From contig CAZJKG010000001.1 of the NCBI GenBank assembly GCA_964546795.1, positions 61,690 through 125,689 of the forward strand: a stretch of DNA of 64,000 nt, read 5' to 3'. Both the position numbers and the translations under genes were made by a program. This document shows, piece by piece, positions 1 to 64,000 of this stretch; the first letter of the stretch is position 1; each line of letters starts with the position of its first letter. Origin of the DNA: an uncultured Candidatus Saccharibacteria bacterium. Its GTDB lineage: Bacteria > Patescibacteriota > Minisyncoccia > Phycocordibacterales > Phycocordibacteraceae. The notes beneath the pieces were generated by a model. That model was not told where the DNA came from and made no database searches. It saw only the letters and a list, made by a program, of their open reading frames with translations.

Positions 1-276
1 CGGGTGTTAATCGACCGCCACACGCTTTTTTCAGGCGCGTAAATATAGTATCGGCTGCCGCAGTACCAAGTTGTTGCGCAGTAACAATTGACACTAATGA
101 CTCAAATAATTTTGACCGCGTACGTTTCTCGGAAAGATAAGCAGGGAGGAAAGCGTGATGGGCCTTGGTTGCTCTATGGAAATGCGGATCAACACGCTTA
201 AAATGCTTCAAAGCGTCAACTCTTCTTGTCATGCCGAGATAGTATCATTAGCCGACTCTCGTTGTATAATACATCT

Positions 277-459
277 ATGTATCCTGCATTTAAGGTCGCT
301 TTCTGGATATTCGTCCTTCTGCTTGCATTGTCGTTCTTTGGCATATCCATTCAGGCCATTATCAACTCCCCGGCTGGTCAGGCAAACTTCGGCTATCTTA
401 TACAGGTCCTCTCTCAGGGTTGGCAATGGCTCACAGAATGGATTCGTCCACTGCAGTAA
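277..459 (+). CDS. hypothetical small membrane protein (60 aa)
   Basis: ATG lies 6 nt after a TATAAT box. One hydrophobic helix (AFWIFVLLLALSFFGISI). No recognisable family. Confidence 0.2.
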   Translation: MYPAFKVAFWIFVLLLALSFFGISIQAIINSPAGQANFGYLIQVLSQGWQWLTEWIRPLQ

Positions 460-578
460 ATCCTTTGACTATCTACGCAAAAGAAATTAGCGCGAATACT
501 TATTCGACTAGAGAAAATCATTCTATGGTTGATTACACGTATAATGATTAAGTGCGTCTATAAGTTATCCAGCGGTTA

Positions 579-615
579 ATGAAATACCTCACTGCTTTCC
601 AGTGAGGTATTTCAT
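579..615. other. perfect 16-bp stem / 5-nt loop hairpin inside a ~600-nt non-coding stretch
   Basis: ATGAAATACCTCACTG-CTTTC-CAGTGAGGTATTTCAT read directly. No T-run follows. Confidence 0.5.
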
Positions 616-1076
616 GTTATAGGATTACTCTCCAACTATAGACATCTCAAAATAAGCAATTCTGAATCTCGGTTTCCCCACAAAAGAGGGTACGCCAAGA
701 GGTCATCTACCTACGTCTGTCTGTAACCCAGTAACTGCGTTTAAACGCGACTCCCGACGCGAGCCAGTAGAAAGCAATTATGGCACGTACCTGCTTTGGA
801 TACGCACCACGCCTATTTTTCTAAAGCGTGGAGAAGGCGCCGCTAAGTTTTTCTATAAGTAGTGTAAGTACCATGAGAAAGGTAGTTAGCGCCCGAGAGT
901 AATTTGTGTCCAGCGGTTTATTTCTGAACACAGGGTTTTATTATAACGCATAGCCCTCCAGTATCGTCAAGTGTTTTCCTGTGGAGAGCGTGGTATTTTC
1001 TGCCCACAACAACGCCTTGTGCGTAAAACGTAGGGGTTATTCACACGCCCGACATACTGGGGTATAATAAAAGTCC

Positions 1077-1367
1077 ATGAAAATACCAGCAAACATAAAC
1101 TTTAATCTACCGGTTTCCCTGATAAAAGAAGGTAAACAGGTTATTGCATATACCCCAGCACTTGATATTTCTACCGTTGGCAAAGATGAGGCACAGGTAA
1201 AGGAACGATTTTCTGAATTAGTAAATATGTTTTTTGCGGACCTTGTTGAAACTGGTTCTATTGATCAAGTACTGCCTGAATTGGGCTGGGTAAAAGTTGC
1301 TGAATCTTGGAACCCGCCAGTTGTGTCTAACGAATCAATTAACGTTTCAGTTCCGGCCTTCATCTAA
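1077..1367 (+). CDS. hicB: HicB-like antitoxin (UPF0150 fold)
   Basis: 96-aa protein with an HicB-type N-terminal segment. It sits directly upstream of an HicA-like toxin, and its stop overlaps that start (ATGA). A TATAAT box lies just upstream. Locally AT-rich. Confidence 0.55.
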   Translation: MKIPANINFNLPVSLIKEGKQVIAYTPALDISTVGKDEAQVKERFSELVNMFFADLVETGSIDQVLPELGWVKVAESWNPPVVSNESINVSVPAFI

Positions 1368-1597
1368 TGAAACCGTTGGGCAGGATTGATTCAAGGAGAT
1401 TTGAAAGGTATTTAATCGCGATTGGTTGCCGCTTCATCAGTCAAGAATCAAGTCACAGAAAGTTCAGAAAAGAAGCGGTTCTTCGCCCAATCATCGTGCC
1501 TTTTACCAATGACTTACCAGATTTTATTATTTTGAATAACTTACGCATCCTAGGAGTAAAGAGGGAGGACTTTATCCGAATCATCAAAAAGCTCTAA
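1367..1597 (+). CDS. hicA: HicA-like mRNA interferase toxin
   Basis: 76 aa. Pattern SHRKF.K....RPIIVPFT...DLPDFIILNNLRILGVKREDFIRIIKK resembles HicA/YcfA (conserved SH, basic patch, C-terminal hydrophobic helix). Paired with hicB. Confidence 0.55.
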   Translation: MKPLGRIDSRRFERYLIAIGCRFISQESSHRKFRKEAVLRPIIVPFTNDLPDFIILNNLRILGVKREDFIRIIKKL

Positions 1598-2120
1598 TCC
1601 TAATCCCGCCTATCCGAGATAGGGGAGGGGTTAGGAGTGAGAGACAGCATTTTGGAACATTCACATCAGGATTCCCCCTACAACCACCACAATCACTCCC
1701 GTCCATATCTTCTTGGCATAGTCCGCGCTAAAGATTAGATAGGAGATGTCATATGCTTCTCTCCCTCTGGAGCTCAGTCTCAAATGAGGAACCTTTTTCC
1801 CTTCTTTCTTTTAGAGGTTCCGAAATGAAGTAATTGACACCAGTATAGTGCGCAAAAGATATATTGTGCGCACACTTGATGGAGAACCCTGCATGGCAAC
1901 ACACCTCTATTCCTCTATTCCCTCCTTTTACTTACGCCAAAAGATATTATTTCTTGAGTGCGATAATAATGACATGAAGCAAACTGATGATAGTACTCAT
2001 GAATCCCGTCCAGAATGCATAGATCTGAAGTCGTCTTGAAGAATATTTTATACGTCTCATAGGGAATAGGATAGCATCAGAGCCCCCTCTTCCCTTCTTA
2101 CGAAAGGCGAAAATGATTTT

Positions 2121-2894
2121 CTAACAAGATACATTTGCAACGATGTAATCATATGCTTCATCAACCGAATCTACAACAGTATAGAGCGTCATGTCTTCTT
2201 TATTTATTGTTGCGCGTTCCTGGTAAAGCGTTTTATCAATAAAAGCAAGTAACGGTCCCCAATAGTTTTTTCCAAAGAGGATAATGGGCACCTTGCGGAT
2301 CTTCTTGGTCTGCACAAGAGTGACGATCTCAAAGAATTCATCCAGGGTGCCGAAGCCGCCCGGGAAATAGACGTAGACCTCGGAAGCGTACGTCAGCATG
2401 ACTTTGCGCACAAAGAAATGGTCGAAACCAAATCTTTCGGTGAGATACGGATTGTATTTTTGAACGTCTGGCAGATTGATATTGAGCCCAACCGACGCAC
2501 CGCCCGCTTCGTAGGCACCTTTATTTGCGGCCTGCATGATGCCGGAGCTGCCGCCGGTGATAACAGCGAAACCTCTCTTCGCAAGCCGGCTCGCCAACTC
2601 TTCCGCTTTCTTATAGACATCCTGCTCAAGCGAGGCGCGAGCACTGCCGAAAAAGGATACCGCCAAGCTGTAGCGGCGAATGATATCAAACCCTTCGATG
2701 AACTCGGACATGATTTTGAAGACCCGCCAGGACTCGATTTTTGTCGGTTTGCAGACCAGCGGCGGTCGCTCGGAGGGAATAGTGCGTTGTCCTTCGTGGA
2801 CCGCTTTTGCAAGTCGCTCCGCTGTCTCATGCATGGAAGGTTCGTTCGGTACCGGGAGTATCGCTGATGTAGTTCGCATCACATCCTCATTCAT
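2121..2894 (-). CDS. LOG family protein (TIGR00730; cytokinin riboside 5'-monophosphate phosphoribohydrolase-like)
   Basis: Motifs GGSSGIMQAANKGA, PGGFGTLDEF and a Rossmann-like lysine-decarboxylase fold signature. The N-terminal 60 aa are uncertain, so the start may be later. Confidence 0.7.
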   Translation of the reverse strand: MNEDVMRTTSAILPVPNEPSMHETAERLAKAVHEGQRTIPSERPPLVCKPTKIESWRVFKIMSEFIEGFDIIRRYSLAVSFFGSARASLEQDVYKKAEELASRLAKRGFAVITGGSSGIMQAANKGAYEAGGASVGLNINLPDVQKYNPYLTERFGFDHFFVRKVMLTYASEVYVYFPGGFGTLDEFFEIVTLVQTKKIRKVPIILFGKNYWGPLLAFIDKTLYQERATINKEDMTLYTVVDSVDEAYDYIVANVSC

Positions 2895-2912
2895 ACGGCG
2901 TATGATAGCAGA

Positions 2913-3260
2913 TTAGAGTCCTGTACAATTTGCTGCCGGCGCATAACCCGCTTTAAGAGCGGCTGCGGCCGAAACAAACCATACTTTATTTGTCTCGGAA
3001 ATGCGCTCTGCCCCCGCGCACTGCGGCGGATAATATCTCGTTCCTGTTTTGGAGGCGACCACCTCCCCTGCCGCCGCTGTCGGTGTAAGAGAAGGGGCTT
3101 CAAGCGAAATAGTTGTAGTGTTCCCCGCATCCAATCCTGCAAGATAGCCAAGCCCAAAGCTTAGAGACGAGGCGAGTATAAGAATGGCGACGATGAGCAC
3201 GTCCCGCGGTACCTGAGCAAGGAAACTTTTGCATTTTTCGCGCGCTTCTGGTATAGTCAT
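2913..3260 (-). CDS. membrane-anchored protein with Ada_Zn_binding-like C-terminal domain
   Basis: N-terminal TM helix ([23 protein letters not shown]). C-terminus YYPPQC....[25 protein letters not shown] matches the Y.P.C......N.V.F.S...A..AGY.P...C pattern of the Ada metal-binding domain. Confidence 0.45.
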
Positions 3261-3279
3261 CGGACATAACTATAGCATC

Positions 3280-3552
3280 ATGGCATCAACGAAAGCTGGC
3301 GGTTCGGCAAAAAATCTTAATACTTCAAACCCGAAATATCTCGGGGTTAAGTTGGCTGACGGCGCCGCCGCCCGGCCCGGCATGGTCATTGTCCGCCAGC
3401 GCGGCACAAAAATAGAAGCGGGTAAGAACGTAGCAGTCGGGCGCGACCACACTCTGTTCGCTCTTGCCACCGGCACGGTGTCCTTCCGTACGAAACGCAA
3501 AACAAGCTTTTCAGGCCGTATTTTTAATAAAAAAGTCGCTGACGTTGTCTAA
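3280..3552 (+). CDS. rpmA: 50S ribosomal protein L27
   Basis: [12 protein letters not shown]...NPKYLGVK...[21 protein letters not shown] is a classic L27 sequence. Start taken at the internal ATG (codon 18 of the track ORF). Confidence 0.9.
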
Positions 3553-3579
3553 AGAAAAAACCAGCGGATAAGAAAAAGA

Positions 3580-3671
3580 GTGCGCACCACAAGAGTACTT
3601 CCATTTTCCTAAGCCCGAGTACGGGCAAGGAAAATTGGTCGCTCCGGGCCGCTAGGCCAAGTCCTACTACC
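3580..3671 (+). repeat. intergenic repeat family A, copy 1 (~90 nt, hairpin-containing); lies between convergent rpmA and rplI
   Basis: GTGCGCACCACAAGAGTACTTCCATTTTCCTAAGCCCGAGTACGGGCAAGGAAAATTGGTCGCTCCGGGCCGCTAGGCCAAGTCCTACTACC. A reverse-complement copy is at 37585-37674 and a core copy at 39595-39626. Confidence 0.7.
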
Positions 3672-3695
3672 TGTTTCTGGTTTTTTTGGCTCTCA

Positions 3696-4142
3696 CTATT
3701 CTGCTTCAACCGTAGTAATAGAAAACTTTCCGAACGTATCGCCAGCGGCGACCGGGATATCGAACGTACCAAGTTCTTTGATGGGTTTTTCAAGCTTGAT
3801 CGCATCTTCGGACAGGTCTATATGCGCTTGTTCTTTTGCCGCCGCCCGTATCTCTGTCTCCCCTACCGCGTCGTACAAATGACCCTTTTCGTTTGCCTTT
3901 GCCCTGATAACGATGTGTGCGGATGCGAGAGAGGCAATATTCTGCGCGAGCAAAGCAGCGTTGAGGGTTGCGCGGTCCTGTATGCGCTTACGACGCAATT
4001 CGGCCTCCTGCATCGCCGTCGGAGTCGCGGGAATGGCGAATTTCTTCGGAATGAGGTGATTGAGGGCGTAGCCGTCGGCCAACGTAAGCGTGTCATGTGC
4101 GCGTCCAACCCCTTTTATGTCCTTGAGTAATACGATTTTCAT
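3696..4142 (-). CDS. rplI: 50S ribosomal protein L9
   Basis: MKIVLLKDIKGVG......GYA.N.LIP...A.PAT is the L9 N-domain; length 148 aa. Confidence 0.85.
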   Translation of the reverse strand: MKIVLLKDIKGVGRAHDTLTLADGYALNHLIPKKFAIPATPTAMQEAELRRKRIQDRATLNAALLAQNIASLASAHIVIRAKANEKGHLYDAVGETEIRAAAKEQAHIDLSEDAIKLEKPIKELGTFDIPVAAGDTFGKFSITTVEAE

Positions 4143-4158
4143 GTGAACGCATCCTACT

Positions 4159-5448
4159 CTATTGCGTATCCGCAGTCAAAAACGTGGTTGCCCTCAACAT
4201 TTGCGGATCGCGTTTGGCGGCCGTATCCGCCGCGGTGAACGGCACGATAATATCCGGCGTGATGCCGTTACCCATGATCCAGTTCCCCGCTGGCGTTATC
4301 CAACGCGCAACGGTGACTTTGAGCGATCCTTCGTCGAGATCCATCAATGTCTGCACGGAACCCTTGCCAAATGATTTCGTACCGATCAGCGTCGCGACGC
4401 GAGCGTCCTGCAAGGCACCCGCAAAGATTTCGGAAGCGGAAGCGGAACCTCCGTCAATGAGCACGACGATCTTCGTCCCTGCAGGCACATCCCCGTAACC
4501 AAAACTGGTATGCACGTTGCTTGGCTCTTTTCCGCCGAAATCCTCGGTCACAATGTCTGCGCCCCTCGGAAGAAAATGACTCGCGATGGCAACCGCTGCG
4601 TCAAGATAGCCGCCCGGGTTCCCGCGCAGGTCTACGATGAGCTTTTTTGAGCCGGAAGTTCTGAATCGCGCAAGGGCTTGATCAAACAGATTTGCGGAAT
4701 CGGACGTGAATTCATACAGTGCGATATGATAGACGCCACTTTTCATGTCGAGACCGTCTTCGGTCTGCGGTATCCGAATAGTGTCGCGAACAACTTTGAT
4801 ATCCAGAGAAACAGCATCTCTGATAATGGTGAGATCAACGGTCGTGCCAATGGGGCCGCGTATCTTATTGACCGCCTTATCAATGGAGATGCCATCGGTC
4901 GATGTCCCGTCAATGGCGATTATCTGATCGCCCGGCTTGATGCCAGCTTTTTCAGCAGGCGTACCTTTAAGAGGCGAGACGACGGTCAGGACGTTGTTTT
5001 TTACGCCGATTTCCATGCCGACGCCCGCGAAACTTCCCGATATATTTTCAGCAAATGCCTTCGCCTCCGTAGGCGGAAAGAAAACAGTATACGGGTCATC
5101 ATACGAAGCGGCGAGGCCTTCTATCGCGCCGAAAATCTGTTCTTTCTTCGAAGGAAGTGTTGAGGAGGCGTGCGTGACAATGTAGTTCGCTTCAAGCGCA
5201 TTCCATGCTTTCCAAAAGTTGGTGAGATCGGCGTTCGGATCCGGCGTCGCATCGAGACCGTCACCGACGAACGGAATGCGCGTCGTAATTGCCGTAGCGG
5301 AATTGCCGCCGCCCACGGAAAATCCGGCGACAAAGGCAAATGCCGCCACGAGCGCGAACGAGACGCCGCGAGCCGCGATAGTACGCCCGGATGTACGCAC
5401 GTTCCCCAATTCCATTCCGCACAGTGTAACACGAAAGGAGCGCATCAT
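4159..5448 (-). CDS. ctpA: carboxyl-terminal processing protease (S41 family, PDZ-containing)
   Basis: N-terminal signal/anchor, a PDZ segment, and S41 motifs GG.SASASEIFAGALQD and GTKSFGKGSVQ. Confidence 0.8.
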   Translation of the reverse strand: MMRSFRVTLCGMELGNVRTSGRTIAARGVSFALVAAFAFVAGFSVGGGNSATAITTRIPFVGDGLDATPDPNADLTNFWKAWNALEANYIVTHASSTLPSKKEQIFGAIEGLAASYDDPYTVFFPPTEAKAFAENISGSFAGVGMEIGVKNNVLTVVSPLKGTPAEKAGIKPGDQIIAIDGTSTDGISIDKAVNKIRGPIGTTVDLTIIRDAVSLDIKVVRDTIRIPQTEDGLDMKSGVYHIALYEFTSDSANLFDQALARFRTSGSKKLIVDLRGNPGGYLDAAVAIASHFLPRGADIVTEDFGGKEPSNVHTSFGYGDVPAGTKIVVLIDGGSASASEIFAGALQDARVATLIGTKSFGKGSVQTLMDLDEGSLKVTVARWITPAGNWIMGNGITPDIIVPFTAADTAAKRDPQMLRATTFLTADTQ

Positions 5449-5462
5449 GATATTCTAGACAC

Positions 5463-6383
5463 ATGATATTCCGGCATGACTATCTGGACGGCGTGTGGGT
5501 TGATCTGGAACAGCCAAGCGAGGACGAAATACGGGACGTTGCGCATGAATTCTCCATCGGCGGACGTCTTGAGGCGGAATTGCTCTCCCCTACTCCCGCA
5601 TCGCTCGTGACGAGCGATGCTAACGCGGCACTCCTGGTGCTTCATTTCCCGACATCCGGCACGGGCAGCGGCGAAACAAAGAGTCAGGAGATCGATTTCA
5701 TCGTCGGAAAAAACTTTATTCTGACGGTGCGGTACGAAGTTATAGCGCCCTTGTACCATTTGAAGAAATTGCTTGAAACACAACAGCTTGTCACGGGGAA
5801 AACGCCCATTACGACCGATGTCCTTTTGGAAATTCTCTTTGCGCATCTCTATACCTCGATGCGCGACCACACGAACCATATTGCCGACAATCTCGTGCGC
5901 GTCGAGAAAGAGATGTTTGACGGCCATGAACGGACGACGGTACGCTCCATCTCGAATATCAGCCGAGAATTCCTCCACGTGGAAGCCGCGCTCGCAACCC
6001 AGGAAGAATCCCTATCCCATTTCCTGGACGTTCTCAAGGAATATGCATTCTTTGACGATTCTTTCGCGCTGCGCGCCCAGCGTATCAAAACAGAACGCGC
6101 GAATGTCGCACGAATAGTAAAAACACATCGTGCCGTCGCGGGCGAGTTACGCGAGACGAATGTCGCGCTCCTTGAGGCGCGCCAGAATGAGATTATGAAG
6201 ACCCTTACGATCATCACTGTTATCATGCTTCCGCTTGAGGTCATAGCCGTTACCTTTGGCATACACGCGCAAGGCGCTCCATTTGAAAACGATTTGAATG
6301 CATTTTGGATTATCATCATGATTATGATCGGCATTGCTGGCAGCATGATACTTTTTTTCATGAAAAAACGCTGGATCTTCTGA
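5463..6383 (+). CDS. CorA-family divalent cation transporter homologue with non-canonical GMN motif (GIH)
   Basis: The C-terminal two TM helices align to CorA (KTLTIITVIMLPL..IA..FG...). At the YGMNF position the sequence reads FGIHA. Confidence 0.6.
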   Translation: MIFRHDYLDGVWVDLEQPSEDEIRDVAHEFSIGGRLEAELLSPTPASLVTSDANAALLVLHFPTSGTGSGETKSQEIDFIVGKNFILTVRYEVIAPLYHLKKLLETQQLVTGKTPITTDVLLEILFAHLYTSMRDHTNHIADNLVRVEKEMFDGHERTTVRSISNISREFLHVEAALATQEESLSHFLDVLKEYAFFDDSFALRAQRIKTERANVARIVKTHRAVAGELRETNVALLEARQNEIMKTLTIITVIMLPLEVIAVTFGIHAQGAPFENDLNAFWIIIMIMIGIAGSMILFFMKKRWIF

Positions 6384-6386
6384 CGC

Positions 6387-7856
6387 ATGAAGTGGCTCAC
6401 CCGCATATTCAGGAAACGAAAGGATGCCGCCGCGCAGGACCGGCCTGCGCAAATATTCCTCACCAATACGCTCTCGGGCGCGAAAGAACTCTTCATATCG
6501 CAGAGACCGAGGATCGCATCGATGTATACGTGCGGGCCAACGGTCTACAGTCAGCAGCATATCGGCAATCTGCGGCCCGGAGTTTTCTCGGATACGCTCG
6601 CGCGAGCGCTCGCACATGCCGGCTATCGCGTGCGACGCGTCATCAACATCACGGACGTCGGCCATCTGGTCGGCGATGGGGACCTTGGCGAGGACAAGAT
6701 AGAGATGGGAGCAAAGCGCGAGGGCCTCTCCGCCTCCGCCATTGCCGAGCGATACACGACATTATTCCTTACCGACCTTGCGGAGCTCAATATTGATACA
6801 AAAGACATCTTCTTTCCCAAGGCAAGCGACTATATTAAAGAACAAATTTCGCTCGCGCGCACGCTTGAAGAAAAAGGGTTCGCCTATCGTATTGACGACG
6901 GTCTTTATTTCGACACAAGCCGTTTCCACGGCTACGGCAAGTTGGGCGGGCTCTCCGGTGCACAACTCAAAGCCGGAGCGCGCATTGAAACGAATCCCCA
7001 GAAACGCCATCAGGCCGACTTCGCACTGTGGAAAAAAACACCTCCTGATGTGAGTCGAATGCAGGAATGGGATTCGCCGTGGGGGCCCGGATTTCCCGGC
7101 TGGAATTTGGAGTGTTCTGCGATGGCGCGCGCATTGCTCGGCATTGAGATAGACATTCATACCGGAGGCGAGGATCTCGCGCAGATACACCATAACAACG
7201 AGATCGCTCAGTCGGAAGCTGCATCGGGTCGGCCGTTTTCCCGCTACTGGATGCACAATGCATTTCTTACTATGGAGGGTGAAAAAATATCGAAATCGAT
7301 AGGCAATGTCGTCTACCTCTCCACTATCATTGAGAAGGGATTCCATCCTCTTTCGCTCCGCTATTTTTTTCTCCAAGCGCACTATCGCACTCCCCTCTCC
7401 TTCTCGTGGAACGCCATTGCGGGCGCCGCAAGCGCGCTTGAACGGCTCTGGAAGCTCTCGCGCGAACTCGCGGAGGAATCCAAGCGAATGGAAGAATCTT
7501 CTGAAGCGCGCAGTCGCTTCCTTGCAGCGATGCGCGACGACCTCGCAACTCCGCAAGCACTCGGCATCCTCTGGGACTCCTTGAAGAGCGAGGATTACAC
7601 TCCCGAAGAAAAATGGTGTCTTCTTGAAGATGCTGAAGCGCATTTCGGTCTGTCGCTCCTGCATCCGCCCGCCGCAGGCGCCCTGGCAACATCGGACATT
7701 CCGGAAAAGATCCGCGAAATGCTTGCGCGGCGGGAAGCAGCGCGCGCGGCACTGGATTTTAAGGAGGCGGACCGCATCCGAACCGATATTGAGAACAGTG
7801 GATATCATGTGGATGACGGACCGGAAGGGCCGGTGTTGATTCGGACGACTCTTTGA
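6387..7856 (+). CDS. cysS: cysteinyl-tRNA synthetase
   Basis: MYTCGPTVYSQQHIGNLR (HIGH-like), KISKS (KMSKS), zinc-binding Cys, and a C-terminal anticodon-binding domain. The first ~25 aa are uncertain. Confidence 0.85.
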   Translation: MKWLTRIFRKRKDAAAQDRPAQIFLTNTLSGAKELFISQRPRIASMYTCGPTVYSQQHIGNLRPGVFSDTLARALAHAGYRVRRVINITDVGHLVGDGDLGEDKIEMGAKREGLSASAIAERYTTLFLTDLAELNIDTKDIFFPKASDYIKEQISLARTLEEKGFAYRIDDGLYFDTSRFHGYGKLGGLSGAQLKAGARIETNPQKRHQADFALWKKTPPDVSRMQEWDSPWGPGFPGWNLECSAMARALLGIEIDIHTGGEDLAQIHHNNEIAQSEAASGRPFSRYWMHNAFLTMEGEKISKSIGNVVYLSTIIEKGFHPLSLRYFFLQAHYRTPLSFSWNAIAGAASALERLWKLSRELAEESKRMEESSEARSRFLAAMRDDLATPQALGILWDSLKSEDYTPEEKWCLLEDAEAHFGLSLLHPPAAGALATSDIPEKIREMLARREAARAALDFKEADRIRTDIENSGYHVDDGPEGPVLIRTTL

Positions 7857-8004
7857 TACCCGACACACGGAAACGGACATAATTTTGCAAAAATAAGCCC
7901 TTTTTGGCACACGCGCCTCTTTAACTTTATACGAAATAAGACCATTGAAACGCGCTGTCTTCTGCGCGATGCCGTTTCGTGTGACGGGTGATATAATCGG
8001 CGGG

Positions 8005-9360
8005 ATGGCTGCCGACCGCGTCCCACCCCAATCCCTTGATTCAGAGCGCGCCCTCCTTGGCGCTCTTCTGCTGAAACCCGACGCCATCCATGATGTTTCC
8101 GATATTATACGGGCTGATTCTTTCTACGCGGAAAAGCACCGGCTGATATTCGGCGCGATGCATGAACTCGCCGAACGCGGCGAGCCGATAGATCTTCTTT
8201 CATTGTCCGAACGTATGCAGAATCAGGGATTGCTTGAACGGTCCGGCGGGCGCAGCTATTTGGCTGAGCTTGCCGGTTCGGCACCGGCGCCCGGCAACTT
8301 CTCCCACTATGCCGAACTCGTCTCGCGCAAATTCCTGATGCGCTCCCTCATTGAAGCCGCATACACCATTACCGAGTCCGCGTATGACGATGCGCGCGAA
8401 ACGATGGAAGTACTCGATGAGGCCGAGAAGAGCGTCTATGCCATCGGCAATGCTTCTGCGGCACATAAATTTACCGCTATCGGCGACAAGATCCACGAAG
8501 CATGGGACCGTATTGAGGCGCTTTCCAAAAAAGAAAGTGGGATTCGCGGCGTCCCTTCCGGCTTCCCTGCCCTTGATAACCTCCTCTCTGGCTTTCATCC
8601 CTCCGATCTCGTCATCATCGCCGCGCGCCCGTCGATGGGCAAGACCTCGCTTGCGCTTGATATTGCTCGGAACGCCGCCGTGCGTCATAACGTTCCTGTT
8701 GGCATCTTCTCGCTTGAGATGAGCTCGGAACAGCTTATTGACCGCATGCTCGCCGCGGAGTCGTTCGTCAATTCATGGAAACTCCGCACCGGTCAAGTGA
8801 GGGAGGAGGACGATTTCAATCGCATACGGGACGCCCTGGAATCGCTTTCGAAAGCACCTATTTATATAGACGACAAACCGGGCAACAATATCCTCGCAAT
8901 GCGCGCTGTTGCCAGACGGTTGAAGCGCGAACGCGGCATCGGGCTTCTCATCGTGGACTATCTGCAGCTCATGGCACCGACCTCCACCAAATCATCCGAT
9001 TCCCTCGTCCAGCAGGTGACCGAGATATCACGTTCTTTGAAGTCACTTGCGCGCGAGCTTGCCGTGCCGGTCATCGCGCTCTCACAGCTCTCGCGCGCGG
9101 TTGAACAGCGAGGCGGCAAGCCCCGCTTGAGCGATCTGCGCGATTCTGGAAGCATTGAGCAGGATGCGGACGTCGTGATGTTTATTCATCGCGACGACAA
9201 GCGCAATCCCGAAAGTGACCGGCCGAACATCGCGGAAATACTTATTGAGAAACATCGCAACGGACCGACCGGCAAGACCGAACTGTATTTTGATGAAAAG
9301 CGCGCGACGTTCCAGCCGATGGACACGGCCGGCTACGGCGAACTCGCCGCGGAATTTTAA
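8005..9360 (+). CDS. dnaB: replicative DNA helicase DnaB
   Basis: N-terminal DnaB domain (SERALLGALLL.PDAI) and Walker A ARPSMGKTSLALDIA, with RecA-like motifs. Start taken at the internal ATG (codon 21). Confidence 0.85.
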   Translation: MAADRVPPQSLDSERALLGALLLKPDAIHDVSDIIRADSFYAEKHRLIFGAMHELAERGEPIDLLSLSERMQNQGLLERSGGRSYLAELAGSAPAPGNFSHYAELVSRKFLMRSLIEAAYTITESAYDDARETMEVLDEAEKSVYAIGNASAAHKFTAIGDKIHEAWDRIEALSKKESGIRGVPSGFPALDNLLSGFHPSDLVIIAARPSMGKTSLALDIARNAAVRHNVPVGIFSLEMSSEQLIDRMLAAESFVNSWKLRTGQVREEDDFNRIRDALESLSKAPIYIDDKPGNNILAMRAVARRLKRERGIGLLIVDYLQLMAPTSTKSSDSLVQQVTEISRSLKSLARELAVPVIALSQLSRAVEQRGGKPRLSDLRDSGSIEQDADVVMFIHRDDKRNPESDRPNIAEILIEKHRNGPTGKTELYFDEKRATFQPMDTAGYGELAAEF

Positions 9361-9376
9361 TCATGTTAGCAGCACA

Positions 9377-9524
9377 GCGAATACGCAATGTTGGAAACCC
9401 TCGGAGCCGACGCAGCATGGTAATTGCAGCGCCGAAGAGAGGTTGCGCTGCAATTTGCGTCGGAGAGAGTGAATGCGGCCTGTCGCAGGACAGGCCGACA
9501 TGTGTTCCAACATTGCGTATTCGC
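9377..9524. repeat. highly structured inverted-repeat element between dnaB and recR (20-bp perfect outer stem plus nested hairpins)
   Basis: GCGAATACGCAATGTTGGAA ... TTCCAACATTGCGTATTCGC enclose CCGACGCA/TGCGTCGG, ATTGCAGCGC/GCGCTGCAAT and CGGCCTG/CAGGCCG stems. Confidence 0.6.
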
Positions 9525-9531
9525 AAACGTC

Positions 9532-10134
9532 ATGGATAAGATAGACGAACTTGCACAGGCACTTGCCCGCCTTCCCGGCATCGGCCCGAGGCAGGGCAAG
9601 CGTTTTGTGTTTTATCTCCTCGCCGCTCCTGTCGTCGAGCGTGCGAAGCTCGCTGAACTTATTTCCTCATTAGGAAAAGAAGTCCGCCAATGCGCCGACT
9701 GCCTGCGTTTCTATAATGGTTCTATGGCAAGCGCCTGCAATTATTGTTCCGACACGGCGCGCGACGATACACTTCTCATGCTCGTTGAGAAAGACCAGGA
9801 CCTCGCGGCAGTAGAGCGCGCCGGGACGTATCGCGGCCGTTACTTCGTGCTTGGCGGCGTGCTCACCCTTACGGGCAAAGGGGCCATCCGCGAAAAAGAA
9901 TTGCTGAAAATAGTAGAAAAACGTCTGAAGAATAATTTAAAAGAGATTGTTCTCGCGCTCGGGGCGACGAGCGAAGGAGAGCATACCGCCGACCGTGTGC
10001 GCGAACTGCTTGCGCCCTATCGCGATACGGTGAAGATATCAGTGCTCGGCCGCGGCCTTGCGACCGGCAGCGAGCTTGAGTACTCCGACGGCGAAACGCT
10101 CCGCGCCGCCCTCACCAACCGCAAAGAAACTTAA
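9532..10134 (+). CDS. recR: recombination protein RecR
   Basis: MDKIDELAQALARLPGIGPRQGKR (HhH), C4 zinc finger (C..C...C..C), and a Toprim region. Start taken at the internal ATG. Confidence 0.85.
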   Translation: MDKIDELAQALARLPGIGPRQGKRFVFYLLAAPVVERAKLAELISSLGKEVRQCADCLRFYNGSMASACNYCSDTARDDTLLMLVEKDQDLAAVERAGTYRGRYFVLGGVLTLTGKGAIREKELLKIVEKRLKNNLKEIVLALGATSEGEHTADRVRELLAPYRDTVKISVLGRGLATGSELEYSDGETLRAALTNRKET

Positions 10135-10136
10135 TC

Positions 10137-10739
10137 ATGGGGAAACTGATTCTTGTACGACACGGTGAGACAGTAAAAAATGCTGCCGGTAGTATGCACA
10201 CCACCGAAGACCCTGAATTATTAACCGAAACAGGCATCGAACAAATAACGAAAACTGCTGAAAAACTAAAAGAGTTTAATCCTATTAAAATTTACTCTTC
10301 ACAAGAAGCTCGTGCCGTTCAGAGCGGAAAACTTATCGCCGATATTCTAGGCGTTGATTTTGAGACAATAGACGATATGCGGGAAAGAAATTGGGGAGAT
10401 TGGTCCGATAGGTCCTGGTCAGAGGTACAAGAGATTCTGGAACCAATGAATTTGCAAGAACGTTATACGTTTATTCCACCTAGAGGAGAATCATGGGAGC
10501 ACTTTGAAAAGAGATTGATTCAATCCATAAACTCTCTATTGGGGAAGCATTGGAGCGAAACTATCGTTGTAGTTTCGCATGGAGGTGCAATTCGAGCTCT
10601 TATGCCCTATCTGCTTTCCGTACCAAAAGAGGAAAGTTTTAAATATAGTCCAGACAACGCTTCGTTAACCGTTTTCAACATGGAAAACGGAATCGCTAAA
10701 CCAGTAACTCTAAATGATACATCCCATCTGAAAGGTTAG
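10137..10739 (+). CDS. histidine phosphatase family protein (phosphoglycerate mutase-like)
   Basis: LILVRHGET at the N-terminus and SHGG later. AT-richer than neighbouring genes. Confidence 0.65.
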   Translation: MGKLILVRHGETVKNAAGSMHTTEDPELLTETGIEQITKTAEKLKEFNPIKIYSSQEARAVQSGKLIADILGVDFETIDDMRERNWGDWSDRSWSEVQEILEPMNLQERYTFIPPRGESWEHFEKRLIQSINSLLGKHWSETIVVVSHGGAIRALMPYLLSVPKEESFKYSPDNASLTVFNMENGIAKPVTLNDTSHLKG

Positions 10740-12088
10740 CGGCCTTGGACGAACGTCAGTGCCTTACCTTTCTTGTCCGCTCGGCCGGTGCGGCCAATGC
10801 GGTGAATGTAGTCCTCATACGTTGACGGAAGGTCGTAGTTAATGACGTGCGAGACAGCCGGAATATCAAGGCCACGTGCGGCAACATCGGTCGCTACGAG
10901 CACGCTCACCTTCCCTGCCTTAAAGGCCTCTAGGGCGCGTATGCGCGCGCCATGCGTCTTGTTGCCGTGGATGCTTTCCGAGTGAATATGGAGGCGGGAA
11001 AGTGCCTTAGCGAGCTTCTCCACGCCGAACTTGGTGCGGCCGAATACGAGCACGCGGCTGAATTCGCGGTCCTTAAGCATCTCGGAGAGTACCTCAAACT
11101 TGTCCTTCCCGCGCGGAATGCGCACGACGTCCTGGTCAATGCTGCTCGGAGTATCGCGCGTCTTCACCGATATGACGACCGGGCTTGAAAGGAAGTCACC
11201 GATGAGCCGCTCAATGTCTCTCGACATCGTCGCGGAAAAGAAAAGTGTGTGACGCTCTTTGTTCATCTTCCCGAGTATCATGCGCATATCGTCAATGAAA
11301 CCCATATCAAGCATGCGGTCCGCCTCGTCAAGGACGACTGTGCCGAAACCGGAAAGGTCAAGCGCACGGCGTTCCATCAGGTCCTTCAGGCGCCCGGGAG
11401 TGCCGATGACGAATGCCGGATTGTGCCGGAGCTGAGAAATCTGCGGACCGATGTTCGCACCACCTACCGCGACCATGCCGCGGAACCCGAGACCTCTCGC
11501 GAAGCCAGCAAGCTCCTTTTCTATTTGCACCGCAAGCTCACGAGTGGGTGCCATGATGAGCACACGGTCGCCTTTCTGCTTCATGACCTTGTCAATAAGC
11601 GGGATGAGGAATGCTGCCGTCTTCCCCGTCCCGGTCGCGGCAAGGCCGACGACGTCCTGGCCGAGGAGCGCATGCGGAATGGCTTTGTCCTGAATAGGTG
11701 TCGGGGACACATAGTGTCGCACTTCAATATTCTTCTTCAGATGCGCATTAATATCGAAATCGGAAAATGTATGTTCGGGAACGAACACCGGCTCTGAAGT
11801 CGTCACAACCGTCTTGTTCATGAACTTTGATATTTCGGCTTCCGTCTCGCCGAAAGAGCCGAAACCGCGACCTCGTCCGTGCGCCTGCCTGCCGGCAGGC
11901 AGGCGCCCGCCTCCGAAGCGACTCGGCCCACCAAAACCGCCGCGCTGTGGCGGACGTGACGAATACGAACCTTGCCGGCCGGCAGGCGGGCGCTCACCAC
12001 CTTGTGGGCTGCGTGAATGTCCTCCAGACCGCCCGGTTCCATGCGAACTTCCACCTCCTGATTGATGATTCCATCTTCCTACTTGCAT
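10736..12088 (-). CDS. DEAD-box ATP-dependent RNA helicase with N-terminal Gly/Arg-rich region
   Basis: Q-motif/PTPIQ, Walker A GTGKT, DEAD (VLDEADRMLDMGF), SAT and HRIGRTGR motifs. About 85 aa of RGG/GRG repeats precede the core. An alternative start at MNKTV (near 11821) is possible. Confidence 0.85.
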   Translation of the reverse strand: MQVGRWNHQSGGGSSHGTGRSGGHSRSPQGGERPPAGRQGSYSSRPPQRGGFGGPSRFGGGRLPAGRQAHGRGRGFGSFGETEAEISKFMNKTVVTTSEPVFVPEHTFSDFDINAHLKKNIEVRHYVSPTPIQDKAIPHALLGQDVVGLAATGTGKTAAFLIPLIDKVMKQKGDRVLIMAPTRELAVQIEKELAGFARGLGFRGMVAVGGANIGPQISQLRHNPAFVIGTPGRLKDLMERRALDLSGFGTVVLDEADRMLDMGFIDDMRMILGKMNKERHTLFFSATMSRDIERLIGDFLSSPVVISVKTRDTPSSIDQDVVRIPRGKDKFEVLSEMLKDREFSRVLVFGRTKFGVEKLAKALSRLHIHSESIHGNKTHGARIRALEAFKAGKVSVLVATDVAARGLDIPAVSHVINYDLPSTYEDYIHRIGRTGRADKKGKALTFVQGR

Positions 12089-12126
12089 TGTATTTTTAAA
12101 TTAATGTATAGATCGAACGGAGCTTC

Positions 12127-12233
12127 GGAAAAAGCTAGAAGATGCGAGGCACGGGTAAGGCAATCTCTGCAGGCGTACAAAAGTACGACGGAAGAAATTA
12201 CCGGGACCCATAACGAAGCATCTTGAGCTTTTT
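12127..12233 (-). promoter_or_regulatory. long imperfect inverted repeat in the leader of the DEAD-box helicase / downstream of rplU
   Basis: GGAAAAAGCTAGAAGATGCG ... GCATCTTGAGCTTTTT (2 mismatches) separated by ~70 nt. Confidence 0.3.
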
Positions 12234-12238
12234 ACAAG

Positions 12239-12556
12239 CTACGAAATTGAGTCGATTTTGACTTTGAGAAGTGGTTGGCGATGCCCTTTGCGCTTGTAGT
12301 AGCGACTCTTCGGCTTGTACTTCACCACTTCCACTTTCTTTCCCAATCCGGCGAGAACGACAGTGCCCTTGACCTCCGCACCCTTGATAACGGGCGCGCC
12401 GATGGTCGTGTCCGAGCCGTTGTCGACGAGGAGCACCTCGCCAAATACAACCGTGTCACCTTTTTTCAAATCCCCTGGGAGCTTCTCTATAGCGATAGTG
12501 TCGCCCTTAGAGACGACGTACTGCTTCCCACCGGTCTTGATTACGGCCACTTCCAT
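12239..12556 (-). CDS. rplU: 50S ribosomal protein L21
   Basis: MEVAVIKTGGKQYVVSKGD...EKL...GD.V.F..VLLV......GAP resembles the E. coli L21 N-terminus. Start taken at the internal ATG (codon 67). Confidence 0.85.
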   Translation of the reverse strand: MEVAVIKTGGKQYVVSKGDTIAIEKLPGDLKKGDTVVFGEVLLVDNGSDTTIGAPVIKGAEVKGTVVLAGLGKKVEVVKYKPKSRYYKRKGHRQPLLKVKIDSIS

Positions 12557-12638
12557 AGTCCGTGTAATGTAGCACTTTCCTATATAAAAGACAAGGATGC
12601 GGAACGGGTTCCGCATCCTTTGAAGATCAATACTCACT

Positions 12639-12974
12639 TCACTTCCCCTTTTTCCATTTTCTCCACTCATTACGGCGACGTATACGTTCCTTTTTGCTCG
12701 GGCGCGATCCGCTTGGGTCCGGCAGATCTGTCTCAACATCGGTCTCTGATCCACACACCGGGCAGCAGAATGTTTCGAAAGATCTCCCCCCGTAAGTACG
12801 GCTAGTGGTATAGCTAGTCAAATAGAGATCTTCTGCAGTAATCAACAATCTCGCTCCGCACCCAGTTAATTCATTTCCCTTTCCAGTACAGTCGACTTTC
12901 GCACTCCCCGTTTTCGGTTTGCTTCCACGAGATAAAATCTTCATCTCGACCCTCCTTGTTGGTTGACCGGACAA
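12639..12974 (-). CDS. hypothetical Cys-rich (zinc-ribbon-like) protein with basic C-terminal tail
   Basis: C.G.....C ... CCPVCG arrangement and an RRRNEWRKWKKGK tail. Same strand and immediately upstream of rplU. No family recognised. Confidence 0.3.
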   Translation of the reverse strand: MSGQPTRRVEMKILSRGSKPKTGSAKVDCTGKGNELTGCGARLLITAEDLYLTSYTTSRTYGGRSFETFCCPVCGSETDVETDLPDPSGSRPSKKERIRRRNEWRKWKKGK

Positions 12975-12997
12975 TACCGGAAAAGATTCTCGGAGAA

Positions 12998-14062
12998 CTA
13001 TACACTATCTGATGTCGGCTTGTCAAGAAGTTCGGGTTCTCCGCCAGCTGGCGGAGCCGATTTAACGCCAGAGATGCGGTAGACATCTTTATCTATCTTG
13101 CCGAGTTCCTTATAACCCGCGTTGTAGTGGCTGACTGAGGTTCCGAGCGACACTCCAAGCTTGCGGTAGAATTCCTCATAGGCCGCCACATGCTTCCCCA
13201 GTTCCCCTACCCGCTGCTGTATCTCTACCGCCTTTTCTTCTATTTTGAGCGCTTTCAAACCCTGCATCACGGTCTGCAGATACGCGAGGAATGATGTTGG
13301 AGAAACGATGATGACCTTATATTTCCCCGCCGCCCTTTGAATGAGATTCTCGTCTTCTCCGCCTCCTACTTGATTGGTGAGGAGGTCGTAATAGATACCT
13401 TCGGAAGGGATGAACATAAAGGCAAAATCCATCGTGTTTTCTTCAGGCCGAATATACTTCGCTGTCTCAGCGATGCGCATCTTGAGGTCGCTCACGAATG
13501 CTTTCTCGAATGCCGGACGCTCGCTCTCGCTTGCGTGCACGAGACGATTGTAGTTCTCAAGCGAGAATTTGGAATCAATCGGAACTATTTTGTTGCTCAC
13601 GAATACTGCCGCGTCCACTATCTCACCGTTCTTGAACGGATACTGCATTTGGTACATGCCGGGCGGAAGCACATTCTTCAATACCGTTTCCAAATAGTAT
13701 TCGCCGAGGATTCCGCGCTGCTTTGGATTCTTCAGGATATCCTGGAGATTTTGAAGTTGTTCAGCGAATCCTTGTGTCTGGCGACCGATTTCTTTCACCG
13801 ACGTGACTTCCTGCGTGATTTCTTTGATGAGCCGATTAGATTCAGAGAACTGCCGATGGGAACTCTCCTGCATTGCCTTAGACGATTCTGCGACGCGCGC
13901 ATCGAGCGTCCGCGCAAGCTCTTGCATCTGCTGTTGCAGGAGCACCATACCTGCACCATCATCTTTGGGAGTTTCTTCGCGGCGGCGCAATATGAAATAG
14001 AGACCAATGCTTTGCACAACAATCAGGACGAACACGACAATAGCGACGCTGATAATACTCAT
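12998..14062 (-). CDS. rmuC: DNA recombination protein RmuC
   Basis: N-terminal TM helix, a long coiled-coil region, and a conserved RmuC core (NPK.RG..GE..LE..L). Confidence 0.75.
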   Translation of the reverse strand: MSIISVAIVVFVLIVVQSIGLYFILRRREETPKDDGAGMVLLQQQMQELARTLDARVAESSKAMQESSHRQFSESNRLIKEITQEVTSVKEIGRQTQGFAEQLQNLQDILKNPKQRGILGEYYLETVLKNVLPPGMYQMQYPFKNGEIVDAAVFVSNKIVPIDSKFSLENYNRLVHASESERPAFEKAFVSDLKMRIAETAKYIRPEENTMDFAFMFIPSEGIYYDLLTNQVGGGEDENLIQRAAGKYKVIIVSPTSFLAYLQTVMQGLKALKIEEKAVEIQQRVGELGKHVAAYEEFYRKLGVSLGTSVSHYNAGYKELGKIDKDVYRISGVKSAPPAGGEPELLDKPTSDSV

Positions 14063-14181
14063 GGGTGTAGTATACAGTGAACGGCAAATAGGTTGTAGCG
14101 AATAGTTTATGGCAATTCAAATCCAGGAACATGGTATTCTGTATCTACTATTAGCTATACGCTATAAACTATAAGCTGTTT

Positions 14182-14634
14182 ATGATCCACGAGACCCTTA
14201 AGAAATCTATCCCTGATGCACTGCGGGCGCATGACGAAGTACGACTGCGGACGCTCCGTTCGCTCGTGACTGCCATGACGAACGAGGTTGTCGCAAAGAA
14301 ACGCAAACCCGATGAATTCCTTACCGACGATGAGGCCATCGTCGTTGTGAAGCGTGCCGCTAACCAACGCAAGGATTCCATAGAACAGTTTGAAAAGGCA
14401 TCCCGCAACGACCTCGCGGAGCCGGAGAAGGCCGAGCTTGCCATTCTTGAGGCACTCCTCCCTTCCCAGATGAGCCGCGAAGAAATTATGGTCATTGCGA
14501 AAGCGAAAATGGCTGAGCTCGGTGTCTCAACCAAAGCCGATGCTGGCAAATTCACTGGTGCACTCATGAAAGAACTCAAAGGAAAAGCCGACGGCGGTGA
14601 TGTCAAAGCGGTTGTGGATAGCTTGCTTTCTTAA
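14182..14634 (+). CDS. GatB/YqeY domain-containing protein
   Basis: MIHETLKKSIPDALRAHDEVRLRTLR..... is YqeY-like across its whole length. Confidence 0.7.
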   Translation: MIHETLKKSIPDALRAHDEVRLRTLRSLVTAMTNEVVAKKRKPDEFLTDDEAIVVVKRAANQRKDSIEQFEKASRNDLAEPEKAELAILEALLPSQMSREEIMVIAKAKMAELGVSTKADAGKFTGALMKELKGKADGGDVKAVVDSLLS

Positions 14635-14681
14635 CAGAAATGGTGTTTAATATTGGTCGGACTTAACGGGAGACCACTACC

Positions 14682-14921
14682 ATGGAGAAACCTGAAAAAG
14701 TGAAGAGAGCGCAATTGGCCGGCGATAGTGAGGCCTTGAGCCGCATGGGTCGTACAGGAGGGCGACACGCGGACATCTTGAACAAGCTGCACAAAAAAGA
14801 CCGCAAAGAGATCGCTGATGAGATCGTTCGTGAGCAAGCGAAGCTCTATACGCTCTCGCAGGAAGGTGACGTCCTTCCGCCAACCGACATTGATATGCCT
14901 CTCAAGAATAAGCGCGGGTAG
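14682..14921 (+). CDS. hypothetical protein (79 aa)
   Basis: ORF in a gene-sized gap with no family match; codon usage looks typical. Confidence 0.2.
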   Translation: MEKPEKVKRAQLAGDSEALSRMGRTGGRHADILNKLHKKDRKEIADEIVREQAKLYTLSQEGDVLPPTDIDMPLKNKRG

Positions 14922-15052
14922 CCAACTGGCTCCCGCGCAAATCATTTAATACTTCCTTCTACCGTCTTTTTTTGTTATAAAACGAAGACGGCCTCATCGT
15001 CCCCGCCTGCTCCCGACCATCGGGAGGGCGGGCAGGTAACGGCTAGGCACAT

Positions 15053-15292
15053 ATGTATTTTGTTTATGTCTTGAAAAGTATAAAAGATGGAGAGCTCTAT
15101 TATGGTCTTACCGCCAATCTAGAAAATAGATTAGGAGAACATAATAAAGGCCGTGTACAAGCGACAAGAGGTAGAACACCTTTTGATCTTGTATATTTCG
15201 AAACTGTGGCAAATCTGACAGAAGCTAGAAAAAAGGAAAAATACTTCAAAAGCGGTTTTGGAAGAAAGTATATAAAGAACAAGTTAAAATAA
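15053..15292 (+). CDS. GIY-YIG nuclease family protein (UPF0213/YhbQ-like)
   Basis: FVYVLKS.KDGELYYGLT.NLE.RL.EHN, then R and E in the expected positions. AT-rich. Immediately 5' of tRNA-Glu. Confidence 0.6.
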   Translation: MYFVYVLKSIKDGELYYGLTANLENRLGEHNKGRVQATRGRTPFDLVYFETVANLTEARKKEKYFKSGFGRKYIKNKLK

Positions 15293-15299
15293 AGCAGAC

Positions 15300-15371
15300 G
15301 GCCCTATCGTCTAACGGTTAGGACACATCCTTCTCAAGGATGGAATCAGAGTTCGATTCTCTGTAGGGTCA
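15300..15371 (+). tRNA. tRNA-Glu (anticodon CTC)
   Basis: Manual cloverleaf: acceptor GGCCCTA/TAGGGTC (one G-U), D arm GTCT-AACGGTTA-GGAC, anticodon arm CATCC-TTCTCAA-GGATG, T arm CAGAG-TTCGATT-CTCTG. No encoded CCA. Confidence 0.75.
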
Positions 15372-15422
15372 TGATGAGCATGGGAAAGCCCCTTTGAAGT
15401 TATCGCTGGGGCTCATCGTTAG

Positions 15423-15629
15423 TTATTGGTTGGCAGTTTGCCGAAGCTCCTCGATCGGCATTGAACCCCATCCTGAACGCATCGCGAGATCTTGCCGGCT
15501 GGCATCAACTCCATCCCGAACATGTTCAGGCATACCAGGCTTGAAGGGATAGATTTTGTCGAGCATCTGTTCGATGAGTTTTCCCCTTTCCTCCAATTCC
15601 GATTCATCAATGGGATATTGTTGCGCCAT
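15423..15629 (-). CDS. hypothetical protein (68 aa)
   Basis: ORF only. It lies upstream of murF on the same strand and is acidic, with no motif. Confidence 0.2.
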   Translation of the reverse strand: MAQQYPIDESELEERGKLIEQMLDKIYPFKPGMPEHVRDGVDASRQDLAMRSGWGSMPIEELRQTANQ

Positions 15630-15749
15630 ACACTCCTCCTTTCATTTTCGAAAGTGGTATATCGTTGTGCTGCATTCTTGTTTTCTGCAAACACTATTGC
15701 ACAAATCGATATAAAAAGAAAGTTCTAATACATGCTTGTTCTTATAAAA

Positions 15750-17024
15750 TCATGATTTCTGCTTCCAGGCCTTTTCTTGTCGGACGAGCTGTGCCACGTC
15801 CGCCGGATCAGCGAGCAATGCCTCTACGATACGCTCGGTACGAATCGCTTGAGAACCCTTCACAAGAACGACATCGCCCGTGTGGACCAATTCGGAGAGA
15901 GCGACTGCGGCCGCGCGAGCATTATCAAACGACATAATCTTGGCACCCGTATTGACCGTTCCGAATGCCCGGGCGCGAATGCCGACTGTAGCGATGACAT
16001 CGGCCGAATCGTTTGCAAGCGAACTGATACGCTCATGCTCCATTGCCGAATAGCGACCGAGTTCAAGCATATCGCCAAGGACAGCGATAAGGCGATGTGC
16101 GTACGGAAACGTTTTCAAGGTGAGAAGCGCCTCCTCAACCGCCGCAGGCGAAGCATTATACGAATCATCTATGATAATGGACCCGTTCTTGCCAGCAAAG
16201 AGACGGCCGCGGCCAGGCGGCGTTTCGTAGCTCATAAGCGCCTCATGCACTTCCGAAAATGGTATGAGGAAAGCGTGCGCCACTGCAAGCGCGGCCGCAA
16301 TGGGGAGAAGTTGGGTCTTCCCAACCGAGCCGCGCACTATGAAATTCTTATGTTCACTGCCTACATGCATCGTGGCCTGCATGCCGGCGACCTTTCCATT
16401 CTCTTCATAGAAATCAACGTCGCTCATGCGTACACTGGCATCGTTGGCGCTGCCGTACGAGAGAACGCGCGCCGATGTGCGCATTGCCATATCAAGCACA
16501 TATAGATCATCGGCGGGCACGATCAGCGGCGCGGCGGCGGCAAGCGCATATGCGGGAGAAAACTCTTCTTCTCGCACCGCGTCCGGCGAGGCATACGCTT
16601 CAACGTGTACGGGTATCTCGGGAAGTCGCGTGACTACAACCGCATCCGGCGTCGCTATGCGCGCTATGCGAGCAAGATCGCCGGGCCTGTCTGCTCCCAC
16701 TTCAAGCACGAGCATCGTGGGATAGTGGTTGGGCAACAGAAGAAGCGCGAGCGCGTTTTTGGCAAGAAAGAACCATTCAAGAGGATCGTACCAGGGATTC
16801 TTGACTCCGAGGATGGTAAAAGGAACGCCAAATTCACTGTTGAAACTTTTCTCGCTCGCGCGCACAAAAAAACGCCTAGCGAGCACAGCCGCGACAGCGT
16901 CCTTCGTGGAGGTCTTCCCTACCGACCCCGTTACCATCACGATGCGCGGAGCATACCGGCGTACCACGGCGCGCGCGACAAGCGCGAGCATGAAGGCGAC
17001 GATGGACTTCAAGACGTTTTTCAT
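15750..17024 (-). CDS. murF: UDP-N-acetylmuramoyl-tripeptide--D-alanyl-D-alanine ligase
   Basis: Mur ligase ATP-binding motif VTGSVGKTSTKD and a Mur ligase central/C-terminal organisation. Position within the dcw cluster. Confidence 0.8.
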   Translation of the reverse strand: MKNVLKSIVAFMLALVARAVVRRYAPRIVMVTGSVGKTSTKDAVAAVLARRFFVRASEKSFNSEFGVPFTILGVKNPWYDPLEWFFLAKNALALLLLPNHYPTMLVLEVGADRPGDLARIARIATPDAVVVTRLPEIPVHVEAYASPDAVREEEFSPAYALAAAAPLIVPADDLYVLDMAMRTSARVLSYGSANDASVRMSDVDFYEENGKVAGMQATMHVGSEHKNFIVRGSVGKTQLLPIAAALAVAHAFLIPFSEVHEALMSYETPPGRGRLFAGKNGSIIIDDSYNASPAAVEEALLTLKTFPYAHRLIAVLGDMLELGRYSAMEHERISSLANDSADVIATVGIRARAFGTVNTGAKIMSFDNARAAAVALSELVHTGDVVLVKGSQAIRTERIVEALLADPADVAQLVRQEKAWKQKS

Positions 17025-18778
17025 GGTGTTGTTTGCGATGAATGTGTCGAACTCGTGGTCGCAACACCCCTATCAGGAGGCACTGCGTAATAGTTGATGA
17101 GGAAATGGGTGAGGTCCATAAAAGTTGAAGTCAATGTCTCGGAAGCATACTGGACTCCTTGCGGGTCATTCGTGTAAAGAAGAATTATAAACCGTGGCGC
17201 GTAGGAAGGGAAATAACCGAAGAATGAATGGAAATAGCGGTCATCATAATAGCCGCCCTTCCCATTCGTCAGTTGCGCCGTACCGGTCTTCGCGGCAAAT
17301 GTCATATTCGGCATCCGGACGGAACCATGGCCGAGCGCGTAGTCCGCGACATTCGTCAGCATCGTGCTCACTTCCCGCGTCGCCTCTGGATTGAAGACCT
17401 GCACCCGCCCGCTCCAATCAAGCGGACGCATGACGCCTGTATTGAGCTGTATCGCCTGCACGATATGCGGCTCAACCATCGCGCCGCCGTTGGCGAGCGA
17501 GCCGAGCGCGCGGATCATCTGTATCGGCGAGAGCGCGATACCCTGTCCGAACGCGGCGGTATTATAGTAAATCTGCTGGGGCTTCGAGAGATTATTGATA
17601 AGCGCTCTGCCCTCGTTCGGCAAGTCGATGCCGGTTTTCTCTCCGAACAGAGTCGTGAAATAGGTGCGGAAACGGTCCTGTCCGAGCTGCGTCGCTATCC
17701 ACGATGCCCCGACGTTCAGCGATTGAGACAGAATCTGCTGCATCGGCACTATACCGCGCGCTTTGTGGTCAAAGTTACAAATGCTTGCTTTATTGACCGT
17801 AATACAGCCCGTATCGTCATAGGTTGTGTCGGGAGTGATGACACCCGAATCGAGTCCGGAAGCCATGGTGAGCGGCTTCATGATGGAACCGAATTCGTAG
17901 ACATGCTCCACGAGCGGATTCCCCAACATGCTCGGATTAATGTTCTGTAGATCATTCTCGTCATAGGTCGGATAACTTGCGATTGCGAGAATTGCTCCTG
18001 TGGCGGGGTCCATGATAATTCCGCCTGACTCTTTACTTCCGTAACGCTGATTCAGTTTCGCGATGTCTTCGACGAGCCGTATCTCGACTTCGGGCTCGAT
18101 CGTCGTTACGACATCGCCTTCATGCGCGTCCTTCGCAGAAACGAGCAGGTTGCCGACGTTTGAGAAAAGTTCCGCAAAGAAATTTTTATAGAGCGCATCG
18201 CCCGAGCGCACAAGCGTACCGTTGTAGGACGCCTCAAGTCCGGTCTGTCCGATGAGAGCATCGCCCGAACCATACGAAACGATACCTATCGACTGTGCGG
18301 CAAGCGAAGAACCCGGATAATAGCGCCAACGCTCCTTTAATACTTTTACGCCGGAAATGGAGCGGCTTGCGAGTGATTGTCCGCTTTCCTGCGAAAGACG
18401 ATGTGCGACTTCAATATAGACCTGTCCTTTCTTCGCAGCCGCGGCAAGGAATGCTTCATGGGAAATAACAGCGGATGTGACGGCGGTAATCGCACCATAG
18501 GCGGCCTCAGGGTCGGCAAGTATCTGCGGATTTATCGCGACAAGAAAACCGGTCGCTAGAGTCGCGGCGGAAATAAGAGTACCGTCCTTGCGGGTGAAAT
18601 AAATGGAACCGCGATCAAAGAGTCCGCTTCCGCCTGCAGCGAACTGGCGGTCGGCCTTTTGCGCATAATCGTCTCCATACACGATCTGAACGAAATAAAG
18701 GCGCACGAGGATGAGGAGTGCGGCACAAACGACCAAAGCAAGAACGAGGCGGATGCGTGAGCGGAACTGTGCGCGCAT
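17021..18778 (-). CDS. ftsI: penicillin-binding protein (class B transpeptidase, FtsI-like)
   Basis: N-terminal TM, a PBP dimerisation region, and transpeptidase motifs SIMKP (SxxK) and KTGTA. Between ftsL-like and murF. Confidence 0.8.
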   Translation of the reverse strand: MRAQFRSRIRLVLALVVCAALLILVRLYFVQIVYGDDYAQKADRQFAAGGSGLFDRGSIYFTRKDGTLISAATLATGFLVAINPQILADPEAAYGAITAVTSAVISHEAFLAAAAKKGQVYIEVAHRLSQESGQSLASRSISGVKVLKERWRYYPGSSLAAQSIGIVSYGSGDALIGQTGLEASYNGTLVRSGDALYKNFFAELFSNVGNLLVSAKDAHEGDVVTTIEPEVEIRLVEDIAKLNQRYGSKESGGIIMDPATGAILAIASYPTYDENDLQNINPSMLGNPLVEHVYEFGSIMKPLTMASGLDSGVITPDTTYDDTGCITVNKASICNFDHKARGIVPMQQILSQSLNVGASWIATQLGQDRFRTYFTTLFGEKTGIDLPNEGRALINNLSKPQQIYYNTAAFGQGIALSPIQMIRALGSLANGGAMVEPHIVQAIQLNTGVMRPLDWSGRVQVFNPEATREVSTMLTNVADYALGHGSVRMPNMTFAAKTGTAQLTNGKGGYYDDRYFHSFFGYFPSYAPRFIILLYTNDPQGVQYASETLTSTFMDLTHFLINYYAVPPDRGVATTSSTHSSQTTP

Positions 18779-18789
18779 ATGCCTTTACA

Positions 18790-19077
18790 CTAGCGCAATG
18801 TGGCTACATTCTTCGCCGGTACGAACACTTCGACAAGTGGCTTCGCATAGCCCATCGCGGTGTAATTTGTGCCGGTGATATGCGTCATGGTAGTAATGTA
18901 TTGTTTTTCAAGTATGGCAACCACCGCTTCATCGTTCCTGACCGATTGCGAAAATTCAACCGTAAGCGCCGCATAGCTCATGACCACCGCAATGAGCCCA
19001 ATATAGGAGACCGCAAGAACGGCGACCGTGCCGGAACAAAATGACAGGAGAGAGAATGGGAAATGGGAATTATACAT
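18790..19077 (-). CDS. FtsL-like small bitopic membrane protein
   Basis: 95 aa with one TM helix. Sits between rsmH and ftsI, which is the canonical ftsL position. Confidence 0.4.
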   Translation of the reverse strand: MYNSHFPFSLLSFCSGTVAVLAVSYIGLIAVVMSYAALTVEFSQSVRNDEAVVAILEKQYITTMTHITGTNYTAMGYAKPLVEVFVPAKNVATLR

Positions 19078-20110
19078 AGGAAAGGATGGGGGTTATGGAA
19101 CCAGCTTGTTCCGCGTGCGTGACGGCGGCGCGCTCGAACACGCGCAATTTCGCGCTTCGCGCGCGGCGATTCGCAAGGATTTCCGGACGTCCAGGCACAA
19201 TGGGCTTCTTCGGCGAAAGCGACCCTAATCCCGCAAGCGCCGCGTCGCGCAACGCGTTCTTCACAACGCGGTCCTCAATGCTATGGAAAGAGATGATGGC
19301 GAGCCGTCCAAGCGGCGCGAGCGCATCAATGGCCGCAGTAAGCCCTTCGCGCAGAGCGCCGATCTCATCGTTGACCGCGATACGGAGCGCCTGAAAGGTT
19401 TTAGTTGCCGGATGGATCTTGCGGTCGTGATACCACGCGGGAGTTCCGGCGAGAATGGCAGCAACGAGCGCGCCCGTCGTGAGAATGCGTCCACGAGAAC
19501 GTACCGCGACAATAGAGCGCGCAATGCTGCGCGCGAAGCGTTCTTCGCCGTACGTGAAGATAAGATCGGCAAGCGCTTCTTCGGAGGAACTGTTGACGAT
19601 ATCGGCGGCCGTCTCGCCTGTCCCGAGTCCGGCCGAGGGGCCTTCCTCGCCATACGTCATCAAAAGCGGTTCGTCGTTCTGAAATGAAAAACCTCTCGGT
19701 GCGGCAATTTGGTATCCGCTCCAGCCGAGATCGAAGAATATTTTATTGACTGGGCCGATACTGAGCCGTTCAAGGACGCGTGCAAGATTACGGAAATTAT
19801 CGTTCACCAAATGCGCAATAGGACGCTCATGCCGGCGATCTTCCGCATATGATTCGCGACCGCGCTCCACCGCTGCCCTGTCGGCATCAATGCCGACAAT
19901 GACGCCGCCCTCGCCGAGCGCGGCAAGAAACGCTGCAAAATGCCCCGCTCCACCAATGGTCGCATCCACAAGCGTATCGCCCGGCTCGACAGCAAGTGCC
20001 TCAAGGACTTCATGCATGAGTACGCTGTCGTGACGTACTTCTTTACCACGTGACACATACTGCTGTATGTGTGTTTTACGGGGCATATTATTTTTTACCG
20101 CCGGCATCAA
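19070..20110 (-). CDS. rsmH: 16S rRNA (cytosine1402-N4)-methyltransferase RsmH (MraW)
   Basis: HEPVLL.E.L......VDAT.GGAGH SAM-binding motif. Position after mraZ. Confidence 0.85.
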   Translation of the reverse strand: MMPAVKNNMPRKTHIQQYVSRGKEVRHDSVLMHEVLEALAVEPGDTLVDATIGGAGHFAAFLAALGEGGVIVGIDADRAAVERGRESYAEDRRHERPIAHLVNDNFRNLARVLERLSIGPVNKIFFDLGWSGYQIAAPRGFSFQNDEPLLMTYGEEGPSAGLGTGETAADIVNSSSEEALADLIFTYGEERFARSIARSIVAVRSRGRILTTGALVAAILAGTPAWYHDRKIHPATKTFQALRIAVNDEIGALREGLTAAIDALAPLGRLAIISFHSIEDRVVKNALRDAALAGLGSLSPKKPIVPGRPEILANRRARSAKLRVFERAAVTHAEQAGSITPILSYV

Positions 20111-20522
20111 GTGTTTCGGCGAATGTATCGGCGTTGCGCTCTATCGCGGCTGTGTATTTTTTCCACGCATGTTCTTCCCAAATCTCGACCCGGTCGGCCA
20201 CACCGGCGATAACCGCCATCTCTTTTATCGATGCAAACGATTTCAAATGTTCCGGTATCAGCACGCGGCCCGAGCGATCCACTTCACCTTCGGAAGAACC
20301 CGCAAGGAACAGACGCGCGAGGCCGCGACGGGCCGCACTCCCATTCACCTCTGCGGCATAGCTGCGCGCTTCCCTCTCCCATGCCTTGCGCGAATAGACA
20401 TTCAAACAATGATCAAGGCCGCGTGTTACCACAACCACGCGGCCCAAATCCTTCCGGAATTTCGAAGGTATCGAAATCCTATTTTTGGAATCAAAAGTGT
20501 GTAGGTATTCTCCGAGGAACAT
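20088..20522 (-). CDS. mraZ: transcriptional regulator MraZ
   Basis: MFLGEYLHTFDSKNRISIPSKFR and a second repeat (..GRVLIPE.L). Start taken at the internal ATG. Confidence 0.85.
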   Translation of the reverse strand: MFLGEYLHTFDSKNRISIPSKFRKDLGRVVVVTRGLDHCLNVYSRKAWEREARSYAAEVNGSAARRGLARLFLAGSSEGEVDRSGRVLIPEHLKSFASIKEMAVIAGVADRVEIWEEHAWKKYTAAIERNADTFAETLDAGGKK

Positions 20523-20564
20523 AGCAGAAGGCGGCGATGCGACTGGGAAAGAGGCCACCACTCC

Positions 20565-20620
20565 TTCTTCCCACTACATTCACCACTAGTGGAGTATATC
20601 CCACTCCACCCCACTACCCT
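20565..20620 (-). promoter_or_regulatory. putative MraZ operator: direct repeats of AGTGGG(A/G) with 10-bp spacing around a TATACT box
   Basis: On the mraZ sense strand: GTAGTGGGGTGGAGTGGGATATACTCCACTAGTGGTGAATGTAGTGGGAAG. Confidence 0.4.
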
Positions 20621-20698
20621 GCTCAAAGTTATCCACACCCAAAAACAGAGGTTCAACCTTATACATTCTGACTCCACTCTTACTGCTGGCCTTACTGG

Positions 20699-20738
20699 CT
20701 ATCCAAACCACAATGCGACCGCATTGTGATTTGGATAG
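20699..20738. repeat. palindrome family B, copy 1 (19-bp arms, 1 mismatch)
   Basis: CTATCCAAACCACAATGCG-AC-CGCATTGTGATTTGGATAG. Related copy at 63709-63752. Confidence 0.6.
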
Positions 20739-20775
20739 TGCCCACAATTTGTACTCAAAATGAAATATGGAGCCG

Positions 20776-22344
20776 TTATACTATGGCTTCGTTAAGACGC
20801 GTGATGACAAAATCACGAGGGAGGCCTGCAAGGAACCATCCGGCTTTGGGGCCTGAATCACGGTTCAAGAAAATCCGGTAAATCGCCTGAAAAAGCTCTT
20901 TGGGTTGTATGGGGATTTCGACTTTCAGTTCATGGAGACGCAAATGGAGTTCTTCGCCGGTACGTTCAGATGCCTGAAAAAATTCTGCAAGCATAGCGAG
21001 CGCGTTCTTTTGAGCATCAGAAAGCTCTACCTGCGGCATTTCCTCTTGGAGTTCGTATTTAAATTCTTCAGGCGCATACGTAGTGAGCCAGAACTTTGCA
21101 TACCGCGCGCGCTCCTCAAGCGCCCGCGTTTCGTCTTCCGTAAGGGCGCTACCCTTCGTTCGGGCGGCCTCTTCGTTAAGGGAGAGGTGTGCCATCTGTA
21201 CAATAAAAGCCACCTCCCGAAATCGCATCTGCCAAGGGGCGATAAGCGCCGCGCGCTTCTCAGGAAGTTCGCAAAGTGCGAAGAGGCGCGAATAGTCGTC
21301 CGCCTTCCCTGTACGCACGCCGTCCCCCAGTTCGTCATACCAGTCGTAGAGACGCGGTACCGATTCGCCGGAAGGATCCACATCTATCTGTTCGCGAATA
21401 TCCTTCCCGATAAGTGCAAGACGAAAGATCTCTGCAGGGAAAAGATCGCACATGTCTTTGGCGCTGCTGCCACGACCTTTTGAAGAGGACATTTTCTTCC
21501 CGCCGACAAGGAAGAATTCATATGGTATATCAAAGGGCGGCTCCTGACCGAACAGTTCACGGCACAAGTGATTTGCGACATCGCGTGAGCCGCCCTTTGT
21601 GGAATGGTCTTTGCCGCCACCCTCAATATCGACGCCTTGCGCGATCCACTTCGCCGCCCAATCAACTTTCCAGAAAAGTTTTGTCGTGCCCTTCCATGGC
21701 GTAATACGGCCCGTATGCCCGCAACTCGTTGTGCTATCTGGATTCTTGTCGCAGGCGTAGCCGACGGTCTCGCTGTCGTAGTCGTACGCGTGTGTCGTCA
21801 TCATCTTCCCGCACTTCTCACACACGACCGACACCGGGAGCCATGAGGCGTCCTTCTCGGACCCCGAGACCTCTTTCAAAATACGGCGGACATCATTCGC
21901 TCGTTCAAGTGCGATCTTGATATACGCGTCCATCTTCCCCGATTGGTAGAGTTCGGTCGCCCGATAGTAACTCGGCGTGAATCCGGCTTTTTTGTGCACC
22001 TCCATGAATTCAGCGCCGAAGTACTCTGCATAATTTTTGAAACCCGGTTCAGGACTTGGCACCTTATAGAGCGGCTTCCCGAGATGTTCTCTGAATATTC
22101 CTGCGTCAAGATAGTTCGGTATGGAATCAAACGGGTCAAAGTCGTTAAGCTCAAATCGGAACTCATTCTTGATGCCGTATTCCCCGAGGACTTCCGAAAT
22201 GAGCCCATGGATGGCAACGCCGCGCATCGAGCCCACATGCACCCGGCCGGAAAGCGTCTTTTCGTCCCGAATGATAAAAGTTTTCCCGTCAGTCGGTTTG
22301 CGCGTATCTCGTATCTCGCCGGCTATCCTATCGGCCCACAGCAT
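20776..22344 (-). CDS. lysS: lysyl-tRNA synthetase, class I (archaeal-type)
   Basis: ~520 aa. HVG (HIGH-like) near the N-terminus, KMSSSKG (KMSKS), and the Cys cluster C.KC......C...C typical of class I LysRS. Confidence 0.8.
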   Translation of the reverse strand: MLWADRIAGEIRDTRKPTDGKTFIIRDEKTLSGRVHVGSMRGVAIHGLISEVLGEYGIKNEFRFELNDFDPFDSIPNYLDAGIFREHLGKPLYKVPSPEPGFKNYAEYFGAEFMEVHKKAGFTPSYYRATELYQSGKMDAYIKIALERANDVRRILKEVSGSEKDASWLPVSVVCEKCGKMMTTHAYDYDSETVGYACDKNPDSTTSCGHTGRITPWKGTTKLFWKVDWAAKWIAQGVDIEGGGKDHSTKGGSRDVANHLCRELFGQEPPFDIPYEFFLVGGKKMSSSKGRGSSAKDMCDLFPAEIFRLALIGKDIREQIDVDPSGESVPRLYDWYDELGDGVRTGKADDYSRLFALCELPEKRAALIAPWQMRFREVAFIVQMAHLSLNEEAARTKGSALTEDETRALEERARYAKFWLTTYAPEEFKYELQEEMPQVELSDAQKNALAMLAEFFQASERTGEELHLRLHELKVEIPIQPKELFQAIYRIFLNRDSGPKAGWFLAGLPRDFVITRLNEAIV

Positions 22345-22378
22345 AAGCGTATCGTATCACGCCGTCTTACGCGCACGC

Positions 22379-24064
22379 TTACGCGGATTGCGCTGGAAAT
22401 TCAACGATGAAGGTTGAGCCCTTGTCGGGGCCGTCGGAGGTGCAGGTGATGGTCCCGCCGTGCGCTTCCACGATATTCTTGGCGATATAAAGACCGTAAC
22501 CGGTGGAATGGATATTCGTTTTCTGCGAATCCTTGCCATGACCGCCCTCGGTGAAAAGATTCTTTTTATCTTCATCGCTGATGCCGACGCCGGTATCCGT
22601 AATAGTGAAAACAATTTTTCCTGTCCCGAGCCCGGCCGAGGGAGCATTCTCTTTTTTCAAGGAAGCGGTAATTGTACCTGCAGGCGTATAGTTGACGGCA
22701 TTCTCAATGAGGTTCCGGAACACATTGTCGGCGATTTTTTCCTTATCGCCGCTCAAGGTGTATGGAGCACCGGAATCATCCGCTGAAAATGAGAGAGTTA
22801 GATTCTTTTCTTTTGCCGTCGGCTGCTCTTTCTCTATAACCTCCGCAATGACCGCCTTGAGGTCAAAAGGCGCTTTTGCATACGTTATCGTTCCCTTCTT
22901 TTGGTTGGCAGCAGTGAGGATATCCGTCACCGAACGAACGCCGTCGCGCGATTGTATGAGCGCGCGAGTAACGAACGGCTTCAGCGGCTCCGGTAATGCT
23001 CCAAAATCACCGTCGGAGAGCGAAGCGAATGCCCCGGCATCTTTGGTCAAAAATCCTTTCACTTCGTGCCCGATAAAGTGAATGAGTCCTTCCTGCCGTT
23101 CATTTGTCTGCTCAAGTTCCACGGCGAGTATCTCGATATGCTCGCGCTGCTCGATTTCTCGTTTGACGCTTCGAACCAAAAATATACCGCTCAACGCGAA
23201 TGCTATGAGTGTTACTGCTGTCAAAAGAAAGTCCTCGGGTACCGTACTATAGAACAAGCGTGCGCCAATAAGGAATACAATTACCCAAACCAGTGCTTGT
23301 GTAGCAAGCAGTTTCACATTAAATGCATGGTACTGGACAATCATATAAGTTAGCAGGACCAAAAACAGGAGCATCCCAAGAGGTCCCCATAAGTTGAATT
23401 CATAAACTCGAGTTATTTCTCCATAAAAATTTGAAAGGAAGAATATTCCTAAAAATAACGCTATTCCTGTGGTAAGAACGGTTATCTGATTCTTGAAATG
23501 CTTATCAGTGGCCTTTCGGTAAGCACTGATGCCAAGGATTATCATGAACGCGATTGCTCCTGGCTCAAGAGCATATAATAGTTGCCAGAGTGTCCCATTG
23601 ATACCTTCACAGTTGTACACATCGTAGGATGTGGCGTTGAATGCTGTTGGTGTAACCACAATGACACCGAGTATAAGCATTCCTAACACGATTTTCCCTA
23701 TAAATGGGATGTCTTGTTTGTAAAAAAAAACATACGCAAAATAAAAAATGCTCAAGAAGATGCTTACTTCAAAAATAGCGGTTAACTGCCAAGAAAAGAA
23801 TAGAACTGTATGGTAGGAAGCAACCCACTGAACAAGTATATTTGCTACCCAGAGTACAAACGATAGCGTTAGCACTAAAAGGAGTCTTGCTTGAAGCAAC
23901 TTCTTATTGTTCCAAACCACATAAAAAGCCACTAATAGAGCCGCAATAATAATTGGAATATAAGAATAGAAAAGAAATGGTGGGGCCGTTGAGAAATCAA
24001 AAAGGCCAAGAAAAGACGGTGCCTCCTCCCCGCAAATAATCTGTCCTAGTTCTGTGAATGGCAT
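22379..24064 (-). CDS. sensor histidine kinase with ~7-TM N-terminal domain
   Basis: Multiple N-terminal TM helices, an H-box IGHEVKG, and HATPase_c G-boxes (GYGLYIAK.IVEAHGG). No response regulator adjacent. Confidence 0.75.
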   Translation of the reverse strand: MPFTELGQIICGEEAPSFLGLFDFSTAPPFLFYSYIPIIIAALLVAFYVVWNNKKLLQARLLLVLTLSFVLWVANILVQWVASYHTVLFFSWQLTAIFEVSIFLSIFYFAYVFFYKQDIPFIGKIVLGMLILGVIVVTPTAFNATSYDVYNCEGINGTLWQLLYALEPGAIAFMIILGISAYRKATDKHFKNQITVLTTGIALFLGIFFLSNFYGEITRVYEFNLWGPLGMLLFLVLLTYMIVQYHAFNVKLLATQALVWVIVFLIGARLFYSTVPEDFLLTAVTLIAFALSGIFLVRSVKREIEQREHIEILAVELEQTNERQEGLIHFIGHEVKGFLTKDAGAFASLSDGDFGALPEPLKPFVTRALIQSRDGVRSVTDILTAANQKKGTITYAKAPFDLKAVIAEVIEKEQPTAKEKNLTLSFSADDSGAPYTLSGDKEKIADNVFRNLIENAVNYTPAGTITASLKKENAPSAGLGTGKIVFTITDTGVGISDEDKKNLFTEGGHGKDSQKTNIHSTGYGLYIAKNIVEAHGGTITCTSDGPDKGSTFIVEFPAQSA

Positions 24065-24066
24065 AA

Positions 24067-24207
24067 CTATTCAAGACTTTCTTCGAGTTCGCCTTCTATA
24101 TTAATAACCGTGAATTCCCCTAAGACTACTGTTCTGTAGTAAGTGATAGCGACTGCAATAACCAGTGCGACCAGAATCACGGTAATAAGGGCTCTTTCTT
24201 TACTCAT
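24067..24207 (-). CDS. hypothetical 46-aa membrane peptide
   Basis: MSKERALITVILVALVIAVAITYY... Its stop abuts the kinase start. Confidence 0.2.
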   Translation of the reverse strand: MSKERALITVILVALVIAVAITYYRTVVLGEFTVINIEGELEESLE

Positions 24208-24216
24208 GGTCAATTG

Positions 24217-25149
24217 CTATTCTATCACGCTGGAAACAACAATTGACGATACTGTGAACTTCTTTAAAAAGGAAACTGGTCGATATTTCATCTTTGATTT
24301 TCTCAAATTTTCTATTCCCAAATCCTGTTCAAAATTCCATAAGGTTAATCCCCTGCTGTTTAAATACTTGGCTATCGAGTACAGTAAAAAGTCGTATATT
24401 CCTGTTTTCTGAGTATCAGCTTTCCAGAAATGTCCTATGCAATAGTCATCTGTAAGTATTTCTTCTATGGAAAAAGCAATGGTGTTGGATTCATTCGAGA
24501 TGGTAGTAATGATGAACTTATGATCATTTTTTAATGAATTGAGTAGTCGAGAAAGAGCTATTCTTTCTTTATGAACTTCAAATTCTTTCCCTTTGGCAAT
24601 TTTGTCCGCTCCCCATAAATCAAGAAGATTTAAAATATGATCTTTCAATCCACTTTCGTTTTTATCTTTCACTTCTACATGATACTGCGAATATAGCTCC
24701 GAAAACTTTCTGACGTTTCGTCGCAAATCTTTAAAAGACCCGCCTTCGAGACGACTTAATGATGGGATATCTAAAATATAGTCAAAATTATTGCGGTCCT
24801 CCATAACCAAAAACTCCTTGTTGTTAGAGTCAGGTATCGAGACCTCGGGAATCAATTCTAGTGACTTCAATAGCTCGTGTTTTTCAGCATAGCCAAGTAA
24901 CGATATTATTGTCTCTTCAATTTTGTTACTTCCTAGAAACGAAAGAAACTGTTCACTTGTGGTGTAGTCCGTGAGGCGGGCAACAAGGTTGCCGTTAAGT
25001 TCTGAAACCATGCGCTCGTCACTGGTATCCCACGCCCACAGACTCGTGAAGTTAAAATCTGAATACGGTGGATACTGGCAAGTGTATGACTCGACTGCTT
25101 TCCTATCATTGACCTCAATTTTCTTAAATTCAGGGAACGTGGGAATCAT
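24217..25149 (-). CDS. DUF2156 (MprF C-terminal / LPG_synthase_C-like) domain protein, putative aminoacyl-tRNA-dependent transferase
   Basis: SDFNFTSLWAWD, FDYILD...L.GG.FKDLRRNVRKF, and HFWKAD...GIYDFL......L...G.TLWNFEQDLGIENLRKSK.KY.P match the DUF2156 consensus. The region is AT-rich. Confidence 0.55.
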   Translation of the reverse strand: MIPTFPEFKKIEVNDRKAVESYTCQYPPYSDFNFTSLWAWDTSDERMVSELNGNLVARLTDYTTSEQFLSFLGSNKIEETIISLLGYAEKHELLKSLELIPEVSIPDSNNKEFLVMEDRNNFDYILDIPSLSRLEGGSFKDLRRNVRKFSELYSQYHVEVKDKNESGLKDHILNLLDLWGADKIAKGKEFEVHKERIALSRLLNSLKNDHKFIITTISNESNTIAFSIEEILTDDYCIGHFWKADTQKTGIYDFLLYSIAKYLNSRGLTLWNFEQDLGIENLRKSKMKYRPVSFLKKFTVSSIVVSSVIE

Positions 25150-25153
25150 CGAG

Positions 25154-25546
25154 TTAAACTAGGTTATGCGCTGGATACTTAAGACCTCGTTTGATGAAAT
25201 GGACCTCTACTTCCTCCAGATAGAATTTTTTCTTAAAAAAGTCGACTATAAACTCTTGGTCCATGCCATTTTGGCAGGTGTAAACGTCTGCTGAGACAAA
25301 TCGTCGCTTTGGGAACGTATGAATGCTGATGTGACTTTCTGCGATGATAACGAAGCCACTCCACCCGCCCGAATCTTTGATATGGTTGTCCGGTGCAGGG
25401 ACGACGTGCGGCTTCATGAGCGGACGCATCCGGAGCGCGTCACAAAGCTCGGTAAGAGTAGAGAAAACAGCTTCTTCACTGTCGAGGCGAACCGGATCCC
25501 CGCCATAGCCGTCAATAGTTATATGTTCACCGAAGTGGGCTGCCAT
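25154..25546 (-). CDS. speH: S-adenosylmethionine decarboxylase proenzyme (class 1b, pyruvoyl-dependent)
   Basis: ESHISIHTFPK processing/active-site motif; ~130 aa. Confidence 0.75.
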   Translation of the reverse strand: MAAHFGEHITIDGYGGDPVRLDSEEAVFSTLTELCDALRMRPLMKPHVVPAPDNHIKDSGGWSGFVIIAESHISIHTFPKRRFVSADVYTCQNGMDQEFIVDFFKKKFYLEEVEVHFIKRGLKYPAHNLV

Positions 25547-25626
25547 GCACCTTTATTATATCACCCATTACGTCAACGACAATTTAAAACAAAACCGGCA
25601 ACGATGCGTGTGCATCATTGCCGGCC

Positions 25627-26196
25627 TCAAAACAATTTTACAACCAGGTCATACCCGAGCCAGTTGAGAACTGGAGAAACGTACGGCATGAGCCATCTCC
25701 TGAAAACTTCGATGGCACCAAAGACGAGCGCTCCCCAATACAGATTACTGATCACAATGGCTCCCCAGAAGATCTTCCAGTCTCGTGGGGTCATGGTATG
25801 GTTCTCACTCCCCCGCCGCATATACACGACTGCGATGAACGCGTCGTACTTAATGCAGAGGAAAAGGAAGGCCATAGCGTCGCCACGATCGGCAATTCGC
25901 TGGAAGAACTTTCTGACTTTCCCTGTCGCCTCTCCGTCGCGTACGAGCTTAATCGTCTCAATACCGAGCCAGTCTTGGCCTGTCAGGTCGTAGAACCACA
26001 GGCACCCGAGACAAAGCGCAATTGAGCCGGCGACTGCGTAGAGCCACCCGAGAGCTAGACCATAGACCGCAATAAGATAGGGGTAAACCACGAAGTTGTA
26101 CCCCACTGCCATTGCAGTGTTAGCGGTAAGACCAAGGACTAAGATGCCGATTCGCTTCCAGAAGCGAATCGGGTGATTCGCTTTCTCGAGCGCCAT
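25627..26196 (-). CDS. hypothetical polytopic membrane protein
   Basis: 4-5 predicted TM helices, no motif recognised. Confidence 0.4.
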   Translation of the reverse strand: MALEKANHPIRFWKRIGILVLGLTANTAMAVGYNFVVYPYLIAVYGLALGWLYAVAGSIALCLGCLWFYDLTGQDWLGIETIKLVRDGEATGKVRKFFQRIADRGDAMAFLFLCIKYDAFIAVVYMRRGSENHTMTPRDWKIFWGAIVISNLYWGALVFGAIEVFRRWLMPYVSPVLNWLGYDLVVKLF

Positions 26197-26305
26197 CTGA
26201 CAGCTCCTTTCTGCTCCGGAATGTTAAGAACACCGCATTCAGGAAAGTCCCCGAATGCCACCCGATTGCACTATAGCACACCAAATAAAAAATGCAAGTG
26301 TTATT

Positions 26306-26794
26306 TTATGCTACTTTCTCGATGGTATAGGTCTGTTTGCCGGATGGGGTCTCAAACGTGAACACGTCCCCTTTCTTCTTCCCCATTAATGCGGCTCCCA
26401 AGGGCGAAACATGCGAAAGTTTTTTCACGCGCATATCGGCCTCTTCACTGCCGACGATGACATATTCATGCAAGTCCTCATTTCCCTCTTTCTTAATGGA
26501 TACTTTGGAGCCGAAACTGACTTCATTCTTCTTCTTTCCGTCGGTGATGATCTTCGTGTACTTCACGAGTTCTTCAAGTTTTTTGATGCGCTCCTCGGTC
26601 GCCGCTTGCAGATCGCGCGCCTCTTGATACTCGGCATTTTCCGAGAGGTCGCCGAGTGAACGGGCATACTCAAGATTCTTGGCAATCTCGGTGCGGCGCA
26701 CCGTCTTCAAATTCTCAAGCTCCTTTATCATCTCGTCGAATTTTTCCTGCGAGACGAGTGTGTCTTGTGCATCAGGCATACGTAGTGCGTGCAT
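26306..26794 (-). CDS. greA: transcription elongation factor GreA
   Basis: N-terminal coiled-coil with acidic tip, and a C-terminal FKBP-like domain (GS.VS..........Y.IVGS.EAD....KLS..SP.G.AL.GKK.GD). Confidence 0.85.
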   Translation of the reverse strand: MHALRMPDAQDTLVSQEKFDEMIKELENLKTVRRTEIAKNLEYARSLGDLSENAEYQEARDLQAATEERIKKLEELVKYTKIITDGKKKNEVSFGSKVSIKKEGNEDLHEYVIVGSEEADMRVKKLSHVSPLGAALMGKKKGDVFTFETPSGKQTYTIEKVA

Positions 26795-26829
26795 TGTACG
26801 CGAGCGCTGCAGGAGCGCAAGCCATTGCG

Positions 26830-28497
26830 CTAATCGGTATAAGGAGAATGTTCGGCGTGGAGCGATTCAAAGAATTGTCTCATGACATTGACCGCTTGAC
26901 TGCCCGAACCTTCTGGACCGCGTTCAAGCACGACTGCGAAAGCATACTGCGGCTGATTGTACGGAAAAAAACCAATTACCCATGAATTGTCATATTGATT
27001 GCGCACACCTGTTTGCGCCGTGCCGGTCTTTGCTGCCACTGCTATGTAAGGGAGATTGATTGCACCCGCGAGCGCGTTCGTGACGGTCTGTCGCATACCC
27101 TCACGCACCACCGAAAACGCAGAGACGGATACGGGCACGGTTGTATAGGTTGGCGTTTGTCCTGTGCGCGCGCTTGGTACGAAAAGTTTTCCGTCGTTCG
27201 CTACCGCAGCGATCGCCCGCACCATTTGTATCGGCGTTACCTGTACCGAGTATTGCCCGATGGCCGTGAAGTATGTGTCACCGAGGTACCACGGCTCGTT
27301 GAAAATCTCCCGTTTCCATGCGGGAGTCGGGATGAGTCCGTCCGCCTCCTCGGGCAAGTCAATGCCCGTCTGGCTTCCAAGACCGAATTGCCGGTACCAA
27401 TAATCAAGCCGGTCGATACCGAGACCTTTCTGATTTCCAAATCCGCCGCCGACGGTATAGAAAAAGATGTCCGAGGACCAAGCAATGGCCTTTCTCACAT
27501 CCACCGGACCAAGCGCCTTCCAACCCTTGTAAATGAAGTTCTCTCCCGGATGATACGGGTCCGGCAAAGAGAGAAATCCGGGATCGTTGATGACGGTGTT
27601 GGGAGTGATGAGACCGTCGGTGAGCGCACCAGACGCGACAAACGGCTTCACGATGGAGCCGGGCGCATAGACGCCCTGCACGGCATGATCAAGAAATGGA
27701 TGTCCGGGATTTGCATTATAGCCAGCGATGGTTACGGACGGACCGCCATCCGACATCACATTCGGGTCGTAGCTTGGATAGGAGACGATGGCGCGCACCT
27801 CGCCGGTATGCACATCCATGATGACACCCGCGCCGGCGATGAAACGGGTCTTGCTTGCAATGTCTGCAATGGCGCGCGCAAACGCCCGCTGAAGATCGGC
27901 GTCGATCGACAACTGGACCGTTTTTCCTTCCTCTGCCGGAACAACAATTCCCTCGGAACGAACCTGGCCAAATGCATCCGTCTCGGTCAAAAGCTGTCCG
28001 TTCTTCCCGGCAAGAAGCGAATTGTATTGGGCCTCTATGCCGGCAAGACCTGTCTCGCTCGTATCGTAATATATTCCTCTTGAGTCCTTCTTCGGATAGG
28101 AAACGTAACCGATGATCTGGCTCAAAGAAGGTATCGGATAATTGCGTCCGACGCTGCCATCGGATTTCTCTACATTTTCAGCAAGTACAACGCCATACAT
28201 GTCGGTGATGATGCCTCTCGGAGCAAAGAGTGTCGTGACTTCAAGCGAGTTATGTGCGCTCTCTGCGGCAAAGACGGAACCGTTTGTTATCTGGAGATTC
28301 CAGGAGCGAACAATGAGAATGAGGAAGAGGAGCGCGAGCATGCCGGCAAGCGAAAAGAATGTTCCCTGCGGCAGCGGTTTCTCTATCCTCCCCTCGAAGC
28401 GCGCATGATTGAACTCTTGTGTATTTGACGCATCAAGAAATATCTCATCGGGAGCGATCTCCGGATCTCGCCTCCTCTTTCTGCGCCATCCCATCAT
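26830..28497 (-). CDS. mrdA: penicillin-binding protein 2 (elongasome transpeptidase)
   Basis: TM anchor, SIVKPF (SxxK), KTGTAQ. Directly downstream of mreBCD. Confidence 0.8.
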   Translation of the reverse strand: MMGWRRKRRRDPEIAPDEIFLDASNTQEFNHARFEGRIEKPLPQGTFFSLAGMLALLFLILIVRSWNLQITNGSVFAAESAHNSLEVTTLFAPRGIITDMYGVVLAENVEKSDGSVGRNYPIPSLSQIIGYVSYPKKDSRGIYYDTSETGLAGIEAQYNSLLAGKNGQLLTETDAFGQVRSEGIVVPAEEGKTVQLSIDADLQRAFARAIADIASKTRFIAGAGVIMDVHTGEVRAIVSYPSYDPNVMSDGGPSVTIAGYNANPGHPFLDHAVQGVYAPGSIVKPFVASGALTDGLITPNTVINDPGFLSLPDPYHPGENFIYKGWKALGPVDVRKAIAWSSDIFFYTVGGGFGNQKGLGIDRLDYWYRQFGLGSQTGIDLPEEADGLIPTPAWKREIFNEPWYLGDTYFTAIGQYSVQVTPIQMVRAIAAVANDGKLFVPSARTGQTPTYTTVPVSVSAFSVVREGMRQTVTNALAGAINLPYIAVAAKTGTAQTGVRNQYDNSWVIGFFPYNQPQYAFAVVLERGPEGSGSQAVNVMRQFFESLHAEHSPYTD

Positions 28498-28555
28498 TCC
28501 CCAATAATACTCGCCCCGTTAGAGATAGGAAGTGCTTGAGATATGTGTATAAATA

Positions 28556-28813
28556 TCATAAATCTCTAACCGGGCTCGACCTGAGACGGCTACGCACGAA
28601 CAGCATACTAAAGGTAAGAATGGTCCCGCAGATGGTAAAGAGCGGTAGGGTGTACGCATGAGGAGCGTAATAAAGCGTATCGGCGAATATACCGATAGCG
28701 AGCGGCACGAGCGGTTCCGTAAACGAAGAGACGAACGCGAGTGCGGCTGTAAGAGGCCACGGAAACAGTACCGCGGATATAAAAGTGAGGAGTGTAAGTA
28801 TGCCCTGCGTCAT
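28556..28813 (-). CDS. mreD: MreD-like small membrane protein
   Basis: 85 aa with 2-3 TM helices, between mreC and pbp2. Confidence 0.4.
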   Translation of the reverse strand: MTQGILTLLTFISAVLFPWPLTAALAFVSSFTEPLVPLAIGIFADTLYYAPHAYTLPLFTICGTILTFSMLFVRSRLRSSPVRDL

Positions 28814-29652
28814 GGTGCATTTGGACTCGCTTGCAGAAGAGTATTGAGAAGCGACGCACCCGTATCGCGCAGAACGACCCAGGTGACCGAAAAGAGGTTG
28901 ATTGCAGGAATGATGCGCAGCGTGACCACGGGCGCGAGAGGGTCGCTGTCGATACGCGTAACCCTTCCTATCGCAAGCGCTCCCGGACCGGGGCCGAAGA
29001 CAGTATCGCCCACGGCAATACCCGCAGAGCGTGCAAGCGATGCTCTCATCACTCCCCCGCCAGAGCCCTCAATGGTGAGTGGAATATTTGAAGATCCGAC
29101 CCAGCCGTGAGTTACCATGCCCGGTGCCGAAAAAAGAGTCGCTTGAGAAAAATCGGCAAAGACCGACGAAACGACACCAATGGGCACTCCGCCCGGACCA
29201 AATACTTCCATACCGAGCGTGACGCCTGTATTCATTCCTTCAGCGAGCATGAGCGTATCGTACGAGCTTTCAGGCGGACGGGCGACGACGCCTGCGAGAA
29301 TCCCGGAAGCGCCATTGCGTTCTTTTGCAGAAGAAGCGGGTAACGTCGCAATGCTTGTCGTCTTCTGGAGAAGTGTACGATTCTCGTTCAAGAGGGCGGC
29401 ATTCTCATGCATGAGTGTTTCGTTCTGCAATGCGAGAGCTGCTGTATCGCCCAAACTGGAGAGAACAAAATGACTCTGTGCCGCAAGAGTATCCGCTACA
29501 CGAAAGATTGGTGTGAGTATAGACCAGAAGAAATTCGGCGCGACCAGGCGCAGGAAAAGCGCTAGAACTGCACCAGTAAGCGCGACAGTACCCCACGAAA
29601 AGCCCGTGGATGAAAGGAGCGCATTACGCTTCACTAAGAATGTCTTCTTCAT
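28810..29652 (-). CDS. mreC: rod shape-determining protein MreC
   Basis: TM anchor, coiled coil (LL.EN..L..), and Gly-rich beta domains. Its start overlaps the mreB end. Confidence 0.7.
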   Translation of the reverse strand: MKKTFLVKRNALLSSTGFSWGTVALTGAVLALFLRLVAPNFFWSILTPIFRVADTLAAQSHFVLSSLGDTAALALQNETLMHENAALLNENRTLLQKTTSIATLPASSAKERNGASGILAGVVARPPESSYDTLMLAEGMNTGVTLGMEVFGPGGVPIGVVSSVFADFSQATLFSAPGMVTHGWVGSSNIPLTIEGSGGGVMRASLARSAGIAVGDTVFGPGPGALAIGRVTRIDSDPLAPVVTLRIIPAINLFSVTWVVLRDTGASLLNTLLQASPNAP

Positions 29653-30676
29653 CGATGAAAAAATCTGTGTAAGGCGCAGGATTCTCGGTCACGATGCCCG
29701 CACCGCGCACGACGGCTGAGAGCGGGTCCGGCGCGACTCTGACCGGCACCCCGAGCATTTTCCCGAGTATCTGCGGTAAACCGCGCAAGAGCGCGCCGCC
29801 GCCGAAGACGGTCACGCCGCGCTCGAGGACGTCGGAAAGTAGTTCGGGAGGCGTCGCTTCTATGACTTCTTTCATGGCATCCATGAGCGCATCAAGAGAC
29901 GGCGCGATTGCTTCGCGGATATGCGCGTCGGTAAGCACTATCTCGCGAGGCAGCCCCGTCGCATAATCGCGGCCGCGTACGCTCCGCGAAAGTATCTCGC
30001 TAAGCGGCACGACTGCGCCGATTGTGATCTTGGCATCCTCAGCGGTGCGCTCGCCGATGCCGAGTTTGAACTCGCTACGCACGAAGTCCATAATGTTCTC
30101 GTTGAAACGATCGCCGGCGACATGCGAACTTTTGGCGGCGACAACGCCTTTGAGCGCAATCACGGCGATGTCGGTCGTACCGCCACCAATGTCGAGCACC
30201 ATCGTGCCGACGGCCTCGCTGACCGGCAGTTTCGCGCCTATCGCACCCGCAACGGTTTCCTCGAGGATAATCGCTTCGCGGGCGCCGGCGTTCTTTGCCG
30301 CATCGCGCACCGCACGGCTCTGCACGTTCGTCACGCCGGTCGGCACGCCGATGACGACCCGCGGACCGAACATTCGCGCATGACCGTCCTGCGCTTTATT
30401 GATGAAATACGTGAGCAGTTCCTCGGTTACTTCAAAGTCGGAGATGACGCCGTGGGAAAGTGGACGCACGACGCGAATGTGCGCAGGCGTTTTGCCAAGC
30501 ATGCTTTTCGCTTCCTTCCCCACGGCGACGACCTGATGGGTTTTATCGTTGACCGCCACCACCGAGGGCTCATTAATGACTATACCCTTCCCGCGCACAT
30601 ACACGAGCGTGTTCGCGGTCCCCAGATCGATCGCGATGTCATTACTGAAAAGCAAGTTTTTTGAGAAAAATGCCAT
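29624..30676 (-). CDS. mreB: rod shape-determining protein MreB
   Basis: IDLGTANTLVYV..KGIVINEPSVVA, plus actin-fold phosphate 2 and adenosine motifs. Confidence 0.9.
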   Translation of the reverse strand: MAFFSKNLLFSNDIAIDLGTANTLVYVRGKGIVINEPSVVAVNDKTHQVVAVGKEAKSMLGKTPAHIRVVRPLSHGVISDFEVTEELLTYFINKAQDGHARMFGPRVVIGVPTGVTNVQSRAVRDAAKNAGAREAIILEETVAGAIGAKLPVSEAVGTMVLDIGGGTTDIAVIALKGVVAAKSSHVAGDRFNENIMDFVRSEFKLGIGERTAEDAKITIGAVVPLSEILSRSVRGRDYATGLPREIVLTDAHIREAIAPSLDALMDAMKEVIEATPPELLSDVLERGVTVFGGGALLRGLPQILGKMLGVPVRVAPDPLSAVVRGAGIVTENPAPYTDFFIDEEDILSEA

Positions 30677-30682
30677 ACCGTC

Positions 30683-31927
30683 CTATGCAGCGAGGATTTC
30701 CTCTTTCGTTTTCTCCACGGTTTCACCGGTCACTCGATCAACCACTTCAAACGCACCAGTGGCGACAGTGTCTTTGCCGACCACGATGCGCTTTGGGATA
30801 CCGAGAAGATCGCTTTCCGCGAACTTTTCGCCGGCGCGCGCATCGCGGTCATCATAGAGGACTTCAATACCGGCGCGTACCAAACCCTCATAAAGGACAT
30901 CCGCTGCTTGGGCCACGGTGTCCCCGGGCTTCCCAAGACATACGAGGTGCATTGAAAACGGCGCAACTTCTTCCGGCCATACAAGCCCTTTACTGTCGGA
31001 AAGTGTCTCAACGATGATACCCATGAGCCGTGTCGGGCCGATGCCGTAACTTCCCATGACGACCGGTTTGCGCACGCCCGTCTCGTCCGCATACAGGAGG
31101 CCGAGCTGCTGGGAAAAACGTGTGCCGAGATTGAAAATATTTCCCGCTTCAATGGCGCGTTTCTCGATAAGTTTCTTTCTATCGAGCCCGAGTTTTTTGA
31201 GCGTTTCGTCAGTGCACACCTCCTTGTTGACCGCAATACGCTTTTCTTCGTCAATGAAAATCGTATCTTCTCCCGCCTCAGAAACTGTCTGGAATTCCTC
31301 AGAAAATTCGCTGAATATGCCGCCCGATGCGAATGTGGCATAGGTTCGGTCGCCCACACCTGTGCGTTTAAATACGTTTATGTACGCGGTGCGGACTTTG
31401 TCATACTGCGCCCTATGTTCCGCATCGTCTTTTGAGAAAGAATAGAGGTCTTTCATGAGAAATTCCTTGCCGCGCATGATACCGGACTTCGCGCGCAACT
31501 CATTGCGAAATTTATTCTGGAATTGATATGCATAAACTGGTAAGTCGCGATACGAGGAAATGTGTTCCGTCATGATGCGCGTGAGCGGCTCCTCGTGTGT
31601 GATGGCGAGCCCCGTCTCGCCGCCGCTCTTGAACGTCGTCTTGAACCAATTATCCACTTTATCGTCGTCCCAGCGGTCGGTACGCGACCAAAGCTCTTTG
31701 TCCTGGAGCGCGGTCATGACGATCTCCTGACCGCCGATAGCATTCATCTCTTCGCGAACAATCCCAACGATCTTATTAAGAGTGCGCAGGCCGAGCGGGA
31801 GATACGAATACACCCCCGCCATCTCTTTGTGAACGTAGCCGGCGCGGACCAAGAGTTGCGCGTTCTTCGCGACCTCGTCTGCGGGCGCTTCCCGTCGCGC
31901 CTTGGTGAAAAGCTCCGATTGCCTCAT
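30683..31927 (-). CDS. proS: prolyl-tRNA synthetase
   Basis: Class II motifs and a ProRS anticodon-binding C-terminus. ~415 aa form without the bacterial insertion domain. Start taken at the internal ATG (track ORF starts at TTG 31987). Confidence 0.8.
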   Translation of the reverse strand: MRQSELFTKARREAPADEVAKNAQLLVRAGYVHKEMAGVYSYLPLGLRTLNKIVGIVREEMNAIGGQEIVMTALQDKELWSRTDRWDDDKVDNWFKTTFKSGGETGLAITHEEPLTRIMTEHISSYRDLPVYAYQFQNKFRNELRAKSGIMRGKEFLMKDLYSFSKDDAEHRAQYDKVRTAYINVFKRTGVGDRTYATFASGGIFSEFSEEFQTVSEAGEDTIFIDEEKRIAVNKEVCTDETLKKLGLDRKKLIEKRAIEAGNIFNLGTRFSQQLGLLYADETGVRKPVVMGSYGIGPTRLMGIIVETLSDSKGLVWPEEVAPFSMHLVCLGKPGDTVAQAADVLYEGLVRAGIEVLYDDRDARAGEKFAESDLLGIPKRIVVGKDTVATGAFEVVDRVTGETVEKTKEEILAA

Positions 31928-32041
31928 GCTCTGCAGTATACGCCCACCAAACCGGCTCGGCAAAACAAATTTCGCAGCCATCCACAATTTGTCGCTATAG
32001 CGACAAGTTGTGGATGGCTGCCCTTTTGAGTGGATACGCGC

Positions 32042-33175
32042 CTAGTGGACAATCTTGAAGATGTCGTGCGCCGTGACGACGACCATAAGAAGGACAAGAA
32101 AGACGAAGCTGATTGCATTAGCCGCGCGAGTGACGTTTACATCGATGGGGCGGCGGATGACGCTTTCAATGAGCACAAAGAGGAGCCGGCCGCCATCAAG
32201 CGCGGGAATGGGAATGAGATTGATGAGCGCAAGATTGATGGAAATAATCGCCATGATGGAGAGGAGATATTCAAATCCTTGTACCGATGCGGAACCGACG
32301 ACGCCCGCGATGCCGATGGGGCCTGCCACCTGCGAAAGGTCAGCTGAAAATGTGAAGACGCTGTAGAAAAAATGCCAGAGTCCGACTGCGGTGAGTTCGG
32401 TTGCGCTCCAAGTGAGCCGTGTGCCCTCTATAAGAGCCGCGCCGAAAGAGAGCGGTACAACGCCGATGGTAGCCACTTCAACTCCAAGCGCGTAGCGGCT
32501 TGGGTCGGCACTCGCAACGCCCGCTGCGGGCGTTGCGCTAATACTACGAACGTTCTCAGCATGCTTCACCATGAGAATGATTTCATTTCCGCCGCTTTGT
32601 GCAATAAATTCTGAAAAACTTTGAGGGTCCACAGCATGCCAGTCCCCCGCCGCATCATGCGCACTAAGTATTGAGTCGCCCGGTAGAAGTCCTGCAAGAG
32701 CCGCGGGCGAGCCGGGGAGCACGTTCGCGACCGCAAGTTCTGCACTACGAGCGTTTTGAATTTCATCCTGAGACAGCGCACGGGGCGTTCCGATGACGAG
32801 CGCGCCGGTGATAAGCACATAAGCAAAAAGGAGATTCATCGCGACACCGGCAATGAGCACAAACGCCTGAAGGATGCGCGGGCGAGCGGAAAACGAGCGT
32901 GGATCCACCCCTCCGCCTGCCTGCGCAGACAGACCATCCTCGCCGTATATCTTCACGAAACCGCCAAAAGGCAGCCAGTTGAGGGTGTACAGTGTCTCGC
33001 CCTTTTTTGCGATGACGGCCACGCGCGGCGGATAGCCGAGCCCGAATTCATCAACACGCATTCCCGAGAGTTTCGCTGCGACGAAATGTCCCAATTCATG
33101 TACTACGATAAGCGCAACGATAACGACGATAAAAATGAAAATAGTCACGAAGCGTATTATAGCAGAGCAATGAAT
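32042..33175 (-). CDS. rseP: RIP metalloprotease RseP (site-2 protease)
   Basis: HELGHF zinc motif, PDZ domain, LDG motif, multiple TM helices. The true start is unclear: the track ORF reaches 33256 but runs through an inverted-repeat element. Confidence 0.75.
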   Translation of the reverse strand: MHCSAIIRFVTIFIFIVVIVALIVVHELGHFVAAKLSGMRVDEFGLGYPPRVAVIAKKGETLYTLNWLPFGGFVKIYGEDGLSAQAGGGVDPRSFSARPRILQAFVLIAGVAMNLLFAYVLITGALVIGTPRALSQDEIQNARSAELAVANVLPGSPAALAGLLPGDSILSAHDAAGDWHAVDPQSFSEFIAQSGGNEIILMVKHAENVRSISATPAAGVASADPSRYALGVEVATIGVVPLSFGAALIEGTRLTWSATELTAVGLWHFFYSVFTFSADLSQVAGPIGIAGVVGSASVQGFEYLLSIMAIISINLALINLIPIPALDGGRLLFVLIESVIRRPIDVNVTRAANAISFVFLVLLMVVVTAHDIFKIVH

Positions 33176-33270
33176 CAGGGTATGCTGTTTTGGAACCGCA
33201 TAATTTCCTGCTGAAAATTTGCTCTGGCTCGCGCCGCCGCGCTCCGCACGTTCCAAAACAGCATACCCTG
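33176..33270. repeat. 21-bp perfect inverted repeat flanking a ~53-nt loop, between rseP and frr
   Basis: CAGGGTATGCTGTTTTGGAAC ... GTTCCAAAACAGCATACCCTG. Confidence 0.6.
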
Positions 33271-33285
33271 TATTCGTGCTCTATG

Positions 33286-33837
33286 TTATTGCGCGATCTC
33301 GGTCTCTTTCTTCTCAAGCATTTTCGCGAGAGCATCGTTGCCAGCATCAATGTATTTCTGCGCTTCGGCTTTCAGGCGCATCAGCTCGTCTTTCCCCATG
33401 CCGCCTTCTTTCGCGGACCCATCAAGCGCTTTGAGCGCATCGGTGCGATGCGAGCGCAGCGTCACTTTCGCCTGTTCGGTTTTATCGCCTGCGATCTTTG
33501 AGAGTTGCTCGCGTCGCTCGCTAGTCAGCGCCGGAAAGGTAACGCGCAATCCCTGATCATCAGTCGCGATGCCGATGCCGAGATCAGCGTCGGTAATTCC
33601 CTTCTCTATTGTTTTCAAAAGCGTCATATCCCACGGAATGATGCGTATCGTACGAGCATCTTCAACTGAAACGGACGCAAGTTCGCGGAGCGGCGTGCGT
33701 GTGCCATAGGCCTCGGGCTTCACTGCATCAAGCAAGGTCGGTGTCGCACGGCCGGTACGGACTCCCGAGAGCTCGCGCGAGAGCCATTCCTCGGTCTCTT
33801 TGATACTCGCTTTTAATTTTGAGAAATCGTATGCCAT
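33286..33837 (-). CDS. frr: ribosome recycling factor
   Basis: Full-length RRF pattern (LSGVRTGRA.P.LLD.V ... IPWD). Confidence 0.9.
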   Translation of the reverse strand: MAYDFSKLKASIKETEEWLSRELSGVRTGRATPTLLDAVKPEAYGTRTPLRELASVSVEDARTIRIIPWDMTLLKTIEKGITDADLGIGIATDDQGLRVTFPALTSERREQLSKIAGDKTEQAKVTLRSHRTDALKALDGSAKEGGMGKDELMRLKAEAQKYIDAGNDALAKMLEKKETEIAQ

Positions 33838-33866
33838 AGGATAGGTGATAGGTTGTAGGGAGTAGT

Positions 33867-34586
33867 TTATAGTAAATTCTTTGGTATGACGAGTGAGAGA
33901 TGTTCCAGGATCATGCGCACCGGCGCGCTGCGGTCATAGAGATAATTCCGCAAAATTGCAATGTCTGAAAGAAGGTCGGCGATAGCTCCGCTATCGCCGA
34001 CCTTCTTCAGCCGCCGATAAGCCGCGACCTCTACGCCGTTCATTATCGCTATCGCTTCGTCGCGATGTTCCCGCCGTTCCTCCTCATCCTTCCCTGTCGT
34101 AATCTTTTTAATTATTGCGCTGCGCTTTTCCTTACTCGCTTTCATAAACTCTTCCGCTTCCTCCGGAATGTGGGGCATCGGAAGTCCTACATTGGCGTCG
34201 AGTACGCCCACGCGCGATCGTAGTGTCGGCAAGATTCCTCCGAATGTTGGTATCACGAGAAAAATGTAAGTACCAGAAGGCGGCTCTTCAAAAAGTTTCA
34301 GAAGTGCATTCTGTGCCTCGTGATACGCACGGTTCGCGCTGATAATAAGCACCTTATGCTCACCCCTGAAAGGCGCTCCCGCGGCGAACTCCGTTACTCG
34401 CCGTGCATCTTCAACCGAAAGCAGCCCGTAGCGCAAAACGACGATGTCGGGATTCCCTTTTACTTTCATTTTGAGCTCCCGCTCCGCCCACGCCTGCGCT
34501 ATCTCAATCCCCTTTTCTGCTTCCGCCTCAATAACGAACGCATGATGCCGCATGTGTCGATTATAGCCCGCATCTGCTAGTTCCAA
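33867..34586 (-). CDS. holB: DNA polymerase III delta'-like subunit (short form)
   Basis: NALLKLFEEPP motif, and an AAA+ lid-like region. Confidence 0.55.
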   Translation of the reverse strand: MELADAGYNRHMRHHAFVIEAEAEKGIEIAQAWAERELKMKVKGNPDIVVLRYGLLSVEDARRVTEFAAGAPFRGEHKVLIISANRAYHEAQNALLKLFEEPPSGTYIFLVIPTFGGILPTLRSRVGVLDANVGLPMPHIPEEAEEFMKASKEKRSAIIKKITTGKDEEERREHRDEAIAIMNGVEVAAYRRLKKVGDSGAIADLLSDIAILRNYLYDRSAPVRMILEHLSLVIPKNLL

Positions 34587-34681
34587 GCGATATTGACAGA
34601 TTCATATTGGTATGCTAAGGTAGCTATAGAAAAAGAAGTGTGTCTAAATGAGACAGTTAATCCCAGAAAAGGAGGGGCGTA

Positions 34682-35023
34682 ATGAGTATTGGGAAATTAA
34701 TCTTGGCGTTTGGTTGTTCGGCTCTGTTTGGTGGTCTGTTGTTTGGTTGCGATGGAAACACGGATCCGTGGGCGCGAGTTCGTGCCGAACCGACTATCAC
34801 TGATTGGTCACCCGAATCAACCATTACGACCGAGGGAGAGGTCAAGAAAGTGTTAGCGCTCAACGTTGGACGTGTGCTCGTCAAACGCGACGGTCATCGG
34901 GATTTGTTCTCCGTGTTGGTCATTCCCTTTAGGAAAATTCCAGTTGGATCGAAGGTCGAAGTTGTCGTGGTCGAGGATAGGCAGAGCATCGGGACGATCT
35001 CGGTATTCTTTGTCGTAAAGTGA
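34682..35023 (+). CDS. hypothetical lipoprotein
   Basis: Signal peptide with lipobox LLFGC. Confidence 0.35.
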   Translation: MSIGKLILAFGCSALFGGLLFGCDGNTDPWARVRAEPTITDWSPESTITTEGEVKKVLALNVGRVLVKRDGHRDLFSVLVIPFRKIPVGSKVEVVVVEDRQSIGTISVFFVVK

Positions 35024-35158
35024 AGACAAATCTCTGAGGGCTCCTGGCGGAAACGCTTGGGGTCCTCTTCTTTTTTACTACCGAGCGAGAGAGTGGAAAG
35101 AGAGATTCTGAGCTCTCTTTCCCGAACGAGCGAAGGGAGCAAGCCCTGCTCTGAGGGC

Positions 35159-36184
35159 TTATTGCTTCGCTAAAATGCTTTTCTGATACGTATCCAGGTG
35201 CTTCAGCGCGATGCCGGTGCCGCGCGCGACACAGTAGTAGGGGTCTGATGCGATCTTCGCTATCACACCGGTGCGGCGGTACACAAGCTCCGACATTTGT
35301 CGCAATTGCGAGGAACCGCCGGTCAGAATAATGCCGTTATCAATAATATCGGCCGCGAGCTCGGGCGGGGTTTCCTGCAGCACTTTGCGTATCGCTTGCG
35401 TCATCTCGCGCAATTCCCTTCCCATCGCTTGCACCAAGTCATTGGTCGAGAGTTCAATAGTACGTGGCAAGCCGTTCATGAGGTCGCGGCCTTTGACCGC
35501 TAGAGAAAGTTCTTCATTCATCGGCACCGCGGCTCCTATCTTTATCTTCACTTCTTCCGCGGTCTTGTCGCCTATCGCGAGATTGTGCTGTTTCTTCACG
35601 TAGTCAATGACTGCCCTATCCAGGCGGTCGCCCGCACACTTCACGCTCGTAGAGGCGACGATGCCGCCGAGCGATATCACGGCAACGTCTATCGTGCCGC
35701 CGCCGATGTCCACAACCATGCGCCCCATCGGTTCGTGAATGGGAATGCCCGCGCCGATGGCCGCAAGTATCGGCTCCTTCACCACATACGCGTTCTTCGC
35801 ACCGGCCTTCATTGCCGCTTCAATAACCGCGCGTTTCTCGGTGGACGTCACTCCCGCGGGAACTGAGACGAGGACGGTCGGTTTGAACGGATTCCGGCCG
35901 AGCGCTTTTTTCATGAAATAACGCAACATCGCTTCGGTCACGCGATAGTTTGCGATAACGCCATCTTTCATCGGGCGATACGCGATGATGTCGTCCGGTG
36001 TGCGACCGATCATCTGCTTCGCCTCGGTACCGATGGCGAGGATAGAGTTACCGCCTCGTTTGCTGTGCGTTTTGCCTACGGCGACGACCGATGGTTCGTT
36101 CAGAACGACGCCCTTGCCGGGCACAAAGACGAGCACATTGGTGGTGCCGAGGTCAATGCCGAGCTTTGGAGAAAAGAAAGACAT
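35159..36184 (-). CDS. MreB/Mbl-like actin homologue (second copy)
   Basis: GIDLGTTNVLVFV.GKGVVLNEPSVVAV is an MreB-family sequence distinct from the 29624-30676 copy. Confidence 0.8.
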   Translation of the reverse strand: MSFFSPKLGIDLGTTNVLVFVPGKGVVLNEPSVVAVGKTHSKRGGNSILAIGTEAKQMIGRTPDDIIAYRPMKDGVIANYRVTEAMLRYFMKKALGRNPFKPTVLVSVPAGVTSTEKRAVIEAAMKAGAKNAYVVKEPILAAIGAGIPIHEPMGRMVVDIGGGTIDVAVISLGGIVASTSVKCAGDRLDRAVIDYVKKQHNLAIGDKTAEEVKIKIGAAVPMNEELSLAVKGRDLMNGLPRTIELSTNDLVQAMGRELREMTQAIRKVLQETPPELAADIIDNGIILTGGSSQLRQMSELVYRRTGVIAKIASDPYYCVARGTGIALKHLDTYQKSILAKQ

Positions 36185-36251
36185 TGTCTATATAGTATCG
36201 CTCTCGGTGCCCTCGTGCAAAGCGTAAGAACAAAATGGTACGATACCCAGA

Positions 36252-37562
36252 ATGCAAGGGGAAATGAATTTCATCGTTGAGGGTGGACGGAAGCTTTCCG
36301 GAAGAGTTGAGACGAGCCGCTCCAAGAATGGTGCGGTTGCCCTTTTGGCCGCCTCGCTTCTAAATCGCGGCCGGACGACCTTGGAGCATGTGCCGAAAAT
36401 CGAAGAAGTGAATCGCCTTATTGAAGTGCTCCGCTCGATTGGCGTCAAAGTTGAATGGCACGGAACGAATGTCGTCATAGAGCCACCGAAAACATTTTCT
36501 CTCAAGACAATCGACCGCGCAGCCGCCGCAAAAACGCGCAGCATTTTGATGTTCATCGGCCCCTTGCTCCACTTTTTTAGAAAATTTGAATTGCCGCAGT
36601 CGGGCGGCTGCACGCTCGGACTTCGCAGCGTGCGTCCGCACCTCATGGCGCTCGAGAAATTCGGTGTCGCGATAGAAACGCTCTCCGACAGGTATCACAT
36701 TGCCCACACCAAACTTACTCCGGCAGAAGTTATTCTCTACGAATCAAGCGATACCGCGACCATAAACGCGCTTCTGGCGGCCGCATGCATCCCGGGCACG
36801 TCCGTCATCAAATACGCTTCGGCGAATTATCAGGTGCAGGAATGTTCTGGTTTTCTGCGCGTCCTCGGCGTTTCCATTGACGGCATTGGTACGACGACGC
36901 TCCGAGTGAAAGGCGTCGGCAATATACGCAAAAATATTTCCTATAGCGTGGCGGAGGACCCGACCGATGCGATGTTCTTTATCGCGGCGGCAGCCGTGAC
37001 CGGCTCCGCCATCACGATTACGGCCGCGCCCATAGAATTTCTCGAAGTAGAACTGTTAATCCTGGGGAAAATGGGCTTGAAATACACATTATCAAAACGG
37101 AGAGTATCGGAAAACGGCATCACAAAACTCGCCGATATTTCTGTAAAACGTTCCACACTCATCGCGTTCCCTGAAAAAATTCATGCGCGGCCCTACCCGG
37201 GTCTTAATATCGATAATCTTCCCTTCTTCGCCGTTATCGCTACGCAGGCGCAGGGCACCACACTCATTCACGATTGGGTATATGAGAAGCGAGCGATTTA
37301 CTATACCGAACTCGATCGGCTCGGCGCCACGACTATTCTCCATGACCCCCACCGTATTTCTATCGAAGGACGGAAAGATCTCAAGGCCGCGGAAGTCATT
37401 TGCCCGCCTGCACTAAGACCCGCGACCATCATCCTCGTCGCGATGCTCGCGGCAAAAGGACGTTCCATGCTGCGTAATGTCTATAGCATTAACCGCGGCT
37501 ACGAGGATATCGTGACCCGCCTCACGCACCTCGGCGCCTCCGTCAAGGTGCATATGGGCTAA
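36252..37562 (+). CDS. murA: UDP-N-acetylglucosamine 1-carboxyvinyltransferase
   Basis: EPSP-synthase-fold protein of ~430 aa, with an N-terminal K.NG...LLAASLL segment and an overall MurA pattern. Confidence 0.85.
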   Translation: MQGEMNFIVEGGRKLSGRVETSRSKNGAVALLAASLLNRGRTTLEHVPKIEEVNRLIEVLRSIGVKVEWHGTNVVIEPPKTFSLKTIDRAAAAKTRSILMFIGPLLHFFRKFELPQSGGCTLGLRSVRPHLMALEKFGVAIETLSDRYHIAHTKLTPAEVILYESSDTATINALLAAACIPGTSVIKYASANYQVQECSGFLRVLGVSIDGIGTTTLRVKGVGNIRKNISYSVAEDPTDAMFFIAAAAVTGSAITITAAPIEFLEVELLILGKMGLKYTLSKRRVSENGITKLADISVKRSTLIAFPEKIHARPYPGLNIDNLPFFAVIATQAQGTTLIHDWVYEKRAIYYTELDRLGATTILHDPHRISIEGRKDLKAAEVICPPALRPATIILVAMLAAKGRSMLRNVYSINRGYEDIVTRLTHLGASVKVHMG

Positions 37563-37584
37563 GAGAATGGGCGAAGCAGAAAAA

Positions 37585-37674
37585 GATAGTTGGACTTGGC
37601 CTCTCGAACCGGAGCGACCAATTTTTCTTGCCTGTACTCAGGATTAGAAAAATGGAAGTGCTCTTGTGGTGCGC
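37585..37674 (-). repeat. intergenic repeat family A, copy 2 (reverse orientation)
   Basis: Its reverse complement aligns to 3580-3671 with about 80% identity, including a compensatory GCCCG/CGGGC -> CCTG/CAGG stem change. Confidence 0.7.
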
Positions 37675-37717
37675 TAGCTTTTTCTGCTTTGCTCGTGAAC
37701 GGCTATACTGTAAAGGT

Positions 37718-38011
37718 ATGAAATCCATCCGTGACATTCTCCCCGATATCAGGAAAAAGGCGGCCGCCGCGCCGAAAGGAAGGAAACGGCAGACGGAACG
37801 CGGCGAGCTGATGCGTTTCTTCCTCCGCCACTTAAATCATTCCCGCGCGCACGATGGTCTCGCGCCCATGACTATGGCGCATCTGGGCACCGTCCTTGAG
37901 AAAATACCCACGCAAGACCTCTACTACCTCAAGAGCGTGTGCAGCCAGGCAAAGAATTTCGGCAAAAAATTCTGGTGGGAATTGGATCCAACAAAACATC
38001 TGTCCCGCTGA
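37718..38011 (+). CDS. hypothetical protein (97 aa)
   Basis: ATG preceded by AAAGG and a TATACT box. Basic, no motif. The track ORF upstream of this ATG is a translation of repeat A. Confidence 0.3.
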   Translation: MKSIRDILPDIRKKAAAAPKGRKRQTERGELMRFFLRHLNHSRAHDGLAPMTMAHLGTVLEKIPTQDLYYLKSVCSQAKNFGKKFWWELDPTKHLSR

Positions 38012-38171
38012 TTTTTTGTTATACTGCAGCACCTGCCCGGTAGGACAACATAGCATCATGTCTACACTCCAAAAGTAATTTGTGCGACGCACGATAACGA
38101 TGCATTATGTACGCTATGAACTCATCAAGACGTATGACACGGGAAGTAATGCCATGTTGTACTGACCGGGC

Positions 38172-39578
38172 ATGAAAGAAATCGTGCAAGATGGCACGCC
38201 AGTGTTGCGCGATATCGCATTGCCCGTGCCCGAGGATCTCTTCGGCACCCCGGAGCTCGTGCATCTCATCAAGGACATGGAGGAGGCGCTCGACAAAGAG
38301 ACCGAGGGCGTCGCACTCGCCGCGCCGCAAATAGGAGTGTCGTACCGCGTCTTCATCGTAAGGAAAGACAGAACCCGTCCTTCGCCAAAGGCTACGGAGG
38401 GCACAGCACTTCCCCTACACGCGCCGCGAAGCGGCGCGTCGGGCAAACTTTTAGCGGAGTCGGAAGTTTTAGCCCCCGAAATAGAGGTCTTTATCAATCC
38501 CGAGATTGTAAAGACCTCCCGCAAGCGAGCAAAGACAGACGAAGGATGTCTCTCGGTTCGCGGCGTGTACGGCACGACCAACCGGCACGAACGCGTTACC
38601 ATCCGCGCCCGTCGTCCTGACGGCTCTAAACTAACGCGCGGCGCCGGCGGACTCTTGGCGCAAATATTCGAACATGAAATAGACCATTTGAACGGCATCC
38701 TCTTTATTGACCATGCCGAACATCTCATTCACATAAAGCGTCAATTGGAGCATCGCTTCGCCTATTTCGGTACGCCCCATGTCGCGAGCGATACGCTTGC
38801 CATTCTCATCGAACGCGGGTTTGTACCTTCCGTCGTTGTAACTTCTCCGGACGCGCCGAAAGGTCGGGGTCTTGCTCTTGCACCGTCCGAAACGAAAAAG
38901 CTCGCGCTTGTACACGGTATCCCCGTCATGACTCCGGAAAAATTAGACGCAAATGCAATCGCTGAGATAAATACATTCGCATGCGACTATGCCGTCGTCG
39001 TCGCCTACGGCAAGATATTTCCCGAAGAGCTTATAACCGCATTCCCCCGAGGCGTGGTAAATGTCCATTATTCACTTCTGCCGAAATATCGCGGAGCGAC
39101 ACCGCTTGAGACGGCTCTCCTTTCGGGCGACACGGAGACCGGCGTGACTATACAAGAAATGGTGCGTGAACTTGATGCGGGCGACATCATTGCGCAGAAG
39201 ACCACCGAAATTGCGCTGTTTGAGACCGCGCGCGAGCTGCGAGCGCGACTCATCGATATGGGAGCTTCCCTGCTTGCCGACACTCTCCCCGAATACGCAG
39301 CGGGGCGCATTGAGCCAGTTCCGCAAGACGCCTCCCGCGTCACGCGCACGAGGAAACTCAAAAAAGAAGACGGGCTTCTCTCACTTGATGCTCCTGCCGA
39401 AGTGAACTGGAACAAATACCGCGCATATGCCGACACTATCGGCACCTATTTCTTTGATCCGCCAATCGGCGGAGGTAAGCGAATTAAAATAACGGCGGCC
39501 TCATTTAAAAACGGGGTATTTGTCATCGAGCGCGTCATTCCCGAAGGTAAACGCGAGATGAACTACTCCGCGCGGTAA
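38172..39578 (+). CDS. bifunctional peptide deformylase / methionyl-tRNA formyltransferase fusion (Def-Fmt)
   Basis: The N-terminal half carries PDF motifs G.A.PQIG, EGCLSVRG and HEIDHLNG. The C-terminal half carries Fmt motifs (FGTP, HYSLLPKYRGATP, a C-terminal domain). It is a single uninterrupted 468-codon frame. Confidence 0.8.
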   Translation: MKEIVQDGTPVLRDIALPVPEDLFGTPELVHLIKDMEEALDKETEGVALAAPQIGVSYRVFIVRKDRTRPSPKATEGTALPLHAPRSGASGKLLAESEVLAPEIEVFINPEIVKTSRKRAKTDEGCLSVRGVYGTTNRHERVTIRARRPDGSKLTRGAGGLLAQIFEHEIDHLNGILFIDHAEHLIHIKRQLEHRFAYFGTPHVASDTLAILIERGFVPSVVVTSPDAPKGRGLALAPSETKKLALVHGIPVMTPEKLDANAIAEINTFACDYAVVVAYGKIFPEELITAFPRGVVNVHYSLLPKYRGATPLETALLSGDTETGVTIQEMVRELDAGDIIAQKTTEIALFETARELRARLIDMGASLLADTLPEYAAGRIEPVPQDASRVTRTRKLKKEDGLLSLDAPAEVNWNKYRAYADTIGTYFFDPPIGGGKRIKITAASFKNGVFVIERVIPEGKREMNYSAR

Positions 39579-39637
39579 ACCTTAAAAAAGGTAGCGCTCC
39601 GGGCCGCTAGGCCAAGTCCTACTACCTTTTTTAAGGT
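39579..39637 (+). terminator. 16-bp perfect-stem hairpin whose loop is the repeat-A core; bidirectional terminator between fmt and hpf
   Basis: ACCTTAAAAAAGGTAG-[CGCTCCGGGCCGCTAGGCCAAGTCCTA]-CTACCTTTTTTAAGGT, starting 1 nt after the fmt stop. Confidence 0.6.
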
Positions 39638-39655
39638 TTGCCGGCTCCGTAAAAT

Positions 39656-40018
39656 TCAGCGGCCAAAGCGCAGCATCCGCTTGAGCGCAGCGCCGCCGCG
39701 CCTCAGCAGTCGTCGAGTGCGCCCGCGCGAACGCCGTATCTCGGCTTCAAGCTCACTGCGGACCCTGTCCGCAGCGCTCTCGGGAGACGGCTTCACCGCC
39801 TCTGCATGAAAGACCTGTCCGTCCACCGTAAGCCGCGCGACGAGGCGGCAGGGCTCCGACGAACGGCCCTCAGGCGGCGCCTCCTCTATCTCTATCTCAA
39901 GTAATGCCGTATCACCTTTCTCGCCAAGAAGGCGTAGTGGGGCCGCAAGTTTTTCTTCAAGGATCGCTTCCGTCTCTGGAGTAAGTCGGTACTTCGTTGC
40001 TTTGATGGTGATATTCAT
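39656..40018 (-). CDS. hpf: ribosome hibernation promoting factor / RaiA family
   Basis: MNITIKATKYRLT...I..KL........ matches the HPF/YfiA N-domain. Basic C-terminal tail. Confidence 0.7.
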   Translation of the reverse strand: MNITIKATKYRLTPETEAILEEKLAAPLRLLGEKGDTALLEIEIEEAPPEGRSSEPCRLVARLTVDGQVFHAEAVKPSPESAADRVRSELEAEIRRSRGRTRRLLRRGGAALKRMLRFGR

Positions 40019-40031
40019 GACGGGGCAAATG

Positions 40032-40271
40032 TCAGTTGTTAATACTGATCATCTTAGCGCGTGAACGGTGTCCTGTCAGTATGCGCACCTTTCCGAGGGG
40101 CTTTCCGAATCGCTTGGCCAGTATCTCGCGCACGCGATCATTCGCACGGTTCCCGAGTGCGGGCTCCCTCACTGATATCGCAAGCATCTCGCCTTCTTCC
40201 GCGCCTTTGGCGGGATGAACCTCAATCTTCTCGCGCTTAGCGTCCGGTGTGACAAATACTTTGATATACAT
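40032..40271 (-). CDS. DUF167 (YggU) family protein
   Basis: IKVFVTPDAKREKIE......L.ISV.EPA..GRAN.....ILAK.FG.....V.ILTGHRSR.K matches the YggU pattern. Confidence 0.6.
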   Translation of the reverse strand: MYIKVFVTPDAKREKIEVHPAKGAEEGEMLAISVREPALGNRANDRVREILAKRFGKPLGKVRILTGHRSRAKMISINN

Positions 40272-40360
40272 AATCAGTATCGTAACACCGCGTCGGCACA
40301 TCCATTGCGACATGTGATTTTTCAGTTAGAATGTGGACACGCCCTCTTTACGGGGGTTTA

Positions 40361-40440
40361 AAACATTCCGGGATAGCTCTCCGCCGGCTGGCGGAGGTAG
40401 AGCGGTTACAATCCGGGGTCGAGAGTTCGTTCGTAAACAT
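40361..40440 (+). other. tRNA-like fragment: duplicated 5' portion (acceptor + D-arm start) of the downstream tRNA
   Basis: AAACATTCCGGGATAGCTC recurs as AAACATATTCCGGGATAGCTC at 40435-40455. No matching 3' acceptor strand. Confidence 0.5.
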
Positions 40441-40442
40441 AT

Positions 40443-40735
40443 TCCGGGATAGCTCAATGGTAGAGCAGCGCCCTGTGGCTTACGCAGCTTTTCAGAGGAA
40501 TCTGGATCGAATAACGAGGTGAATTGCTGGAAACCCTTCGTGGGCAATCAGCAGCCAAGTCCCGCCGTCGGCTGGAAAGGTTCAGAGACTATCCCGAAAG
40601 GGAGTACTGTCCCGATGTAAAGTCGGAATGGGAAGCGCCTCGCACCGAGAAACGGTGATGATATAGTCCATCCCTTTTGGAAACTTAAGGAGCGATGTAA
40701 GGCGTTGGTTGCAGGTTCGAGTCCTGCTCCCGGAG
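40443..40735 (+). tRNA. tRNA (anticodon read as GTT, Asn) interrupted by a ~221-nt group I intron in the anticodon loop
   Basis: Exon 1 (40443-40476) and exon 2 (40698-40735) form a clean cloverleaf: acceptor TCCGGGA/TCCCGGA, D arm GCTC-AATGGTA-GAGC, anticodon stem GCGCC/GGCGT, loop CTGT^TAA, T arm GCAGG-TTCGAGT-CCTGC. Confidence 0.7.
40477..40697 (+). ncRNA. group I self-splicing intron
   Basis: 5' exon ends in U and the intron ends in G. Internal CAGCAGCCAAGTCC, GGTTCAGAGACTA and ATGTAAAGTCGGAATGGG resemble conserved P4/P7 core segments of Tetrahymena/cyanobacterial tRNA group I introns. Too short to encode a homing endonuclease. Confidence 0.65.
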
Positions 40736-40969
40736 CTAGAAAAAGTTAGGCCCTGATGCGGACAGCATTGGGGTCTTACTTTTTCTCTCCGCGGACAGGA
40801 CTCGAAAGCGAGCGCGGGTACCAGTCGAGCACGACTGGTCGCGCGAGGCGGCTCGCGAAATACTGGAGCGACGGCGACAGTATTTTGTGAGAGAGATGCG
40901 TACTCGCGATCCTGCTCCCGGAGCAAAATAACCGTAGGTCGGTTCAAGATGGCACTTTAGGGTGCTATT

Positions 40970-41326
40970 TTGCTACAATTGAGAATAATGGAAAACAAAT
41001 ATCAGAGTGAAATAACAGTGCTACTCAAGCAAGTTCGTCCAAGACTTTCCACCACACACCAATTAGAATTCAAAAATGTATTTGGTGCAGTTGGTGGTTA
41101 TATCAACGGGCACATATTTATTTCGTGTGGAAAGTTTGGAGTTGCGCTTCGGCTTCCGCCGGAAACTCTTGACCAACTTTTTCACGAAAAGAAAGCAAAA
41201 CGCCTTAAATATTTTCCCAAAGGACATATCAAAAAAGAGTATGCGGTGCTTTCAAAACAAGTGCTTGAAAATAAACAAAGGCTGAAAAAACTCGTGGATG
41301 AAAGTATTAAATTTGTGGTAAAATGA
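40970..41326 (+). CDS. TfoX N-terminal domain protein (Sxy/TfoX competence-regulator family, N-domain only)
   Basis: FKNVFGAVGGYINGHIFISCGKFGVALRL, then KYFPKGHIKKEYAVL, matching the TfoX_N pattern. Confidence 0.55.
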   Translation: MLQLRIMENKYQSEITVLLKQVRPRLSTTHQLEFKNVFGAVGGYINGHIFISCGKFGVALRLPPETLDQLFHEKKAKRLKYFPKGHIKKEYAVLSKQVLENKQRLKKLVDESIKFVVK

Positions 41327-41366
41327 AAAGGTCGAAAACATAAATTAACAACTAATCAAAAACATT

Positions 41367-41546
41367 ATGAAGACACTTACATGTGACCTGTGCGAAGTGG
41401 CAGCGGAAGGTGAGACATTTGAGGCATGGATGAAAGCACTTCACCCTCATTATATGGAGGTCCACGCAGATGTTATGAAAAACTCTAAAGAAGGAGATGA
41501 GCAGAAATGGATGGTGGAAAACAAAGCAAGATTTGACGCTGTCTAA
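41367..41546 (+). CDS. DUF1059-like small metal-binding protein (59 aa)
   Basis: MKTLTCDLCEVAAEGETFEAWMKALHPHYMEVH resembles the DUF1059 pattern (MK.F.C...C.F...GET.EE.......H....H). Not in the ORF track because it is under 60 aa. Confidence 0.4.
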   Translation: MKTLTCDLCEVAAEGETFEAWMKALHPHYMEVHADVMKNSKEGDEQKWMVENKARFDAV

Positions 41547-41575
41547 AACGTACATAAAAAATCTTCTAGCGCATC

Positions 41576-41875
41576 ATGCCAAAGAATACTTACAAGATGC
41601 GTTCAAAAGTATGGCCGTATCCCGGTATGGCGGCATGGCGATTCCTCACTCTGGCAAAAAAGCAGGGGCAGGAAATAAAAAAGAAATTTGGTCGATATGC
41701 CAGAGGATGGGGTTCACTCCCCGTTTCGGTAGCTATAGGAACAACGGTCTGGAACACTTCGATTTTTCCTGATAAGAAGTCAGGGTCGTATGTCCTTCCA
41801 CTCAAGGCGAAGATAAGAAAGATTGAGAACATATCCGACCACTCAACCGTGTCGTTTGTTCTAACGTTACGATAG
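41576..41875 (+). CDS. DUF1905 domain protein
   Basis: GWGSLPVSVAIGTTVWNTSIFPDKKSGSYVLPLKAKIRK matches DUF1905. The true start may be at an internal Met. Confidence 0.55.
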   Translation: MPKNTYKMRSKVWPYPGMAAWRFLTLAKKQGQEIKKKFGRYARGWGSLPVSVAIGTTVWNTSIFPDKKSGSYVLPLKAKIRKIENISDHSTVSFVLTLR

Positions 41876-41907
41876 TAACCTCTATCTTTCCATATCGGTT
41901 AGATTAG

Positions 41908-42096
41908 GTGATGACTGAACGTATAACATTGAAATTATTCTGGATGATGATGCTGTTGTGCGCGGGGTCGGCGCTAACCCTTATCTGGGTGGGCGACGTT
42001 TTTCCGGAGAAAATCGTCCCCACCTTCTTTATCTTAGGTTTCGCGAGCTTCTTAATTTGGGCACCCCTGGTTATCTACCGATTCTTGGCAAAATAG
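41908..42096 (+). CDS. hypothetical 2-TM small membrane protein
   Basis: Two hydrophobic helices, no motif. Confidence 0.25.
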   Translation: MMTERITLKLFWMMMLLCAGSALTLIWVGDVFPEKIVPTFFILGFASFLIWAPLVIYRFLAK

Positions 42097-42124
42097 CGGT
42101 TTTGGATAAAAACGATTCTTTCAT

Positions 42125-42376
42125 TCAACGATGAATGCATCCGGCCCAACAACAAGGTCGGCGTATCCCTTCTATAAGTTCCGTACGTGTCCTCTCGATG
42201 CGGTGACTCCTCGTCTCCGGTTTTTTGGCGGACATAATCCAGCAAATCCATTCATTGCGTGCGAGCGGAGTAATATCTTCCCATGCCGCTCGCGCCGTTG
42301 GAGCCGAAATAAAGGTCTTTCGTAAATCCGCTGGCATCCTGTGTACCGCACCAGTAGCGATTCCTTTTTTGGTCAT
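42125..42376 (-). CDS. YdeI/OmpD-associated (OmdA) domain protein
   Basis: PADLRKTFISAPTARAAWEDITPLARNEWICWIMSAKKPETRSHRIERTRTELIEG matches OmdA. Has an extra Cys-rich C-terminal tail. Confidence 0.55.
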   Translation of the reverse strand: MTKKGIATGAVHRMPADLRKTFISAPTARAAWEDITPLARNEWICWIMSAKKPETRSHRIERTRTELIEGIRRPCCWAGCIHR

Positions 42377-42445
42377 AGGATTACTTTATCAAATTCTCTC
42401 GGTCATGGCGGTTCGAACATTCTCTATCTAGCGGGGCCAAACAAT

Positions 42446-42922
42446 TCAATCACCCAGATCAAGCAGCTTCACTGGCTTCATCACGGCTTTGGGGTTTTGT
42501 TTCCATTCGTCCGACACATCTGCATAGAGTTCAAGTTCGTTAGCATCCGGATCAAGTATGTAGATGCTGTGCGTGACAGTATGATTGCCGGTGCCTACGA
42601 TCGTGACACCTTTTTCTTTCAGTTCACGATATGCTTGCTTCGCATCGTCGGTTGAATTGCCTATCTTGAATCCAATATGGTAAAGACCGGGAGTCGGAAA
42701 TCCCCTTTGGATCGGACTTCCACCGACTTCAATGAGCAACAATTCGTGATGGGTTCTCCCGGAAGAAAATAATGCCATCCCTCCATCACGATGAATCTCA
42801 TGAAAACCTAATGTATTACGGTAGAAGTCAGCTGAACGCTTTAGGTTAGAAACATAGAGAACGACATGGCCAAGTTCCTTAATCTGCATGGGATCATTGT
42901 ACCCTTTTACGGGTCCGAACAT
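42446..42922 (-). CDS. VOC (glyoxalase/bleomycin-resistance/dioxygenase) family protein
   Basis: LGHVVLYVSNLKRSADFYRNTLGF ... HIGFKI, matching the VOC beta-alpha-beta-beta-beta modules. Confidence 0.7.
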   Translation of the reverse strand: MFGPVKGYNDPMQIKELGHVVLYVSNLKRSADFYRNTLGFHEIHRDGGMALFSSGRTHHELLLIEVGGSPIQRGFPTPGLYHIGFKIGNSTDDAKQAYRELKEKGVTIVGTGNHTVTHSIYILDPDANELELYADVSDEWKQNPKAVMKPVKLLDLGD

Positions 42923-42956
42923 TCCTTATCCGGCAAAGTAAAGGTTGGTGTAGAAT

Positions 42957-43757
42957 GTGCCCATGGCGGATACCCGTACCGAACAGAAGAATAATAAAAT
43001 CTGGGAGAATGTCTTGGTGAGAGGTGTGCATAAATTTAATAGAGCACGGTCTTTGTTCAGATATATTCCCTCCAATCCGCGCTGCCGCATGTGCAATGCG
43101 CCGTTCGGGAATATCGGAGCGCCGATAATGCGCTGGTTCTATAACAAGCGCCCTTCAAACCGCAACCCGAACTTCTGCAATTTCTGCGAGACCATGGCGA
43201 GAGACAATCCCGGTGGAGCGGAAGTGGAACTCTCCATGCTTTTCGCTGATATCCGCAACTCCACAGGGCTTGCTGAGACCATGGACGCGACGATGTTCAG
43301 AAGTTTGTTGAACCGTTTTTATGAGGTTTCCAGCAATGCACTCGTCAACACCGATGCGATGATAGACAAGCTTGTGGGAGATGAAATCATCGGCCTCTAT
43401 ATTCTCGGTATTGCGGGACCGAATCACGCCCAAAAGGCGCTTCAGGGGGCAAAGGATATACTTCAGAAAACCGGGCACGCCGACCAAGGCGGGCCGTGGC
43501 TGCCGGTGGGTGTCGGTATCCACACCGGCATTGCCTTCGTGGGGTCAGTGGGATCAACGGACAGTTTCCTTGATTTCACCGCATTAGGAGACGCCATGAA
43601 TACTACGGCGCGCATCGCAAGCAAAGCGGGAGCGGGAGAGATTTTAATGAGCGACACTGCGTTCCGTGCGGCGCATCTTGAAAACGATGCGGAAGAACGT
43701 GTATTGGAATTAAAAGGAAAAAGCCAGCCGGTTATCGTTCGCGTCCTGCATAGTTAA
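42957..43757 (+). CDS. class III adenylate/guanylate cyclase with N-terminal 4-Cys zinc-ribbon
   Basis: CHD motifs LFADIRNST, KLVGDEIIGLY, GVGIHTGIAFVGSVG and ALGDAMNTTARI. N-terminal CRMC...17...CNFC. Confidence 0.8.
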   Translation: MPMADTRTEQKNNKIWENVLVRGVHKFNRARSLFRYIPSNPRCRMCNAPFGNIGAPIMRWFYNKRPSNRNPNFCNFCETMARDNPGGAEVELSMLFADIRNSTGLAETMDATMFRSLLNRFYEVSSNALVNTDAMIDKLVGDEIIGLYILGIAGPNHAQKALQGAKDILQKTGHADQGGPWLPVGVGIHTGIAFVGSVGSTDSFLDFTALGDAMNTTARIASKAGAGEILMSDTAFRAAHLENDAEERVLELKGKSQPVIVRVLHS

Positions 43758-43762
43758 TGAAT

Positions 43763-45019
43763 TTACGCTGCATATTGCGGACGTTGGCGTCCATATACGA
43801 AAAATAATAAAGCCAAGAGCGCCACGCATGATAAGGTGGCGCCAAACATGAATGGGGCCGCCGGACTCACTTTTTCCCATAATAAGCCGGCAATAATACT
43901 CGCGGGAAGTGCGATGACCCCGAGGGCAGCATTGTAGATGCCATACGCCCGCCCGCGATGATCCGCAGGCACCATGTCCGCCACAAACGCTTTTGCAACC
44001 CCTTCGGTAGTCGCATAATACAGACCGTAGAATGCAAAGAGGATCCATATCTGGTAGCTCGCGCTCGCGAACGCAAATCCTGCGTACGCGAGCGCGTAGG
44101 CGAGCCAGCCGAGCATGATGACTTTTTCTCTCCCGATCCGATCCGACAGAGTCCCGAGCGGCACGGATGCGACCGCATAGACGAAATTGAAAAGCGCGAA
44201 GACAAGCGGAATCGCAAGGAGTGTGACTCCAAGGTTCTGTGCTCTCAAAATAAGGAAAGCGTCAGAGGAATTTCCCAGGCCGAACAGCAACATAATGCCG
44301 AGGAATATATAGAAGGAACGTGGGAGAGCTACTTTCACTCCGGTCTCCATTGCTTTGTTCTGTACAGGACTCTCTTGCACTTTGAACTTCAATATCAGGA
44401 GCGTGATGACAAGAGGTATCGCTGTGATGAGAAGTATGATGTGGTATTTCGCCACACTGTCTTGCAGCAGATAGAGCAACCCGAAGAGTGCGAGCGGGCC
44501 GATGACCGAACCAAACGTATCGAGCATGCGCGCGATGCCGAATCCCCTACCGCGGTTATGTGCCTGCGTAGAATCCGCAATAAGGGCATCCTTGGGAGAA
44601 TCCTTCATTCCCTTTCCGATGCCGTCGAGGAAGCGGAGGCCGAGAATAAGGCCGCTTGATGCAGTAAGGGCAAGCATCGGCCGAGCGATGAGCGAAAAGA
44701 AATAGCCGAGGAATATGAATGGTTTTTTCTTTCCGAGACGATCGACAAAAAAGCCCGAAAGTATTTTAAACACACTCGCCCCGCTTGTGACCAAACCCTC
44801 GGAAATGCCGATGAACACTTTGTCGAAACCCAGTACGTTTGTAAGATAGAGTGGAAGGATAGGGATGAAGATATCTTGGCTGATACCGCCAAAGAAACTC
44901 AAGAGACCAATGTAGAATACGTTCCCCGCTTTTTTCTTTTCCGTAACGTCTTTAATCTCATGCATGCATAAAAGTATAGCTTTTAATATGTACGTATCCA
45001 AAATCCTGCTCCGCCCCAC
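43763..45019 (-). CDS. MFS transporter
   Basis: 12 predicted TM helices, and an MFS loop 2-3 motif (DRLGKKK). Confidence 0.75.
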   Translation of the reverse strand: MGRSRILDTYILKAILLCMHEIKDVTEKKKAGNVFYIGLLSFFGGISQDIFIPILPLYLTNVLGFDKVFIGISEGLVTSGASVFKILSGFFVDRLGKKKPFIFLGYFFSLIARPMLALTASSGLILGLRFLDGIGKGMKDSPKDALIADSTQAHNRGRGFGIARMLDTFGSVIGPLALFGLLYLLQDSVAKYHIILLITAIPLVITLLILKFKVQESPVQNKAMETGVKVALPRSFYIFLGIMLLFGLGNSSDAFLILRAQNLGVTLLAIPLVFALFNFVYAVASVPLGTLSDRIGREKVIMLGWLAYALAYAGFAFASASYQIWILFAFYGLYYATTEGVAKAFVADMVPADHRGRAYGIYNAALGVIALPASIIAGLLWEKVSPAAPFMFGATLSCVALLALLFFVYGRQRPQYAA

Positions 45020-45795
45020 ATCGGGATATATTTCCCCATTTTCGTCCGCTTGATGGAAAGTGCAAATGCTTTGCTGTGGAGTGATACACCGATACGGCCC
45101 GCAAGCGAGCGCATATAGGTTCCCGAGGCACAGGTTATCTTTAAGCGAAGTACGGCGAAACTCCTTGTATGCACGATTTTAAAAAGCGACTTCCAGTGCA
45201 CACGAACGGCATCTACGCGAAAATCTTCTCCAAGCCGCTTTGACGGCTCATCGGTGCGCGGAACGAGATCAAGAAATTTCGATACTCTTGCCTCAAGTTC
45301 TGTATCGGAAATTATATATGAGCCCTGATGCTGAATTCGATAGATACGCTCCACATGCTTAGGTATTTTTATGTGCGAAAGCGTTCCTTCAAGTGCATGG
45401 AGAAAGAGAGGTTTACCATTCACGGTCTTCGAAGAAAATGTGGGGTACGCACGCATATGCGCGCCACGTTCGCGATACAGTGCATCGGTAAGAATACCTG
45501 TATCTACGAGTGTTTCTTTATCAGCGTACTCTGGTATACCGAGCACATCACCCGTATCGCTCCCCATATCGAGTAAAACCTCGATCTCATATTCTTTATC
45601 CAGATCCATATACGCGCGCTGCTGTTTGCACTCATCTCCCAGAAGCACGAGTAGTTTACCGCATGCCATCGGGTCCAGACGGCCTGCATAACATACTGGT
45701 ACATCGGTATACTTTTGATTCCGTATCTTCCATGTCCGTATCGCCGCAAGCGGTGTCTCACCCACTTTTTTATCCAATACTACAAATCGTCTCAT
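44983..45795 (-). CDS. truB: tRNA pseudouridine(55) synthase TruB-like
   Basis: FVVLDKKVGETPLAAIRTWK and the catalytic AGRLDPMACGKLLVLLG. Start taken at the internal ATG; the track ORF begins at a GTG inside the inverted-repeat element. Confidence 0.7.
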   Translation of the reverse strand: MRRFVVLDKKVGETPLAAIRTWKIRNQKYTDVPVCYAGRLDPMACGKLLVLLGDECKQQRAYMDLDKEYEIEVLLDMGSDTGDVLGIPEYADKETLVDTGILTDALYRERGAHMRAYPTFSSKTVNGKPLFLHALEGTLSHIKIPKHVERIYRIQHQGSYIISDTELEARVSKFLDLVPRTDEPSKRLGEDFRVDAVRVHWKSLFKIVHTRSFAVLRLKITCASGTYMRSLAGRIGVSLHSKAFALSIKRTKMGKYIPMWGGAGFWIRTY

Positions 45796-45861
45796 TTTGT
45801 GCGCAGTATACCTTGTGAGATAAACTATATCGGGGTTCTTAATAAGCAGGAAATTCTTGTT

Positions 45862-46037
45862 CACAAACTTTGAATTACGAAACTCTCATGAGCGACCGTC
45901 CGCAGGCGCTGAGCTCTGGTGTTTTTTGGCTATACTGCGCGGAGCAAGCCAAAAAACTCAGCGCCGAGGACAGAGCGACGAGCCGCTGGAGCGAGCTCGC
46001 GTGTCGCACGGGAGAGTTTCGTAATTCAAAGTCACAA
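45862..46037. mobile_element. MITE-like element: 21-bp perfect terminal inverted repeats flanked by 5-bp direct repeat CACAA
   Basis: CACAA-ACTTTGAATTACGAAACTCTC ... GAGAGTTTCGTAATTCAAAGT-CACAA. The interior holds a further imperfect hairpin (GCGCTGAGCTCTGGTGTTTTTTGGC / GCCAAAAAACTCAGCGCC). Non-coding. Confidence 0.5.
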
Positions 46038-46094
46038 ATCAATCGTGAAGCGCGGGATTGATATAATGAATAGTTCGTGGTATTATGAGCGACA

Positions 46095-46322
46095 ATGAAG
46101 CGGCCCGATATAGACAAAGAAAGGAGTGAGAAATCACTTTCTCTTTCGAGCTTCCTAAAGTCCTATAATGAGGGTCTTCCGTTGGCATTTCCACGAGCTT
46201 CCCTGTCACTCCTGCGAGAGTTCAGGAAGGCACACAAAACAATCTTCAAGGGCACCGATTCGTGGTCGCTCGATCAGCACCGAAAGAAAGTGATGGATTG
46301 GCTTCCTTCTCTATCAACCTAA
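46095..46322 (+). CDS. hypothetical protein (75 aa)
   Basis: ORF only, in the gap before mltG. Confidence 0.15.
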   Translation: MKRPDIDKERSEKSLSLSSFLKSYNEGLPLAFPRASLSLLREFRKAHKTIFKGTDSWSLDQHRKKVMDWLPSLST

Positions 46323-46363
46323 TAACTCTCAACGAGAAAACGTATCTTCATTAAGCAAAACAA

Positions 46364-47494
46364 TTGTTTCTTAATGGAGGATTTGCCGTTATACTAGTAG
46401 CGGTAGCAATTATTACATCTGTGGAACTTATACCTCCTTCGTATTCAAGGAATCGTCTCAAACACACAAAAAAAGGTGGGATGCACTACATTTTTACACT
46501 GCTCGGTCGCACGGTGCTGTTCGGAGTTATGTTGGGAGGCATTGTATTTTCGTTTCCCGTGCTGCTTGCTCTGAATATAGAGCGCGAACAGAATCAGAGT
46601 ATTTCTGCGGCACCCGAGCAGTTCCCTATCACGGTTGATCCTGGCAATAAAATCATTGTTGAAAACGCACAAGTGAATACTTTTTTTGAGAACACGTATT
46701 CTCCGCTTCAAGCGGCAGCCGGAAATGTCCAACATATACTGGGGAATGTATTTGAATGGATTGCTCTCTCTATCGCTGCGGCGCCGCAGTATCAAAGCAT
46801 TGCAGCGGTAGATGGTCGCTTTGTTGCTATTGAGCCAGGCATGAGAAAAGAACAAGTGACGAACATTTTTGCGAACACGCTTGCGTGGAATGCCAAGCAG
46901 AAAAAGGAATTTGTAACTGCGGAAACGGACTCGTCGCTTCCGCTTCCTGAAGGTTCATTCGCGCCAGGTGTCTATTCCGTTACAATGGGTGCAACGCCGG
47001 CCATAGTACAAAATCTTGTGAACGAACGCTTTTATAAGGATGTCATCTCCCATTACGGCCCAGAGACGGCTAGTATTGTGCCACTTGATCAAGCGCTCAC
47101 CATTGCTTCGCTTATTGAACGAGAGGCGGGAGGACCTGACGACATGCGCATCATATCTGGCATCATCTGGAATCGACTTTTTATTAGCATGAATCTTCAA
47201 ATAGATGCGACGCTCCAATACGCAAAAGCGAACAGTAGAGCAGGCGGGAGCTGGTGGCCGCGGATAGTGCCTGCGGATAGATTCCGTGCATCGCTCTATA
47301 ACACCTACTTACATCCGGGCCTGCCACCGACTCCCATATCAAATCCATCGGTGGCTTCCATACTAGCCGCCCTCAATCCAAGAAATACTTCATGTCTTTT
47401 CTATTTCCATGATGCGATGGGAGGATTCCATTGCACTCCCACATATGCCGAGCATGTCACACTTCTAAAGAAATATTATGGACGAGGAAAATAA
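46364..47494 (+). CDS. mltG: endolytic murein transglycosylase MltG (YceG family)
   Basis: N-terminal TM and a YceG core (ASLIEREAGGPDDMRIISGIIWNRL..M.LQIDATLQYA ... YNTY.HPGLPPTPISNPS ... FYFH). Confidence 0.8.
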   Translation: MFLNGGFAVILVAVAIITSVELIPPSYSRNRLKHTKKGGMHYIFTLLGRTVLFGVMLGGIVFSFPVLLALNIEREQNQSISAAPEQFPITVDPGNKIIVENAQVNTFFENTYSPLQAAAGNVQHILGNVFEWIALSIAAAPQYQSIAAVDGRFVAIEPGMRKEQVTNIFANTLAWNAKQKKEFVTAETDSSLPLPEGSFAPGVYSVTMGATPAIVQNLVNERFYKDVISHYGPETASIVPLDQALTIASLIEREAGGPDDMRIISGIIWNRLFISMNLQIDATLQYAKANSRAGGSWWPRIVPADRFRASLYNTYLHPGLPPTPISNPSVASILAALNPRNTSCLFYFHDAMGGFHCTPTYAEHVTLLKKYYGRGK

Positions 47495-48116
47495 ATCATC
47501 GGTACTTTGGGTATCTGTTTGGATTGTGTTGTTTCTATGTCTTACTTTCCTCACGATAGAGGTGGTGATATCTCAGAGTTTTATAGTTGCTGCTGATGTG
47601 TGGTTTGAAAATGTGCTGCTTAGCGTTCGTACCCCCTTTCTTATACATGTCTTTGCTTGGATAACTCTTTTGGGGAATGCTTTTGTCGCCATGGGAATAG
47701 CGGGGATTGCTCTGATATTTTTATTGTGGAAGCGCTACAAAGCATACGCAGTAGGACTTGCTATCACACTTATCGGCGCTGCTGCCACAGATTATGTGAT
47801 GAAAGCCATCATAGAACGCGCACGACCGGATGGTCTCATTCCCTCCATGGTTGAAACCTCATTTTCCTTTCCAAGCGGACATGCTACCGCCGCAATGGCT
47901 CTCTATGGTTTTATGGCGTACGTCCTTTGCAATCTTTTCCCTGAGAAAAAAACAGTCCTAGTGACCGCGGCTGTGCTCATCATAGGGAGCATCGGCTTCA
48001 GCAGATTGTATTTGGGTCTGCACTTCCCTAGCGACGTGCTCGCCGGCTACATTCTTGGGGGTCTTTGGCTCCTCATAGGAATCGCAGCGGCAAAAAGAGT
48101 TTCCGACTATCAATAG
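47478..48116 (+). CDS. PAP2 family phosphatase (undecaprenyl-diphosphatase-like)
   Basis: KAIIERARP, PSGH and SRLYLGLHFPSDV motifs, with 5-6 TM helices. Confidence 0.7.
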   Translation: MDEENKSSVLWVSVWIVLFLCLTFLTIEVVISQSFIVAADVWFENVLLSVRTPFLIHVFAWITLLGNAFVAMGIAGIALIFLLWKRYKAYAVGLAITLIGAAATDYVMKAIIERARPDGLIPSMVETSFSFPSGHATAAMALYGFMAYVLCNLFPEKKTVLVTAAVLIIGSIGFSRLYLGLHFPSDVLAGYILGGLWLLIGIAAAKRVSDYQ

Positions 48117-49471
48117 CGATAACCGACCTCCCCATGGACGGCGAGATCGAGCCCTTGTTCTTCTTCGTCCGAACTCACTCGTAGCGGAGATTTGAGCGAA
48201 ACGAGTTTCAGGATGATCCACGTTGCCGCAAAGGAATAGATGCCAACCGCAACCACTGCCACTATCTGCACGAGGAGTTGCTCGGGATTGCCGAACAGAA
48301 GACCGTTGTTACCCGCCGCATTTATCGCTTTCTCCGCAAAGAAACCGGTGAGTATGGCGCCAGTGAGACCTCCGACACCGTGACCCGCCCACACGTCAAG
48401 CGTATCGTCTATGCTGATACGCCGATTTCGTATATGGACAGCCAAGTAGGTGATGGCTCCCCCGAGAATACCGATAGCGATAGCGGCTACTGGCCCAACA
48501 TATCCTGAGGCCGGCGTGATAGCGACAAGGCCGCACACTGCGCCAATAGCAGCGGCCATGGCGGATGGCTTTTTATTTTCGGCCCATGAGAGCGCCACCC
48601 ACGTGAGCGCCGAGGCGGCGGCAGCGGTATTCGTGACCACGAACGCGCTCGCCGCAAGAGCACCCGCGGCAAGCGCGGAGCCGGCATTGAAGCCGAACCA
48701 TCCGAACCACAAGAGCGCCGCGCCCAAAATAACAAAGGGAACATTGTTGGCATTGTTCATGGGGTTCTTCATCTGGAGACGTTTGCCCACGACGAGCGCC
48801 GCCGCAAGTGCCGAAAATCCCGCGGTCATATGCACGACCGTTCCTCCCGCGAAATCCAGCGCACCGAGCGCATGAAGCCATCCGTTTGGAGACCATACCC
48901 AGTGAGCGACCGGGTCATATACAAAAGTCGCCCAGAGCAGAGTAAATATGACGAGTGCTTTAAATTTAATACGCCCGACAAAAGCGCCGATGATGAGTGC
49001 AGGTGTAATTATCGCAAACATCCCCTGGAATATCATGAACACCAATGCAGGAATAGTCGCCGCATAATTTGGATCGGGCGCAAACCCAACCCCCCGTAAT
49101 CCAAAGAGCGAAAGGTCTCCCACGACCCCGCGCACATCCGGACCAAAGGCCATGCTGTAGCCGATGACCACCCACTGCACGGAAATAAGCGCGAGAATTA
49201 TCATTGACTGCTTTATGACGGACACCACGTTCTTAGACGAAACCATGCCGCCGTAGAAGAAACCGACCGCCGGCGTCATGAGCATGACAAGAGCTGTGGA
49301 CGCAAGCATCCACGCAGTATCGCCACTGCTTATGGCGCTTGAAGAAGCGTCTCCCGCCGAGGCACCCGCAAAAAAGGTCGCAAGGTATCCCACACCGCAC
49401 CCGAGTGCTATCCAGAGGGCGGAATGCCAGATGAATTTCTTCCCTTCCTGCGATCTTAGAAATTGTTCCAT
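48110..49471 (-). CDS. amt: ammonium transporter
   Basis: Amt/MEP signature DFAGGTVVHMTAGFSALAAALVVGKR, 11 TM helices. Confidence 0.85.
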   Translation of the reverse strand: MEQFLRSQEGKKFIWHSALWIALGCGVGYLATFFAGASAGDASSSAISSGDTAWMLASTALVMLMTPAVGFFYGGMVSSKNVVSVIKQSMIILALISVQWVVIGYSMAFGPDVRGVVGDLSLFGLRGVGFAPDPNYAATIPALVFMIFQGMFAIITPALIIGAFVGRIKFKALVIFTLLWATFVYDPVAHWVWSPNGWLHALGALDFAGGTVVHMTAGFSALAAALVVGKRLQMKNPMNNANNVPFVILGAALLWFGWFGFNAGSALAAGALAASAFVVTNTAAAASALTWVALSWAENKKPSAMAAAIGAVCGLVAITPASGYVGPVAAIAIGILGGAITYLAVHIRNRRISIDDTLDVWAGHGVGGLTGAILTGFFAEKAINAAGNNGLLFGNPEQLLVQIVAVVAVGIYSFAATWIILKLVSLKSPLRVSSDEEEQGLDLAVHGEVGYRY

Positions 49472-50901
49472 AGGAGTTGATTGGTTACTTCATGATGGTA
49501 AATAATCTCGGAGCCCTTGATGGCCGTCCCGAGGGCCTTGGGCGAACGGTCCGCCGCGGCCTGCTTGTAATGAATGAACTTTTCTTTATTGTCCTCACCC
49601 AGAATCTCGGTCATGAACTTACTGCTTCTACAGAGCGCGATGGCATCGTTAATATTGTCCGGAAGGAAGCGCAGGCGATCTCGTTTATTCCTGTCTTTCT
49701 GTAATTTCTCTCCCTCCAGACCCACGCGCACGATGGTGTAGAGCGCGAGATAGGGATTGGCGTCAGGAGCAACGGAGCGCACTTCAATGCGTGCGGTTTT
49801 CTCATTCCCCACTGGAATCCGTATCATCGAGCCGCGATCTATAGGCGAGACCTTTATCTGATTCGGCGCCTCAAAATGAGGATCAAGCCGCCGGTAGCTG
49901 TTAACCGAAGAATTAATGATGAGACAGAGCTCCGGCGCATGGTTGAGGAGTTTCAGTATGAAGTCCCACGCCAGCTTCGAAAGCCCGTCCTGACCTTTCG
50001 GATCATGGAATATGTTCTTTCCGTTCTTGCCGAGCGAGAAATTAGTATGCATGCCAGAGCCATTGATGCCCATGAATGGCTTCGGTAAGAATGTTGCCGT
50101 CATGCCGAGATTCCGCGCGACCTGGCGGCATATCAGTTTATACAGCTGCACATTGTCGGCCGCCCTCACCACGTCCGAGTAAGAGAAATTCATTTCGAAC
50201 TGCGAAGGAGCGACCTCCGGATGATCTTTTTCATTTTTGAATCCCATGGCGCGCTGCGCTTCCGCTGCGCGATCTATGAAGATGCGCAACTTGTCCATGG
50301 GAAGTGAGTGGAAGTAGCCGCCCGACGATATGAGTTTGAATCCTTCCCCACTGCGATAATTCTGCTCGCTCTGTATGCCGTCCACCAAAAAACCTTCTAT
50401 TTCTGCGGCAGAATAGGCCTCAATGCCTTGCTTTTTCTTCAGGGCCGCCACATACGATTTCAACTGGCCGCGGAAATCAGAATGATAGGGTGTGCGATCC
50501 CTATTAAGCACCGATGCAAAGAAAATCACCTTGCCGGCGCCGAACACGTCAGCCGGAAAATAACGGATGCTTCCCCAGTCAATCTCGAGTCGCAGGTCCG
50601 ACTCGTGCTGGGGCGTGAAGCCGCGAATGGATGAACCGTCGAAGGTGAGATTGGAAAGAGAATTAAGCAAAAATTTCTTGTCATAATCGAGCATGTGAAG
50701 GCGTCCTTCAATATCCGTAAAGCAAAGCGTGACCGCTTTTATCCTTTTTTCTTTTTTCAAATACGCCGTGTATTCTTTCTCGAGCGCCGCCGGCGATACG
50801 GTTTCCGCCCTCTCCTTCGCCTTTACGTTCAGCTCTTCCAGGCGGTCATAGGGGATCTGAAGGAAATTCTTTAAACCATCCATATCTATATCTTTTTCCA
50901 T
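49456..50901 (-). CDS. glnA: glutamine synthetase (type I-like, with N-terminal extension)
   Basis: Beta-grasp plus catalytic domain and the NGSGMHTNFSL motif. Adjacent to amt. Confidence 0.8.
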   Translation of the reverse strand: MEKDIDMDGLKNFLQIPYDRLEELNVKAKERAETVSPAALEKEYTAYLKKEKRIKAVTLCFTDIEGRLHMLDYDKKFLLNSLSNLTFDGSSIRGFTPQHESDLRLEIDWGSIRYFPADVFGAGKVIFFASVLNRDRTPYHSDFRGQLKSYVAALKKKQGIEAYSAAEIEGFLVDGIQSEQNYRSGEGFKLISSGGYFHSLPMDKLRIFIDRAAEAQRAMGFKNEKDHPEVAPSQFEMNFSYSDVVRAADNVQLYKLICRQVARNLGMTATFLPKPFMGINGSGMHTNFSLGKNGKNIFHDPKGQDGLSKLAWDFILKLLNHAPELCLIINSSVNSYRRLDPHFEAPNQIKVSPIDRGSMIRIPVGNEKTARIEVRSVAPDANPYLALYTIVRVGLEGEKLQKDRNKRDRLRFLPDNINDAIALCRSSKFMTEILGEDNKEKFIHYKQAAADRSPKALGTAIKGSEIIYHHEVTNQLLWNNF

Positions 50902-50974
50902 ATTAAATATAATTATTAATTGAATTATATTAAAAGTATATATACTTAGTATAAATATTGTCTATATAATACTT

Positions 50975-51721
50975 GTGGATAACCGTCTTTTAGATATGGT
51001 AAGCTACGGTCATTACATGGATAAAGAAGAGTTGAGAGAACACGAAGCGCTTGCCCGCACGTTGAACGATCCTGCGTTGCGCGCCGCCTATGCCAAACCA
51101 TTTGATGAATATAAAGCGGGATATATCGCCCGCGTGCTCGGAGGTTTCTTGATACGCTCCGGAGGTCTCATATACGGCAGACAACCTTCCTATGCGAAAT
51201 TTAAAGCCATAGAGGTGATAGCGCGCATACCGTATCAGTCCTGGGAAATGGCGGTGTACACGCTCTTGACCGCCTTTTATACCGATGAACAGAAAGCAAT
51301 CGGTCTTGCGAAAACGAGTACTTTCAGCCGCATGGCCCAGGATAACGAGACGATGCATGTGGTCGTCTTGTCCCAGATAGTGTGCCGTCTCAACTGCGAG
51401 GATGTCCTGCGGCACACACTCATTCCCTTCTTCTTTTCCTTCCTGTATTTCTGGACGGTATACGTCCTCTACCTATTCTCGCGACGAGCGGCGTTTGAGC
51501 TCAATTATCTCTTTGAGGCGCATGCGTACGCGCAGTACAGCGAATTTCTGGAGCGCGAGGGCGAGCATCTGAAACAACGTCCCGTTACATCGGATTTCCT
51601 TGCATTCTATGGCCGAGACGTGCGCAGTGAATACGAGCTCTTTGAACTTATCCGTAATGACGAACTCATCCATCGCAACCGTTCCATACGCGAGCTTCAA
51701 GCCAACGCTCTCGTGATATAA
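50975..51721 (+). CDS. alternative oxidase (AOX/PTOX family di-iron carboxylate quinol oxidase)
   Basis: All four iron-ligand helices are present: IEVIARIP (LET.A..P), QDNETMHVVVL (NERMHL), LFEAHAYAQYSEFLE (LEEEA.HSYTEFL) and IRNDELIHRNRS (RADEA.HRDVNH). Hydrophobic membrane-docking helices lie between them. Confidence 0.7.
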   Translation: MDNRLLDMVSYGHYMDKEELREHEALARTLNDPALRAAYAKPFDEYKAGYIARVLGGFLIRSGGLIYGRQPSYAKFKAIEVIARIPYQSWEMAVYTLLTAFYTDEQKAIGLAKTSTFSRMAQDNETMHVVVLSQIVCRLNCEDVLRHTLIPFFFSFLYFWTVYVLYLFSRRAAFELNYLFEAHAYAQYSEFLEREGEHLKQRPVTSDFLAFYGRDVRSEYELFELIRNDELIHRNRSIRELQANALVI

Positions 51722-51728
51722 ATACCGC

Positions 51729-51971
51729 ATGAGCATCATTGTGTATACAAAAACAGGATGTCCTTGGGCCACTGAGGTCATGGCGTATTTGAAATCTCGC
51801 AACATCCCTTTTGAGGAACGCGATATCATCAAAAATCAAGGGTACCGAACAGAAGTTGAAGAAAAGAGCGGGCAAAGCAAAAGCCCTACGCTTGATATTG
51901 ATGGAGTCATCGTGCCAGATGCCGGCGTGGAGGAAGTGGCTGCAGCTCTGGCAAAGTTGCATTTGACATAA
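51729..51971 (+). CDS. glutaredoxin-like thioredoxin-fold protein (single-Cys CPWA site)
   Basis: IIVYTKTGCPWATEVMAYLKSRNIPFEERDI ... PTLDIDGVIV matches the Grx fold. Confidence 0.55.
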   Translation: MSIIVYTKTGCPWATEVMAYLKSRNIPFEERDIIKNQGYRTEVEEKSGQSKSPTLDIDGVIVPDAGVEEVAAALAKLHLT

Positions 51972-52040
51972 ATCCATAAGTAAAGTACCGTTCCAGGAGA
52001 GGTATCGCGGCTTCTGCGACACTCAAGAAAGGAGTGTGCC

Positions 52041-52217
52041 ATGCTTTGGAAGTACTGTGAATGCGGAAAAAAGATATTATTCTTCCGATCCTTTCGGCCT
52101 GGTAAAGGCAGAATGATTTTTTCTAAAAAGAACGGTCATACTCTTTGCGCTCGGTGCTTGAGATCTGAAAACGACTCTATACGAGCGCATGAAATGCAAA
52201 TGATAGATGGACTATAA
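52041..52217 (+). CDS. hypothetical zinc-ribbon peptide (58 aa)
   Basis: AAAGGAG RBS 7 nt upstream. C.C ... C..C arrangement. A strong terminator follows. Confidence 0.3.
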   Translation: MLWKYCECGKKILFFRSFRPGKGRMIFSKKNGHTLCARCLRSENDSIRAHEMQMIDGL

Positions 52218-52252
52218 GCTCACTCCCTCTACGGGAGTGAGCTTAAACTTTT
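52217..52252 (+). terminator. rho-independent terminator
   Basis: AGCTCACTCCC-TCTAC-GGGAGTGAGCT followed by TAAACTTTT. Confidence 0.7.
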
Positions 52253-52271
52253 GATACAAAAACTTCCTTGT

Positions 52272-52940
52272 TCAACGAGATGTAATGAGTTCGTAATCGT
52301 GCGGGAAGAAATATTGGACGATTTTAAATATGCCGTAGGCCATAAAAGGTGCCGCGAATACGTCAATGGAATAGTGAATATGGGCCAACAGCACGGCAAC
52401 GGCAAAGACGAGCGCCATCAATAAGAACACAGCGCGAAGAAATGGCGTCTCCCAGAAAATAAGGGCCATGAGAAACGGTATGCCAGTATGTCCTGAAAAG
52501 AAGAAGCCGGTTTGGAAATTGTAATATAAATAAATAGCGTCAAGAAATCCAGCACCCGGATCTATCTGGCCCGGATAAATACCTATATGAGTGAGGGAGA
52601 TGGATAAGGCCCGAATCGTTATAAAAATTGCCAAGGCCTTGAGGGTAAAGACAAGATATCGCGGCTTTAAAAATACAACGAATATTGTACCGAAGACGAT
52701 ACTCAACAGCGCACCTTCAATGATAATGAAATTCAGGTCGATGATGGGAAGATTGTCCAAAAGAAGGTCTCCGACATGTCTGGTCGTGGGGCTCGTCAGA
52801 AAGGTGAATGCGTAGACGATAGCGAAGTGGTCAAAGATGAAGGAGACGCAAAGCATGAGAAGTGCGCTCACAAGTGAGTGCAATCTCCCGTGCTCGAACA
52901 AATCCATGAATTTGAACGTATCCTCTTGGTGCGTCTCCAT
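52272..52940 (-). CDS. PAP2-superfamily integral membrane protein (sphingomyelin-synthase/AUR1-like C-terminal motifs)
   Basis: FFSGHTG and HYSIDV motifs, 6 TM helices. Confidence 0.5.
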   Translation of the reverse strand: METHQEDTFKFMDLFEHGRLHSLVSALLMLCVSFIFDHFAIVYAFTFLTSPTTRHVGDLLLDNLPIIDLNFIIIEGALLSIVFGTIFVVFLKPRYLVFTLKALAIFITIRALSISLTHIGIYPGQIDPGAGFLDAIYLYYNFQTGFFFSGHTGIPFLMALIFWETPFLRAVFLLMALVFAVAVLLAHIHYSIDVFAAPFMAYGIFKIVQYFFPHDYELITSR

Positions 52941-53126
52941 AGCGAGAGTTGGTGTTCGTCAGTGTATCAGATATAGCATTCTGCTGTATACCTTCGCGTT
53001 TGACAGCGGACCATGCGGTTGCTATTCTATGGGCATCAACCAGCGCTGGATCCAGAGAAGTGGGATCGAGCTTCTATTTTCGGCTACTGATTTGATACAC
53101 ATTAGCCACACAATTATCTCTCTAGT

Positions 53127-53336
53127 ATGAAAGATGGAATAGTCATCAAGAAGAACCTAAAAGGTTTCGGCTTCATCAAGGTGAGCGGCGCGCCGGAAGG
53201 CGCAAAGGATCTTTTCTTCCATTCCAACGAGCTCAGGAACGTTTCGTTCGATGAGCTCCAGGAAGGCGACAAGGTCTCGTTCGAGATCGGGGACAGCCCG
53301 AAAGGTCCGAACGCGCTCAACGTCAGCAAGGTCTAA
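53127..53336 (+). CDS. cspA: cold-shock protein (CspA family)
   Basis: [16 protein letters not shown] and LFFHSNEL (RNP1/RNP2-like). Confidence 0.85.
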
Positions 53337-53356
53337 GTAATTAGATTGGTGCAAGA

Positions 53357-53391
53357 AAACGTCCCGCTACACGCGGGACGTTTTCCTTTTT
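53357..53391 (+). terminator. rho-independent terminator
   Basis: AAAACGTCCCGC-TACAC-GCGGGACGTTTT followed by CCTTTTT. Confidence 0.7.
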
Positions 53392-53409
53392 AATATTCCT
53401 GTCGTCTTC

Positions 53410-54153
53410 TTAAACGCTGTCGCGAATATCGGTATAGGTCTCGGTGAGCGGCTTGCCGCGAACAAGAGTATGGAGATAATTTCCAGCATAGCGCAGCCCC
53501 ATGGTGACAATACCCTCGCTCGCAAGCCGCCGACCGGAAGCATACATCGGCAGGCGGAATGTCCATTTCACCTTCCCTACCTTGCTAATGCGGCGTGCTA
53601 CATCGGTATCCTCGCCGTAGAACTCAATGGACGTATCAAAGCCGCCTGCCTGCTCAAGATATGTTCTGCGTACGATGAAATTTCCGCCCTGGAGCATTGC
53701 ACCAATCCGAAAAATATGTTGATTCACGAGATGCGACAGATAACCGGCAACATAAAAAAGACGGGTGAGTGCCCGATGGGACGCGGAGAGGTCGTAATAA
53801 ATGAAAGGACCGCTTAATGCCGCCAAACGCTCGTCCTTTGAAAATTCAGTAAGCACTGTATCGAGCCATCCCTCCGTCAGCATCGTATCGGCGTCTATAT
53901 TCGCGATGAGTTCCCCCGTCGCCGCCATGAGCCCCGCGTGGCGGGCGCGCACAAGCCCTTTTCTCGGCTCGTCTACTACGCGCACCCACTCGTAACTCCG
54001 GGCCACGTCGCCAGTACGATCAGTGCTCGCATTATTGACGACTATCACTTCGGCATCGCAAGGGGTACGAAAAAGCTCGCGCTCAACAGCGGCAAGACAC
54101 GTCGGCAAACGTCGCTCTTCATTGTAGGCCGGAATGACGAAACTGATGCGCAT
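53410..54153 (-). CDS. family 2 glycosyltransferase (polyprenyl-phosphate glycosyltransferase-like)
   Basis: ISFVIPAYNEE, DXD (NIDADT), ~245 aa. Confidence 0.75.
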   Translation of the reverse strand: MRISFVIPAYNEERRLPTCLAAVERELFRTPCDAEVIVVNNASTDRTGDVARSYEWVRVVDEPRKGLVRARHAGLMAATGELIANIDADTMLTEGWLDTVLTEFSKDERLAALSGPFIYYDLSASHRALTRLFYVAGYLSHLVNQHIFRIGAMLQGGNFIVRRTYLEQAGGFDTSIEFYGEDTDVARRISKVGKVKWTFRLPMYASGRRLASEGIVTMGLRYAGNYLHTLVRGKPLTETYTDIRDSV

Positions 54154-54234
54154 AAAACGTAAGTGGATTGTACATAAAAGAAGTGGAGCGCACAAACCCT
54201 GTTTGTGCGCTCCATCTGCTGAAAGAACTTTTGA

Positions 54235-54831
54235 TCATCTGCCGAAAGCGAGCCAGGCAGTCCGTCCGAGGGTCAGCACCGCCGTACCGCCGATGGTGCC
54301 CCAAGTCCCCATGCTCGTAAGCGGCCGTCCCGGATACCAGTCGGGCTGCACCAGGCCGAGCACCACATGGTTCCCGACGACGGTGTGGATGATGAGCAGT
54401 ACCGACACCAACCACATGTACGGCGTGTACTCCGCATCAAGGAAATACAGACCCAGGACCGCGAACGCAGCTGCCATGTACAGGAGATGCATCCAGCCCG
54501 CATCGGTCAAATGTCCGCGCTGCACGTGGGCCTCAATGATCGTCCCTGCTTTGTAGGTCTCGTGCATCACAAAACTTGCGATGAGACCCACAAGGATTGC
54601 TGTCCCGATTTTTCCCCATGACCATCCCGGGCTGTAACGTTCGACGATGAAGGCCAGAATCGGGGAAATGATGAGTACATCGCCCCACATGCCGCCATGA
54701 GCGATAAACGGCAATCCCCGGGACACCTTCCTAAGCATCTGGCTCGGCCAGAAGAACTCGTCGACATACGCGAACAAGGCCTGCAGCATCACTCCTGCCA
54801 CGGAAATGGCCAACACGAGCCAAAAGAGCAT
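54235..54831 (-). CDS. hypothetical polytopic membrane protein
   Basis: 5-6 TM helices, no motif. Confidence 0.4.
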   Translation of the reverse strand: MLFWLVLAISVAGVMLQALFAYVDEFFWPSQMLRKVSRGLPFIAHGGMWGDVLIISPILAFIVERYSPGWSWGKIGTAILVGLIASFVMHETYKAGTIIEAHVQRGHLTDAGWMHLLYMAAAFAVLGLYFLDAEYTPYMWLVSVLLIIHTVVGNHVVLGLVQPDWYPGRPLTSMGTWGTIGGTAVLTLGRTAWLAFGR

Positions 54832-54939
54832 GGGTTACCTCCTTTTCAAAAGGGTTTATATGTCCGGCGGTATTATATACTACAGTTCACTTAATTGTCA
54901 AATCATGCGGTCCGTGATTTACTTTCCTTATTCTTCGCC

Positions 54940-55524
54940 ATGGACTTCCTTCCTTCTCTCATTGGATTTCTGGAACAGTCGAAATACGTTCTTATTTTCG
55001 CTGGTTCATTTCTTGAAGGATCGGCGGTCATGATGACCACGGGGCTCCTGTGGCACATTGGCACGGTTGCATTCTGGCCTGCTTATGCCGCGCTTTTGGC
55101 CGGAGATTTCCTCGCGGATGTCATGTGGTACGTCATCGGCCACTACGGGGCCCGGTCATTTTTCGACCGCTGGGGACACTTCTTCGGCGCGACGCCGGAC
55201 GTGATTGGAAAAGTCGAACGGCGCTTCAATCACTACCACACAAAAATCTTGATCATTTCGAAACTTACCATGGGTCTCGGACTTGCCGTGCCTATCCTAA
55301 TCGTCGCCGGTATGCTACGCGTCCCGTTTATGCGTTATCTCATGATTAATGTGCTCGGCGGTATCGTATGGGTTCTTTTCCTTATGGGCATCGGGTATTA
55401 TTTCGGCGATGTCTTACAGCAGATTCCAAAAGATTTCCAGATCGCCGTGGCGATTGCGGTACCGTTCCTCTTCTTCTTCGGCCTGCGCTGGGTGAACAGG
55501 AAACTGAAAGAAGTCGATTGGTGA
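54940..55524 (+). CDS. DedA/VTT-domain family membrane protein
   Basis: F.E......AG.....G motif, 4-5 TM helices. Confidence 0.7.
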   Translation: MDFLPSLIGFLEQSKYVLIFAGSFLEGSAVMMTTGLLWHIGTVAFWPAYAALLAGDFLADVMWYVIGHYGARSFFDRWGHFFGATPDVIGKVERRFNHYHTKILIISKLTMGLGLAVPILIVAGMLRVPFMRYLMINVLGGIVWVLFLMGIGYYFGDVLQQIPKDFQIAVAIAVPFLFFFGLRWVNRKLKEVDW

Positions 55525-55525
55525 T

Positions 55526-56248
55526 ATGAAATTGTCGATTATTATTCCTGCGCGCGAGGAGGAGAAAGCGATCGCGAAAACGCTTATTCAGTTCAAAGAC
55601 AAACTCTTGATACACCATGAGACCATCGTATCGGATGCCCGTAGCAAAGACCACACGGTCGCGGTCGCGCGAAAGACCGCACATGTGGTCGTCGTGTTCG
55701 ACGGCGACAAGCATACGGCAGGCATCGGACGCAACGACGGCGCGAAAGTCGCGCATGGCGAATATCTCGCATTCGTCGATGCCGATATCGAGATACCCGA
55801 ACCCCACGCTTTTTTTGAACGAGCGTTCAAGCATTTCGAGAATGACTCGACCGTCGTGGGCGTCACCGGCCCCCAGCGTGCCACTCCCGCCATCGAGACG
55901 TGGGCCGACCGTCTTTCTTTCGGCTATCTTAATGCCGTCATCCGATTCCAAAATAACGTACTGCATCGCGGCGAAGCGTCGGGAAAATTCATGCTTGTGT
56001 CGCGCACTGCATTTGAAAAGATTGGTGGTTTCCGCGAGGACCTCGTGACCCGGGAAGACGGCGATTTCTTCTATCGCCTCTCAAAGATAGGCCGTACCGT
56101 CTTTGATCCTTCGCTGATGATCTATCATGGGGCCCGGCGTGCACACAAGATCGGCTGGGCGCGTCTATGGTTCATTTGGATTGTGAATACCGTCAGCGTA
56201 ACGCTCTTTGATAAGGCGGTCGCCGATGATTGGACTCCGATCCGGTGA
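55526..56248 (+). CDS. family 2 glycosyltransferase
   Basis: LSIIIPAREEE, DAD, GT-A fold. Confidence 0.75.
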   Translation: MKLSIIIPAREEEKAIAKTLIQFKDKLLIHHETIVSDARSKDHTVAVARKTAHVVVVFDGDKHTAGIGRNDGAKVAHGEYLAFVDADIEIPEPHAFFERAFKHFENDSTVVGVTGPQRATPAIETWADRLSFGYLNAVIRFQNNVLHRGEASGKFMLVSRTAFEKIGGFREDLVTREDGDFFYRLSKIGRTVFDPSLMIYHGARRAHKIGWARLWFIWIVNTVSVTLFDKAVADDWTPIR

Positions 56249-56336
56249 TACACTACTGATTATCATGTCTGCCCTTCCCCCGCCGGACAAGACAGCGAAA
56301 TTACGCCTTTTTCATCGTTCGCAAAGCATCCGTCGT

Positions 56337-57089
56337 CTAGGTCCGTGGATCGGATTTTGGCCATTCCATAAGATTGCTAGCCGTGAGTTCCATCCGGTCT
56401 GCATTGCGAACGTACCGCCAATTCCCTTTCGGCACAAGATAATAATGTGGTAGAACGCTCAAGGCGTCGGCTATTTCCCATACATTCTTTTCTGTTGTAA
56501 TCCACTCATGACCGAACCGGCGCATATCAAGTGGCTTGGAGTAGCATTCAAGGGTTTTCTCTCCTGTCTCACTTAAGAACCATTCGTTGAAATAGGAGAG
56601 CACAAGTTCGCGTGGTGTGCGGTACACTGGGTCGCGGAATCGGAGAACAGCATAATTCGTTTTGCTGATGGCGCCATAGCGACCGCCCCGCTTATACAGC
56701 GTGATGACATGATCCACGTCTCCCTTCCCGAGACGCGCTGAAATATTTATGATGAGCGGCGGCTCGCCCTGCATCCAGAGCGCCGTGGCGGCGAGGAGCG
56801 CGCCCTCAATGCAGTGCGCTTTCCTTTCCTTAAGAACGCGGCGCGGAGACAGGTGGGTATCTCCCTTCTTTTCCCAATTCATCGGAATGGTATCGAGGAA
56901 GTTCTGGATCTTTATCGGTGTTGTGAGACGTGCAAGCGTTTCGTACTCTTTATGTGTCAGGCCGGATTGAGCGAGTGTAAGACGCTGCATAACGGTAAGG
57001 ATACCGCATAAAAATACGCGCGCCGCTTTCTGCGGCGCGCGTATTTTTCTACACCAGTTACTTGAGAGCGAGATCGCCAGCACCGACAA
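56337..57089 (-). CDS. transglutaminase-like (TGc) putative cysteine protease domain protein
   Basis: KAHCIEGALLAATALW....P..I followed by DHV and later D, giving a Cys-His-Asp arrangement. Weak. Confidence 0.35.
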   Translation of the reverse strand: MSVLAISLSSNWCRKIRAPQKAARVFLCGILTVMQRLTLAQSGLTHKEYETLARLTTPIKIQNFLDTIPMNWEKKGDTHLSPRRVLKERKAHCIEGALLAATALWMQGEPPLIINISARLGKGDVDHVITLYKRGGRYGAISKTNYAVLRFRDPVYRTPRELVLSYFNEWFLSETGEKTLECYSKPLDMRRFGHEWITTEKNVWEIADALSVLPHYYLVPKGNWRYVRNADRMELTASNLMEWPKSDPRT

Positions 57090-57624
57090 CTATTTTTGCA
57101 AGCTCGGCTTGCGTTCTCGGAATCTGCTGCGAATGTGTAAGGTCGATATGTCCCACGACACGGATGGTAACACCGTTGCAGATTCCAAGTACCATACCTG
57201 CATTCTTCACTTTGCCGTTCTTCAGAGTATAATTTGATTTCGTGCTGAAAAGAATATCAATGCGGTCGGTATACCGCGGATTCATCGCATCCGCGATAAC
57301 GCGATAACCGATAATAGGCGCGACGATATCGTACCCGCAGGCCTCTTTTGAAGCGTCCGTCGCGTCAATCTCAATAATGGTGCCGAACGGCAACTCGTCG
57401 GCGAGATCGCGCGAACGCGCTGCGACAATCTCGGGATTGGAGTATACACCGGAAGCGGTCACGAGAGGATCGTTATCGGTCTGTGCCTTCACAGCGTTAT
57501 AGGCGGTCAGCGTTACCGTATGGCTCGGAACCATAGGTGTTAGTGGTGCCACCGCATGTGCGGGTAGCGCGCCTAGAGCGCCAGACAAAAAGAAAAGGCC
57601 CATAAGGGCTCCTAATGTAGTCAT
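57058..57624 (-). CDS. secreted 3D-domain protein (YuiC/MltA-like)
   Basis: Signal peptide, TAYNAVKAQTDNDPLVTASG...GTIIEI...GYRVIADAMNPRYTDRIDI. Confidence 0.6.
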   Translation of the reverse strand: MTTLGALMGLFFLSGALGALPAHAVAPLTPMVPSHTVTLTAYNAVKAQTDNDPLVTASGVYSNPEIVAARSRDLADELPFGTIIEIDATDASKEACGYDIVAPIIGYRVIADAMNPRYTDRIDILFSTKSNYTLKNGKVKNAGMVLGICNGVTIRVVGHIDLTHSQQIPRTQAELAKIVVGAGDLALK

Positions 57625-57680
57625 GTGATGTGGTTACCGAGACAGTAAGTAACTACCTCGTTAGGACGCATCCTAGCATG

Positions 57681-57698
57681 TTGACAATATATTGTCAA
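57681..57698. promoter_or_regulatory. 18-bp perfect palindrome (operator-like) upstream of the 3D-domain gene
   Basis: TTGACAATATATTGTCAA, with two overlapping TTGACA hexamers. Confidence 0.45.
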
Positions 57699-57726
57699 TA
57701 GCGTCTAGTGCGCAGTATATAAATTG

Positions 57727-57753
57727 AAACCCGGCTGCGTTCGTGCAGCCGGG
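57727..57753 (-). terminator. rho-independent terminator of the PLP-enzyme gene
   Basis: CCCGGCTGC-GTTCG-TGCAGCCGGG with a T-run on the minus strand. Confidence 0.6.
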
Positions 57754-57772
57754 GGTTCAGGGTTGTAGGATT

Positions 57773-58831
57773 TCATCGGATATCACCGCTTTCGGAGAGC
57801 ATCTGCAAGAGATTCAGTGGAGGAATGGTGGGTGAGAATTCCGTCTTGCGATTAAGCGCTCCGAAATACAGCGGCAAATAGGGCCGACAATCATCAGGAC
57901 CGAATACGACGACGTGGATTTTGCCGTCTTCTTTGTCCCTGAATTGCTCCAGTGTTCGGACATCTTTATGCTTCCGGAGAAAACTGAAAGCGCCAGCGAT
58001 ACCGAGACCGAAGCTTGGACCCAAGTGAGGCGTGACATGCGACCATGTCAAGAAACTGAGATAGAACGCCGCATGGCGTGTGCCGAACTGAAGGTCTTTT
58101 TTTTGAAAGAATTTCTCCCAAGGTTGCCGAATGTCTTTTCTGACACTGCTCAAAGTACGGACCCCGGGGACTTCTTGCCCTTCGGCGCACAACACTGGAA
58201 CGACCACGGTACGAAGGCCTCTATCGCGTGCATATTTGGCGAGACCGATACACGTCCCCATAGTACCGGCAGGTAGTGCGAGGATGGATATTTGTTTCGC
58301 TTGCCCAAACAGTTGCGGAGCAAGATGGCAGTAATGTGCCTTCCAATTCCATTCCCCATCGTACTGACACGGATTGTACCAGCCGTCTTTAGCACCGAGC
58401 CGACGAGCATACGCGACTGTGGTTTCGTCAGTGTCGGAAATCAAATGCAGCCCAGTGCGACGCCCAAGAACCCGTATCGCATCGATTTTGTCATGCGGAA
58501 CATCGATGGACATGGCCGCTACGAAACGCACACCGAGTGCGTTGCACACAGTGCTCATAGCATTGCCTGTGTTGCCGCTCGTCGCTTCAATAACGGTCGT
58601 CTTGGGACCAATGAGACCTTTCTTGATACCGTCCATGATACCTTCCCGAGCCATAACCCACTTGCTGTGGGGGGTCTCTCCGGGAACAGCAGCAGCCCTA
58701 AAGACAACACCGTCACTCGCGAATGGATTGAGTTCCGACGGAAGTTCTGCAGAAACGCGTACCAGCCGTAAGCGCGAAGGGTCTGTTTCTTTCCAAAAGG
58801 GATGATTAAGCAGTTCTTGGTTCGCTTTCAC
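57773..58831 (-). CDS. PLP-dependent enzyme, tryptophan-synthase-beta/cysteine-synthase superfamily
   Basis: EATSGNTGNAMSTVC and the Gly-rich ALPAGTMGTCIG loop. Confidence 0.6.
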   Translation of the reverse strand: MKANQELLNHPFWKETDPSRLRLVRVSAELPSELNPFASDGVVFRAAAVPGETPHSKWVMAREGIMDGIKKGLIGPKTTVIEATSGNTGNAMSTVCNALGVRFVAAMSIDVPHDKIDAIRVLGRRTGLHLISDTDETTVAYARRLGAKDGWYNPCQYDGEWNWKAHYCHLAPQLFGQAKQISILALPAGTMGTCIGLAKYARDRGLRTVVVPVLCAEGQEVPGVRTLSSVRKDIRQPWEKFFQKKDLQFGTRHAAFYLSFLTWSHVTPHLGPSFGLGIAGAFSFLRKHKDVRTLEQFRDKEDGKIHVVVFGPDDCRPYLPLYFGALNRKTEFSPTIPPLNLLQMLSESGDIR

Positions 58832-58956
58832 TTTTTGCCTCCTTTCAGAGCGTAGGGGTTAGATAAACAAATTGCTCGCCCGTTAAAAGAGCTTCCGGCC
58901 AGAGTGTACTCCCATTTACTGGTTTCAGCCAGATTGGAACGGCTGTTCTCTCTCTT

Positions 58957-59340
58957 TTGACCCAAATACGCTATACTGCACAAGCATTACACTTATTCAT
59001 CATTATTTTTAGTATTACTATGGCATTTGGATTCGGTTCTCTGTTCAAAAAACAGGATGTCGCACCGGCACAAGATATGCGTCAGGAATATACACAAATG
59101 AAGGAGCAGACCGGACTCAGTATCTCCTATGCACAACGCTCTGACGGATCCATCATTGTTTCGGCCATCTCAGCCGATGCTCCGGCCATCGAGGCGATTT
59201 TCCCTGGCACTGCCACTGATGAGGCACATATCCTGTATACATTGTCAGGTGAATTATTGCGCTCTCGTGCCGCTCTTGGTCAAGAGCATGTGGTAATTCG
59301 CAACACAGTTGAGGGATTATTTGCCTCTTATCGCCGATAA
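58957..59340 (+). CDS. hypothetical protein with N-terminal TM
   Basis: ORF only. Confidence 0.25.
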   Translation: MTQIRYTAQALHLFIIIFSITMAFGFGSLFKKQDVAPAQDMRQEYTQMKEQTGLSISYAQRSDGSIIVSAISADAPAIEAIFPGTATDEAHILYTLSGELLRSRAALGQEHVVIRNTVEGLFASYRR

Positions 59341-59353
59341 TCGATTCGATAAT

Positions 59354-60109
59354 ATGAACACTCCATCCACAAACTCTGCTCAGGGAGAATTTGTCGCTAA
59401 TCCTGGCAAGAAACTCATGATTGATGTTGATGGCACTACGTATCTGCGCCTACCAATCAAGACACGACTCATTACGACTAAAGATACCGATATTCTCTCG
59501 CTTCTTGATGAGTATGCACGGCCCCATCTTGTACTAGGCGACCTTATCTTCATCAGCGAGAAAGCTCTCACGGTAACACAGGGTCGTATTATTAACATGA
59601 GCAATATCAAGACGACGCCATTCGCACGTCTTTTGGCACGTAACGTAGGCAATCGCTACGGCACGAACGATTTCCGCGGCTTTGGGCATGGGACGGATAT
59701 GGCAATGCAACTCTTCCTCGAAGAGGCGGGGTATCTGCGCGTTATATTTGCAGCAGCGGTTTCCGCTCTTACGCGGCCGCTCGGCATTCACGGTCTCTTC
59801 TATCAGATTTGTGGCAAGCGGGCGAAGTCAATTGACTGTCCTATGTCGTTCCTGATCCTTGAATACGCACACTTCGCTAAGCTCGCCCCAAACGACCCAG
59901 ACGGCGCTGCCCGATTGGTCAAGGAACGTTTTGGTCACGAAGCAATTATCCTTGATGCCAACTATCGTGGTGCATTCTCGCTTGGGAAATCAACGTATGC
60001 GATCTCGGAGAAATTTATTCAGAAGCTTTTTAAGGACAATCCTCTTGGTCAGTCCGACGAAATGACGCCTTTCTGTATCGTCCGAAAGGCCGAATTCATG
60101 CATCCTTGA
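59354..60109 (+). CDS. CofE-like (F420-0:gamma-glutamyl ligase family, PF01996-like) protein, divergent
   Basis: LGDLIFISEKALTVTQGR matches the CofE GD..V.SEK......GR motif. Downstream metal-binding motifs are not clearly conserved. Confidence 0.35.
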   Translation: MNTPSTNSAQGEFVANPGKKLMIDVDGTTYLRLPIKTRLITTKDTDILSLLDEYARPHLVLGDLIFISEKALTVTQGRIINMSNIKTTPFARLLARNVGNRYGTNDFRGFGHGTDMAMQLFLEEAGYLRVIFAAAVSALTRPLGIHGLFYQICGKRAKSIDCPMSFLILEYAHFAKLAPNDPDGAARLVKERFGHEAIILDANYRGAFSLGKSTYAISEKFIQKLFKDNPLGQSDEMTPFCIVRKAEFMHP

Positions 60110-60156
60110 TAATAAGACATATTGTCTGTCTGTCGGCGAAAGGATTCTGAGATAGA

Positions 60157-60528
60157 TTAAGGACGCCACCCTTTCTTAATTTTCGTGATTTTATTCTTTT
60201 CGCTCATAAAGATGACGGTCGGACTCATTTTTTCCGCCTCCTTCGCATCAACCCATGCTTCGCCGAGAATAATGACTTTGTCGCCCTTCTGGAAGAACCG
60301 TGCTGGCGGGCCGTTGAGGATGATGTCGCCCCTCCCCTTCTTCCCTTTTACGATATAGGTACGCCAGAGGACAGCGTTACTGACATTCGTTATCTGCACC
60401 ATCTGCCCCGGTAGAAGCCCGGCCGCTTCAAGCAGTGTTTCATCTATCGTGATGGAACCGAGATAATTAAGGTCGGCGTCGGTGACGGTCGCCCGATGCA
60501 GCTTTGCGATACAGACATTTATTAGCAT
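60157..60528 (-). CDS. panD: aspartate 1-decarboxylase
   Basis: MLINVCIAKLHRATVTDADLNYLGSITIDE, with a Gly-Ser processing site and YIV.G.KG.G.I.LNG. Confidence 0.85.
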   Translation of the reverse strand: MLINVCIAKLHRATVTDADLNYLGSITIDETLLEAAGLLPGQMVQITNVSNAVLWRTYIVKGKKGRGDIILNGPPARFFQKGDKVIILGEAWVDAKEAEKMSPTVIFMSEKNKITKIKKGWRP

Positions 60529-60576
60529 ACGGCGAATATATCACGCCTCGATGCGGCGCGCGAGCATTGAATACTT

Positions 60577-62247
60577 TCAATCTGAGCGCATGAGCCGCAC
60601 GAGGCGGATCGTTTCAAAGGAATATCGGCCTCCGAGCGCATGGAAGACGGGTGAGAGGCGATCATCGTTTGTGGCTCTAAGCGCTTCATGAATCTCATCG
60701 GTCGTATCAATCGGGAGCAGGTGTGCGAAATCAGCTCGAACAAGCTTCCCTATCTCCGAGAGTTCTTCCAGATGCTTCACGATGGTCGAAATTGCGAGCG
60801 CGCGCGACTTAGCGACCTCGTGGAGCGTCTTTCCGTCGCGCGCCGCGGCAAGCGTCTCCGCTAGCCGTCCGGGCAAACCTGTAGCATTTAGTTTTGCATT
60901 TCGTTTTTCGGATTTCGCATGTACATCAAACCACGCGCCGCCCATCGCTTTTACGAACTTCTTTTGCATATCGGTCATTTCCGTTATGGGCAGTGTCGCA
61001 AACGCTTCGCGCGCCGCCTCAGAGGCGGCGCGAAAATCCCTATCCTTCTCCAAAATATCTGGATGCACCTCAAGTGCGCGCGCATTCAAACCGGTGAGAT
61101 AGACACCAGAGAGCCGCCGCACTCGAGAAAGCGCGACATATCCCTGTCCATATTCAAACGCTTTTGAGAGGTCTATGATGGCAGCGTCCATGCTCATCCC
61201 CTGGCTTTTGTGCACCGTCATCGCGTAGGCGAGCCGCAACGGTATCTGGGAAACGCTTGCGCGCACTTTCCCCTGTTCCTCCAGCTGCCACTCCATCGGC
61301 TCAGTGGTTATCCTGGGGCCGTTTTTTGTTTTGACGATCGGCGTCCCATCTGCGCCCCAGCCGCTCACGATACCGAGCGTGCCATTGACGAATTTCCCTT
61401 GCGGCGAATTCTTGGTGAACATTACCGCCGCGCCCTCTTTCAATTCCAATGTCTCTGGGGAAAGACATCCGCGTTTAAGCCACTCCACCAACGAATCCTT
61501 CCCAGATGAGCTCATGTGGAACTTCTTTGCCACGCTAGAGAGTTTTGAGAGCTCAGCGGTATTGATGCGGTCCACATCGGCGTTGTGTGAGAAGAGCTTC
61601 GGCGCGTCCAAAGGGAGCTCGGAAGCATCTTTGTGGCGCGTCATAAGCTCTTCGTAATGGAGTTGTTCCACCTGGCCCGCGCGTATCGCCGAGAGCACCC
61701 CGAGAAATTCGGTGTCGTCCTGCCGGTACTGTTCGGTGAGGTAGCAAGTAAACAGGTTCAAGTCGCGCCACACGGCTGATGTATAGGCGAATGAAACCTC
61801 GCGAGCGCGGGAGACCGGCGGCAGCTGAAAGAAATCGCCCACGAGGATGACTGTGAGCCCACCGAATGGCTTATCAACACGCCGCACCTCGCGACAAATG
61901 GCGTCCGCCATCTCGAATGTCGCCGCCGAAAGCATTGAGATTTCTTCTATGATAAGCACTTTTGCTTTCTGTATCCGCCGCGCAATATGTTCCTTGCTTG
62001 CGATGCGGTCCACGTCGGCGCGTGAAAGCGATTCTGCAATACCTATGCCGCTCCAGGAATGGAGCGTCATGCCGGCAACATGCGTCGCTGCGATACCGGT
62101 TGCCGCAGTTACCGATGGCTCAATACCAGACGCGCGCAGCCACTCAATAAATGCATTTACCGTATGCGTCTTGCCGCTCCCGGGCTCGCCGGTAAGAAAT
62201 ACATTCGCACCTGTCTTCAATATCGTAAGCGCCTCGCCTTGGGTCAT
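60577..62247 (-). CDS. PIF1/RecD-family DNA helicase with C-terminal HTH domain
   Basis: Walker A GEPGSGKT, TLHSWSGIG, Walker B VLIIEEISM, and a C-terminal HTH-like segment. Confidence 0.75.
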   Translation of the reverse strand: MTQGEALTILKTGANVFLTGEPGSGKTHTVNAFIEWLRASGIEPSVTAATGIAATHVAGMTLHSWSGIGIAESLSRADVDRIASKEHIARRIQKAKVLIIEEISMLSAATFEMADAICREVRRVDKPFGGLTVILVGDFFQLPPVSRAREVSFAYTSAVWRDLNLFTCYLTEQYRQDDTEFLGVLSAIRAGQVEQLHYEELMTRHKDASELPLDAPKLFSHNADVDRINTAELSKLSSVAKKFHMSSSGKDSLVEWLKRGCLSPETLELKEGAAVMFTKNSPQGKFVNGTLGIVSGWGADGTPIVKTKNGPRITTEPMEWQLEEQGKVRASVSQIPLRLAYAMTVHKSQGMSMDAAIIDLSKAFEYGQGYVALSRVRRLSGVYLTGLNARALEVHPDILEKDRDFRAASEAAREAFATLPITEMTDMQKKFVKAMGGAWFDVHAKSEKRNAKLNATGLPGRLAETLAAARDGKTLHEVAKSRALAISTIVKHLEELSEIGKLVRADFAHLLPIDTTDEIHEALRATNDDRLSPVFHALGGRYSFETIRLVRLMRSD

Positions 62248-62265
62248 GAGAGCGATTATACCTTC

Positions 62266-62673
62266 TCAATAATCAATATGGTATTTCAGAGCGAGTTTTC
62301 TCATATTCTCTGCGACAGACCATTCTCCTTCTGCATCAAAGAGATCGGATTTTTCTAATGGTCCACTGCCGATGATAATGTGGTAGAGGCGATGGCGTGT
62401 TGCCTCGGTAAGACCAAAATGTTCAACAAATGACTTTCGAAATAAATCAAATTCGCCGAAAAGAGGACCGTGAGTAAGTAAATCCTTGTATGCCGCCTTA
62501 TATACTGCACGTACTAATCGCACAATAGGTCCACGTTCTGGGTCGGCTTTGTCCTTCTCTACAAGTTTAAAACCAGCATCATTTTGTTCCCGTTCTAGCT
62601 CTCGCTCCCGACGAATCTTCTCTTCTTCCGATTCTGTCGGTTTTTCCTCGTTTATTGGCGGTTGTTCACTCAT
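62266..62673 (-). CDS. hypothetical protein (135 aa, acidic N-terminus)
   Basis: ORF between the helicase and the PRTase; no motif. Confidence 0.3.
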   Translation of the reverse strand: MSEQPPINEEKPTESEEEKIRRERELEREQNDAGFKLVEKDKADPERGPIVRLVRAVYKAAYKDLLTHGPLFGEFDLFRKSFVEHFGLTEATRHRLYHIIIGSGPLEKSDLFDAEGEWSVAENMRKLALKYHIDY

Positions 62674-62718
62674 AACTTCAGTGTATCATTTGCAACCTCT
62701 TCGTGTGCACTGCACATT

Positions 62719-63345
62719 TCAAACCGTTTTTGCAAGGAGCGCAATGACCTCCGCATCCGTCACCTGTGGAAACTTCTCATAATAAGCCCCGACGGCCCCT
62801 TGATACTCTTCCTCGTTCGTAAGCACAATGACCTCATCCGCTTCCCGCCGGAGCATGGCGGTAACATCCGCTCCCGCGCAAGGGACCGCGACGACCACCT
62901 TCGCTGGTTTCTCCTTGCGAAGCGATGCGAGCGCGGCGCGGATGGTGAGTCCGGTCGCGATACCGTCATCAACGAGAATAGCGGTCTTGCCCGCAGGCGA
63001 TATGCGCGAGCGTCCGGTGAGATACGCTGCGCGCCGGCGCTTCGCTTCCTGACGCTCGCGCTCCACCGCCTCGGCAAGCCATACCTTATCCAGAAACCCT
63101 AACTCTGCTTCATCGCAGATGAGCGGGCCGTCCTCGGTCACCGCGCAAACCGCATATTCGGGATTATGCGGGTGTCCTATCTTCCGCGCTATCGCAAGAT
63201 CAAGCGGAGCGCCAAGAGCTGTCGCGACCTCGTATCCGAGAACAACGCCTCCGCGCGGCAGCGCGTAAACGACTGCGTCTGCTGCGCGATACTTCGCGAG
63301 CGCTTGCGCAAGCTGTCTGCCCGCATCAATGCGGTCTGCGAACAC
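62719..63345 (-). CDS. predicted phosphoribosyltransferase (COG1926-like)
   Basis: PRPP-binding loop ILVDDGIATGLT, ~208 aa. Confidence 0.7.
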   Translation of the reverse strand: MFADRIDAGRQLAQALAKYRAADAVVYALPRGGVVLGYEVATALGAPLDLAIARKIGHPHNPEYAVCAVTEDGPLICDEAELGFLDKVWLAEAVERERQEAKRRRAAYLTGRSRISPAGKTAILVDDGIATGLTIRAALASLRKEKPAKVVVAVPCAGADVTAMLRREADEVIVLTNEEEYQGAVGAYYEKFPQVTDAEVIALLAKTV

Positions 63346-63354
63346 GATACGGTA

Positions 63355-63645
63355 TTAGACGCGATGCATCCGGTTCCAAAGAAGCGCGAAGACGTAACCG
63401 ACAATGCATCCGATAATCGACGTGACGACGATGAGCGTGATGGCCGCAGAGATATCAAACTCTTTGATGACAACTGGTGCGCTAACCATATGCGCCCATA
63501 AGCTGAAGTTAACAAGCGTTTGAGCCCATCCGAGGGCGACAAAGATTGACCAGACAAGATGCAGTCCGCCCACGGTCTTGCCGACGGCGAGTCCGGTCTT
63601 GGCAGGATCAATGTAATGATTCATGAGGATATATATTACTCGGTT
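63355..63645 (-). CDS. hypothetical small membrane protein
   Basis: 2-3 TM helices. Start uncertain: the track ORF extends to 63759 through palindrome B copy 2. Confidence 0.3.
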   Translation of the reverse strand, partial: NRVIYILMNHYIDPAKTGLAVGKTVGGLHLVWSIFVALGWAQTLVNFSLWAHMVSAPVVIKEFDISAAITLIVVTSIIGCIVGYVFALLWNRMHRV

Positions 63646-63708
63646 AATGCGGTAATGATACCGCTTTTCCATCGAGCGCAATGATGACTGGTGCGTAACC
63701 CACCGAAC

Positions 63709-63752
63709 CACTATCCACAATACAATGCGGTCGCATTGTATTGTGGATAGTG
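63709..63752. repeat. palindrome family B, copy 2 (21-bp perfect arms)
   Basis: CACTATCCACAATACAATGCG-GT-CGCATTGTATTGTGGATAGTG. Confidence 0.6.
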
Positions 63753-63759
63753 TCGACAA

Positions 63760-64000
63760 TTAGCGGATACCAGTGTCGCAAGAAATGTTTGTCGTAACGT
63801 AGCCGCCTACGGCTATCGTGACATCCGCTCCCGCGCAGCGCGGGAGCGTTTTGTCGCCTCCGGCAGTGAGTGTGTATGAGCCGGGTGGAAGTGAGAATGT
63901 AAACGCGCCGCTCGCATCTGAATTCCCGATTGCAAACGGCACTTTAGCGCCGGCCCGATACACTAATACAGCCGTTGCATACGGTTTGTCGGCACACTGT
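63760..64000 (-). CDS. C-terminal fragment of a protein with a carboxypeptidase-regulatory-like / Cna-B-type beta-sandwich domain (gene continues beyond the window end)
   Basis: GAFTFSLPPGSYTLTAGG...GADVTIAVGGYVTTNISCD. Confidence 0.35.
   Translation of the reverse strand, partial: QCADKPYATAVLVYRAGAKVPFAIGNSDASGAFTFSLPPGSYTLTAGGDKTLPRCAGADVTIAVGGYVTTNISCDTGIR

Follow-up and report, generated by a model that had tools for sequence, protein, structure and literature searches.

The region described here belongs to a window of 64,000 nucleotides (the whole stretch of DNA that was analysed), in which a tRNA-Asn(GUU) gene and the core gene truB enclose a run of small genes carried on both strands. 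The open reading frames lie at the positions given by the initial annotation, and the features are as follows, in window coordinates:

40441-40736, plus strand: tRNA-Asn(GUU) with a group I intron, delimited by Rfam and by contiguous exons in relatives (exon 1, 40441-40476; intron, about 40477-40697; exon 2, 40698-40736)
40737-40930, plus strand: structured spacer 3' of tRNA-Asn, recognized by folding, repeat and conservation
40988-41326, plus strand: TfoX_N-only protein, 112 aa (Pfam TfoX_N, 37.9 bits; GA 30.1)
41367-41546, plus strand: s59, 59 aa, with conserved C6, C9, H28 and H33; putative small metal-binding protein
41576-41875, plus strand: standalone DUF1905 protein, 99 aa (Pfam, 68.2 bits)
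41908-42096, plus strand: s62, 62 aa, no Pfam match, two hydrophobic segments by eye
42125-42376, minus strand: standalone OmdA-domain protein, 83 aa (Pfam OmdA, 65.3 bits)
42446-42922, minus strand: VOC / glyoxalase-fold metalloenzyme, 147-158 aa (Pfam Glyoxalase, 73.5 bits; GA 20.6)
42957-43757, plus strand: class III (IIIb-like) nucleotidyl cyclase (Pfam Guanylate_cyc, PF00211, 48.8 bits; GA 21.9)
43763-45019, minus strand: MFS_1 transporter, 400-418 aa, 3' of truB (Pfam MFS_1, 165 bits)
44983-45864, minus strand: truB (PF01509, TruB_N), the first conserved core gene past the variable zone and its distal boundary

The intron-containing tRNA noticed in the initial annotation is tRNA-Asn(GUU), and the intron is a group I intron (Rfam Intron_gpI, 81.6 bits at 40480-40690). 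The exons run uninterrupted in relatives L030, L012 and L034, and ARAGORN calls tRNA-Asn gtt in relatives. This gene is the upstream edge of the variable zone. The spacer that follows begins with a terminator-like hairpin (40738-40786) and continues into a multibranch domain closed by two copies of the tRNA 3' end, one inverted (about 40786-40800) and one direct. The whole spacer folds with an MFE of -103.6 kcal/mol (z = -8.7) and is conserved in L004, L065 and L021, with compensatory change at 10 pairs. The direct copy is an exact 15-nt recurrence at 40910-40924 of the tRNA 3' end, TCCTGCTCCCGGAGC (40722-40736), 188 bp away start to start, and two matches were obtained in 0 of 100 shuffles. 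No further copy of this sequence was found near 45 kb, at the distal end of the block. A sub-threshold Rfam scan of 40300-41000 returned the intron and spurious miRNA-like hairpin matches, and nothing else. Extra tRNA-Asn 3'-end remnants are also seen in L004 and L011.

The TfoX_N gene comes next. Its longest reading frame opens with a TTG at 40970, and the ATG at 40988 gives the 112-aa length that matches its homologues; this ATG is likely the true start. TfoX_N is the sole Pfam match of the protein, with no TfoX_C domain found. The 756 homologues (68-81% identity, 110-120 aa long) come from Patescibacteria, Chloroflexi and Nanoarchaeia, and they sit in shifting sets of small genes that include a second TfoX_N, an XRE HTH, DUF1330, an AlkD-like gene, DUF1761, OmdA and DUF1905. 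Within these sets s59 is a recurrent downstream partner, located 34-47 nt 3' of TfoX_N in 11 of 50 non-redundant loci. No Pfam domain is found in any of the 380 homologues of s59. The reading frame had been called DUF1059 at the outset, and this assignment had to be abandoned: PF06348 does not match s59 even at E<=10, NCBIfam gives no support, and across the family only 6 of 51 members are touched by DUF1059 (best E 0.036), no better than by random families. The other domain calls made at the same time (TfoX_N, DUF1905, OmdA, VOC and Guanylate_cyc) all pass the Pfam gathering thresholds.

Further along the same strand, s62 is 94% identical in L004 and 70-77% identical in L046 and L052, and its two hydrophobic segments indicate that it is probably a membrane protein. 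On the opposite strand, the OmdA reading frame is absent from the deposited annotation (L001). The VOC gene beside it has sub-threshold NCBIfam matches to Fos, HpaD and glyoxalase I, with no equivalog at cut-off. Copies of the motif GGTTCGAACATTCTCTATC flank it, at 42410 and, differing at 3 positions, at 42912, and they could be the mark of a site-specific insertion mechanism. In L004, GGTTCGAACATTCTCTATC occupies the place that corresponds by homology to the 3' end of the tRNA. The motif was considered as a tRNA-derived att scar and rejected as such, having no T-arm fold and being also present in non-tRNA intergenic sites of L017 and L038. The MFS transporter that closes the block has generic efflux-type NCBIfam matches, every one of them under cut-off.

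The cyclase appears to be monocistronic, and the deposited gene starts at an ATG two codons after the start of the 266-aa reading frame. As the initial annotation had proposed, it is a class III enzyme: all six class III catalytic residues are present and align to the corresponding residues of CyaB. In an alignment of 113 sequences, D98, D142, N215 and R219 are invariant while K138 and T208 are at least 90% conserved. The closest PDB relatives are CyaB, CyaC and Cya2, with profile matches to CyaB and CyaC at E 1e-24 that cover only residues about 86-260. The AF2 model (pLDDT 94.6) gives a Foldseek match to the PDB at E 2.5e-17, with a TM to target of 0.8. The protein is most likely an adenylate cyclase, by prediction. 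In the DxRGST loop, position 101 holds an Asn where at least 90% of the family has a Gly, so that activity can be taken as predicted only. Ahead of the catalytic domain lies a helical module of about 85 aa with two cysteine pairs, CRMC (C43/C46) and CNFC (C74/C77). No counterpart of this module was found in Pfam, among PDB sequences or among PDB folds. The Cys4 motif, first described as unusual, is real, but it is not peculiar to this gene: the four cysteines do not vary among the close homologues sampled, and they are a hallmark of this family of ~265 aa. A literature search returned nothing relevant on Cys4 or zinc-ribbon class III cyclases, or on cAMP signalling in Patescibacteria.

The surroundings of the block are stable. 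The backbone formed by MreB, MurA, Def/Fmt, HPF, DUF167 and tRNA-Asn is kept in about 60 family-level relatives. None of them but the closest, L004, shares with the window the block that starts directly 3' of tRNA-Asn, and L004 has a reduced version of it. This agrees with the original description of the block as accessory. The variability extends to other genomes: when 41 relatives are compared over the 7 kb 3' of DUF167, about 250 of the 280 ORF clusters prove to be confined to one genome. In L062, only 185 bp separate tRNA-Asn from truB, which is likely the empty site. Comparing the window with L004 reveals three clean gene-sized indels, namely TfoX_N, OmdA plus VOC, and MFS, all missing or, in the case of OmdA, truncated to a 3' remnant in L004, where truB and yceG come directly after the cyclase. 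The block genes that are shared are 88-98% identical, and core genes are 78-99% identical. The shared genes thus diverge like core genes, which points to vertical sharing and subsequent piecemeal change; part of the block is known from this one close relative only, which is compatible with more than one succession of gains and losses. Base composition is just as heterogeneous. The block had been said to be richer in AT than the core genome. This is true of TfoX_N (37% GC) and mildly so of s59, DUF1905, s62 and VOC (44-47%), but OmdA, the cyclase and MFS (51-52%) equal the window mean of 51.4%, and the core genes truB, yceG and PAP2 are themselves at about 47%. A PHROGs search gave nothing informative. 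We conclude that the interval between tRNA-Asn(GUU) and truB is probably a plasticity zone, whose cargo genes are gained and lost singly and function independently of one another, not as a single system.

The position of the block beside a tRNA gene invites another interpretation, in which a single genomic island integrated site-specifically at the 3' end of tRNA-Asn and is now decaying. The exact 15-nt copy at the proximal edge, the lack of the block in nearly all relatives and the low GC of TfoX_N fit such an island, and the remnants in L004 and L011 suggest past recombination at tRNA-Asn. However, no integrase or recombinase domain is found among the Pfam calls for the block genes, and the repeat that had been taken for the start of the block is not an att scar marking it: it has no distal partner and is part of a structured spacer conserved in L065 and L021, which lack the block. 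The core-like GC of the cyclase, OmdA and MFS, the three separate indels, and block genes as diverged from L004 as core genes also argue against a single insertion, which we regard as unlikely. On a smaller scale, DUF1905 and OmdA had been described as split, and they are indeed separate genes on opposite strands. They could then be the halves of a recently split YdeI-type gene, still forming a joint two-subunit protein: fusions of the two domains are frequent in other bacteria, the domains are at most 250 bp apart here, and L095 also has both. But the conserved s62 gene lies between them, and the nearest relatives of each are not fusions. The nearest 150 DUF1905 cluster representatives are nearly all 95-135 aa long, 144 of them are shorter than 150 aa and hence standalone, and standalone OmdA homologues of about 83 aa (58-78% identity) exist at other Patescibacteria loci. 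In L004, DUF1905 is 98% identical although OmdA is truncated. Since the nearest relatives are standalone, a split origin is very improbable.

Two further readings place the cyclase at the centre of a system. The initial annotation saw in the block a functionally linked accessory module, in which the cAMP made by the cyclase would serve a competence co-activator of the TfoX type, on the pattern of the Sxy/TfoX–CRP circuit known from Pasteurellaceae and Vibrionaceae. Sxy/TfoX does act jointly with cAMP–CRP, its established partner, and TfoX_N and Guanylate_cyc, both above their Pfam thresholds, are here 1.6 kb apart. The co-occurrence data have nevertheless already largely refuted this link: a cyclase homologue is present at 0 of 86 TfoX_N loci (600 kb examined), L004 keeps the cyclase (88% identity) without TfoX_N, and TfoX_N is absent from five other cyclase-family loci. 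In the window itself, TfoX_N and the cyclase belong to separate transcription units with the antisense OmdA–VOC pair in between, the TfoX_C domain is lacking, and the annotation records no CRP, cNMP-binding, pil or com gene in about 78 kb of contig. We therefore give this link scarcely any credence. Even less plausible is an anti-phage system of the Pycsar (cyclic-nucleotide) kind, in which the cyclase would generate the signal and its small neighbours would be effectors or accessories. The cyclase matches the PADLOC PycC models (43.6 bits, E 4.9e-12), it sits in a variable region, and patatin genes occur near members of its family in L002 and L156. Yet the PycC score is no better than that of the generic Guanylate_cyc model, K138 and T208 form the pair that, in class IIIb enzymes like CyaB and CyaC, is the signature for a purine (adenine), and the neighbourhoods of the family are not conserved. 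As the neighbours (VOC, MFS and others) contain no cNMP-binding, TIR or other effector domain and no PADLOC match, assignment to Pycsar or another defence system was rejected: the PycC matches are generic and the effector is absent.

A model of the plasticity zone can be proposed from these comparisons. The host is a groundwater bacterium with a tiny, Kaiserbacteria-like (Patescibacteria) genome, in which small cargo genes would come and go one by one between tRNA-Asn and truB. TfoX_N and s59 probably make up a cassette of two genes found repeatedly in Patescibacteria, followed on the same strand by DUF1905 and the small probable membrane protein. The opposite strand contributes the standalone OmdA and the VOC metalloenzyme. 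A few further Patescibacteria loci (L095, L088, L098, L104 and L106) also have TfoX_N, s59, DUF1905 and OmdA in company, and there may be some functional coupling among these four. VOC, and the MFS transporter located 3' of truB, could have roles in detoxification or efflux. The cyclase is predicted to be a soluble enzyme of class IIIb type, expressed from its own transcript and most likely making cAMP as a head-to-tail homodimer. D98 and D142 would bind the metals, K138 and T208 would recognize adenine, and N215 and R219 would act in the transition state. In the N-terminal helical module, the four cysteines probably form a metal site that holds the module together. The metal is likely zinc, and the site may be either structural or sensitive to redox or metals.

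The locus thus appears as an ordinary zone of gene flux beside a tRNA, and the tempting story of a cAMP-controlled TfoX competence system in an ultra-small bacterium is removed. What it leaves are two smaller subjects that are possibly worth a specialist's time. The cyclase architecture is very common but unstudied, and its invariant Cys4 module has no structural relative in the PDB. The conserved TfoX_N–s59 pair, with its CxxC/His motif in s59, is 68-81% identical in Patescibacteria, Chloroflexi and Nanoarchaeia, a hint that it has spread horizontally between groundwater symbionts. A bolder proposal, which we make only tentatively and consider rather doubtful, is that the Cys4 module is the defining feature of a large and uncharacterised group of small, soluble cyclases of class III, from bacteria and at least one DPANN archaeon, and constitutes a new metal- or redox-sensitive domain gating cAMP synthesis, with TfoX_N–s59 being a horizontally spread cassette having a function of its own. 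Neither the Cys4 cyclase nor the TfoX_N–s59 pair alone alters current understanding.

Several known systems help to situate these elements. Group I introns at position 35/36 of tRNA-Asn have been reported in Patescibacteria (Nakagawa et al., mSystems 2026, PMC13011429); the insertion site in the window is identical, no difference was noted, and the arrangement is thus already described. As in tRNA-linked genomic islands, the block is strain-variable, adjoins a tRNA and is accompanied by a partial repeat of the tRNA 3' end, but it differs from them in having neither integrase nor distal repeat, in the location of its repeat within a conserved spacer, and in a content that changes gene by gene. 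The locus has the same two Pfam domains as the YdeI-type DUF1905–OmdA fusions, in this case encoded by two separate genes in opposite orientation, each of them closest to standalone proteins. With the TfoX/Sxy competence co-activators of Vibrionaceae and Pasteurellaceae, the window protein has the TfoX_N domain in common; it is without TfoX_C, and it belongs to a tight 112-aa subfamily accompanied by s59 and other small genes rather than by cyclases or CRP. Finally, the catalytic fold of the cyclase matches those of the class IIIb enzymes CyaB from P. aeruginosa (PDB 3R5G) and CyaC from Spirulina (PDB 1WC0), with Foldseek E of about 1e-17, and all six canonical residues are there, including the Lys/Thr substrate pair. 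Compared with CyaB and CyaC, the window enzyme has no MASE, GAF, PAS or HAMP sensor domain, carries Asn101, and bears in front of its catalytic domain the additional Cys4 helical module.

The stretch downstream of tRNA-Asn is probably a plasticity zone that would change gene by gene, its cargo being a standalone cyclase of class IIIb type and small, mutually independent genes. All ORFs listed by the initial annotation are present in 40970-43757, five of its domain calls lie above the Pfam gathering thresholds, and its observation is correct for the most part. The genes are as follows (bits refer to Pfam).

40970/40988-41326, plus strand: TfoX_N (37.9 bits, gathering threshold 30.1)
41367-41546, plus strand: s59, a 59-aa ORF with C6, C9, H28 and H33 conserved across its family
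41576-41875, plus strand: DUF1905 (68.2 bits, above threshold)
41908-42096, plus strand: s62, a 62-aa ORF, 94% identical in the closest relative, L004
42125-42376, minus strand: OmdA (65.3 bits, above threshold)
42446-42922, minus strand: VOC/glyoxalase protein (73.5 bits, above threshold)
42957-43757, plus strand: Guanylate_cyc cyclase (48.8 bits, above threshold)
43763-45019, minus strand: MFS_1 transporter, the last gene of the variable interval before truB

TfoX_N, s59, DUF1905 and s62 form one plus-strand transcription unit, VOC and OmdA form a minus-strand unit, and the cyclase is a plus-strand unit of its own that converges on the MFS gene. Two hydrophobic stretches suggest that s62 is a membrane protein. 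The contig's deposited annotation has no OmdA gene call at 42125-42376 (minus strand), despite the 65 bits to Pfam.

The window belongs to a 173-kb metagenomic contig. With its Def–Fmt fusion protein as query, 63 loci are found in Kaiserbacteria/Paceibacterota-type Patescibacteria genomes; this 468-aa protein (38172-39578) joins peptide deformylase to methionyl-tRNA formyltransferase and retains its full length in about 60 relatives of the Kaiserbacteria type. When the window proteins are compared with the 63 loci by tblastn, the MreB–MurA–hypothetical protein–Def/Fmt–HPF–DUF167 backbone is conserved essentially everywhere, and the block genes are nearly confined to the window and L004 (Def/Fmt 85% identical), which upholds their description as accessory. 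TfoX_N, VOC and MFS occur in the window only, DUF1905 in the window and L004 only, OmdA in the window and L029 with a remnant in L004, and the cyclase in the window and L004, while L046 has an unrelated, longer cyclase. When ORFs from 41 relatives are clustered over the 7 kb that follow DUF167, about 280 clusters result, some 250 of them single-genome, and this region is a general synteny break-point of the family. In L062, truB is 185 bp from tRNA-Asn, an arrangement that is likely the empty state.

The alternative, an att-bounded tRNA island, lacks support. The tRNA 3′-end repeat at which the block was said to start does exist as an exact 15-nt copy (40910-40924), and it is without a partner at the far end of the block; there is no integrase among the Pfam calls. 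Alignment with L004 reveals three separate clean gene-sized indels, corresponding to the TfoX_N gene, to VOC together with two-thirds of OmdA (its 5′ part), and to the MFS gene. Because the OmdA 3′ remnant is retained in L004, the second is a deletion in that genome. The genes common to the two genomes are 88-98% identical, comparable to the 78-99% of the core genes on either side, and thus the common part was vertically inherited by both. The AT-richness ascribed to the whole block applies to TfoX_N (37% GC), whereas the cyclase, OmdA and MFS genes are core-like (51-52%) and the remaining block genes (44-47%) are within the range of truB, yceG and PAP2. Composition therefore supports a foreign origin for TfoX_N only.

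The intron-containing tRNA is a tRNA-Asn(GUU) at 40441-40736, missed by ARAGORN. Between its exons (40441-40476 and 40698-40736) sits a group I intron of 221 nt (Rfam, 81.6 bits), inserted at anticodon position 35/36, exactly as in Patescibacteria tRNA-Asn/Asp introns (Nakagawa et al., PMC13011429). In relatives, the same exons are contiguous or split by introns of 186-316 nt. The 3′-end copy lies in a strongly structured 190-nt spacer (MFE -103.6 kcal/mol, z = -8.7), in which a terminator-like hairpin precedes a multibranch domain; the stem that closes this domain forms between that copy and an inverted one. This trailer (40737-40930) belongs to no Rfam family and recurs in conserved form, compensatory changes included, in L004 (6943-7140), L065 (13769-13966) and L021 (5945-6094, minus strand). 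Since the block is absent from L065 and L021, the repeat is older than the block and is no insertion mark. The inverted copy in L065 co-varies with its own tRNA variant (TCCTA/TAGGA).

On the 5′ side, the tRNA's initial 15-20 nt (ATTCCGGGATAGCTC) recur 76 nt upstream (40360-40440), with a GC hairpin and then GGTAGAGC behind them. This tRNA-like 5′ fragment, part of which is 90% conserved in L048, is recognised by none of the tools applied. In L004 (5995-6945), tRNA-Asn is an intron-less, different sequence variant; an HNH-like ORF rich in Cys and His (116 aa) lies upstream, there is a further ORF of 108 aa, and a degenerate remnant of the tRNA 3′ end in its window form follows. In L011 (13173-13545), too, tRNA-Asn 3′ ends form a tandem pair, the two differing from each other. 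These arrangements suggest replacement or recombination at tRNA-Asn. The window's VOC gene is bracketed by the motif GGTTCGAACATYCTCTAYC (42410-42434 and 42912-42930), found in L004 at 6915, the position homologous to the old tRNA 3′ end, and at other intergenic sites (L017 5640; L038 14312 and 15068). Its reverse complement contains GAGAATGTTCGAACC, an RBS-like sequence plus ATG.

The main inference of the initial annotation, a TfoX–cAMP link with the cyclase, failed all tests run and lacks support. No cyclase homologue is found in the 86 loci (600 kb) encoding close TfoX_N homologues, nor TfoX_N in five loci around cyclase-family members, where the neighbours are unrelated. L004 keeps the cyclase and has no TfoX_N, and in the window the two are in separate transcription units. 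Precomputed Pfam calls covering some 78 kb of the contig include neither a cNMP_binding or CRP gene nor any pilus or com gene. Elsewhere in the window, an alternative oxidase gene (PF01786 AOX) adjoins glutaredoxin (~50975-51721 and neighbours; 18034-19009 in L001), and genes for glutamine synthetase and an ammonium transporter lie nearby, an unexpected set in a reduced Patescibacteria genome.

TfoX_N belongs instead to a tight N-domain-only family (110-120 aa), 68-81% identical across Patescibacteria, one Chloroflexi MAG and one Nanoarchaeia MAG. Horizontal spread is suggested because this identity exceeds that of housekeeping proteins within one family. Among the 50 non-redundant loci whose downstream sequence is long enough, 11 have s59 on the same strand at a distance of 34-47 nt downstream, and the spacer is near-constant (~40 nt) in many Patescibacteria; the pair occurs in L069-L072, L076, L088, L090, L092, L098, L102, L104, L114, L122 and L131. 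The other neighbours are shifting small genes: a second TfoX_N paralogue, XRE HTH, DUF1330, an AlkD-like DNA-alkylation repair protein, DUF1761, OmdA and DUF1905. One JGI homologue of s59 is named “predicted small metal-binding protein”. The proposed DUF1059 identity caught the flavour of s59, but membership is not demonstrable and was dropped: s59 gives no match at E ≤ 10, and the DUF1059 model touches 6 of 51 family members at E ≥ 0.036, more weakly than several obviously random families.

DUF1905 and OmdA, once read as a split YdeI-type protein, are two standalone genes and no fission product. Almost all of the nearest 150 DUF1905 cluster representatives are 95-135 aa long (only six exceed 150 aa), and standalone OmdA homologues of about 83 aa occur in other Patescibacteria loci. 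The two genes lie on opposite strands with s62 in between, and in L004 a 98% identical DUF1905 is next to the truncated OmdA.

The cyclase has 7,301 matches at E ≤ 0.001, the best 120 being 188-461 aa long, nearly all 250-281, mostly with 85-100% query coverage. In alignments of 23 and 113 members, C43, C46, C74 and C77 are invariant, and the Cys4 motif, presented as a peculiarity of this gene, is a family hallmark; the four cysteines stand, while the “zinc ribbon” becomes an uncharacterised helical module that carries a putative metal site. PADLOC matches to PycC are generic (43.6 bits), and its scan of the locus shows no effector adjoining the cyclase. Family members lie near a patatin-like phospholipase gene in two unrelated loci and directly beside a second, longer Guanylate_cyc gene in two loci (L002 5606-6550; L156 7925-10089; L157 3706-4962). 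A modest residual interest lies in the Cys4 module of this very common family, the TfoX_N–s59 pair and the structured tRNA trailer.

In the same alignments D98, D142, N215 and R219 are likewise invariant, and K138 and T208 are at least 90% conserved. Class IIIb enzymes have a Lys/Thr pair as their adenine signature. Residue 101 (43257-43259), in the DxRGST loop beside the first metal-binding Asp, is Asn in the window and L004 and Gly in at least 90% of the family, a caveat to the predicted cyclase activity. The catalytic residues find their counterparts in alignments with P. aeruginosa CyaB and Spirulina CyaC, and the confident AlphaFold model (pLDDT 94.6) superposes on CyaC, Cya2 and CyaB.

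Follow-up and report, generated by a model that had tools for sequence, protein, structure and literature searches.

Results

A 166-bp element lies between truB and its divergent neighbour

In the 64-kb stretch of DNA analysed here (the window), truB (44983..45795, minus strand; Pfam TruB_N) is transcribed divergently from a conserved 75-aa ORF (46095..46322, plus strand), which the gene caller had missed, and from mltG/YceG behind it (46364-47494, plus strand; Pfam). The start codon of truB is an ATG at 45795, and a TATACT motif at 45806-45811, 10 nt before this ATG, is probably its -10 element. For the 75-aa ORF and mltG, a promoter scan identified a promoter-like site on the plus strand at 46058..46086 (TTGATA-17-TATTAT with TG). 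The closest homologues of TruB and DnaB are labelled Kaiserbacteria, Paceibacterota or Patescibacteria.

The spacer between truB and the 75-aa ORF contains, 71 nt upstream of the truB ATG, an element of 166 bp (45867-46032). An earlier note on this DNA had described perfect 21-bp terminal inverted repeats with flanking CACAA upstream of truB, and we confirmed both features by reading the sequence and with a repeat finder. The left terminal inverted repeat, ACTTTGAATTACGAAACTCTC, spans 45867..45887 on the plus strand and is presumed to be a transposase-binding end. The right one (46012..46032, minus strand) is its exact reverse complement, so that the two match at 21 of 21 positions. Complementarity extends inwards to 30 nt with 27 of 30 positions paired (90%; arms 45867-45896 and 46003-46032). 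The repeats are abutted directly by the two copies of the target-site duplication, CACAA at 45862..45866 on the left and at 46033..46037 on the right, and the order in the window is ...TTGTT CACAA / ACTTTGAATTACGAAACTCTC ... GAGAGTTTCGTAATTCAAAGT / CACAA ATC.... If the terminal A and T of the element are assigned to the flank, the repeated sequence becomes TCACAAA (7 nt); the duplication is therefore readable as 5 bp in a T...A target context. Allowing up to three mismatches, the 21-mer occurs at two sites only in the window, and these are the two element ends; shuffling the window left 0.01 matches on average, with no shuffle out of 100 reaching two. The perfect repeats together with the perfect duplication suggest that little time has elapsed since the insertion.

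The interior (45888..46011) is 124 nt long, non-coding and highly structured, in agreement with the earlier description of a non-coding segment of about 125 nt with a hairpin, and the repeat finder detected further hairpins in it. The main hairpin pairs 45905-45913 with 45957-45965 and 45921-45931 with 45947-45957, and a second, shorter one lies at about 45973-46004. The whole element is predicted to fold with -92 to -93 kcal/mol on either strand compared to about -57 kcal/mol for shuffled sequence, corresponding to z = -7.4 and -8.3 for the two strands. A search of the whole window against Rfam 15 gave nothing at the gathering score, and with relaxed settings on the element the best matches reached 15-16 bits with E >1. 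A consensus scan found no promoter-like or terminator-like site inside the element. Overlapping ORFs of 55-80 aa in the element are broken by two indels in a 94%-identical copy from another genome (see below), which excludes a conserved ORF in the interior.

The host contig, a metagenome contig of 173 kb (ENA ERZ27284378 k139_648605), was examined over 78 kb, which comprise the window and about 14 kb more. Neither a second copy of the element nor an autonomous IS is present in these 78 kb, and tblastn with 13 transposases found no transposase in them.

A relative carries the empty site

One relative (L003, ENA ERZ1292623; 83% identity in TruB) has yceG, the 75-aa ORF and truB in unchanged order, and its orthologous site is free of the element, with one TTCACAAA and conserved flanks on both sides. 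An empty site had been predicted as ...TTCACAAATC...; L003 does contain such a site and reads ...TTCACAAACC.... Aligned with the reverse strand of the window, L003 has ...CGATTGGTTTGTGAACAAGAAC... compared to ...CGATTGATTTGTG[166 bp]TTGTGAACAAGAAT.... In truB orientation, L003 reads ...TCATTATATCAATCCGTCCAGCGATTTTCGATTGGTTTGTGAACAAGAACACTGG... and the window reads ...TCATTATATCAATCCCGCGCTTCACGATTGATTTGTG[ACTTTG...166 bp...CAAAGT]TTGTGAACAAGAATTTCC.... TTGTG (CACAA on the opposite strand) thus occurs once in L003, where the element is missing and the flanks can be aligned on both sides. A second relative (L002, TruB 84% identical) has a truB-yceG gap of 54 nt without the 75-aa ORF that cannot be aligned base for base, and in relatives with a TruB identity of 75-76% another gene lies upstream, synteny being lost at the site. 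L003 is therefore the sole clean empty site.

The comparison with L003 also bears on the expression of the neighbouring genes. Around the TATACT motif of truB, TATACTGCGCACAAAATG is kept in L003; around the promoter-like site on the other side, TTGATATAATGAATAG is kept, as is the TTGATATAAT motif on the side of the 75-aa ORF. The L003 counterpart of this ORF, translated by hand, likewise has 75 aa and is roughly 85% identical. The promoter-like site at 46058-46086 starts about 26-29 nt past the right end of the element. Since both conserved promoter motifs lie outside the element, the insertion would have left both putative promoters intact. Placed upstream of the two and without a promoter-like site of its own, it is predicted to be neutral. 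A hybrid promoter at the right end was considered and rejected, as inspection by eye revealed no convincing -35 at the right spacing and the scan gave no promoter-like site there.

The ends recur in many CPR lineages

A search for other copies of the terminal repeat, as the earlier note had proposed, returned the exact 21-mer in 16 genome stretches and 63 metagenome stretches. The genome matches belong to 13 species-representative genomes, whereas chance alone would, by arithmetic, give about 0.3 matches over the 596 Gb of genome sequence searched. CPR lineage names are attached to 11 of the 13 (Saccharibacteria, Parcubacteria group, Doudnabacteria, Staskawiczbacteria, Moranbacteria, Yonathbacteria, Nomurabacteria and Patescibacteria group), while the other two are labelled 'bacterium' and 'Gammaproteobacteria'. 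Many of the metagenome stretches come from groundwater, Hainich assemblies included. The 21-mer was not found in viral contigs.

Ends were paired by the first 17 nt in inverted orientation with up to three mismatches. The resulting pairs were either short (53 pairs, 68-356 bp) or long (10 pairs, 972-1108 bp). Among 127 non-identical ends, positions 1-17 are 87-100% conserved and conservation decays after position 21, a profile that is partly an effect of how the ends were collected. Several other genomes contain two or three copies within 8-13 kb (e.g. L004, L039, L049, L051 and L058).

Perfect abutting direct repeats flank 22 of the 42 non-redundant short pairs for which enough flank was available, with lengths of 4 bp (9 pairs), 5 bp (12 pairs) and 6 bp (1 pair); examples are TTTTT, CTTTT, ACTAA, ACGAA, ACTTC and CCGTG. 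In a control in which the left flank was compared with the sequence 30 nt past the right end, repeats of at least 3 bp occurred in none of 50 cases. Most of the 5-bp duplications have a T before the left copy and an A after the right copy, like the T CACAA A found here, which reflects either a target preference or the boundary ambiguity described above. Only one of eight full-length copies has a duplication, which is a point against the MITE reading. Many of the full-length copies lie on very short contigs, and chimeric assembly of a multi-copy repeat may account for the scarcity of duplications among them.

Full-length elements with the same ends encode an IS982-like transposase

The autonomous copies were found by end pairing in the metagenome matches. 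In nine of the 10 long pairs, the ends bracket one intact ORF of 266-304 aa for a DDE transposase; in the tenth (L026), the ORF has 279 aa when read from a GTG start and 188 aa from the first ATG. No transposase was found beside the single-arm matches in L004, L007 and L011. The earlier note had expected a cognate transposase of the IS630/Tc1, IS5 or IS200/605-like type; elements with these ends do encode a transposase, but one that is IS982-like and belongs to none of these groups.

This assignment derives from several lines of comparison. Three of the ORFs (266-279 aa) were scanned and match PF13612 DDE_Tnp_1_3 at 87-105 bits (cut-off 27). Their best NCBIfam family is NF033520 transpos_IS982, with E values from 1.5e-32 to 2e-36 and 225-229 residues aligned to nearly the whole profile (positions 3-241 of 243); at 113-126 bits, the scores lie slightly below the curated cut-off of 130. 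The next NCBIfam families, IS4 and IS5, reach at most 43 bits. In a tblastn search of plasmids, 14 of the 15 matches listed fall under genes annotated as 'IS982 family transposase' (Legionella, Acinetobacter, Piscirickettsia and Leptolyngbya) at 27-32% identity and 85-96% coverage; the fifteenth has no annotated feature. When 10 CPR proteins were aligned with three annotated IS982 proteins, two aspartates and one glutamate were invariant. The DDE triad of the IS982 family has been called 'atypical' for the absence of a K or R 6-7 residues after the E (PMC7335449). In our alignment a K follows the aligned E by 7 residues in all sequences, the annotated IS982 members included, so either our assignment of the E differs from that of the review or the 'atypical' criterion does not discriminate.

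The inverted repeats of three annotated IS982 elements (ACGCGAGTTCGA, ACGTGAGTTCGA and ACCTGAGTTCGA) resemble ACTTTGAATTACGA, and their pattern AC(G/C)(T/C)GAGTTCGA can be set against ACTTTGAATTACGA here. According to a review of the family, IS982 elements measure 845-1282 bp; their inverted repeats have 11-32 identical bp and begin with 5'-AC(N)6T(N)5TT, their direct repeats measure 2-10 bp, and their transposases of 208-326 aa are mutually 25-98% identical (PMC7335449). The CPR parents fall within these ranges in length (972-1108 bp), ORF size (266-304 aa in nine of ten), variable direct repeats (4-6 bp) and identity (27-32%), and share the AC start and T9, both of which are present in the 17-mer ACTTTGAATTACGAAAC. 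They differ from the family in having AA at positions 15-16, where the consensus has TT, and in NCBIfam scores just under the equivalog cut-off. As all of these features are present except the TT at positions 15-16, we call the parent IS982-like, and it is probably a member of a divergent subgroup.

Candidates from other families were rejected. IS630 elements duplicate TA, IS200/605 elements have neither inverted repeats nor a duplication, and IS5 elements carry an IS5-type transposase. The 5-bp CACAA duplication and the presence of inverted repeats argue against IS630/Tc1-mariner and IS200/IS605 parents, and an IS5 parent is disfavoured by scores of 17-43 bits for IS5 profiles compared to 113-126 bits for IS982.

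Transposases of this kind are abundant. A search yielded 2,814 protein clusters at E <= 1e-10, of which the best 120 are 72-98% identical to the query. Most of these 120 lie on contigs of about 1 kb, as is expected because such a repeat breaks assemblies.

Short elements share their ends and differ in their interiors

We compared the interiors of 38 short elements after trimming 24 terminal nt. They fall into 17 unrelated clusters, and BLAST revealed no match between any of them and the 10 full-length elements. With conserved ends around unrelated interiors, it is only the ends that are common across the superfamily. The same result speaks against deriving the interior from an IS by deletion, a possibility that we tried and discarded.

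Among the sequences collected, the interior type of the window has one other copy, at L013 3206-3372, with 94% identity along the entire unit. Genes for an ATPase and a Fic-like protein border this copy on a contig of 4.5 kb from a Saccharibacteria-labelled genome, and its flanks have no relation to those in the window. The L013 copy has no target-site duplication, again a point against the MITE reading. The substitutions between the two copies include one pair of the inner hairpin that changed in a compensatory way from T-A to C-G and three further changes that keep G-U pairing on the plus strand, and none breaks a predicted pair. In this comparison of two sequences, the preservation of pairing hints that the interior is possibly more than filler.

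Other hairpin elements in the window are unrelated

The window contains further hairpin elements, which share neither ends nor interior with the element upstream of truB. The earlier note had grouped several of them with it as a population of inverted-repeat elements. One of these, at 9377-9524, is lineage-specific and another, at 33176-33270, is repeated, which bears out the existence of such a population, but they are not relatives of the truB element. The 9377-9524 element is missing in four relatives with 92-93% identical DnaB, where the dnaB-recR gap measures 5-26 nt. One of the four has a CYTH gene between dnaB and recR. No second copy of 9377-9524 or of 12127-12233 was present in the sequence examined.

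The 33176-33270 element belongs to a family (33164-33282) with a second copy in the ftsW-murG gap of the same contig. The cores of the two copies are 90% identical, while their outer stems are unrelated in sequence and each self-complementary, 11 of 37 pairs being changed on both sides. A further family, which the earlier note had not listed, is represented at 37571-37692. It matches 3571-3679 at 85% over 109 nt and a copy in L002 at 90%, and includes a truncated form at 39573-39643 and a partial copy outside the window. Here a core of about 90 nt is conserved and the outer stems vary yet stay complementary, with five predicted pairs compensatory. The 37571-37692 copy is missing at the orthologous junction in L002, TAAGAG/TATG. 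The cores of the hairpin elements have no match in viral contigs or Rfam. A conserved core with variable complementary stems inverts the pattern of a MITE and calls for a separate explanation. The genome does carry a set of lineage-specific intergenic inverted-repeat elements.

Discussion

The observed insertion, its target-site duplication, the ends shared with other elements and the family of the transposase lead us to assign a probability of about 0.9 to the following reading: the element upstream of truB is a non-autonomous MITE, and its 21-bp ends represent the recognition ends of an IS982-like IS of about 1 kb that is widespread in CPR/Patescibacteria. The earlier note had already proposed a small non-autonomous transposable element, and the empty site, the other copies of the ends and the transposase-bearing full-length relatives all bear this out. 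In the mechanism that we envisage, a full-length copy, which has perhaps since gone from the genome, would have provided a DDE transposase in trans; this enzyme would have bound both ends, and the 166-bp element would have moved into the spacer between the divergent promoters of truB and of the 75-aa ORF and mltG. Cuts staggered by 5 bp at ...T/CACAA/A... and subsequent repair would account for the duplicated CACAA. We infer both the mobilisation in trans and the geometry of the cuts. IS982-type transposition may proceed by cut-and-paste or by copy-paste, also for the type elements (PMC7335449).

A very different view would take the element for an independent gene of a structured non-coding RNA, its closing stem being a processing or stability helix and its likeness to a transposon coincidental. 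The very stable fold on both strands (z = -7.4 and -8.3) agrees with such a gene, as do the compensatory pair, the three changes that keep G-U pairing on the plus strand and the absence of any broken pair between the two copies, although this covariation comes from two sequences only. The closing stem is, however, the exact terminal repeat of transposase-bearing elements, and 17 unrelated interior clusters among 38 short elements with conserved ends represent the reverse of the pattern of an RNA gene. In addition, a duplication flanks the element, a relative lacks it at the orthologous position, and it has no Rfam match and no internal promoter-like or terminator-like site. We consider an RNA gene very improbable. 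A host regulatory palindrome (operator, insulator or cruciform) in the divergent promoter region of truB and the 75-aa ORF would fit the position between two putative promoters, with the right end 26-29 nt upstream of one of them. Yet the relative with both genes and both promoter motifs does without the element, and its ends recur in dozens of genomic contexts that are unrelated to one another, which makes this the least probable of the explanations. The 171 extra bp that separate truB from the divergent gene beside it represent a transposon insertion and not a regulatory RNA.

Closer to the MITE reading is the proposal that a full-length IS982-like element once stood at this site and lost its transposase gene by internal deletion, so that the short form never transposed. 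Its ends are identical to those of full-length copies, and deletion derivatives are the usual origin of MITEs, as for MITECca01 from ISCca4 (PMC9769881). Against such a remnant, none of the 10 full-length elements resembles the interior once the ends are set aside, and a 94%-identical unit of 166 bp is found at an unrelated locus in another genome. This copy implies that the short form itself has spread, and an origin in situ appears highly unlikely.

As a MITE the element is an ordinary bacterial one that was previously undescribed. Correia elements (CREE, Neisseria) and RUP, BOX and ERIC are bacterial MITEs that are short (100-160 bp) and intergenic. They have terminal inverted repeats of about 26 bp, a target duplication and long hairpins and often lie beside promoters; Correia elements duplicate TA and occur in hundreds of copies per genome, and to our knowledge no parent IS is known for them. 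The element described here is likewise short, hairpin-forming and intergenic, with terminal inverted repeats and a target duplication. It differs from Correia elements in its 5-bp duplication, in having an identified parent family and in its low copy number in the sequence examined.

The precedent for a MITE derived from IS982 is MITECca01 of the Cardinium endosymbiont of Oedothorax gibbosus, an element of about 240 bp without transposase whose parent is ISCca4 of the IS982 family (PMC9769881). Intact copies of the parent have been proposed by the authors as its mobilisers (PMC9769881). Both elements are short, with inverted repeats very similar to those of IS982-family IS. The parent of MITECca01 resides in the same genome, whereas that of the element described here was not found in 78 kb. 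MITECca01 retains a short parental sequence and is abundant in one genome, whereas the interior here is unrelated and the element is present in one copy in 78 kb. Furthermore, the ends studied here carry at least 17 unrelated interiors over many CPR lineages. What is new is therefore the host group, the breadth of lineages with near-identical ends and the many unrelated interiors found on them. CPR are not represented among the 70 registered IS982 members listed in the review of the family, which makes no mention of MITEs (Fayad et al. 2020, PMC7335449). In a full-text literature search we found no paper on MITEs in Patescibacteria, and a search for the repeat sequence surfaced only an unrelated paper on cacao.

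Two less ordinary leads emerge from the analysis, namely possible selection on interior structure and the unrelated hairpin families. Pairing is kept between the two copies of the interior, and the genome contains at least two further lineage-specific hairpin families. These observations allow a speculative and on balance improbable reading, in which the interiors between IS982-type ends would be selected structured RNA or DNA hairpin modules spread among CPR by transposon ends. If true, CPR might habitually take up mobile structured cassettes, such as terminator or insulator modules, in their intergenic spacers.

More generally, the results point to an abundant IS982-like IS/MITE superfamily in CPR/Patescibacteria, with 17-21-bp ends that are nearly invariant across lineages. 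These ends span Parcubacteria-type, Saccharibacteria-labelled and other lineages and are accompanied by at least 17 interiors and more than 100 transposase clusters at 72% identity or above. The earlier expectation that CPR genomes would not tolerate many such insertions does not hold, as this family is widespread in CPR assemblies. The 17-mer ACTTTGAATTACGAAAC provides a handy annotation marker for such repeats and may help to explain breaks in CPR contigs, many transposase copies being found on contigs of about 1 kb. It can also be used to detect insertion polymorphism and horizontal transfer among CPR.

A repeat family with constant interior and variable stems

Repeat comparison in the window identified a core-repeat family with copies at 37571-37692 (+), 3571-3679 (-) and 39573-39643; further copies lie beyond the window in L002 (7309-7432), a relative with 84% identical TruB, and in the additional sequence L090 (1580-1630). 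A core of about 90 nt is kept with 85-90% identity between copies, and its inner hairpins show compensatory changes. The outer stems of about 20 bp vary in sequence from copy to copy while retaining their complementarity. With its constant interior and variable stems, the family reverses the pattern of a MITE. At the junction of the EPSP-synthase gene and a 97-aa gene the element is present in the window (37571-37692) and missing at the orthologous junction of L002. The L27/L9 gap of the compared sequence L085 lacks the 3571-3679 copy and carries a plain terminator hairpin in its place. Searches of Rfam and of viral contigs with this family gave zero matches.

A second family with a conserved core comprises the hairpin at 33164-33282 and a copy in the ftsW-murG gap of the same contig beyond the window (L091 19716-19786). 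The two copies share a core of about 70 nt with 90% identity. Their outer stems have no sequence relation to each other, while each is self-complementary. In this two-copy comparison both sides have changed in 11 of the 37 predicted pairs. The family could have arisen by insertion of the core at the centre of palindromes that were already there; it could also represent a structured RNA whose closing helix is free to vary.

Other palindromic and hairpin elements

Near-perfect palindromes of 40-48 bp are found at 31974-32021, 63709-63752 and 20699-20740 in the window and at 7656-7695 of L090. They are located at gene ends and contain ATCCACAA / TTGTGGAT, which resemble DnaA boxes. The palindromes are mutually related, with 86% identity between 63709-63750 and 20699-20740.

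Among the short elements with IS982-like ends, the largest interior cluster comprises 13 elements (in L009, L010, L012, L015, L016 and others). This commonest interior type contains sub-hairpins of GTCATTCCCGCGAAGGCGGGAATCCAG-like sequence, which may resemble the ATTCCC-N8-GGGAAT repeats of Neisseria.

Further gene features

Between the MITE and mltG a 75-aa ORF (46095-46322, +) was missed by the gene caller. Based on hand translation, its counterpart in L003, the relative with the empty MITE site, has about 85% amino-acid identity, while L002 has no counterpart.

A tRNA gene at about 40443-40736 (+) appears to be split by a group I intron (Rfam RF00028, 81.6 bits) that occupies 40480-40690, within the anticodon loop. 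The sequence reads TCCGGGATAGCTCAATGGTAGAGCAGCGCC... in the 5' half of the gene and ...GGCGTTGGTTGCAGGTTCGAGTCCTGCTCCCGGA in the 3' half; ARAGORN made no call for it. Further tRNA-like fragments lie close by at about 40369-40430 and 40905-40925.

Intergenic length differences among relatives

The 148-nt element at 9377-9524, between dnaB and recR, has a perfect 20-bp stem. Four relatives (DnaB identity 92-93%) lack it; their dnaB-recR gap measures 5-26 nt, and a CYTH gene intervenes in one of them. The rplU/DEAD-helicase gap, with the element at 12120-12240, spans 150 nt in the window versus 73-80 nt in relatives. Both elements lack a target duplication and an Rfam match, and no further copy of either was found within the 78 kb searched.

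Two relatives, L083 and L084, have identical DnaB and yet differ in the spacer that separates recR from the DEAD-box helicase gene, where L083 (7988-8154) is longer than L084 (7988-8040) by about 114 nt. The hairpin at this position (GCACCTCTGC...) is whole in L084 and interrupted by the extra nucleotides in L083. This difference is one more small intergenic insertion polymorphism within the clade.

Follow-up and report, generated by a model that had tools for sequence, protein, structure and literature searches.

The locus described here lies within a 64-kb window (the whole stretch of DNA analysed), which is part of a Patescibacteria chromosome (Paceibacteria, Kaiserbacteria-like) and encodes a DnaB with 89-93% identity to Kaiserbacteria and Paceibacterota proteins. 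Three genes, encoding a PTOX/AOX-family di-iron oxidase, a monothiol glutaredoxin-like protein (Grx) and a small zinc-ribbon-like protein (Table 1), follow one another in a single orientation; since only 7 nt (from the oxidase stop codon to the Grx start) and 69 nt separate them and a single terminator follows, they probably form one transcript. The initial annotation described the unit as divergent from the glnA-amt pair, which is confirmed by Pfam matches. This pair lies outside the unit; it is missing between the PAP2 and oxidase genes in the close relatives L001/L007 and present in L111. The convergent PAP2_C gene, which bounds the unit downstream, is found at the equivalent place in both L087 and L089, the latter of which comes, like L111, from Hainich H51.

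Table 1. Features of the oxidase locus, in window coordinates.
Feature	Position	Strand	Basis or remark
glnA (49456-50901) and amt (48110-49471), context only	48110..50901	-	Pfam Gln-synt_C, Gln-synt_N, Ammonium_transp
AT-rich divergent intergenic region, oxidase 5' leader	50902..51016	.	between glnA (-) and oxidase (+)
PTOX/AOX-family di-iron carboxylate oxidase, 234 aa	51017..51721	+	PF01786 match, ligand alignment
Oxidase ligand codons	E66 51212-14, E111 51347-49, H114 51356-58, E167 51515-17	+	
Remaining oxidase codons	Y174 51536-38, E216 51662-64, H219 51671-73	+	
Monothiol glutaredoxin-like protein, 80 aa, active site C11-P-W-A	51729..51971	+	PF00462, 54.4 bits
Small basic Cys4 zinc-ribbon-like protein, 58 aa (putative metal binding)	52041..52217	+	CxC...CxxC, AAGGAG Shine-Dalgarno
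Intrinsic-terminator-like hairpin	52215..52245	+	13-bp stem, 7 GC pairs, -23.6 kcal/mol, tail AACTTTTGAT
PAP2_C-family membrane protein, convergent, context only	52272..52940	-	PF14360, 27.7 bits

The sequence between glnA and the oxidase gene had been described as an extremely AT-rich shared promoter region, and indeed only 9.6% of positions 50902-50974 are G or C, as are 21% of positions 50902-51016; the window as a whole has 51% GC. Two minus-strand sites resemble promoters and may serve glnA, and a TATAAT at 50965-70 together with the block TGTCTAT(A/G)TAATACTTGTGGATAAC is kept in L111, which makes promoter use within 50902-51016 plausible. At the other end of the unit, the hairpin that had been called a strong terminator deserves the description (Table 1); it is located between the convergent zinc-ribbon and PAP2_C genes, and an analogous hairpin (-18.6 kcal/mol) is found 3' of the zinc-ribbon homologue in L089.

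The oxidase gene had been assigned to a region starting at 50975; the gene stands, but its start has to be moved. The GTG at 50975 was rejected because homologues measure 229-234 aa and begin at a Met equivalent to ATG 51017, and because in L111 a GTG lies 40 nt 5' of this ATG and is thus out of frame. Three minus-strand ORFs (50990-51415, 51473-51832 and 51666-52022) are treated as spurious, as each overlaps a conserved plus-strand gene.

The encoded protein matches the Pfam AOX profile PF01786 with 32.3 bits (E 1e-7, profile positions 53-210 of 216) against a gathering cutoff of 22.7 bits, which upholds its earlier designation as an AOX homologue. All four di-iron ligand motifs reported for it are present (AIE66VIARIPY, QDNE111TMH114, LFE167AHAYAQY174 and RNDE216LIH219, in the numbering of the 234-aa protein). 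The ligands and the tyrosine show no variation among 25 family members and are among just 10 invariant columns in an alignment of 38 sequences including PTOX-like proteins, with E167-(x)6-Y174 present in all 38; furthermore, Cys127 is nearly invariant in the 25-sequence alignment. A PF01786 hit and agreement with the catalytic positions of AOX had been fixed beforehand as the tests of this assignment, and the protein passes both: the broad profile built from the 38 sequences matches the trypanosome AOX (TAO, 3vv9; E 1.1e-9), and its conserved columns E, ExxH, E(x)6Y and ExxH correspond to TAO E123, E162/H165, E213/Y220 and E266/H269, respectively. The AOX-type helical-bundle fold is found in the window oxidase, and its most hydrophobic stretch (residues ~133-156, mean Kyte-Doolittle 1.8) aligns with TAO 181-202, which form a membrane-binding helix in the published TAO structures. 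Residues aligned with the TAO pocket (L/I65, A170 and E(x)6Y) are likewise kept. TAO was reached solely by the broader profile including PTOX-like sequences: the oxidase protein alone, searched by sequence against the PDB, returned nothing relevant and no TAO, and the tight 25-sequence family profile retrieved no AOX from the PDB. An exact look-up of the window oxidase protein in public assemblies gave no record.

In sequence, the oxidase resembles PTOX more than it does the AOX of mitochondria or proteobacteria, and the closest characterised sequence type is PTOX/IMMUTANS of algae, plants and cyanobacteria. Algal-type PTOX-like proteins are matched by phmmer at ~1e-10 with 25-37% identity (one match is from Cyanophora paradoxa and another is an MMETSP transcript of a marine eukaryote), and the motifs (L/I)E(T/V)IAR(V/I)PY, NExxH, ExHAxxxY and RxDExxH are common to both. 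PTOX shares with the window oxidase the PF01786 domain as well as the two ExxH motifs and E(x)6Y, a signature common to AOX and PTOX (PMC6896000). Nevertheless, the window oxidase lacks the N-terminal transit/extension region (~230 aa versus 330-375 aa for PTOX) and its host is a non-photosynthetic Patescibacterium. An insertion before the last ExxH, confined in the alignment to eukaryote-type PTOX sequences, is absent from it; given this absence and the host, the protein is best termed PTOX-like and not PTOX. In a rough neighbour-joining tree without support values, the oxidase and other short bacterial proteins are sister to the eukaryote-type group, whose members we take to be PTOX from their motifs and from the known features of IMMUTANS rather than from annotation. 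The cluster names of intermediate homologues are mostly uninformative. Identity to AOX (TAO 3vv9, mitochondrial and proteobacterial) is only 14-17%, with no sequence-level match in the absence of the broad profile; the long N-terminal arm of AOX is missing, and the clade carries Gln at the TAO T219 position and Lys at the TAO R118 position. Judged by its sequence, the window oxidase is a real but divergent AOX/PTOX relative, remote from AOX.

The oxidase belongs to a compact PTOX-like clade (~230 aa) specific to Patescibacteria (class Paceibacteria). This clade comprises 1058 proteins at E <= 1e-3, most of them with a precomputed PF01786 hit, and is carried by at least 155 GTDB species genomes. 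The 80 species-level loci kept for comparison are all from MAGs, nearly all with Patescibacteria-type labels; across them, members share 56-94% identity, with intact reading frames and invariant catalytic residues. The suggestion that this is a rare bacterial gene acquired horizontally is not supported by these data: the family has more than 1000 members, its presence in 155 species-level genomes argues against a one-off import, GC around the locus is ordinary (~0.50), and the flanking order YceG - PAP2 - oxidase - Grx - PAP2_C is common to the window and its relatives. Recent horizontal transfer into the window genome was accordingly rejected on the grounds of composition, synteny and phylum-wide distribution. 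The clade has been overlooked. A literature search for AOX, PTOX or ubiquinol oxidase in CPR, Patescibacteria and Parcubacteria retrieved no paper on it, and it is unmentioned in the CPR papers searched, including a 2025 oxic-adaptation study (PMC12577380); the only mention is a single CPR hit, noted in passing and assumed to have been transferred from Proteobacteria (PMC9540462).

The absence of a respiratory chain from the local context, as stated in the initial annotation, holds for the immediate neighbours, which are non-respiratory. The ten largest ORFs of the window are housekeeping genes and none is respiratory; within the 64 kb, neither a quinone-synthesis gene nor a quinone-reducing dehydrogenase was found. 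The neighbourhoods of the clade were surveyed over +/-8 kb of each oxidase gene in the 80 species-level loci. The commonest neighbour is a FAD_binding_4/FAD-oxidase_C protein, encoded 5' of the oxidase and in its orientation at 37 of the 80 loci (within 400 nt in 21 of the 37, and 20-66 nt upstream in ~20); the window has no homologue of it. By its sequence matches it is a predicted FAD-linked D-2-hydroxyacid dehydrogenase: its best families are the D-2-hydroxyglutarate dehydrogenase YdiJ and the glycolate oxidase GlcD, all far under the curated cutoffs, and its best PDB matches are the lactate dehydrogenase LctD and glycolate oxidase. As it aligns only to the N-terminal half of the YdiJ model (positions 19-540 of 1018), it lacks the C-terminal half of YdiJ, presumably (from published knowledge) the Fe-S module linking YdiJ to quinone. 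The adjacency is part of a more extensive conserved gene order (TerC ... FAD - oxidase - RRM - DUF1360 - MTS), and shared ancestry, not coupling, may therefore explain the pairing. In ~10 loci other genes intervene between the two; a third component was ruled out there, since these genes are unrelated and on the opposite strand. In other subclades the upstream genes encode a cupin, a histidine phosphatase or an NTP-transferase, and a more distant bacterial homologue has a Fur - rubrerythrin - rubredoxin cluster on one side and msrAB on the other, which is an oxidative-stress context.

With moderate confidence, we favour the view that the protein is a functional, monotopic di-iron oxidase of the AOX/PTOX family, most plausibly a non-pumping quinol:O2 oxidase that draws on scavenged quinone and serves O2 scavenging or redox balance. 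Its di-iron centre would be held by E66, E111/H114, E167 and E216/H219, with Y174 as the predicted catalytic tyrosine; quinol would dock beside this centre, where O2 would be reduced to water without proton pumping. We infer that the substrate is a quinol, that the quinone is probably drawn from the host membrane and that the enzyme may both scavenge O2 and dispose of reducing equivalents in Parcubacteria, whose genomes, where analysed in the literature, have neither a respiratory chain nor quinone synthesis; where encoded next door, the FAD-linked dehydrogenase is a possible electron donor. Within the phylum, a functional analogue is available in the cytochrome bo3 and bd oxidases of some Saccharibacteria and Parcubacteria, which are quinol oxidases without accompanying quinone synthesis and have been read as serving O2 scavenging or limited respiration, perhaps with host quinone (PMC4508563, PMC9530719). 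Parcubacteria genomes with bo3 or bd quinol oxidases contain no quinone-synthesis genes, and a host-derived quinone has been proposed (PMC4508563). The cytochrome oxidases are energy-conserving haem proteins, unlike the di-iron oxidase, which would pump no protons, and the two types are unrelated.

A bolder extension, which we regard as rather unlikely, is that the ultra-small Paceibacteria, apparently devoid of quinone synthesis and of a respiratory chain, possess a minimal two-protein O2-reducing chain, in which the FAD-linked D-2-hydroxyacid dehydrogenase would feed the oxidase via host-pirated quinone or by direct transfer; in the lineage of the window, the monothiol Grx and Cys127 might additionally provide thiol control. 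It is unlikelier still that the oxidase works independently of quinone, receiving electrons straight from a protein partner (the adjacent FAD-dependent 2-hydroxyacid dehydrogenase or, here, a thiol protein). The published Parcubacteria genomes, which have no quinone synthesis (PMC4508563), would agree with such a route, as would a dehydrogenase devoid of the C-terminal half of YdiJ and encoded 20-66 nt upstream in ~20 loci. However, the hydrophobic, putatively membrane-binding helix and the positions corresponding to the TAO pocket are retained and the partners vary across the clade; moreover, no PF01786 member is known to act on anything except quinols.

The remaining genes of the unit bear on another proposal, namely that oxidase, Grx and zinc ribbon constitute a dedicated oxidative-stress or O2-scavenging module, horizontally acquired as a unit. 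The second gene had been called a single-Cys glutaredoxin-like gene, and this description fits the PF00462 match and the presence of exactly one Cys, within CPWA; as the resolving Cys is replaced, only monothiol chemistry is open to the protein. It shares the thioredoxin-fold Grx domain with YruB/NrdH-like glutaredoxins, but differs from them in its CPWA, most Grx homologues having TGCPWC. Among the NCBIfam families compared (YruB, Grx3, NrdH and mycoredoxin), YruB is the best match, yet the protein remains under all cutoffs (48.8 versus 88.55 for YruB, 30.7 versus 90 for Grx3 and 19.5 versus 85.75 for NrdH). The third gene, recorded earlier as a zinc-ribbon peptide ORF, has, in addition to its CxC...CxxC pattern and Shine-Dalgarno sequence, a homologue in L089 (68% identity, CxC...CxxH), the sole one found by HMM in all fetched loci. 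Comparison with this homologue gives 18 identical, 23 synonymous and 18 non-synonymous codons, which points to purifying selection; the gene thus appears to be real, though accessory, and its metal binding is putative. No homologue was found among 5.8 billion proteins and no Pfam family was matched.

The module proposal would be consistent with the shared orientation, short gaps and strong terminator, with the nearly invariant Cys127 as a possible target of a thiol protein, and with the recurrence of the oxidase-Grx pair in very close relatives. By tblastn, this pair is limited to four of them (L001/L007, L087 and L111), in which every readable Grx has CPWA. The comparative data, however, weaken the proposal to the point where it seems improbable. 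The Grx HMM places a copy beside the oxidase in one of the 80 species loci (L007), with another 6.4 kb away; more distant Grx homologues mostly have CPWC and none adjoins the oxidase (at <=60% identity, never). The zinc-ribbon gene is absent even from the close relative L087, and the ordinary GC, phylum-wide oxidase and shared flanking synteny speak against joint acquisition. Grx and zinc ribbon are recent, lineage-specific additions that are not needed for oxidase function, and the functional three-gene module put forward earlier is not a conserved one.

Little credence is given to the idea that the di-iron centre carries out another reaction, with a membrane lipid or prenyl compound that the cell has scavenged as its substrate (for example as a COQ7-like hydroxylase or desaturase, or as an aldehyde-deformylating oxygenase), although the PAP2 lipid phosphatases encoded in the flanks would suit such an activity. 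The notion of a decaying or non-functional remnant, to which the lack of respiratory context and the low Pfam score might point, is effectively refuted by conservation across the 80 species loci, with invariant catalytic residues and intact frames.

The usual picture of Patescibacteria (CPR) is that of fermenters lacking electron-transport chains, and where their oxygen use has been discussed, attention has gone mainly to the cytochrome bo3 and bd oxidases of a few lineages. The PTOX-like clade, present in at least 155 species-level genomes, is a candidate for a third way of reducing O2 in this group. If the two-protein chain were true, O2 would be a routine electron sink in organisms long held to be strict fermenters; if active, the oxidase would provide a small, easily expressed test case for coping with or using oxygen and for the borrowing of host quinone. 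A 2015 study of Parcubacteria reported O2-using genes in only three of eight genomes (C7867-001, -007 and -008) (PMC4508563). The oxidase is carried by C7867-004 (L038), which apparently belongs to the same genome set.

The gene arrangement read in the initial annotation, an alternative oxidase (AOX) homologue followed by a single-Cys glutaredoxin-like (Grx) gene and a Zn-ribbon peptide, divergent from glnA, was recovered in all but the oxidase start codon. Translation is placed at ATG 51017, the homologues (229-234 aa) having their first residue at the corresponding Met. The upstream GTG (50975) was rejected; in L111, a metagenomic contig of a close relative, it lies 40 nt upstream of the ATG and is therefore out of frame. 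The three genes are probably co-transcribed, and both the strong terminator and the AT-rich promoter region described for them are present. No NCBIfam model was matched by the oxidase ORF and no Pfam family by the third ORF.

Features of the oxidase locus (window coordinates)
Feature	Position	Strand	Remarks
amt	48110-49471	-	paired with glnA
glnA	49456-50901	-	divergent from oxidase unit
Spacer	50902-50974		GC 9.6% (window average 51%)
Oxidase ORF	50975/51017-51721	+	234 aa; Pfam AOX PF01786, 32.3 bits (gathering score 22.7), E 1e-7
Grx ORF	51729-51971	+	PF00462, 54.4 bits; sole Cys in CPWA
Zn-ribbon ORF	52041-52217	+	basic, 58 aa; CxC...CxxC; canonical AAGGAG ribosome-binding site
Terminal hairpin	52215-52245		13 bp, -23.6 kcal/mol; ends three-gene unit
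PAP2_C gene	52272-52940	-	convergent with three-ORF unit

Apart from the significant PF01786 match, the oxidase has residues E66, E111, H114, E167, Y174, E216 and H219 (234-aa numbering) invariant in all 25 aligned family members. When remote homologues, both bacterial and eukaryote-type, are added to give a 38-sequence alignment, just ten columns remain invariant, among them the six ligands and the Tyr. Neither the single sequence nor the tight family profile matched a solved AOX in the PDB; the 38-sequence profile matched the trypanosome alternative oxidase (TAO; 3vv9) with an E of 1.1e-9. Its E, ExxH, E(x)6Y and ExxH columns coincide with TAO E123, E162/H165, E213/Y220 and E266/H269, which in published TAO structures are the iron ligands and, for Y220, the catalytic Tyr. 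Neither a missing PF01786 match nor misaligned ligands, on which the initial annotation would have let the assignment fall, was therefore found. The AlphaFold2 model (pLDDT 83, pTM 0.84) had TAO entries as all 14 of its best Foldseek matches in the PDB (probability 1.0, TM 0.57), and a strongly hydrophobic stretch (residues ~133-156), the candidate membrane helix, aligns to TAO 181-202. Two ExxH motifs and E(x)6Y are the signature common to AOX and the plastid terminal oxidase, PTOX (PMC6896000). A possible site of redox regulation is Cys127 (window 51395-51397), which sits in the loop joining the second ligand helix to the hydrophobic one and is conserved at 90% or more across the family; it does not align with the regulatory Cys of plant AOX.

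When 1.84 billion representatives were searched exhaustively with phmmer, a tight family of 11 (E <= 1e-30) emerged, followed by a tail of 230-375-aa proteins (1e-20 to 1e-6). The longer relatives, among them a protein of Cyanophora paradoxa and an algal transcript from MMETSP, have N-terminal extensions and PTOX-type motifs (LETIARVPYF, NExHHLLIME, ExHAxxxY, RDDExEH). They match TAO at an E of only ~0.1, so the window oxidase stands far closer to PTOX than to the mitochondrial AOX. In a rough neighbour-joining tree rooted on TAO and without support values, the window clade joins other short proteins of bacterial origin, with the eukaryote-type PTOX group as sister; the latter group carries an insertion before the last ExxH that the window clade lacks. 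One distantly related PTOX-like protein of bacterial origin (P0158, 294 aa; L119 3949-4833) is found in an oxidative-stress gene cluster: a divergent Fur-family regulator, with three rubrerythrins and one rubredoxin, flanks it on one side, and MsrB and MsrA, fused, follow directly downstream.

A word-indexed search returned 1058 homologues, the best 120 of which are 64-94% identical, those with names being Patescibacteria, Parcubacteria or Paceibacterota; furthermore, a scan in which each GTDB species was represented by one genome found the gene in 155 genomes. The 80 loci kept from the scan all belong to MAGs, labelled Patescibacteria, Parcubacteria, Paceibacterota, Kaiser-, Nomura-, Morani- or Wolfebacteria, Minisyncoccia, or with generic bulk-submission labels. 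The window DnaB shares 89-93% identity with proteins from MAGs of Kaiserbacteria, Paceibacterota and Patescibacteria, and other large ORFs are housekeeping genes (PBPs, class I LysRS, CysRS, DnaB, MurA, Def-Fmt fusion). The oxidase is a lineage-typical gene and not a one-off import; the suggested horizontal acquisition by this genome is contradicted by the 155 genomes and by an ordinary local GC (~0.50). The oxidase, in the synteny (histidine phosphatase - oxidase) of Moraniibacteriota MAGs, also occurs on contigs assigned to 'uncultured Bdellovibrionales' and on many assigned to 'uncultured Candidatus Saccharibacteria' (L074, L079, L080, L085, L086 versus L072, L073, L078), and such bulk-submission labels look unreliable.

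As to substrate and physiological role, we infer that the oxidase is, with a fair degree of probability, a monotopic di-iron quinol:O2 oxidoreductase, which would reduce O2 to water without proton pumping and would both scavenge O2 and serve as a redox valve for a symbiont living by fermentation. Parcubacteria genomes have been reported without quinone synthesis even when cytochrome bo3 or bd quinol oxidases are present, and it has been proposed that they take up quinone from the host (PMC4508563; also PMC9530719); that reasoning extends to the window oxidase. A quinone-independent oxidase, fed with electrons by a protein partner, is an unlikely alternative to such a quinol oxidase.

When the three genes flanking the oxidase on either side were clustered over 69 loci, the largest cluster was a 552-aa FAD_binding_4 + FAD-oxidase_C protein encoded upstream on the same strand. 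By tblastn, this dehydrogenase lies upstream in 37 of the 80 loci, at <400 nt in 21 of those (typically 20-66 nt); no homologue is encoded within the window. Its best matches are the N-terminal half of the D-2-hydroxyglutarate dehydrogenase YdiJ (261 bits, far below the model cutoff) and GlcD, and its PDB matches are lactate dehydrogenase LctD, glycolate oxidase and D-lactate dehydrogenase. The arrangement is suggestive of a dehydrogenase-oxidase pair by analogy; in bloodstream trypanosomes, glycerol-3-phosphate dehydrogenase works with TAO. The adjacency is part of a longer conserved block (TerC ... FAD - oxidase - RRM - DUF1360 - MTS), and unrelated opposite-strand genes separate the two in about ten loci, so it may be inherited synteny. 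Upstream genes in other subclades are a 4-nt-overlapping cupin (8 loci), a histidine phosphatase (7) and a divergent NTP-transferase (16).

That oxidase, Grx and Zn-ribbon form one O2-scavenging module, as first proposed, is improbable. A search of the 80 species-level loci (tblastn, then an HMM from 22 Grx homologues) placed Grx beside the oxidase in only one, L007, the 94%-identical relative, and a further copy in L082 at a distance of 6.4 kb. With Grx as query, a scan of metagenomes added three close relatives, ordered oxidase - Grx - PAP2_C (L087), amt - glnA - oxidase - Grx (L111) and Grx - Zn-ribbon - PAP2_C (L089). The CPWA motif is present in L001/L007, L087 and L111, L089 beginning past it; homologues of <=60% identity mostly have CPWC, with a few CPWA, CPWG or CPWR, and none of these homologues adjoins an oxidase. 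The second active-site Cys of this CPWC family has been replaced repeatedly, giving CPWA, CPWG and CPWR (L088, L091, L098, L112, L114; window 51759-51770), and several variants, though not the window Grx, have instead a Cys close to the (S/K)xPT loop further downstream.

The Zn-ribbon had no homologue among 5.8 billion proteins. A 68%-identical copy in L089 has its own Shine-Dalgarno sequence and terminator hairpin, and the codons of the two (18 identical, 23 synonymous-only, 18 non-synonymous) indicate purifying selection, which argues for a real gene. In L087, PAP2_C ends within 12 nt of the Grx stop codon, and the Zn-ribbon gene, missing there, is therefore dispensable. At ~7030-7094 of L001, the closest relative, 3' of Grx, a different CxxC knuckle (KCPECDS...) takes its place, and the contig ends there. 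Grx and the Zn-ribbon peptide are recent, lineage-specific additions.

For the oxidase itself, a different di-iron chemistry acting on lipids is quite improbable, and that it is a relic is very hard to credit. Of the earlier interpretation, the AOX-family enzyme with intact ligands (PF01786, TAO alignment) is supported; the three-gene module and the horizontal import are not. No study of this clade emerged from a literature search on AOX, PTOX or ubiquinol oxidase in CPR, Patescibacteria or Parcubacteria. An AOX phylogeny has one CPR match, taken as a transfer from Proteobacteria (PMC9540462), and a 2025 paper on oxic adaptation of CPR gives other O2-using enzymes, the PTOX-like oxidase being absent (PMC12577380). 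According to Nelson and Stegen (2015), three of eight C7867 genomes (-001, -007, -008) carry O2-using genes (PMC4508563). Parcubacteria bacterium C7867-004 (L038, LFCN01000006.1), which from its name apparently belongs to that set, has a PTOX-like oxidase at 8001-8678 with the FAD-dehydrogenase upstream. Some clade members are already labelled "alternative oxidase" or "ubiquinol oxidase" in databases. The family is known, and the interest lies in the host biology of the oxidase, which is a clear lead on how Patescibacteria handle oxygen, one that can be tested but is not categorically new.

The amt-glnA pair (window 48110-50901 (-)) shows presence/absence polymorphism between PAP2 and the oxidase, being absent in the closest oxidase relative (L001/L007; L001 5319-6001) and present in L111 (2-2391). 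Between L111 and the window, glnA is 95% and amt 93% identical, against 81% for the adjoining oxidase and 77% for Grx, and GC reaches 0.62 in amt (flanks 0.46-0.50); the pair looks like a recently exchanged cassette. Elsewhere in the window, a group I intron of 221 nt (Rfam RF00028, 81.6 bits at 40480-40690) splits the anticodon loop of a tRNA-Asn(GTT) gene at 40443-40736 (+), which default tRNA scans miss and ARAGORN recovers once introns are allowed; in addition, a single 468-aa ORF (38172-39578 (+)) fuses peptide deformylase (PF01327) to a methionyl-tRNA formyltransferase-type domain (PF00551).
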